This document shows, in pieces, positions 1-32,000 of a stretch of DNA of 32,000 nt. Within the stretch, counting starts at the first letter, position 1. The number at the start of each line of letters is the position of its first letter. The translations under genes were made by a program, and so were the position numbers. Origin of the DNA: Zygophlyctis sp. KS116 (Eukaryota > Fungi > Chytridiomycota); assembly GCA_054661495.1 (NCBI GenBank), contig BAAFSQ010000084.1:1-32000 (forward strand), in the 5' to 3' direction. The notes under the pieces are model-generated. The model was not told the DNA's origin. It did not search any database and saw only the letters and a program-made list of their open reading frames with translations.

Positions 1-341
1 AAGTCACAGAGGCAAAAAAGTCAGAAGCGCCAACGATGCCAATGCCACCAGTCTTCAATGCCCCAGCATTTAATTGGGGCTCTTCATTTAGTTCGCATTC
101 AGCAGTGGAAAAAAATGTGTTTGAAAGCACATCTGTTCCTTCTTTTGGCGATTCCTCTCTTGGTGGCCAACAATCCGCTTTTGGTTTTGGTTCTTTCTCT
201 GCTGCACCATCGAGTCTTAGTGTTGGCTTCTCATTTGGAAATACAAATTCATTAGGTGCAGGTTTTACATTTGGTGCATCTGCTGCTACCGTTGATAAAG
301 ACTCCACAGATACTAAAAACAAAGAAACAAAGTCAGAATAA
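1..341 (+). CDS. 3' end of a gene with an FG/FxFG-rich low-complexity C-terminus (nucleoporin-like); 5' part outside the window
   Basis: Frame is open from the window edge to TAA at 339-341; contains PSFG, AFGFG, FSFG and FTFG motifs. Identity not determinable. Confidence 0.5.
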   Translation, partial: VTEAKKSEAPTMPMPPVFNAPAFNWGSSFSSHSAVEKNVFESTSVPSFGDSSLGGQQSAFGFGSFSAAPSSLSVGFSFGNTNSLGAGFTFGASAATVDKDSTDTKNKETKSE

Positions 342-371
342 ACCAGTTTATTGAATGAATTATACAAATGC

Positions 372-2533
372 CTATTTTGACGACCTTTTTAATAAAGAAA
401 ATATTCCTTTGGATATACTCTTTTTTTTCTTTATATCGGTGGAAGGCTAAAGTTATTCATTAATTTTATTACCGTTGCATATACGCTGTTGTAAAATCCT
501 CTATTTTCTAATTCGATTTCTACTTCTTCATCAAAAAGTTGAGATATATAAGGGGCCATCGTGCTTTCTTTCAATGTACGAGTGAAACTTTCAGAGCTAT
601 CATTTGCATTAGTTTTTCCATATTTTGGACTTGCATAATGCGTCAGTGTCCATGGATGTGCCAAAACGTCAACGACAGACAACCTATCATCTGGATTTTT
701 AGCAAGCATTCCTTTTGTTTTAAATTGAACATATAATACCTCTAAGAAGATCTTTGACCTCTTCATTTAAATCATTCGCCAGTACCAGCTGACACGCAGA
801 AATTCTTTCGTAAAGTTGTAACATATTTCTATCATTATCTGACTCAAAAGGATATCTTCCAGTTAACATATTATATCTAAGTAATTATCGTGTTTAATCA
901 AATTACAAGGTGACTCCTGCAGCCCACACATCGACTATCCATTAATTTACAAATTTCTTGCCTTTTTCTCCATCATACTCTTCCATTCCTGATGTTATTT
1001 CGGGGGAGAGAAACTGATGAGTTCCCGCAAAGGTACTGGTCGTCATTTTTTGATTACTATAAATATCAAATTGTTCGGCTACTCCAAAATCACTAACATT
1101 CAGAACTTTCGCCTGAGTAATAAGCATATTTCCCGGCTTAATATCTCGATGAATTACATTCTGAGCGTGTAAATAATTCAAACCTTGCATCAATTGACAG
1201 AAAAAGTAATGTGATCTTTCAATCGTAAATTTTTTCCCTTCAGATTGATCCAAAAGTCCCTGAAGTGTCCAAGGGCAGTACTGAAAAATCAGATAAAACT
1301 TAATGATATTGACTTTTAAATCTTTTCTAGATCCATCTTCATATACCCAAGTAATTGGTTCATTTTCAATATTTTCAAACCAGGGAAAAACGCCCGTAGA
1401 TCCTTTATTGTCTTCCACTTTACAGTAAACATCAATAAGACTGATAATATTTTCGTTTTTAAATTTTCGAAGTAGTTTGATTTCTCTAAGATTTTTAAAA
1501 TGTATTAACAATACCTTATAATGCTCTGCACTCCATTAGGAACTTTTCGTGCTCTTTTTTTGGAGATGATTTTCACTGCAACCCGAAGAAGCGTTTCAGT
1601 ACAAATACCTTCCTTCACCTTCCCAAACGCACCTTTTCCAACCTGATCGCCAATAAGGAATCGCCCAATAGTTTTGATTTTTTTTGTTGTACTGCTGGGA
1701 GCTATCTCGGATGATTCAATTCTATTTATGAAATTGAGACTTCCTGCACCCATATGCTGCGAACTATATACATAATTGTAGTAATCTGCATTAGTATTCA
1801 TCGGAGCTTGATTTACTTCAGTTAGGACATATTCAGATAAAATAACTTCTCTATCAACACCAACGTGAAAACTTGAACCAATATCCCGTTGGTGTAAATG
1901 CATACTTAGAGGCATAAGAGAGGATACTGGTAGAGAAGATCTACGTTGATGAATGATATTGGGTGGTTGATTAACGGTAGAAGGTGCATTTATGGAGGAT
2001 CGTCTTGATAAAGTTGCAATATTTGCAATTACAGAATTCCTCCTTGAGATATTTATATTTACTACTGATGGCTGTCTACTAGACGGTGAAATTCCCATTA
2101 AAAGAATCATTTTTTGAGATGATTGCTGCTGTAACTCGTACTGAAACTCCATAACTTGATCTTTAATTTCTGTTTGAAAGATTATTTCAGAAGTTTTAGT
2201 TGGAAATAAAGCATCTTGTGACCTTAATGCTCCCAGCTGCCGTTGTATTGATGACATTGAGTCGGGAATGTTTTGTGAAGACAGAGATGGTATTCTTGCT
2301 GATAATGGTATTGTATTCTTCGAATCATCATCATTAGTACGATTGAGCCTATTTGTGATACTATGAAGGCTAGAATTGCTTCGTGAAGTTAAACTTTTCA
2401 ATGGATACAACTTAAAGACTGGCTTTGGAATAATAGTTGATAATGGTGCCTCGTACTGTGTAAAGTCTGTAAGATTCACTTCTTCCTGTGATGCGCAGCC
2501 ATACTTGGGAAGGGGCGGAAGGGTGGAATCCAT
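372..2533 (-). CDS. STK11: Ser/Thr kinase, LKB1/STK11-like, with a long Ser-rich N-terminal extension
   Basis: FINRIESSEI..KTIGRFLIGDQVGKGAFGKVKEGICTETLLRVAVKIISKKRARKVPNG matches the LKB1 N-lobe; also HRDIKPGN, DFG and KVDVWAAGVTLYNM. Introns 1486-1514 (29 nt), 935-961 (27, GC-AG), 877-906 (30), 712-739 (28) and 447-472 (26) restore one frame ending TAG at 374-372. Confidence 0.85.
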
Positions 2534-2575
2534 ATTCTAGTTGGAAAATAGCTTCTAAGACGCGAAATGTCCGAT

Positions 2576-3865
2576 TTATTTCGTCTTTAATTTTGTTGAA
2601 TCTCGATAATACAAGATTATTGCACTAAATAGTACAAAAGAAATCATCATTGACCAAGAAGCAGCATAGTAAGGATACGCGACAACCAAAAATCGCGGAT
2701 ATTGATCGTGACGATATGGTCTTACTTGAACAGTTTCAGAGTGCTCCAAAAAACTTGCTCCTCGTCTCTTATAATCCAAAGAAAATTTAAACACACCATA
2801 CTTGTCTGGAAGCTTAAAATCAACTCTATGAGTTGAATCAGTTGATTGTTTTGGAGGAATTATAAAAGTACGTATATAAGGATCCAACATTAAAACTTCA
2901 AATTGAGCATCTTTAATAGACGCAGGAACCCACTTTCCAGCTTTTTTTTCAAGAATATCAACTTCAAAAGTCTAATCATCAAATATTCTAAATTATTACC
3001 AGATCATCATTAATCCTATAGATTCCATGCTGAGTAGAACCATTTCTAAAATGATGTCTAGGATTTTCCAATTTAAAAACAGATTTCTCTTGAGTAATCC
3101 AAAAGACAAGATCCTTTATAAATTCAAAATTACCATTGGCAACTGATTTGCCATTGACCAGGACTTTCTTATCCAAAGTCCTTTCAAAATTATTAAAAAA
3201 AACTCTTACTCATCAGTAAAGAAATCAATTGATCCACAGAAACCTACTCTTGCATTATTCCTAGCCTGCATAACACTCACTAGTCCAACATCATTCCCAA
3301 GAATTGGATTCCCATCCATCCATTCATTATCGCCTAAAGCATAAGAGTAAGAAGAAGGATATCCAGTCAATAGAGAAAATACCAGATTATTCTTTCCAGA
3401 AAGCTTATGGCCAATCCCCTTGTACAACAAGGGCGCACTCGGCTTTGAAAATACATAAGAATTTTGAATTACATTTGGAATAACATATCCATCCTGAGTA
3501 TTAAAAGAGTCAAAAACTCTAGTTTTTGCTTCATCGAATTCAACAGAGAATTCAATTGCGAAATCACGAACTGCATCCTTTACGTCTTCTGATGCACAAA
3601 GCAATACATTCCCACCGTCATTTACAAAATCCATCAATACCCCCATTTCTAGAGTACCTTTAAATGATTTTACGTCTTTCAAAACAATTACAGAGTCATA
3701 AACTCTTTCCCCAAACGAAAATAAATCTGGAACTTGCGATGATTCTTCGACTGTATGATGAACTTGAAGAAACTTTTTAAATTTGTCCATGGATGTATCA
3801 TCCTTTAGCAATAAGATGGAACTGGCCAGTGCAGTGCCAAAGAAAAGGCTCAAGAACGACTTCAT
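2576..3865 (-). CDS. WBP1: Oligosaccharyltransferase subunit Wbp1/OST48 (DDOST)
   Basis: Signal peptide, LVSVMQARNNARV-FCGSIDFFTD, MLDPYIR, FKLPDKYGVFKF, YPRFL..AYPYY, C-terminal TM and KxKxK ER-retrieval tail. Introns 3181-3209 (29 nt) and 2972-2999 (28 nt). Confidence 0.93.
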
Positions 3866-3904
3866 AAGGGTAAAATTGCCTAAACTAAAAACTATTATTA
3901 AAAA

Positions 3905-6160
3905 TCATGTTTGATCGCTTGCTTTAGGATCATTATGAGCTTCTAGCTCATTAATTATAATATCTTTATCTGCATCAAATGATACTTTTTTAACTGGATC
4001 TTGACTACCATCTTTAATGGATTTTGTTTCGATATTCTCGCGTTGATACTTTAGTGATGTTTCTCGGTAAGTAATCGTTTCTGATCTCATTTCATTTTCT
4101 AATGTGACTGCACCAGTTTTCCAGATTCCACCGGCTGATTTGATAACAGTTTGAGTTGGACCAGACTTTAATGGAGTTATAATGGCTAATGGTAGAATTC
4201 CTCTCTTCCTGTTCTGAGTAATGTTTTGGGCTTTTGCCCAGCCATCATCATAGACTTTTTCGATACCAATCAAATCACCAATAGCTACATCCAATTCATC
4301 TCTTTCTGAAGGTATATATTTTCTTATCACCACATGAGAAGTAGGTGCAGGGGGAGCCCATTTATCTAAATCATCTTCAAATTCTTCTTCTTCTGGTTTG
4401 CTTAAAGGTTCCAAATCAATTGATTTGTTATGCATAATTGTTGTCTGCTCTGTTATTACTACTGCACCAGAAATATCTTCCATGTTTGTATCAAGATTAT
4501 GTAGGATTTCTGTGCTGTTGGCCACTGCAGAAGCAATTTCTTGACTGTTTGGATAATGAGTGTCAATAAGGTCCGTCTGTTTTGTCTGTTTATCTAGTAT
4601 GTCGCTATCAATATTATTAGAGGTTTGATTATCTGAATCATCTACAACAACTTTATCTGCTTTAATTGAATTCAAACTTTTATCATTTTCATTTTCCACT
4701 TTAGAATCTGTGAAATTTGCTGCTTTAGTCCCTTTAATAATATCTATAGGTGACACAGGGTCAGTGACCATCTTTCCGTCAATCTTTGCATGACGAACCA
4801 TAGGAGGCAATACATAGACTTCCTTTCCTTGTGAATCGAGTACCAGGTTGCTATTAAGAGGACTTTGACTGGCAAAATCTTCATATAATAATTCAGAAGG
4901 GAAATCTTCGTTGCTTTTGGAATCTTGACCAATATCCTTCTTCTTTGAAAAGAATGGGATTAAAAATCCTCCCTTTTTACCATTGTTATTGGCGACTGAT
5001 AGGTTTTCTTGATCATCTATACCATTTTTCTTATCAAATAATTTAAATATGGAAGATTTTGAAGTTTCCTCTTGAGAATTATTAGATTTCTTTTTGCTTG
5101 TAGTTAAAAATAGTGGCAAAATTCCTGAAAATCCACTCTTGGGATTATTATTTGGAGAATAGTCTGATTTTTTTGCTTCAAAATCTCCAATATTTTGCGC
5201 TTCGAGATCTCCAATATTTTGCGCTTCGAGATCTCCAATATTTTGCGCTTCGAGATCTCCAATATTTTGCGCTTCGAGATCTCCAAGTAGCATAGAAGAT
5301 TTATCTGAAGGAGATGAGGGTACCCAATGAGAAAATCCTTCAGAAGACTTACTAGCTCCAATATTAGCAGTTTCATTCTCTTTGAGATTCTCTTTTGATT
5401 TTGACTCATCACTTGCTAAAAGCGCGAACCAATTAGTTAGTCCCCCATTTGCATCCTGATTTCCAGTAGTAGGATCAGCTCCGATATTAGCAGTCTCGTT
5501 ATCTTCGAATTTATCTTGAGATGACTTTTTACGTTTTTCTGACCAACACCAAGCCCATAAAATTAAGAGTAAAATCAAGAGAAATAATGTACCAAAAACA
5601 GCCAAAATGATTATATCTCTTTGAGACAGAGCTGATCCATAAGAAGTAACCGGACCATCACCTTGAGGAGGTAAACTTCCAGGATTATTATTATTTGGTG
5701 GACCGACTACGCCAGGTCCAGGCACAGATCCCGGTGGATTTGGATTTCCAATTGGATTCCCTGGAAGAGGACCATTAGAGCCTCCTGGATTTCCAGTAAC
5801 AGGAAAACCAGTTTGTGGATCAATCGGGATCCCAGTCACAAGATCAGTAGGCCGCCCCGTCGCTGGATCGACTGGCCGCCCAGAAACCGGAGTAACTGGA
5901 ATAACCGGGGGTATAAATGGTATGCCTGGACGTCCAGGAGTATTCCTTATATGCCCAGGCGGTGGGACTATGATTAAATCTGGATCTCCATAACTGTAGC
6001 CACCAGGATCTCTAATATACTCATATTTTGAATGATCTAAACATAAAATATAAAAAAACTTACATCTTGAGTATCTAGATTTCAGTGATTTCATTGATTT
6101 TGCTGAATGCATTGCTAATGCACTTGTAGAGTATAGAATTATAATGTGCTTCCAGAGCAT
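3905..6160 (-). CDS. Single-pass type I membrane protein: signal peptide, Pro/Gly-rich ectodomain, TM, disordered tail, C-terminal SH3 domain
   Basis: MLWKHIIILYSTSALA signal-like start at 6160 (the ORF extends to 6193); TM IIILAVFGTLFLLILLLILWAW; SH3 HVVIRKYIPSERDELDVAIGDLIGIEKVYDDGWAKA..RGILPLA. Probable in-frame intron 6037-6063. Confidence 0.75.
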   Translation of the reverse strand: MLWKHIIILYSTSALAMHSAKSMKSLKSRYSRCKFFYILCLDHSKYEYIRDPGGYSYGDPDLIIVPPPGHIRNTPGRPGIPFIPPVIPVTPVSGRPVDPATGRPTDLVTGIPIDPQTGFPVTGNPGGSNGPLPGNPIGNPNPPGSVPGPGVVGPPNNNNPGSLPPQGDGPVTSYGSALSQRDIIILAVFGTLFLLILLLILWAWCWSEKRKKSSQDKFEDNETANIGADPTTGNQDANGGLTNWFALLASDESKSKENLKENETANIGASKSSEGFSHWVPSSPSDKSSMLLGDLEAQNIGDLEAQNIGDLEAQNIGDLEAQNIGDFEAKKSDYSPNNNPKSGFSGILPLFLTTSKKKSNNSQEETSKSSIFKLFDKKNGIDDQENLSVANNNGKKGGFLIPFFSKKKDIGQDSKSNEDFPSELLYEDFASQSPLNSNLVLDSQGKEVYVLPPMVRHAKIDGKMVTDPVSPIDIIKGTKAANFTDSKVENENDKSLNSIKADKVVVDDSDNQTSNNIDSDILDKQTKQTDLIDTHYPNSQEIASAVANSTEILHNLDTNMEDISGAVVITEQTTIMHNKSIDLEPLSKPEEEEFEDDLDKWAPPAPTSHVVIRKYIPSERDELDVAIGDLIGIEKVYDDGWAKAQNITQNRKRGILPLAIITPLKSGPTQTVIKSAGGIWKTGAVTLENEMRSETITYRETSLKYQRENIETKSIKDGSQDPVKKVSFDADKDIIINELEAHNDPKASDQT
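5183..5286. repeat. 24-nt perfect tandem repeat, about 4.3 copies, encoding GDLEAQNI
   Basis: Unit atctccaatattttgcgcttcgag starts at 5183, 5207, 5231 and 5255, plus a partial copy at 5279. Confidence 0.95.
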
Positions 6161-6310
6161 TGACTGATGAGAATTTTTAATAATTTGAAACAACTGGACG
6201 CCTTTGAAACAGGTTTAGAAAACCGACTCTGAACGGTCACATTGATAATGATTAATTGATTTTCGTAATGAAATGCAATAACTGATCTCTTATCAAAAAT
6301 ACAGGGGTTA

Positions 6311-6731
6311 ATGCTCAAAAAACTCATGTCCCTGACTCAAGTGTCTACAGAATTAGCTCCAAAAGCGATCGGTCCTTATTCTCAAGCGATCAAGGCCAAT
6401 GGATTTGTATTTACAGCTGGACAAATTCCTCTTGATCCTAAAACTATGGAGGTAGTTGAAGGCGGAATCCAAGAGCAAACGAGACAGTCTCTGATGAATT
6501 TAGAACAAGTCCTCAAGGCTTCCGGATCTGATTTTTCCAAAGTAGTAAAAACTACAGTCTTTCTAAAGGTAATTATTAAATATAATATTTTAGGATATGA
6601 ATGATTTTGCAAAGATGAATGAGACTTATACTCTACATTTTGGCGATAACAGACCTGCGCGATCTGCAGTTCAAGTATCTAGATTACCAAGAGATGTACT
6701 AGTTGAAATTGAAGCTGTTTCTTTATTATAA
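6311..6731 (+). CDS. ridA: RidA/YjgF/UK114 2-iminoacid deaminase
   Basis: [27 protein letters not shown]|[26 protein letters not shown]. Intron 6569-6593 (25 nt). Start at 6311 or 6326. Confidence 0.95.
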
Positions 6732-6754
6732 ATAATAAAAATAATTTCGATTTC

Positions 6755-7484
6755 TTATTTTCCTGCAATGGGAATTGTCAACTGTGCTGATTTCTTATTA
6801 CGCATCAGTGCAAGATCTCCACGAGGGAAATCTTTTACAGTTTCAAAATTCTTTTCGGGATAATCCATCCAAGTTTGTACTCCATATCTCTTGGATTGTT
6901 CAACTGATGGTAGAAATATATCTACTTTATGGCCATGAGAATCAGTAGATGGCGTAGACTCTAAAATATCAACCAATTTCTGGGAAGAGTATTGAAATCC
7001 AGTATGATTCAAGGTATTAATTCTAATAAATTTACAGATTCAGTAGATTTCCCAGCAGGTTTAGAGACATCCGGACTTTTAGGAAATCCATCAACTTTAG
7101 AATTGGCCTTCATCTGACTTAAATAATGATTTTCAATTTGATCTTGTCCTTGCAAATCAGACTTTTTAGTGATTTTAGCTCTAACATTAAATTATTAAAA
7201 ATAAATCTTACGATTGTCTCTCAATAAACTTGTTTGAATCATCAAAACATAAAAACCACAAATGATCTCTTGGTTCTTGTCTTGGCTTTTGAGAATCATT
7301 GACTGCCTTTGCTTTATTAGTGTAATCAGATGAATGTGTTGTTTTATAAGTTTCCTAAAATTAAAAAACTATAAATTACTGAATGAAATCCATAATCCCA
7401 AATTGCCTTACAAGACTCTGTTTTATTATTCTTTTTCACTTCCTTTTGTGGAGTTCCAGGTCTCTTGATAGCAAAATAAGACAT
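6755..7484 (-). CDS. Hypothetical protein (about 215 aa), weak resemblance to axonemal microtubule-inner-protein motifs
   Basis: ATG at 7484; canonical introns 7355-7379 (25 nt) and 7181-7211 (31 nt) give an open frame. The third intron is either 7010-7035 (GT-TG, 26 nt) or 6980-7035 (GT-AG, 56 nt) and joins the ORF ending at 6755. Confidence 0.65.
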
Positions 7485-7512
7485 GAAAACGTCAGATTAA
7501 AAATGTCCGATT

Positions 7513-8288
7513 TTATTCACCATTGACTGTTAATGTTGCAGAGACTAAATCATTCATTTTTGGAAAATTCATCTTTTCCTCTAATGCATTCTAAAATAAA
7601 TCATTAAATATTTTTACCTGTGCCCAAATCAACATTTTCAAAAGATTTGGTAATTTTGGGTCCTTATCTTGACTCTGTGATGTTAAAATTGCTGCATTAA
7701 GTTCTGAAGCTGTTTTTTGCCTTTGAGAAGCCTCTAATAAATCTCCTACTGGAGAAGTAGAAATACTATCAAATGCTAATAGAGCCATTGTACGCTCCAA
7801 TTCCAACAAGAATTCAGGCTTTTCCTTTAATCAAAGTAATTTACATTTTCTTCTCCTCTTGGAGCTAATTCCTGTTGAGCAAAAATAATTGCTTCATTAA
7901 TTTTATCTGCACGAATAAATTCAATTAGTTTTTGTTGTTGAAGATGAAAATAGAGAGCAGGATTTGTATCTAAAATCTACAATTAAATGAAAAATAGTAC
8001 TTCTGGGTCCAAATCGTTAACTTTTTCGATCGCTTCATCAATATTTCCACTTTCGACAGCAGTTCTTACATTCATTCTTTCTTGTATTGTACTCAAATCT
8101 ACATTTGGAGGAATATTGGCTTCTTTAGAAAACTTCTCTGCTGCGTCCTTGTATCCTTGAATGACTAGATAGTTCATGACAAGTTTATTTATATCACTAG
8201 CATTTAATCTAAATTATTACGTTTTATTTATATCTACACTGGCTAGTTTAGACTCCCATTCAGGCGTTGAAATTGACTTTTTTGACAT
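7513..8288 (-). CDS. GID8: GID/CTLH complex subunit Gid8/TWA1 (LisH-CTLH-CRA)
   Basis: INKLVMNYLVIQGYKDAAEKF, PEILDTNPALYFHLQQQKLIE, LELERTMALLAF, RQKTASELNAAIL. Introns 8197-8220 (24 nt), 7977-8000 (24), 7819-7844 (26) and 7591-7617 (27). Confidence 0.93.
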
Positions 8289-8385
8289 TTTTCAAACGCG
8301 AGCCTAGACAAACGTGGAATCTTGCACTTTACTCTCGCTACGGTGATCATTCATCTTTAGCATGTGCATCCTCCTTGAGTCATGA

Positions 8386-9664
8386 TTATCGCTCAACAAG
8401 TGATCTTTGTAAATCAGATATAATACGTCCAGTCTCTAGTACATACTCATGAGACATCCCAAAAGTCTGTGATAGGACCCGATAAGACTCTATAGTCATC
8501 TCTAAAACTTGTTGTAAAGGGTAGAGTGGAGTCTCTAAATACATCAAGTATTTAATTCTCTTGTACATTAGAAATCCAAGATGAGTTGAGAGTCTTGTTT
8601 TTGTAATCTTTTTGTACTCTAAAATTTGATCAGAGAGAGTTGGTATTAATTCTTCAAGTAAATTCTCTTGATCTAAAACCTTGATTAATTCTTGTCGTGT
8701 TTCTAAAGCATATTCATGTCCTGAATCTACTACTTCAAGTAGATTTTCTAATTGAATTTTTAGTTTTTGAGAATTTAGAGACTTTAAATTTTGTTTAGAT
8801 GGTAGTTGTAAATCAAAATCACAAAATTCACATCTCAAGTAGAGTGAATTTGTTGTTTTTAAACAGTTTTGATTTTGACACTAATTTTAGATTTCCCCTA
8901 AAAATTACCTTTATAAAATCTCTTGAATCTTGAATTTTTAGAGTACAAATATCACAATTACATTTAAAATTCCAACCTCTTAATTCCTTTAAACGACTAG
9001 TAGTATTTAAAGTAAATGGAACATAATTAGTAGTAATTTCTTGACCTTTTTTAATCTCTTGACTAGCAAAAACAGTCAAAGTTTTTCCTTTAAAACAAAA
9101 AATAGTATTTTCACTACAATCATGATTTAAAAGACTTGCCAATGGAAATAATCCCACTGCAACATTTTCAAAGTCTGAATTTGTGATTCCAATTACATTT
9201 GTATCTAAAATTTGAGAAATTGCAATAAAATCCTTGAAATCCAATTTTTGATCTAAAATTTCCCAACATTTTTCAAAATTACTAGAGAAACTTGTAGTCT
9301 TTGAATTCCTAGATAAATTTAATTTTTCCAATTCATTTTTTAGAAGCAGAGATCTAAGAATTAATCTAGTTTGAGTATTAATTTCAGATCCTTTTAAATT
9401 TGTCAATCCTTTACATTCCAGTGTATGACTCTTGTAATCCCATGACTGACATTCTCTTGAACAATAATAAACTTGACAACAATTACTACATTTCTTTGTA
9501 GCAAATTTAAAACAATTCTGACAAGATTCCTTGTTTAAAGGAGAATATAGAATAGAGTCTTCTTGCAGTAGTCTAGTCCCTTGTTTAATATCTGTAGTTG
9601 CAATCCAACAGGTCCCTCTTTCCTCTAATCTAGAAATTTCAAACATTTTAAACGAATTTGACAT
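8386..9664 (-). CDS. SET and MYND domain lysine methyltransferase (SMYD family)
   Basis: MYND finger CQNC..CSNC..YYCSRECQ..H..EC; SET motif GLFPLASLLNHDC.EN; post-SET FKCNCDIC. Intron 8881-8908 (28 nt). Confidence 0.88.
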
Positions 9665-9698
9665 TAGTGACGAGGGTTTACATTAGTGACGAGGGTCT
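9661..9698. repeat. 19-nt direct repeat (2 copies) forming the whole SMYD/OCRL divergent intergenic region
   Basis: acattagtgacgagggttt (9661-9679) and acattagtgacgagggtct (9680-9698), one mismatch. Confidence 0.9.
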
Positions 9699-9701
9699 AC
9701 A

Positions 9702-12462
9702 ATGTTTGCATTCACTGAAACTGAATTATTCACAATAAAACTTGACAATGCAGACTTGAGTCTTGTTCAAAACATTAACAAGGAATTTTCTATTTTCACA
9801 AACAGCAACGGAAATCTAGAAATTTTCTCTCAGCCAAAAATCACAAGAATTTCTCAAATTTCAAAGAATTTATTTTCTTGGGAAATTCATGGTCTAGAAT
9901 TCAATTCGAATCTGGAAACTCTGGAAATTTTACTAAAATCCAATCTTGCATTTCAAGCACAGGATTTATTTCACGAGCCGTTTTCTTGGACTGTTGTATA
10001 TTCTCAAAGAAATCAGGGGATTGAATCCAGTGATTGTAAATCCAGTGATTGTAAATCTCATCATGGGAAAATTGATGCTGTAAAATATACTATTCAGAAA
10101 ATATTAACAAATACTCAAATCTGTCACTATGATTATGTAAAAGTATGGGTGGGGTCTTGGAATGTAAATTCACAAATGGATTTACCAGTCTCTTTAGAGT
10201 CATGGATACTAAATGATGACTATGATTTTTGTGTTTTTGGGTTTCAAGAGTTGGATACAAGTACAGAGGCGTATATAGTACAAGATTATAAAAGAGAAGC
10301 TGAATGGTCACTTTTAATAGGAAAAAGATTAAAAGATTATACAAAAATCATTTCAAAACAGTTGGTAGGAATGTTGGTTTTGGTTTATGTTAAATCTAGT
10401 CTAGAAAATTACGTGTCAAATGTACAAACAGATTCAATTGGGACTGGGCTCTTGGGGATGATTGGGAATAAAGGAGCAGTAGCTGTTAGATTTATGTTTA
10501 AAGATTCACATTTTTGTTTTGTAAATTCACATTTAGCGGCTGATGTAGCAAGTATGGAGAAAAGAAATCAGGATTATAGAGAAATAAGTAGTAAATTAGG
10601 TTTTTCTCTAGACAATTTAAAAGATTTTGAAGAATTTTGTCTTCATTTTCCTTGGATTTCTATAAATTATAAGGAATTAAATTCAGATTTGATGGATAAA
10701 ACTCGACTTTCCATTTTTGATGTAGAGTAATTTTATCTCTATTAATACTATTTAGTCATTTGATCTGGTTAGGAGATTTAAATTATAGAGTATTGGCATC
10801 TGAAGACTATTCAAAGGAATTAATAAGTGCGAATCAGTTGGATCATCTTTTAATAAGGGATCAACTTTTGCAGGAAATTAAAGATCAAAAGGCCTTTAGT
10901 ACATTTAAAGAGGGGAAAATTAACTTTCCACCGACTTATAAATTTCAAGTAGGGACAGATAATTATTATAAAGGGTATACTAGAACTTTTAAATCATACA
11001 GTGAAAAACAGAGAACGCCATCCTGGTGTGATAGGATTTTATGGCATCAAAATCAACAAATTATCCAGGATGAATCGTGGTTGGATTTGATTTGGTACAA
11101 AAGTGCAATGGAGTTTAAAATGAGTGATCATAAGCCGGTTATGGCATTGTTTAATCTGAAAGCTAGATCTGTGGATTACCATCAATTTGAGAAAACTGTT
11201 AATCAAGCCTCGCGCGAATTAGATAAACTAGAGAACGCTTCTCTGCCATCTGTAAAAATTAACCAGCAACAATTACAATTTGGAGATATTAGATATCGTA
11301 GTCCTAAAACCTGCTCATTTGTCATTGAAAACACTGGAAAGGTATTCTATCAAAAATGATTTCTAGTCCCCTGCTCAATTTACATTTGCACTTAAGCCTG
11401 GATCTAATAAAGCCGTTCAACCATGGTGCCATCCTAGTAAAACCTCTGATACCATAGTTCCTGGTCAGAAACTTGAAATTTTTGTGACGCTGTTTGTTGA
11501 TAAGCCAGATCAGGCACGATCTCTAACTTATGGAAAATCTCAACTGAGCGAAATATTGGTTGTTAGGATTCTAAATAGTAGTGACTACTTTATAAGTATT
11601 GACGCTCAATGGCTCCCAAATATCTTTGGATTAGATCTAACATTTTTGTGTTTGCTGAAAAATCCAATACGCGGGTATTCCTTACCCGAACTGTCTGTAT
11701 TTGAAGGCCAGATTAAAGCTACTGGTGGGAGATTTTCAAGAATATTTGTTCCAGAACAGTCAAGCTCAAGTAGTGCTAGTACTATTGATAATTCTTTAGA
11801 TCCTTCTGCTAGATACTCAATCCCCAAACCTGTCTGGATTCTAATTGACTTTTTATATAAAATGGGGGACCCGATTGACGTCGAATTAACCATTCATAAT
11901 GGTGTATATCAATATATTTGCGAATGCCTATGTCATGGAGTTGATATCAGCACTGAAATTTTTGAAGCTGATCAAATATTGAAATCTATAGATTCCTTTA
12001 ATGTCGCTACAACGCCATACATTCCTAAAAACCAAGAAATAATATTATTTGAATCAAGGGTCAAATCGTGGGGAATTAAAAGATCCACGGCCTTGACATG
12101 CGGACTACAAGTATTGTATGATTTCCTAAATGAAATCCCAGAACCCATAATACCATTCTCACTGTACAATCGCGTAATTTCTGAAGGATATCAGAGTTTA
12201 TCATTGGCCAAATCAGTTTTGTACCAAATCCCAACTCTAAACTATAATCTATTTATTTATATCTCTAGTTTTTTCAAACATTGGCTGCAGAAAGATAAAA
12301 AAGGAACTATTAAAGCAAACTTGAGTAAGTTTATATTTTTAATTTCTAGCTAGCAAATTATCAAATTTAATGATAAGAGAACCTCTTCAATCTCATTACA
12401 TCAGTTCAGAAAATTCTTCTACAAGATCCAGAAAACTTGAATTTCTATCACACTTTGTTTAA
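9702..12462 (+). CDS. OCRL: Inositol polyphosphate 5-phosphatase, OCRL/INPP5B type (5-phosphatase + ASH + RhoGAP-like)
   Basis: GSWNVN, GFQELD, GNKGAV, FVNSHLAA, WLGDLNYR, PPTYKF, RTPSWCDRILW, SDHKPV; ELDKLENA.LP..LQFG (ASH); SIPKPVW.LIDFL and FL.EIPEPIIP (RhoGAP-like). Introns 10727-10755 (29 nt), 10975-11001 (27), 11342-11366 (25) and 12325-12349 (25). Confidence 0.9.
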
Positions 12463-12698
12463 GAAGACATATTATCATAAATGACATAACCAACAAAAGC
12501 AGTAGATCCTACACCTAGTCCAGGAAGCATTTGAGAGACTCTAGTCTTGAATGAGAAGGTGTCATGTTGACGCCAGGCATATCTAGCAGCCCATGGATCC
12601 GGTTTCCCTGTAGTGCCTTCAAGAAATGGAGGATTTGGCCTGAAGGCCTTGAATGGGAATAAAGAGAATTCAGGAGGAGGAGGAATTTTAGACTTCAT
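12459..12698 (-). CDS. NDUFB3: Complex I accessory subunit B12/NDUFB3
   Basis: DPWAARYAWR..F....LPGLGVGSTAF.GYV matches the fungal B12 signature followed by a TM helix. Confidence 0.8.
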   Translation of the reverse strand: MKSKIPPPPEFSLFPFKAFRPNPPFLEGTTGKPDPWAARYAWRQHDTFSFKTRVSQMLPGLGVGSTAFVGYVIYDNMSS

Positions 12699-12954
12699 TT
12701 CTTATTAGAAAAATCGCGCAAATTTTCTTAAAAGAATTCTTTAAAACGCCTACTCATTCTCCTAGCTATAGTTGGTGGGCACTACTAAATGATATAAACT
12801 TTTAAGAGATGCTATAGAAAACTAGAAATGCAGACTTGCCTGCATAAAAGAATGAATCCAAAAGACTTTCATTTAAAATTCCAATTTTTCTTATTATATT
12901 GAAATTTTATATCACTTTAATTCTAATAAATTTTAATAAAATCCGTCTGAAAAA

Positions 12955-13350
12955 TCACTCTGGAGGAATTAATTCATCTACTCCCCAATCTTCCCAACAA
13001 CCATCTGGTAAATATCTTCGAATAAGTAGAGGTAATTTCCTCTCTCTCAACTCTTTCATTGCAATTTCCAACGGATCAGTTTCCCCACTTAACTCTACCA
13101 TTAGAGGTGCATTCATTGAAATTTGTAAAGCTCTAGTTCCTAATAGTCTTGCCTTTTCATATTTAGTCATGTATGGAGTAGTGGTTCTTTCAACTTTGGA
13201 AATCTCAGTTCCCTTCTTGGCAGAGGCTCCCTAACTGTTATATACTAATATTACTATTTCTACAACAGAAGCATTATTAATATCTGGTTCTACTGCCTCC
13301 ATTTCCTGTTCAAAATCTGCTGAAAAGTGATCATCATCATCAGAATCCAT
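12955..13350 (-). CDS. RPB6: RNA polymerase I/II/III common subunit Rpb6
   Basis: Acidic N-terminus; [40 protein letters not shown]. Intron 13231-13254 (24 nt). Confidence 0.97.
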
Positions 13351-13376
13351 TTAAGTTGTAGGGCCAACGGTGCAAA

Positions 13377-15111
13377 ATGAGTCTTAATTTAGATGATATG
13401 ATGGCTGCTATGGGATTACCTGTTGGGTTTGGGAAGAAATCAATGGCAAAAAATGCTAAAAGTAACAATTCAGCAAAGACTGCCGACTCTAGCGAAATAG
13501 GCAAAGAAATAACTGATCACTCGGATGCTATTGGTCAAGATCAGGATTCTGATGATGACTTTGGGCCACAGCCAGCGGTAAATATGGATCAGGAAGAGTT
13601 GGATGACTTGCCATTATCAAATTCTGTTTTATTAAAAGCACATTCAAAATCAGTCACGGCAGTTAGTCTCGATCCTTCCGGAGGAAGATTAATAACAGGA
13701 GGTAGAGATAATCAAGTAGTTATTTGGGATTTTCATGCCATGGATAAGAGACTGCATCACTATAAGAAATTTGAGCCAATAGAAGGAAATCCTGTATTTT
13801 TTTAATATTTATGTTTTAGATTGTGGATTTGGCCTTTGGTTCTTCTGGAGATAGGTTTTTATTAGCATCTCCAGAGTCTGTTATCAAGGTTTATAGTAGA
13901 GAAGGAGAATTACAAGCAACTTTTTCTAAAGGGGATCCTTATATTAGAGATCCAAAGCGTACAGTGGGTCATACTGCTCAAATAACTTCAGTCAAATGGG
14001 CTCCAAATGATAAAAAAGCTTTTTACACTTCATCATATGATTCTACAATTAGGCTTTGGAATATAGAGGATCCAAAAAAGCATGTTTGGTATGTTTTGTT
14101 TTGTAATTTGTTAGGGTAATACCTGTAAAATCCAAGGTTCCAGGTTGTAGAACTCCAATTACATCAGTAAATATGTCACAAGACTCTAGAAGTATTGCTG
14201 GAGGTGCAGAAGATGGGGTTTTGCGGATTTGGTCAACCAAGGGTCCATTTGTTTTACCAACTCACAGTCTAGAAAATGCACATACGCCAGGGATGGCTAT
14301 TTCAAGTGTTTTATTTAAGAGAGATGGAAAATATCTCCTGTCTAGAGGATGTGATCATACTTTAAAACTATTTGATGTAAGAGCTTTTAAAAAGCCTTTA
14401 GCAACAGTCTCGGATTTATTAAATCTTTATGAATCTACAAACATTTTATTAACTCCTGATGAAAAGTATGTTTTGACAGGAACTTCAATTACAAAGGAAA
14501 ATGGCGCGGGATTTATCAAAATATTTGATTCTTCAACTTTAAAACTAGTCAGAGAAGTTGATATGGGACATGTATCTGTTATTAATTTAAATTGGCAAAC
14601 AAAACTTAATCAAATATTCGCAGGCCTATCTGATGGAAGCGTATCTGTACTCTACAACCCATCTTCTTCTTGTGCTGGGATATTAGAACCGTTGGCTAAA
14701 GAAGTTAAAAAACGAGCGGTAGATGATATAGAATACAATACAGGATATATTGAAGTGGAAGCTCAGGAGGAAAGACCCATATTCCCTGAAGAGTATGAAT
14801 TTGAACAACAAGACGAAAGATTGATTGATGAGCTTAGAAATTACGTTGATCCGAGAGATTTACGTAAACCTGAAATGCCTGGTAGAAGAGTCAGACCAAA
14901 CACATCATTCTTGAAGGATGGAGAAGTAGCTAAAGCAATCAATGAAGATCCTAGAGAGGCTATACTTAAACATGCTGATGACGCAGCCAAAAATCCATAC
15001 TGGGTGGCACCAGCCTACAAGAAAACGCAACCTGTACCTGTTTTCACTAGCTCAGTATATGTCACTGAAGAAGAAGCTAAAAGAGACGCCAAAAAACGGA
15101 GAAGACAATAA
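13377..15111 (+). CDS. WDR70: WD-repeat protein WDR70
   Basis: MMAAMGLPVGFGKK, LDPSGGRLITG, KGDPYIRD...T.GH, LLSRG.D.TLKLFDVRAFKKP, EDPREAILKH. Introns 13794-13819 and 14089-14114 (26 nt each). Confidence 0.9.
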
Positions 15112-15149
15112 AATAAAATGTACAGTCTTTATCCCAATACATTTATGAT

Positions 15150-16260
15150 TAAATTAACGTTAGGCACCAGCTGGTACAAGTAGATAGAAGAAATTTAGAT
15201 GATCATCCATTGAATAAAATATAATTACATGTAATCATATGACAACTATATAAATTGCATTCCTTTGGGCCAATTTTTTGTTTGTAAATTCTATGGGTGA
15301 GATCTCTAAAGCTTATATGAAATAAATGATGCCTTTTAAATTATCTGATTTATAATCCAAAACATATCTTTTGATTTCCATTAATCGTAATTTCATGTAA
15401 GATTAAAGAATTTAAACGTGATTTTCTCAAAATATCGTACTTTAAACCATTACAAACGGAAATCAAACATTCAACTCTATAGTTATATAAATCTACAGAT
15501 CAAATTTTGTAACTACATCTTTAAAACTGTATATTTTGTACGTGATTTTGTATTTTTTGTTCAAAAATCACATCTTCGGACAACATTTTAAATACCTTCA
15601 AGTTGTCCGATTTTACTCATTTTTAAATCTAAAGATGCCTCTTTTATATATCAAAATGATCTAAAAAAATTCAAGTCTATATCTGTTCTGATTGTAATTT
15701 TAAACTAAAATAACGACAAGTCTTATTACGGTTCAGGGAATGCATACAATCTGGATAAGAGATATTACAAAAAAACTTTTTTCTTATAATTTGCTCTTTA
15801 TACTTTGGTTTATTGATCTTGATTATTAACAAGTCATTATGAGTCCCCTGTATGGCTCCAGAGAGCTTTGAACTTGCACTCAAAATGACGATTTCACGAT
15901 CTAGAAGCAATACAAATAAATATATATTTTATGTCCTTAACTTTGATAAACTTCTTTATGATATTCTGAAGTCAAGAAGATCTCTGATCTCTTGAATCGA
16001 GGCCCTTTTTTGTTTCCGTATATTATTTTGTATTTTATCTAAATCTGTCACAAAGTATGTTATTTTCCCATTAATAGACTTCTTAATGATATCGCTAGGG
16101 AATATCTTGTTTCTGCAGCAAATGCATAATGCATTATTATGATAATCGCCAGAATATATTACGGACAGATCACGCTTGCAAATAAAGCAACTGAAATAAG
16201 ATATAGCCACCAAAATGTCTTGGATAATCAGCTCATTATTCAAACATTTTTATAATATAA
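15150..16260 (-). pseudogene. Possible decayed coding relic(s) in an unusually long AT-rich gap
   Basis: Minus-strand ORF fragments without a usable ATG (15956-16243 with CFIC..CICC; 15677-15910; further broken frames at 15150-15590). I found no tiny introns that join them cleanly. Confidence 0.3.
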
Positions 16261-16585
16261 TACATAGCTCCTAATATTTTTTATATCAATTTTAAGATTG
16301 GCAATACGTCCGATTTGCCGACGGACAAGTTTTCCTGCATGCATTAATTTACATTAAGTATTAATGGTAATTTTTTGCAATAGAATCATAGATTTTACTA
16401 AACTGTATGATCTATTCTATAAATTAAATACAGACGACTAAATGAATCTAGATTTTTCAATTTTTTGCTCATTAATATGAATGATTTATTAAATAGATTA
16501 TAGAAATAGAAATATATTTATTATAGTTGAATATAAAGTTTACAAAGGTAAATCAATTAATCTTCTTGAGGATATCCAATTTGAC

Positions 16586-16664
16586 TACGTCATACCATAC
16601 GTCAAAGAATACACGTCATACATACTACGCGTCAGTAAATATATTTCCGCATCTTACTACGTCA
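16586..16664. promoter_or_regulatory. Cluster of five CGTCA (CRE/ATF half-site) motifs upstream of the mosaic gene
   Basis: tacgtca at 16586, 16598 and 16658; cacgtca at 16612; tacgcgtca at 16626; all in the same orientation in CpG-poor sequence, ending 14 nt before ATG 16679. Confidence 0.7.
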
Positions 16665-16678
16665 TATTTCTTAAAAAA

Positions 16679-19600
16679 ATGAAATCTTTCATGTTTATAT
16701 TTAAGTTAATTATTTATTATTCTTTCATCTTTCAACGATGTCAGTCTCAAGTCGTGATTTCATTGGTGGGATCAGACGCTGCCGGAAGAGCAGATGGGAC
16801 TGGAACGCTAGCCAGATTTAATGGCGGCGGTAAAATCTCGATTGATAGTTATGGAAATTTCTTTATGTCTGATCAATTTAATAACAATATAAGAAAAATT
16901 ACGCCTTCAATGGTTGTTACTACTTTTGCTGGATCTAGCTCTGGTCTGTCAGGATATCTTGATGGCGATGCCACCTCGGCGAAATTCAATTGGCCCGGTG
17001 GAACGGCATTTGATAAAGTTGGCAATCTTTATGTTGCTGATTATTCAAATAAAAAAATAAGAAAGATTACTGCTAGTGGTGTTGTCTCAACCTTTGCTTC
17101 AAATGTAGGCGGAGCGGATGGTATCGCTTTTGATAGTAATGGTGATCTCTTTGTCGCAGATTGGGACAATAATAAGATTCTAAAAGTTACTCCAGCTGGA
17201 ATTGTTACTGTATTCGCTGGATCAGGTACTCTCGGATTTGCCGATGGAACTGCAAGTGCCGCAAAATTTAATCGGCCAGCTGACATTGTGGTGGATAGCT
17301 CGAACAATATTTATGTGGCAGAAGATGGCGGTAATATAATTCGTAAAATCACTCCTGCTGGTGCTGTCACTACTCTCGCTGGGTCTATTTTGGGCGCAGC
17401 AGGTTGGGTTGATACTAATGGAACTTTTGCCAAATTCAACCGCCCTTCGGGGATAGCTATTGATAATAGAGGAAATGTTTATGTTGGTGACTATAAAAAC
17501 AATAGAGTGCGGATGATTTCGGCTTTTGGTGTTGTCTCTACTTTTGCCGGGTCTGGAGTATCAGCAAGTACAAATGGCATAGGAACAGCAGCTAGTTTTA
17601 AAGGTCCCTGGTTTTTAACTTTTTCAAATGATTATAAATTTTTATATGTGACTGAATGGGATGGGAACAAAATTTCTAGAATTGAAATTTGTCAGCCAGG
17701 TTTTTATGGTGATTCATATACATTGACTTGCGCTTCATGCCCTGCCAATACATTCAATACTCTGACTGGCAGTACGAGTGTAAATGCTTGTAGATCATGT
17801 CCTTCGGGATATACATCATCCGCAGGCACTACTTCCTGTACAGTCTGTCCGGCTGGAAGCTACGTGAATAGAGCTGGTAATTGTGTAGAATGTTCTGCAG
17901 GATCTTATGGTTCCTCTCCAGCATCCACTCGCTGTACTCTTTGTCCTGCTAATACATTTAACTCCCTGACTGGAAGTACAAATCCAAGTGTTTGCCTACC
18001 TTGCCTCGTTGGATCTTATTCTCCGCTAGGATCGTCTCAGTGCATGATTGATTGTAAAACTATAGGAACAACTACTGGGTCATGCAATGGTAAGTCTCGT
18101 ACAACTACATTCTTTACTGCTGAAGCGACCAATGGTGGCTCTCAATGTACAGCACCGACTGAAATTGCGGCGCCTTGTGCCGATTGTTTGACAACTTCAA
18201 GTACTGTTGGATCTTGTGATGGATCACTACGTGTAACTAGCTACTTTACTGCAGACGCTGTTAATGGAGGATCTGCATGTACCAATCCTCTGGTTACAAC
18301 TGATGCTTGTGCTAACTGCGGAATTACAAGCGCTGAAATTGGAACTTGTGATGGGTCTTCAAGAACCACTTCTTATTATTCATCGACTGCCTTCAATGGA
18401 GGATCATTATGTGATCACGACAGTGCTGTTACTGACGTATGTGGTGACTGTTTGACAACATCGTCTGAAATCGGAACATGTAATGGATCTCAGAGAACTA
18501 CTTCTTATCATACTACTGAAGCGGTTAATGGAGGAAAAGTCTGTGTTGCACCAACTGTTACTATAGATGCTTGCGGTGATTGCCGCACGACCTCAACATT
18601 GACCGAGGCTTGTAATGGAGAATCTCGAACCACTTCATACTTTACAACTTCAGAATTCAATGGTGGCGCTATCTGCACTAATGATATCGTCTCTGTAGAT
18701 GCATGTGGACATTGTAAGACAAACGCGATGGAAATTGGTGAATGTGATGGATCCAGCCGAACAACTTCCTATGGAGTTTCAATGGAATTCAACGGCGGTA
18801 AACCTTGCACTGCTCCCACCATTGATATAGATGCTTGTGCTAACTGCGCTACTACTGAGACTACCTCTGGAGTCTGTGATGGCGATATGAGAACCACTAC
18901 ATTCTATACTTCATCTGAATTAAATGGAGGCACTATTTGTGCTCCAAGTACTACCTTAATTCAAGGTTGCGGAAACTGCAAGCCTACTTCCGTGGAACTA
19001 GGAGAATGTGATGGTACAAAGAGAACAACTAGCTACTTTACTCGTCCTCCTATCAACGGTGGAACATGCACTTTGCCCACTACTGTTGTTGAAAGTTGTT
19101 ATGACTGCAAGACAACAAGCACTTCAATCGGATCTTGTGACGGTGTTTCTAGAACTACGCAGTATTTCATAGCAGAATCTCTAAACGGGGGTGCTGTTTG
19201 TACTGGTCCAACAATGGTTGTAGAGGGATGCCAAAACTGTTCAGTGACTTCATCTAGTATTGGAACATGTGATGGAACATCTCGAACCACTACATTATTC
19301 ACTTCTTCTGCATTCAATGGAGGAGCCAGCTGTACTATTGAACTTGAAACTTCAAACCCTTGTGCGGACTGCTCAACTACTAGCAGCTCAGTTGCACTAT
19401 GCGTTAGTTCTTCACGAACGACTGTATACTTTACTACTGAATCTATCAATGGTGGATCTGCATGTACAGCCCCAACCGAGACTGTTGATTTCTGTGCTGA
19501 TTGCCAGACCACTAGCACACAGTCAGCCACTTGCAATGGAACAAATAGAGTCACTACGTACTTCACGGCTTCTGCCATCAATGGAGGGGCCCAATGTAGC

Positions 19601-20964
19601 GATGATGTCACAGAGAAAACTGATCATTGTGCCGATTGTTTGACAACTTCAAGTACTGTTGGATCTTGTGATGGATCACTACGTGTAACTAGCTACTTTA
19701 CTGCAGACGCTGTTAATGGAGGATCTGCATGTACCAATCCTCTGGTTACAACTGATGCTTGTGCTAACTGCGGAATTACAAGCGCTGAAATTGGAACTTG
19801 TGATGGGTCTTCAAGAACCACTTCTTATTATTCATCGACTGCCTTCAATGGAGGATCATTATGTGATCACGACAGTGCTGTTACTAATGGATGTCATTTA
19901 CCAACTGAAGCTCAGATAATATCTGAAACTTCTTCCAGTAGTATCTCGAAATCTTCTACGACAGTTGTGCCTGAAACAAATTCTATCACTGTATCTGAAA
20001 CTTCTTCCAGTAGTATCTCTGAATCTTCTACGACAGTTGTGCCTGAAACAACTTCTATCACTGTATCTGAAACTTCTTCCAGTAGTATCTCTGAATCTTC
20101 TACGACAATTGTGCCTGAAACAACTTCTATCACTGTATCTGAAACTACGACAATCGAAGCTCAGATAATATCTGGAACTTCTTCCAGTAGTATCTCGAAA
20201 TCTTCTACGACAGTTGTGCCTGAAACAACTTCCAGTGCTTTATCTGAAACTATGTCAAGAGCTGTTCCCGAAATTACATCTACCGAATCTGTCAAGACAG
20301 CGATTACTTCTCAAAAGACATCTGATTGTGATGTAGTATTCTCGTTATGGGAAGGTTTTGGAAAACAATTGGATAGCAAAACAGAGTGTTGCTCAATGAC
20401 TGGAATCACATGCTCTGGTGATAAAGTGATCAAAATGTAAGTTTATTATTATTTTAATATCAGTGATTGGAATAATATGGACCTTACTGGCCCAATTCCT
20501 GAATCTATTGGCTCGTTATCATCTCTACTTGAACTGTAAGAAACATTTAATCTGAAAATCTAGTAAATTATATTCAAACTTCTTATCTGGTTCTATCCCA
20601 GTCTCTATAGGAAATTTGATTTCACTTACAGAAATCAATCTCTCTGCTAATGATTTGACTGGCCCCATTCCGGATTCAATTGGAAATTTGAGCCAGCTTA
20701 AAGAATTGTAAGAAATTTTTAAATTAATAATGTAGACATCTCGGCTATAACTCCATAACCTCTGTTCCTAGTACTATTGGAAAATGTACCAACCTAGAAA
20801 TCCTAGTTCTATGGTATTCAAAATTACAGGAACCACTCCCATCATCAATTTCAAATCTACCATATCTTAAAATAAGCTTGGAAATGGGAGAACAACTAAC
20901 ACAGTCGAATGCAGGAATCAAAATTTATCGACGACTCTTACTTCAAGGTCGAACAATTCGATGA
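16679..20964 (+). CDS. Large secreted mosaic protein: signal peptide, NHL-repeat propeller, TNFR/GCC2_GCC3-like Cys repeats, 14 TSR-like repeats, Ser/Thr stalk, LRR N-cap and plant-type LRRs
   Basis: 1253-aa first exon. Introns 20437-20463 (27 nt), 20536-20563 (28) and 20708-20735 (28) join [15 protein letters not shown] / [15 protein letters not shown] / [15 protein letters not shown] LRRs; TGA at 20962-20964. Confidence 0.85.
18050..19897 (+). repeat. 14 tandem approximately 132-nt (44-aa) Cys-rich coding repeats, including an identical 259-bp duplication
   Basis: Consensus DCxTTSxxxGxCDGxxRTTSYFTxxxxNGGxxCxxxxxxxDxC; 18175-18433 is identical to 19627-19885. Confidence 0.92.
19907..20232 (+). 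repeat. 72-nt tandem repeat encoding a mucin-like [24 protein letters not shown] stalk
   Basis: Units start at 19921, 19993 and 20065, with a partial at 20137 and another copy at about 20170. Confidence 0.9.
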
Positions 20965-21091
20965 ACGATTTTTTAGAAGATTCTTTATTAAAATATAAAG
21001 TTTGAATTTTCGAATTTCCTAAAATTACTTTGAGCTCTATAAAATCCCAATCTATCAGACTTGTACCAAACCCTTACGTAATTGCGTCTCT

Positions 21092-22012
21092 ATGCGTTTA
21101 CGAACTAAACTGGTCTCTGCGGGAATCCTAACAAGTACATGAATTCCGCTTACAATAGAAATACTAAGCTGCATTGATAAAAGCAAGAGTGCCCTGTTTA
21201 AATTTACACCTGAATCCTTGACTATTTCTAGTGGATGTGGCACCATTTGGGCAACGATAAACACTGTAATTTGAAAATAATGTAATGGTAGAATCTAATG
21301 TTTGATCATTATCTTGTAGAATCCATGTCGGACAATCAGTATTTTTTGTATTTAAAGTTAGGATTTTCCTAGAAATTGATTGTAACGATTTGTTATCTTC
21401 CTTTACAAATCAAGCGTATGATATCTGGTTAAAATTAACAAAACGAAATAATCAGGCAGTTTTAACAATTACAATGATTGATCAGGTAAATATTATGGAT
21501 TAATTCCTTGTCAAAAATATCTATACATTTATCTCATGATATACCAGTAAGAGTTGTGCCACCAAACCTTGGAATGGAGTATTCACCTAGAGTCTTTGAA
21601 ATTCCTGAATTTGAATTTAAATCCTTAAAATTGGTTAAAATTTGGAATTCTAGTCTACTAAAACTCTTTAAAAACTCCAACTTTTTGAAAATATCTGGAA
21701 ATTCAACATGTTTAAAGTTATCTTTGGAATCTACTCAATTGAATTTAGAATTTATTCTTAAATCTAATTCAACCAATGCATTAGATTCTGAATTTAACAC
21801 TAGTGCAATTATAGATACTAGGACATTTCTAAAGTTTACAACTTGTTTTATTACAACTCCACTGTCAATTACAACATGTAACTATAAAATTTAATTTTAC
21901 AGGTATATACACTGAAAAAGTAGTATTTAAAGTGGAAATAGGAAATAATTACGCATCTGGAATACTACCCTGTGCATCTTTATTATATATTTGCCCTTGT
22001 AAAACAGTCTAA
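21092..22012 (+). CDS. HUS1: 9-1-1 checkpoint clamp subunit Hus1 (mostly missed by the ORF track)
   Basis: Spliced product MRLRTKL..FKFTPESL..IWATI..MFDHYLVESMSDNQIFLEI..LKLTKRNNQAVL..HDIPVRV..SLLYICP. Introns 21135-21158 (24 nt), 21266-21291 (26), 21339-21361 (23), 21486-21510 (25, GT-TG) and 21878-21902 (25). Confidence 0.82.
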
Positions 22013-22578
22013 TCTTCCATATCAAAATCATCATCTTCAACCTGAATTTTCCTAGTATTTGGAATTGTAGACATTCCTGGCATTCCTGGAATTGTAGGCA
22101 TTCCAGAGATTGCAAAAGTATTTTGATTTATAGAGTTTTCCAACTCTTGTACAGTTGAATTACTCTTTTTAATAATTTTAACTTGTGGTGCAGTTAATGT
22201 TAGTCTTTCAGCAGGTAATCGTAGTCCGAATTTCTCTGGAATTTGTGGTAATGGAATAGAATTCTTTTTTTGCGCCAATTCTAGCAAAAACTAGATTTTA
22301 AAAAGATTAAATTATACATCTTTAGAAGGAGGAGAAGTAAAAGACGATGACAATTTCCCTTGTAAAGCCAATTTACAATCATCAAGAGAAACATCTTTTC
22401 TATCAGCATGTTCAGCATACAAAAAAGCATCTTCCAAGATTTGTGTGATATGACCATGACCCAATTCCAACAATTGATGAATAACAAGCGGATCATAGTC
22501 TGACACTCCCAAAGATTCTAGTAAAAGACTAGTGAGTTTTGCATCTCTTGGAAGACTCGACGGATCTTGAGAAATCAT
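22009..22578 (-). CDS. TAF9: TFIID/SAGA subunit Taf9
   Basis: PRDAKL..LLESLGV.DYDP.V..QLLE, PPSKDFLLELAQKKNSIPLP, GLRLP. Intron 22291-22317 (27 nt). Confidence 0.93.
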
Positions 22579-22656
22579 AGTCTCCTGAATCTACACCCCC
22601 TCCTACTCGTGATACGCCTGAGAGATTTGAGAAATATTTGAGAAATATTTTACAAA

Positions 22657-22937
22657 ATGTTTAGAAAATTAGTGCAAAGAAATTTTAGTCTACTTCCAGG
22701 AGAATCTAAAATTACTCTAAAATTACAGGAAAAGTTATCACCTACTCTTCTCTCTGTAAAAGACGTTTCTGGTAATAAAAATTAATAATTATAGGAGGTT
22801 GTGGATCAATGTATTCAATTGAAATTTCTTCAGACTCTTTCAAGAATTTATCTTTAATCCAAAAACATCGTCTAGTCCAAGATACTCTAAAATCTGATAT
22901 TAAAGAGATGCATGGTATACAAATAAAAATTGTTTAA
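22657..22937 (+). CDS. BOLA3: Mitochondrial BolA protein, BOLA3/Bol3 type (absent from the ORF track)
   Basis: MFRKLVQRNFS presequence-like start; VKDVSG|GCGSMYSIEISS..F..LSLIQKHRLV..L..DIKEMHGIQIK. Intron 22772-22794 (23 nt). Confidence 0.9.
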
Positions 22938-23512
22938 GATTTTGTCCATATTTGATATTCAAAATTAATAGAATCTTGAACTTGAAGGTTGGAAATTTCT
23001 TTTGGAAATATTGGGAATAGAGTTTCTTGTGTCTCTTTTCTAGATAATTTAGTCCATAAAGTTTCATTCCATCCTTTATAAAATGTATCACACTCTAGAT
23101 TTACAAATATTCTTGTAATAAATAATTTACTACACATTTCAAGTGTTTGAGAGTAGATACTAGCTCCACCAATGATAAATACACTAGAATGATTAATGGT
23201 TGATAGTAATTCCAATGTACAAGTTAAATCAGAACAAGTAAAACAATTTTCTAAAGATATTGACAAGGTTGAAGAGATGATAATATTAATTCTGTTTTTT
23301 AAAGGTCGGTTTTTGACTGGTAGAGATTCCCAAGTTCTTCTTCCCATTATAACAACATTTGGAGGATCATGTTTTGGATCTAAACGACCGTATTTTGTAG
23401 TAATTTTAGAGAAATAAATTAATTCAGATTTTAAGGACCAAGGGAGGTCTCCATTTACTCCAATTCCTTTTGACTCTGTCATGGCAACGATTTGATACAT
23501 GTTTGTAGTCAT
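22934..23512 (-). CDS. DHFR: Dihydrofolate reductase (monofunctional)
   Basis: IVAMTESKGIGVNGDLPW, NVVIMGRRTWESLP..RPLKNRINIIIS, FIIGGASIY, ECDTFY; no TS domain. Confidence 0.95.
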   Translation of the reverse strand: MTTNMYQIVAMTESKGIGVNGDLPWSLKSELIYFSKITTKYGRLDPKHDPPNVVIMGRRTWESLPVKNRPLKNRINIIISSTLSISLENCFTCSDLTCTLELLSTINHSSVFIIGGASIYSQTLEMCSKLFITRIFVNLECDTFYKGWNETLWTKLSRKETQETLFPIFPKEISNLQVQDSINFEYQIWTKS

Positions 23513-23663
23513 TACGATTTAAAAGAATTTTAAACAATTTCCTTGACACTTTATTGAGTACTTGCAATATTTTCTATTTTATCAAAGATTTCCTATCTAC
23601 TAGTACACAGATTCTAGATTCTAGATTCAATATTATAGATTCTGGTCAGGTATCAGTCAGTTA

Positions 23664-24775
23664 TCAGGAGTATTCTACTCGATGTTCATGCTCGTAATCA
23701 TTCCATAATTCTTGTAATTCTTGAATTGCCTTGTTTCTTTCCAGAGATTCATTTAAATCTATTCCAGAGTTGTTGACTTGGTTTGTACAAGTTTCTTGTT
23801 TTTTGTCTTTCAAATATTCTGGTTTAGAGGTAGTCTTTAAAAGTGGTAAACAAACTGATTTAGATCCTGCAGGCCATGATCGTTTTCCTAGAGAGGGTGG
23901 AGTTGTTAAATCTGTTGAACGAACAGGGAATTTTTGTAGAATTTTGAGTGGTTTTCGGACATTTCTATCTTGAGTCTTTAAAAGTACTTGAGGATTTTTA
24001 ACTGATAATGATCCTGTTTTTGAACTTGAAAATGATAATTGGGAAGTACGGCCTATTAAATTTGAAAATTTTGAAATTGAAGGTAGTAGTTCCAATTTTG
24101 GAGGAGTTTTCGGACAAAAATATTTTAGTTTTGGAAGTTTACTTTCACGTATAGTGGTTTTAGAGGTTTTAGAAGTTCTAGAGGCTGTAGAAGTAAGAGT
24201 TGGTTTTGAAGATTTAGGAGGAGTTGGATTTCTTTTTTCTTGATTTTCAAATCGACCAATTTCTAAAAGTTCAAGATGTCTTTCTAATTCTTTTTCTTTT
24301 GCAATACGATCCTTTTTTTCTTGTATTTGTTTTTCAAGTGCTAATTTCCATTCCATATTTGCAGATTCTTTTAAACTTGTATTAGACTCTTCAAAAAATG
24401 CTCTTGTCCGATGATAATTTGGTTCTTTTGTTTGAACTGCTCCAGAAAAAGGAATCCGCTCCTTCTTTTTTCTAAATATTAATAATCTTGCATATACTCT
24501 TTTTCTACTTGCACTCTTGGTAAACAAGCATGTTCTAATTTTATAATATCATTTAGCGGTCTTCTTCTTCCTCCAAACTCTTTAAACTCTTTTGGCTGAT
24601 CCATGAGTGAATTATCTGTAGAAATATATGCCATTGCCTCTAATTTTTCCAATTCTCTTCTTTCCTGAATCTGTCTTTTCTGAATTTCTAAATTATCAAT
24701 CATGTAATTAATACCAAGTTCCTGTAACCACTCTTTACGATTTGCAGATTGTGATCTTTTAACTATTCTAACCAT
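23664..24775 (-). CDS. Coiled-coil/basic protein with CCDC66/CSPP1-like W..EL..Q helices
   Basis: KEWLQELEIQKRQIQERRE and EWKLALEKQIQEKKDRIAKEKE. Introns 24688-24714 (27 nt, in-frame) and 24472-24497 (26 nt). The family call is tentative. Confidence 0.55.
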
Positions 24776-24976
24776 TTCCGGAAGTTTGGACTGACGTTGT
24801 GTTTTTTAACTTCCGTGATTGGTCAGATTACTTAATGGTGAACAATTTTATTATTTATAATGTCAAGACTAACTCAAAAAACTCTCAAAAACTCTCAAAT
24901 ACTCTTAAAAACATATCTGAAAAAACTGATGATCGTGTAAGGGCTGAAATTTATCTTTTTTTCTGTGTTGACAAAG

Positions 24977-25618
24977 ATGCGGGTCAAAGATCTGATCCAA
25001 TCCCATGAATCACTAGATCTTCTCAATCATCAGAGACTAGTGCCAATGGAACCTGTCTTTCGCAACTCTCTACCGACTCCACCGCCCAAAATATTTACAA
25101 CAAAAATAGACTCTGTGATTGAATTTAAAAGTGATTCAAGATGGGAAATGTTGTTGCATTGCTCTCCAAAAGTCTCAAATATAGATCTGAATTCAAAGGA
25201 TGGATCAGACTCTGAATCACCAACTACTTTGTTTAATAAAACATTTAAATGCCCTCATGCAGAATGGTAAATTATGAAATTTAAAATGTATAGTGGCAAA
25301 ATATTTACACGAGCACAAAATCTAAATTCACATCTCTCTGTACATTCAGGAGAAAGACCTTATGTTTGTAGTTATGAGGGATGTCAGGGGAAATTTAGAA
25401 GAAAGCAGGATCTTTTTAGACATACGAGATCTATTCATATGCCATTTTCTTCAAGACCGTATGAATGTCCCTCTGAAGGATGTTTAATGAGGTTTGCTAG
25501 AGCTGATGGATTAAATGCACATGTAAAGAAATGTGGAAGTAGTTCCAGTCTAAGATCTAATAGGAAAAAGAAATCTGCATATGCGGGAACATCATTTGGT
25601 AAAGTACTCGAAGAATAA
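24977..25618 (+). CDS. C2H2 zinc-finger transcription factor (3 fingers)
   Basis: FKCPHAEC|GKIFTRAQNLNSHLSVHSGERPYVC..C..F..L.RH...H..YEC...C..F..L..H...C. Intron 25267-25293 (27 nt). Confidence 0.9.
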
Positions 25619-25640
25619 TAGTTTTTTTTAATTTTCTATT

Positions 25641-26714
25641 CTATTTCATAAAAGAATGAGGCTCATTAGGGTAAGTTGGTCCATCTCGTTGAATGACTTG
25701 ACAAGCCACATAATTACCTGCTGCTACACATTTTTCAATTGGAGAATTCAACAAATATTGAGATAAAAATCCTCCAGTAAATGCATCTCCTGCACCAGTT
25801 GTATCAACTATTTTCTCTTTAGCAAGAGGAATAATTGGAAAACTAGAAATTTTACCTCCAGTCGCAACTATAGTCTCCTTTGATCCTTGCGTAAAAACAA
25901 CAATTCTTTTAATCGAAGAATTTAATTTGGGTAATTCTGATACTTTTAATGCAATCTCTTTTAAATCTTGTGTTTCTAAATCCAAAGATTTTGCAAAAGC
26001 CAAGGCTTCAGTCTCATTTCCTAGTAAATTTAGTCGTGATTTAAATACCAAATAAAACATCAGTAAAAGGTAATAATGCCATTAATGGATCCTTAAAAAA
26101 CTGAGGAATAAAGGGTGCAGATAGATTAAGAGTAAAAGGTTTTCCTTTTTCTAAAGCATGTTCAGCAATCATCATTGCAGATGGAGGAGACACTGTCAAA
26201 AAATATCCTCCTACATAGAAACAAGTAGCCTTTTCAACAAGACTCCAAATCTTTGGTGTCTTTAAATGATCAATTTTATAAGCATTTGCTGCTAATAAAT
26301 CAGTCACCATTGATCGATCATTATTAGTAATCAAGACTGCACAAAGACCAGTAGGCAAGGTATCATCAACCATGTATTCTGTTAAAAGACCATCTTTTGC
26401 AGCAACTTCACCTATGTATTAATATATTGTACAATACGCAGCTTATTTGCATTTTCATCTTTTCCGACAGATCCAACATACACTGTTGAATTAGGAGGAA
26501 GAAGCCATTGCGCTCCACGGCAGGTATTTTGAGCAGCTCCTCCAGCGATATATTGGACTGGATAATCACTCATAAGTTCCTTGAATAGGTTCTTATGCTC
26601 ATCAGCGGCCAAGATCGCATCGTTTGCTTTCAGTCCATATTTCTCAAGTAATTCTGGCTTAACAACGGCCGAAATGTCTAAAAGTGGATTTTCTATCCCA
26701 AACAAAAGTGGCAT
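25641..26714 (-). CDS. ADO1: Adenosine kinase (PfkB family)
   Basis: ENPLLDISA, AGGAAQNT, NLSAPFI, FGNETEA, DTTGAGDAFTGGF. Introns 26412-26437 (26 nt) and 26021-26048 (28 nt). Confidence 0.95.
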
Positions 26715-26814
26715 TTTTATGATTCAGCCCTCTTAGCCTCAGTTCCTACTCTTAAACTTTTATATACGATCAAAACTATTCGTTTATTCTAAACTATAAT
26801 CACTATAGATATTA

Positions 26815-28410
26815 TCACAACTTTGGAGAATATAAGAGGCAGTGATTTAATACACCTGCAATAATACCAACCACGGGTAAAGTAAGAACCCATGAAAAGA
26901 GAGTCCATGCAACCATTCTCCAGTTGATTGCCTTCAGATTACCACTGCAAAGTCCTACTGCTACAGTGGCACCAGTAATACAATGAGTAGTAGAAACTGG
27001 AATTCCCAAGAAAGAAGCGGTAATAACAGTTAAAGCTGCACCTAATTCCATAGAGAATCCACGAGAAGGAGAATGATAAGTCATATTATTTCCCAAACTT
27101 CTCATAACACTAAATCCAAAAAAGAAGAGACCTAAATCAATTGCTATTCCACCATAAGCTAAAATCCAAATTGGTACAGAAGTTTTAGATCCTGGAACTT
27201 GACCAGTTTGCCAAATTTGATAAATAGCAGCAATAGGACCTACAGCATTTGCAACATCATTAGACCCATGTGCAAAAGAAGCAAAGGCAGAAGTAGCTAT
27301 TTGAAGAAAAGAGTATAGATATTCTGTTCTATTACAGAATTTTTGAGCCAAATCATGACTCTCTTTTAAGCGGCCATTACCTTGATGAGAAGCCACATCC
27401 ATTCTAACTCCTCGAAGTAAATAATCCTGAATTCTTGTAAATATAGAAGCTGAATTCTTGTCTTGTGATTTCTGTCCTGATTCACCCAAATATACGCTAT
27501 TCTCATCAACAACTAAACTACTTTCCTTCAAGTCTTTACCATCTTTCTGACCAAGATCATCAATTGCTTTAAATGCAGCGTGACCTTGCTTTGGAACCCA
27601 ATGAATGTAAAACAAGTGATACCATTTAAGATCTTCTTCTAGAGCAATTTTACGATTAAAGAAGGGAATCGCAAATAGTTGAGTAAAAAGAGCAAAAATT
27701 CCAGATATACCAAAAGTAAGACCAAGAACCAATCCAACCTTTCCAGTATTTGTGTAATTTCCTTTATCATCTTTTTTTGAAAGATCTATTCCTTTTGGAG
27801 CCTTACTGATAACATAGAACAACAGAATAGAAAATGTAAAGAATACATAGACAGGCATTGCCTTTAAAGCTCTTTGAAAAGATTTGTTTGAATCTAATAC
27901 AGTTCGTTTAGTCAGCAAAAATATTATTGAAGCTAGAAGTCCAGACGCAACGGGAGAAATGAACCATGAAGCTACAATTTGACCCACACCCTTCCAGCCC
28001 CAAACCACTCCACCTGACCCAAAAGCACCAATCCCAGCACCAGCAACGGCGCCGACAATTGAATGAGTAGTGGAAACTGGCCATCCAAACTTTGAAGCAG
28101 TAATCACCCATAAAGAACTTCCTACTAGAGCACAGAGAAAAGACAATGCTAAAACATCCGGAACAGCCTGATAATCTTTAACATCAATAATTTTGTTTTT
28201 AATAGTGTCAACAGTTTCAGCACCGAGTAAAACGGCACCAAGGAATTCAGTAAACAGAGCGATAATTACGGCCTGCATCAAGGTCAGAGATCTTGATCCA
28301 ACGGCAGTAGCAAATGAATTAGCAACATCATTAGCCCCTATACCGTATGCATCCAAGAATGCAAAGATCATTCCTATGGCAAAGATTGGTGTGATTGAAA
28401 ATGGATCCAT
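26815..28410 (-). CDS. PHO89: PiT/PHO4-family Na+/phosphate symporter (Pho89-like)
   Basis: GANDVANSFAT and HGSNDVANAVGP signatures, two PVSTTH motifs, multiple TM helices; no intron needed. Confidence 0.93.
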   Translation of the reverse strand: MDPFSITPIFAIGMIFAFLDAYGIGANDVANSFATAVGSRSLTLMQAVIIALFTEFLGAVLLGAETVDTIKNKIIDVKDYQAVPDVLALSFLCALVGSSLWVITASKFGWPVSTTHSIVGAVAGAGIGAFGSGGVVWGWKGVGQIVASWFISPVASGLLASIIFLLTKRTVLDSNKSFQRALKAMPVYVFFTFSILLFYVISKAPKGIDLSKKDDKGNYTNTGKVGLVLGLTFGISGIFALFTQLFAIPFFNRKIALEEDLKWYHLFYIHWVPKQGHAAFKAIDDLGQKDGKDLKESSLVVDENSVYLGESGQKSQDKNSASIFTRIQDYLLRGVRMDVASHQGNGRLKESHDLAQKFCNRTEYLYSFLQIATSAFASFAHGSNDVANAVGPIAAIYQIWQTGQVPGSKTSVPIWILAYGGIAIDLGLFFFGFSVMRSLGNNMTYHSPSRGFSMELGAALTVITASFLGIPVSTTHCITGATVAVGLCSGNLKAINWRMVAWTLFSWVLTLPVVGIIAGVLNHCLLYSPKL

Positions 28411-28461
28411 TATTTATTTTTCATGGTTGGTTTAAACCCTCTCTTTAAGTCCATGCAGAAG

Positions 28462-28553
28462 CACATGGAGACTCCACGTTTACAGAGATAAGTTTTTACA
28501 TTTTCACGGGATTGTAACAAAATATTGTTGTCAAGCGTTTGCTGATCCACGTT
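28462..28553. promoter_or_regulatory. Candidate Pho4-like bHLH sites upstream of the phosphate transporter
   Basis: CACGTT at 28475-28480 and 28548-28553 (both within TCCACGTTT), and CACATG at 28462. Confidence 0.5.
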
Positions 28554-28719
28554 TTCTGGATGAAATGTCGCGTGGAGGGGTTAAATTTCCTAAAAGCACT
28601 TAAATTATCATACAAGCGTCTTTAAAACGTGTTTTGTCCAATCTTTCGGATGGCGGACATTTAGAATTTTCAAGATATTTTGGCCATTCTAGTAGTATTT
28701 ATTTTGAATTTGAATCATG

Positions 28720-31700
28720 CTATTTAATTCCTAATTCCTTCTTTAACCTAACAACCAGGGCCCAATCGTCTTTGGAAAGATCGTTTCTAAATGTTGTCTT
28801 TAAAATATCTATAGAGCCTCTTGTCAACTAAAATTAGTATTAGAAAATATTACCCTGGAGAAGATTTCACTAGATTCATTGAAATGTCTCCCAAACATTT
28901 TTGGAGTTTCATAAGGTGCATTTTCAACACGAATAGCAACAGAAGGATCTCCTCTTTTTGCTTCCGGGCGAGACTTATGATTAAGTTCAATACCGACAAC
29001 TTTTCCCAAGGAGATTACTTTGGAATCTTCAATAACACATAGAGGAGTTCCAACTTTTAAGACTCCTTCCATTACGTCAACACCCATGATGATAGGAGCT
29101 CTCTTATTGAAAACTGCACCAGGAACAATTTTCAAAACACAGGGAAAGATAGCCATTGGAGCATCATCCCTGCGTTTTTGTTCCTCTATTTCTTTCATGT
29201 GCGCAGTGAATTTGTCAAATAAGTGATAAATAATATTTGCCTAGAAAAGTTAAAAAAAAAAATTACAGAAAATATGGTTACACCCATTTCCTTTGCTAGT
29301 TCTGTAGCATCTTTATCTATTGGAACGTCAAAAGCTAACAGTTGGGCGTATTCGGGAGCTTTTTCAAGCATTACAGAACATCGAATCACATCCTTTTTAT
29401 GAACAGGACCAATATTGATTCCAGAAACGGGAATATTTGAAGATTTTAAAAAGGTTAACAGAGCCTCTAGAGAACCCAAAGTGGAAGATTGCACACATAC
29501 ACCCTTTCCAGATTTATCAATTGATGACATAAGAGATGTCAAGTCCGACATTACTTCTTCCATCAAGTCTTCCTCATCGTCATCGGGACCGACGACAAGA
29601 AGACGAGAGCCTGCAATCGCCTTTTCAAGGTCAGGGGCAGCTATTTTCACTCCCTGTGATGCCTTGACTTCTTTATGATGAACGTAGGCAGATTTGACTC
29701 TCAATTCGCGCATAGGCTGAGGAGTAAGCAAGGCACGAATATTAGTGACAATAGGTCCATTCAGTCCACATATGACTATTCGATCTCCCTCTCGTAATAC
29801 CCCATTTGATAAAATAACATCAATAGTTGTTCCCAGACCTTCAATAACTTTGACTTCCAAGACGGTACATTCCAATTCCGATAGATACATCAACTTTTCT
29901 GTCATTCGAGTTTGAGTCAGGTCAACTAGCAAATGCAATAAATCAGGTATTCCTTCACCAGTGATAGCAGATGTGGGTATGAGAGAGACATTCTTCCCAA
30001 GATTCTTATTATCCCAGTACAGGCATGCATTAAGACCTTGTTCCGCAAACTGGACAATGGTTTTTGTTACACGATCATTGAATTCTTTGATAACATGCGA
30101 TTTCTGTAGAGCTAAAGTGTCTCTTGTGGGGTAATCTGGATAGGCCTGCCAGTCAAACATTCGATCAATTTTGTTAAGTGCTACGATAAATGGAGTTTTG
30201 CGCTGTCTTAAAAGACCTAATGACTCTAGTGTCTGAGGCTCCAAACCGTGAACAATATCTACTACTAAAATTGCGATATTGCATAATGATGATCCTCTGC
30301 TACGTAAGTTCGTAAAGGATTCGTGACCAGGCGTGTCAATGATCAAGAGACCAGGGATTTTGTATCCTGGATCCTCACCTTTGTGATAGAGAGCCGTTTT
30401 CTGTATTACTGCATCTATTGGGAAATATGTGGCACCAATCTGCTGAGTAATACCACCAGCTTCGCCTTCTTGAACATTAGTTTGTCTTATTTTATCCAAT
30501 ACTTTAGTTTTGCCAGTGTCAACATGACCTAAAATGCAACATATAGGTGATCGCAAATTATCAGCGGATCTAGCAGCCAAAGCCGCAGCTATACGTTCCT
30601 ATGTATTATTTTTGATGTGTAAATACCTTTTTACGAGCCGCAGCTTCTTCCTTTCGCTTGAGAGCTTGCTTTTCGTGTTCAGTCAGCTCCTCTGATTCAT
30701 CAGAATCATCAGAGTCGTCCGATTCATTCTCTTCATCGGAATCACTTCCTTTTTCTTCATCAGATTGATCCATAACTTCTTCAGCAGCATTGGCTACTGC
30801 TTCTTTGGTGTCCTTTTCCTTATTTTCATTCCCAACTCCAACTTTATTCAATTTTAGATTTTCCAATTTTAAAGACTCTTGGTCAACTTTATCTTCATCT
30901 GATTCATCATCCCAATTATCTTTTATATTTTCATCGGCTTCCGAAACCATATCCCATGAATCTTTAATCGACTCCGAATTCTGATCTTCGACATCCCAGC
31001 ATTCATTGACCTGTTCAATATCCTTTTTGTCGACAATGACAGCTTCTCTCAAATCTGGACTTGAGACTTTTGATTGAGTTTTTTCATTTTCAGTTGAATT
31101 GTTATTTTTTCCCTTCTTCTTTTTGCCATAAACAACCTTCTTTGATCCTTGATTTTCAGCTTTAAGTCCTTCTACTACAACTCCAGAAGCCAGCATAGCT
31201 TCTAATTTAGCTTGCGCTTGAGCCTGAGCCTTTTGCTGTGCAGGCGTTAAATATTTCCCAGCCTTTTTCAACTCTTCTTTTCTCAACTACTGATAAATAA
31301 TTTTGTAACAATACCCTTTCTTTTTCCCTTTTCTTTTGTTTTGCTTCTAATCGTTTTGCTTCTTCTTCCTCTTCTTGCATTTTTATTGCTTCTAGCCGAG
31401 CCCTCTCTTCCTCTTCTCTCTTTTGAGCTTCTTCCTCTGCAGCCTTTCTAGCAGCCATCATTTCCCTTAGAGCAGCCACTGGCGGTCCTACCTTTTTCTT
31501 TGCCCCTTTTTTCTTACTCTTTGAAGAATCATCAGGATTTTCGATAGCTTCAGCAGAAGCTTGCTCTAATTCTTCTACTTCTTTAGAGTCTTTAGGCTCT
31601 TGTGAACCTGTTTTAGAATCACTCTTTTTTGACGTTTGCTTCTTTGCTAATTTTTGACGTTCTTTTCTTTCTCTTTCTTTTTCCTTTTTAGATTTAATCT

Positions 31701-32000
31701 TTATCTCTGATGGATCTTGTAAATCTTGTAAAACTTCTTCCTTTTCCTCTTTTTTAGACTCTACTTTAGCGCTTGAAACCACAATTTCTTCTTGCTCTTG
31801 GTCTAATTTTGCTAAAATTTCTGCAGCATCTTCTTCATCATCTTGAAATTTCTTCTTTTTAGACTTTTTAGACTTTTTGATGGTTGCCATGAGTCCTCCC
31901 AAGTCATTCCCATCCTCATCTAAATTTGTATCCTGTTCCACCCTCTCTGGTTCCTGCTCTTGAGGAAATTCCTCGACATCTTTATTCCTAATTGTTTAAA
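28720..32000 (-). CDS. EIF5B: Translation initiation factor eIF5B (5' end outside the window)
   Basis: [45 protein letters not shown]. Introns 31287-31314 (28 nt), 30599-30626 (28), 29241-29266 (26) and 28828-28853 (26); TAG at 28722-28720. Confidence 0.97.

Follow-up and report, generated by a model that had tools for sequence, protein, structure and literature searches.

Can a spliceosomal intron be closed at a TG when no AG lies within reach? The question is raised by a gene predicted to encode HUS1, a subunit of the 9-1-1 checkpoint clamp, in the window analyzed here, a stretch of 32,000 nucleotides from the chytrid Zygophlyctis sp. KS116 (contig BAAFSQ010000084.1, positions 1 to 32,000). 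A preliminary description of this DNA had proposed that the gene needs a 25-nt intron with a GT...TG border and that the spliceosome of this organism may place the 3' splice site by its distance from the branch point.

HUS1 gene and its neighborhood

The gene occupies positions 21092 to 22012 of the forward strand and comprises six exons (21092-21134, 21159-21265, 21292-21338, 21362-21485, 21511-21877, and 21903-22012) with a predicted product of 265 amino acids. Four of its introns are GT-AG: introns 1 (24 nt, 21135-21158) and 5 (25 nt, 21878-21902), read from the sequence and lying at positions common to relatives; intron 2 (26 nt, 21266-21291), also read from the sequence and found in relatives L024 and L027; and intron 3 (23 nt, 21339-21361), placed by the gene model and the relatives. 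Searches used the individual exons of the spliced model; joined exons served for the analyses of reading frame, dN/dS, and phylogeny. Exon 4 alone gave a weak match to PF04005 in a profile search (E = 0.021), and a search of the genome with the Pfam Hus1 profile gave no match, the exons being short. The orthologue of a syntenic relative (P0003) contains PF04005 and matched human HUS1 structures (E = 1.4e-9) in an alignment that includes the HDIP strand, and the neighborhood of TAF9, BolA, and DHFR shows conserved synteny in relatives. These comparisons identify the predicted gene as HUS1. The stop codons of HUS1 and TAF9, which lie on opposite strands, interlock at positions 22009-22012 of the window, and this tail-to-tail pair, together with its BolA and DHFR neighbors, is syntenic in relatives with less than 50% HUS1 identity.

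Micro-introns of the genome

The assembly comprises 12.7 Mb in 1,175 contigs and was encountered in freshwater metagenomes. For a single-exon gene the nearest named matches were chytrids, with Gorgonomyces haynaldii the best (56%), in keeping with an uncultured zoosporic fungus. The gene model was trained on 227 kb of the same genome. In this sample it predicted 460 introns, approximately 2 per kb, with a median length of about 27 nt and with 94% measuring 23 to 31 nt; the minimum was 19 nt, one intron was below 22 nt, and 3 of the 460 were above 49 nt. An A-rich peak lies 6 to 8 nt before the intron end, where a TAA terminates in 258 of 444 introns (mode, 7 nt). With artifactual non-AG calls set aside, 458 of approximately 460 predicted introns end in AG (about 99.5%). 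Of 459 introns, 436 used the first AG at a distance of at least 23 nt as their acceptor; 44 TGs at a usable distance were skipped in favor of an AG. Contigs from four public metatranscriptome RNA runs had three canonical micro-introns near HUS1 removed (23, 27, and 26 nt), and micro-introns are therefore truly spliced here; HUS1 itself was not covered by these runs.

The host is a fungus outside the Microsporidia, and relatives L023 to L035 share introns of 22 to 31 nt; in a recent survey (PMC13644364), the only groups listed with introns under 30 nt are ciliates, microsporidia, dicyemids, and myxozoans. Two GC-AG introns were also predicted, one in a protein kinase gene (window positions 935-961, reverse strand) and one on another contig of the genome (G000 C3:16483-16508). 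Upstream of HUS1, positions 16679-20964 (forward strand) encode a large, secreted-looking mosaic protein with a GC content above that of its surroundings, in which an NHL-like propeller is followed by cysteine-rich repeats, a Ser/Thr stalk, and then LRR-like exons.

Intron 4 of HUS1 and its TG end

Intron 4 (positions 21486-21510, 25 nt, phase 0) is predicted from the sequence, a sister strain, the relatives, and the gene model. Its 5' splice site, GTAAAT (21486-21491), is the third commonest donor of the genome, with a score in the 88th percentile and use by 41 of the 460 sampled introns. The last A of a branch-like TTAAT (21500-21504), the putative branch nucleotide, stands 7 nt before the intron end, which is the modal spacing. 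The 3' end reads CCTTG (21506-21510), with a pyrimidine (T) at -3 and the noncanonical TG at 21509-21510. At the sequence level, then, the donor fits the genome consensus and the branch distance is the usual one, and the terminal AG is absent. An in-frame TAA (21501-21503) sits inside TTAAT and would stop translation at the sixth intron codon if the intron were retained. With the 25 nt removed, the frame is open across 265 codons, and it is open in the sister strain as well.

The GT at 21486 directly follows GAT CAG (ending at 21485), and the next exon lies one frame on, which calls for an intron of 3n + 1 nt. The sequence has no AG between 21486 and 21545. The three nearest AGs, which end at 21547, 21551, and 21553, lie 37, 41, and 43 nt beyond the TG and do not restore the frame. 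An AG in frame is first reached at 21578-21579, 69 nt beyond the TG; its use would produce a 94-nt intron at the cost of 23 residues that include the HDIP strand. When acceptors were scored by context and length, blind to the terminal dinucleotide, the 25-nt end was the best in-frame acceptor (+2.1; the next scored -0.9). A self-trained gene model with any acceptor allowed selected 21486-21510 unaided, and a canonical, AG-only model of this genome dropped HUS1 altogether. The preliminary description thus proved accurate on the layout of donor, stop codon, TTAAT, and TG at 7 nt, on the lack of an AG in the 23- to 31-nt range, on the wrong frame of the three AGs that follow, and on the fit of the 25-nt end. 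The GT-TG observation is confirmed at the DNA level, and intron 4 appears to be an obligatory GT-TG micro-intron, the sole workable splice predicted for HUS1.

Homology alone does not fix the acceptor, because the loop after DQ varies from 4 to 6 residues. Splicing might instead use another in-frame end, giving a 22-nt GT-CC intron, a 28-nt GT-CA intron, or the 94-nt intron with AG, and with the 22-nt end IHL would be preceded by five residues, the length found most often in the relatives. However, both terminal bases are altered at the 22- and 28-nt ends, for which the dinucleotide-blind score is lower by 3.8 to 6.9 log units and the DQ-x-K match is lost, whereas the 94-nt end exceeds the observed length range (3/460 above 49 nt) and removes HDIP. 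A second GT-TG intron, at 7010-7035, is moreover pinned exactly to its TG, and we regard the use of any of these other ends in HUS1 as improbable.

The sole polymorphism within intron 4 bears on a shorter alternative. Position 21497 is G in the window and A in the sister strain, where it creates an in-frame AG 13 nt from the donor and upstream of the branch site, so that a 13-nt intron would be GT-AG in the strain and GT-GG in the window and would add INSL to the loop. This intron is rejected because it has no upstream branch site, falls far under the length range, and adds four residues absent from all relatives. Thirteen nucleotides is less than in any intron predicted here (minimum, 19 nt; one below 22 nt) and less than the 15 to 16 nt of Stentor introns (PMC9505925), and at the equivalent position of the second GT-TG intron the frame is wrong and a stop follows. 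Its probability is therefore very small.

It is about as hard to credit that the segment is not spliced at all and that ribosomes instead shift to the +1 frame at the GAT-TAA stop or reinitiate at the TTG at 21508. The downstream frame is open from 21498, and a +1 shift at the stop would yield a full protein. However, the unspliced product would carry eight extra residues that the relatives lack, the segment has the donor, branch, and length of a local intron, and L027 has a GT-AG intron at the same codon.

Other intron types were also compared with the segment. The donor GTAAAT is unlike the U12-type RTATCCT, U12 donor and branch features are absent, and a U12 snRNA search of the incomplete assembly, which had no positive control, gave no match. 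An IRE1/HAC1-type intron was rejected, as the borders carry no CNG-CNG twin-hairpin motif and the segment folded no better than shuffled sequences (z, 0.28 and -1.25). Intron 4 had no Rfam match and no stable hairpin.

Conservation in a sister strain and in distant relatives

The source is a metagenome-assembled genome, and an assembly error at 21509, or a null allele or pseudogene of HUS1, has to be weighed. Sister strain L021, an independent assembly from another public data set, differs from the window at 32 positions over 970 nt; L021 and L022, the latter probably from the same sample, keep the whole 3' end and the TG of intron 4, with the T at 21509 common to both. Because a strain with 32 differences keeps the TG, it is no assembly error. 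The dN/dS ratio of HUS1 between the strains was 0.164 upstream and 0.168 downstream of intron 4, and downstream we counted 9.5 synonymous versus 5.5 replacement changes (P = 3e-4); a ratio of about 0.17 beyond the intron indicates that the downstream exons are translated. The preliminary description had treated 21509 as a genuine T and HUS1 as a functional gene, and both positions are upheld. With the same TG in a strain 3% apart from a separate data set, an intact frame, and a dN/dS of 0.17 downstream, error or gene decay is largely refuted and can be given almost no probability.

Five more distant HUS1 relatives (L023 to L027, 44 to 49% identity) were recovered, and two metagenome scans returned no loci of HUS1 relatives. 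At the same HUS1 codon, L027 carries a canonical GT-AG intron of 23 nt, giving DQ|AK; L023 to L026 are intronless there and read DQ-NK or DQ-TK; the window HUS1 with the 25-nt intron removed reads DQ|SK. In the HUS1 tree, L027 clusters with the intronless L023, L025, and L026 (support, 98), and intron 4 is therefore either ancestral with subsequent losses or was gained twice. We infer, as the simplest reading, that an AG changed to TG at intron 4. Introns 2 and 4 of HUS1 are patchy among relatives, which points to fast intron turnover in the clade. In GID8 (window positions 7819-8220, reverse strand), three introns are cleanly missing in relative L029, in which the neighboring gene has about 77% protein identity.

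The same comparisons bear on the idea that selection maintains the UG end as a regulatory bottleneck, in which slow splicing, retention, and decay via the stop codon tune HUS1 and which would be compatible with the explanation preferred below. The TG is kept across approximately 9% synonymous divergence, retention would create a premature stop, and a regulatory role has also been raised for human TG sites (PMC2374985). However, the TG is not conserved beyond the species, five relatives having AG or no intron, the affected genes are unrelated, and two strains cannot tell selection for TG from too little time. We consider selection for regulation unlikely.

Further GT-TG introns and their frequency

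The gene model found, unaided, a second GT...TG intron in the window (7010-7035, reverse strand, 26 nt) with a TTAAT-n-CCTTG end. An intronless relative reads TTES-NHTG against STES|NHTG, so that the gap measures exactly 26 nt; the TG is also present in strain L031, where the donor reads GTAAGT. Splicing at an in-frame AG that follows 30 nt downstream would cost ten conserved residues. The small gene that contains this intron is similar to ciliary microtubule inner proteins (CFAP68/95/107-like), a resemblance that we offer as a lead. CC at -5/-4 is present in 4 of 444 canonical introns versus both TG introns of the window, a post hoc hint. CCTTG is not universal: in another species of the clade, TAF9 contains a 28-nt candidate GT-TG intron (L024:2775-2802, reverse strand, single contig; GTAAGT...GTTTG) that ends in GTTTG. 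Splicing at this TG would recover the KKLK motif that intronless relatives show, and the only short canonical option has a poor donor and loses KKLK.

The window's two GT-TG introns compare with approximately 460 introns, and the one that was not preselected corresponds to 0.2% (interval, 0.005 to 1.2%); GT-TG introns may make up about 0.2 to 0.4% of the introns of this genome. Some 415 introns on the other contigs of the sample contained no convincing GT-TG case, and, where inspected, the model's calls with CG, GG, AA, CA, or TT ends read through or had canonical alternatives. For the genome-wide count of GT...TG introns proposed in the preliminary description, pattern counts showed no excess of TG when sites with a downstream AG were excluded (TG 48 versus TC 55). 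The CCTTG end occurred 34 times, versus 24 in a reversed control, and a tight context gave 14 matches for TG (12 distinct), 5 for TC, and 55 for AG. By these patterns TG ends are at most slightly in excess genome-wide, with no bulk class. An identical 25-nt donor-to-TG stretch was present on three contigs (C144, C408, and C985 of G000), which probably represent a repeat or a paralogue family. With some 25,000 introns expected in the genome, tens of GT-TG cases are plausible, and GT-TG introns probably form a small class in this genome and across the clade.

A probable fallback acceptor at the modal branch distance

U2 snRNA, Prp8, Prp18, and Slu7 were all found in the genome, and wholesale loss of machinery is therefore not the cause; the suggested loss of second-step components does not apply to Prp8, Prp18, or Slu7. 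The proposed likeness of the branch-to-end spacing to that of canonical introns stands, with 258 of 444 introns at 6 to 8 nt and the TG at the mode of 7. The broader proposal, that the 3' site is set by branch distance and TG is tolerated, survives in part: the TG lies at the modal spacing, but AG is preferred and 44 usable TGs are skipped. Distance alone is too strong a statement, because AG wins wherever it is available. On sequence evidence, TG would be a fallback acceptor at the modal branch distance.

Structural work on the yeast P complex shows G(-1) paired with G(+1), contact between A(-2) and the branch A, and recognition of the -3 pyrimidine by Prp8; U(-2) mutants are strongly defective in ligation, and Slu7 is dispensable if the branch-to-end distance is below nine nucleotides (bioRxiv 10.1101/212811). 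In its sequence, HUS1 intron 4 retains these contact bases except A(-2), with a tether of 7 nt. We think it likely that 21486-21510 is an ordinary U2-type micro-intron with a UG 3' end that is docked by default after an ancestral AG-to-TG change. In introns of 23 to 31 nt, the donor and branch site would define the intron and leave 6 to 8 nt between the branch A and the exon, and an intron of 25 nt would be too short to accommodate either scanning or a pyrimidine tract. Because donor and branch would leave no space for these, the UG at branch +7 could dock by default: after branching, the short tether would place the G at branch +7 in the active site, G(-1) would pair with G(+1), U(-3) would be read as usual, and the contact of A(-2) with the branch A would be the only one lost. 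With no AG within reach (the next is 37 nt away), the UG would be ligated by default, and for this reason the ancestral AG-to-TG change could have been tolerated and have reached fixation before the divergence of the two strains. The UG class would be favored by a strong donor, TTAAT at the modal distance, and a pyrimidine-rich end. The efficiency of the HUS1 TG may be low, because yeast U(-2) mutants are defective and human AG>TG mutants showed no splicing at the TG (PMC2374985).

A more far-reaching version, which we find conceivable but somewhat less probable than its opposite, is that the major spliceosome of the clade has a relaxed check of A(-2), with tens to about a hundred efficient UG-only acceptors per genome, set by the branch distance together with a pyrimidine-rich end and not by any neighboring AG, and with a traceable change in U2AF1, Prp8, or Prp18.

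Comparison with known systems

TG 3' splice sites in human U2 introns were described for GNAS and 35 other genes and account for 0.02% of sites (Szafranski 2007, PMC2374985). HUS1 intron 4 resembles them in its GT...TG borders, U2-type donor, and pyrimidine at -3. However, the human TG acceptors serve only as alternatives to an AG that lies at most 28 nt away, and orthologous sites with AG were not found for them (PMC2374985). The HUS1 TG is predicted to be obligatory; its nearest AG is 37 nt off, and an orthologous intron ends in AG. The TG-AG tandem class was rejected for HUS1, the next AG being 37 nt downstream and out of frame; the second intron (7010-7035), with an in-frame AG 30 nt downstream, is borderline for the 28-nt limit of that class. 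GT-TG is likewise a rare noncanonical pair in other animals and fungi, with 23 of approximately 60,000 Drosophila introns, 22 of which have a similar alternative splice (PMC4528330), and 22 introns (0.024%) in Ganoderma (PMC11590231). Compared with these, the estimated rate here is about ten times higher (with a wide interval, 0.005 to 1.2%, for the intron that was not preselected), and HUS1 lacks a canonical alternative. The GT-GG intron of BANP (Parada 2014, PMC4176328) is like HUS1 intron 4 in that -2 is changed, G(-1) is kept, and an outgroup (fish) has AG, but it ends in GG instead of TG and is a long vertebrate intron.

As far as the cited portions of the reports extend, Stentor (15 to 16 nt; PMC9505925) and the myxozoans and dicyemids (22 to 27 nt; PMC13644364) likewise combine tiny introns, a near-fixed branch distance, and a scant pyrimidine tract with standard U2 machinery, but these portions describe AG ends and no TG class. 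In Fritillaria borealis, 95% of introns are noncanonical, a state tied to a duplicated U2AF, and as proposed here the major spliceosome takes non-AG 3' ends constitutively (PMC13326754). A system of that type, in which most introns are noncanonical, was rejected for this genome, where more than 99% of introns in the 227-kb sample end in AG. In the literature searched, which lacked most subscription journals, we found no description of GT-TG introns as a class in chytrids.

Significance

The GT-TG pair was already known as rare; what appears to be new here is a TG predicted as the sole acceptor, with no AG partner. The sole genome-wide study of TG acceptors concluded that TG cannot function without a neighboring AG (PMC2374985). 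If conserved genes do depend on UG ends, the need for an AG can be sidestepped in introns so short that the branch tethers the 3' end, and early AG recognition by U2AF would thereby be separated from docking in the second step. The natural series of AG, TG, and no intron at one HUS1 codon provides ready test substrates. Gene finders restricted to AG miss or truncate such genes, which is relevant to the annotation of environmental chytrids.
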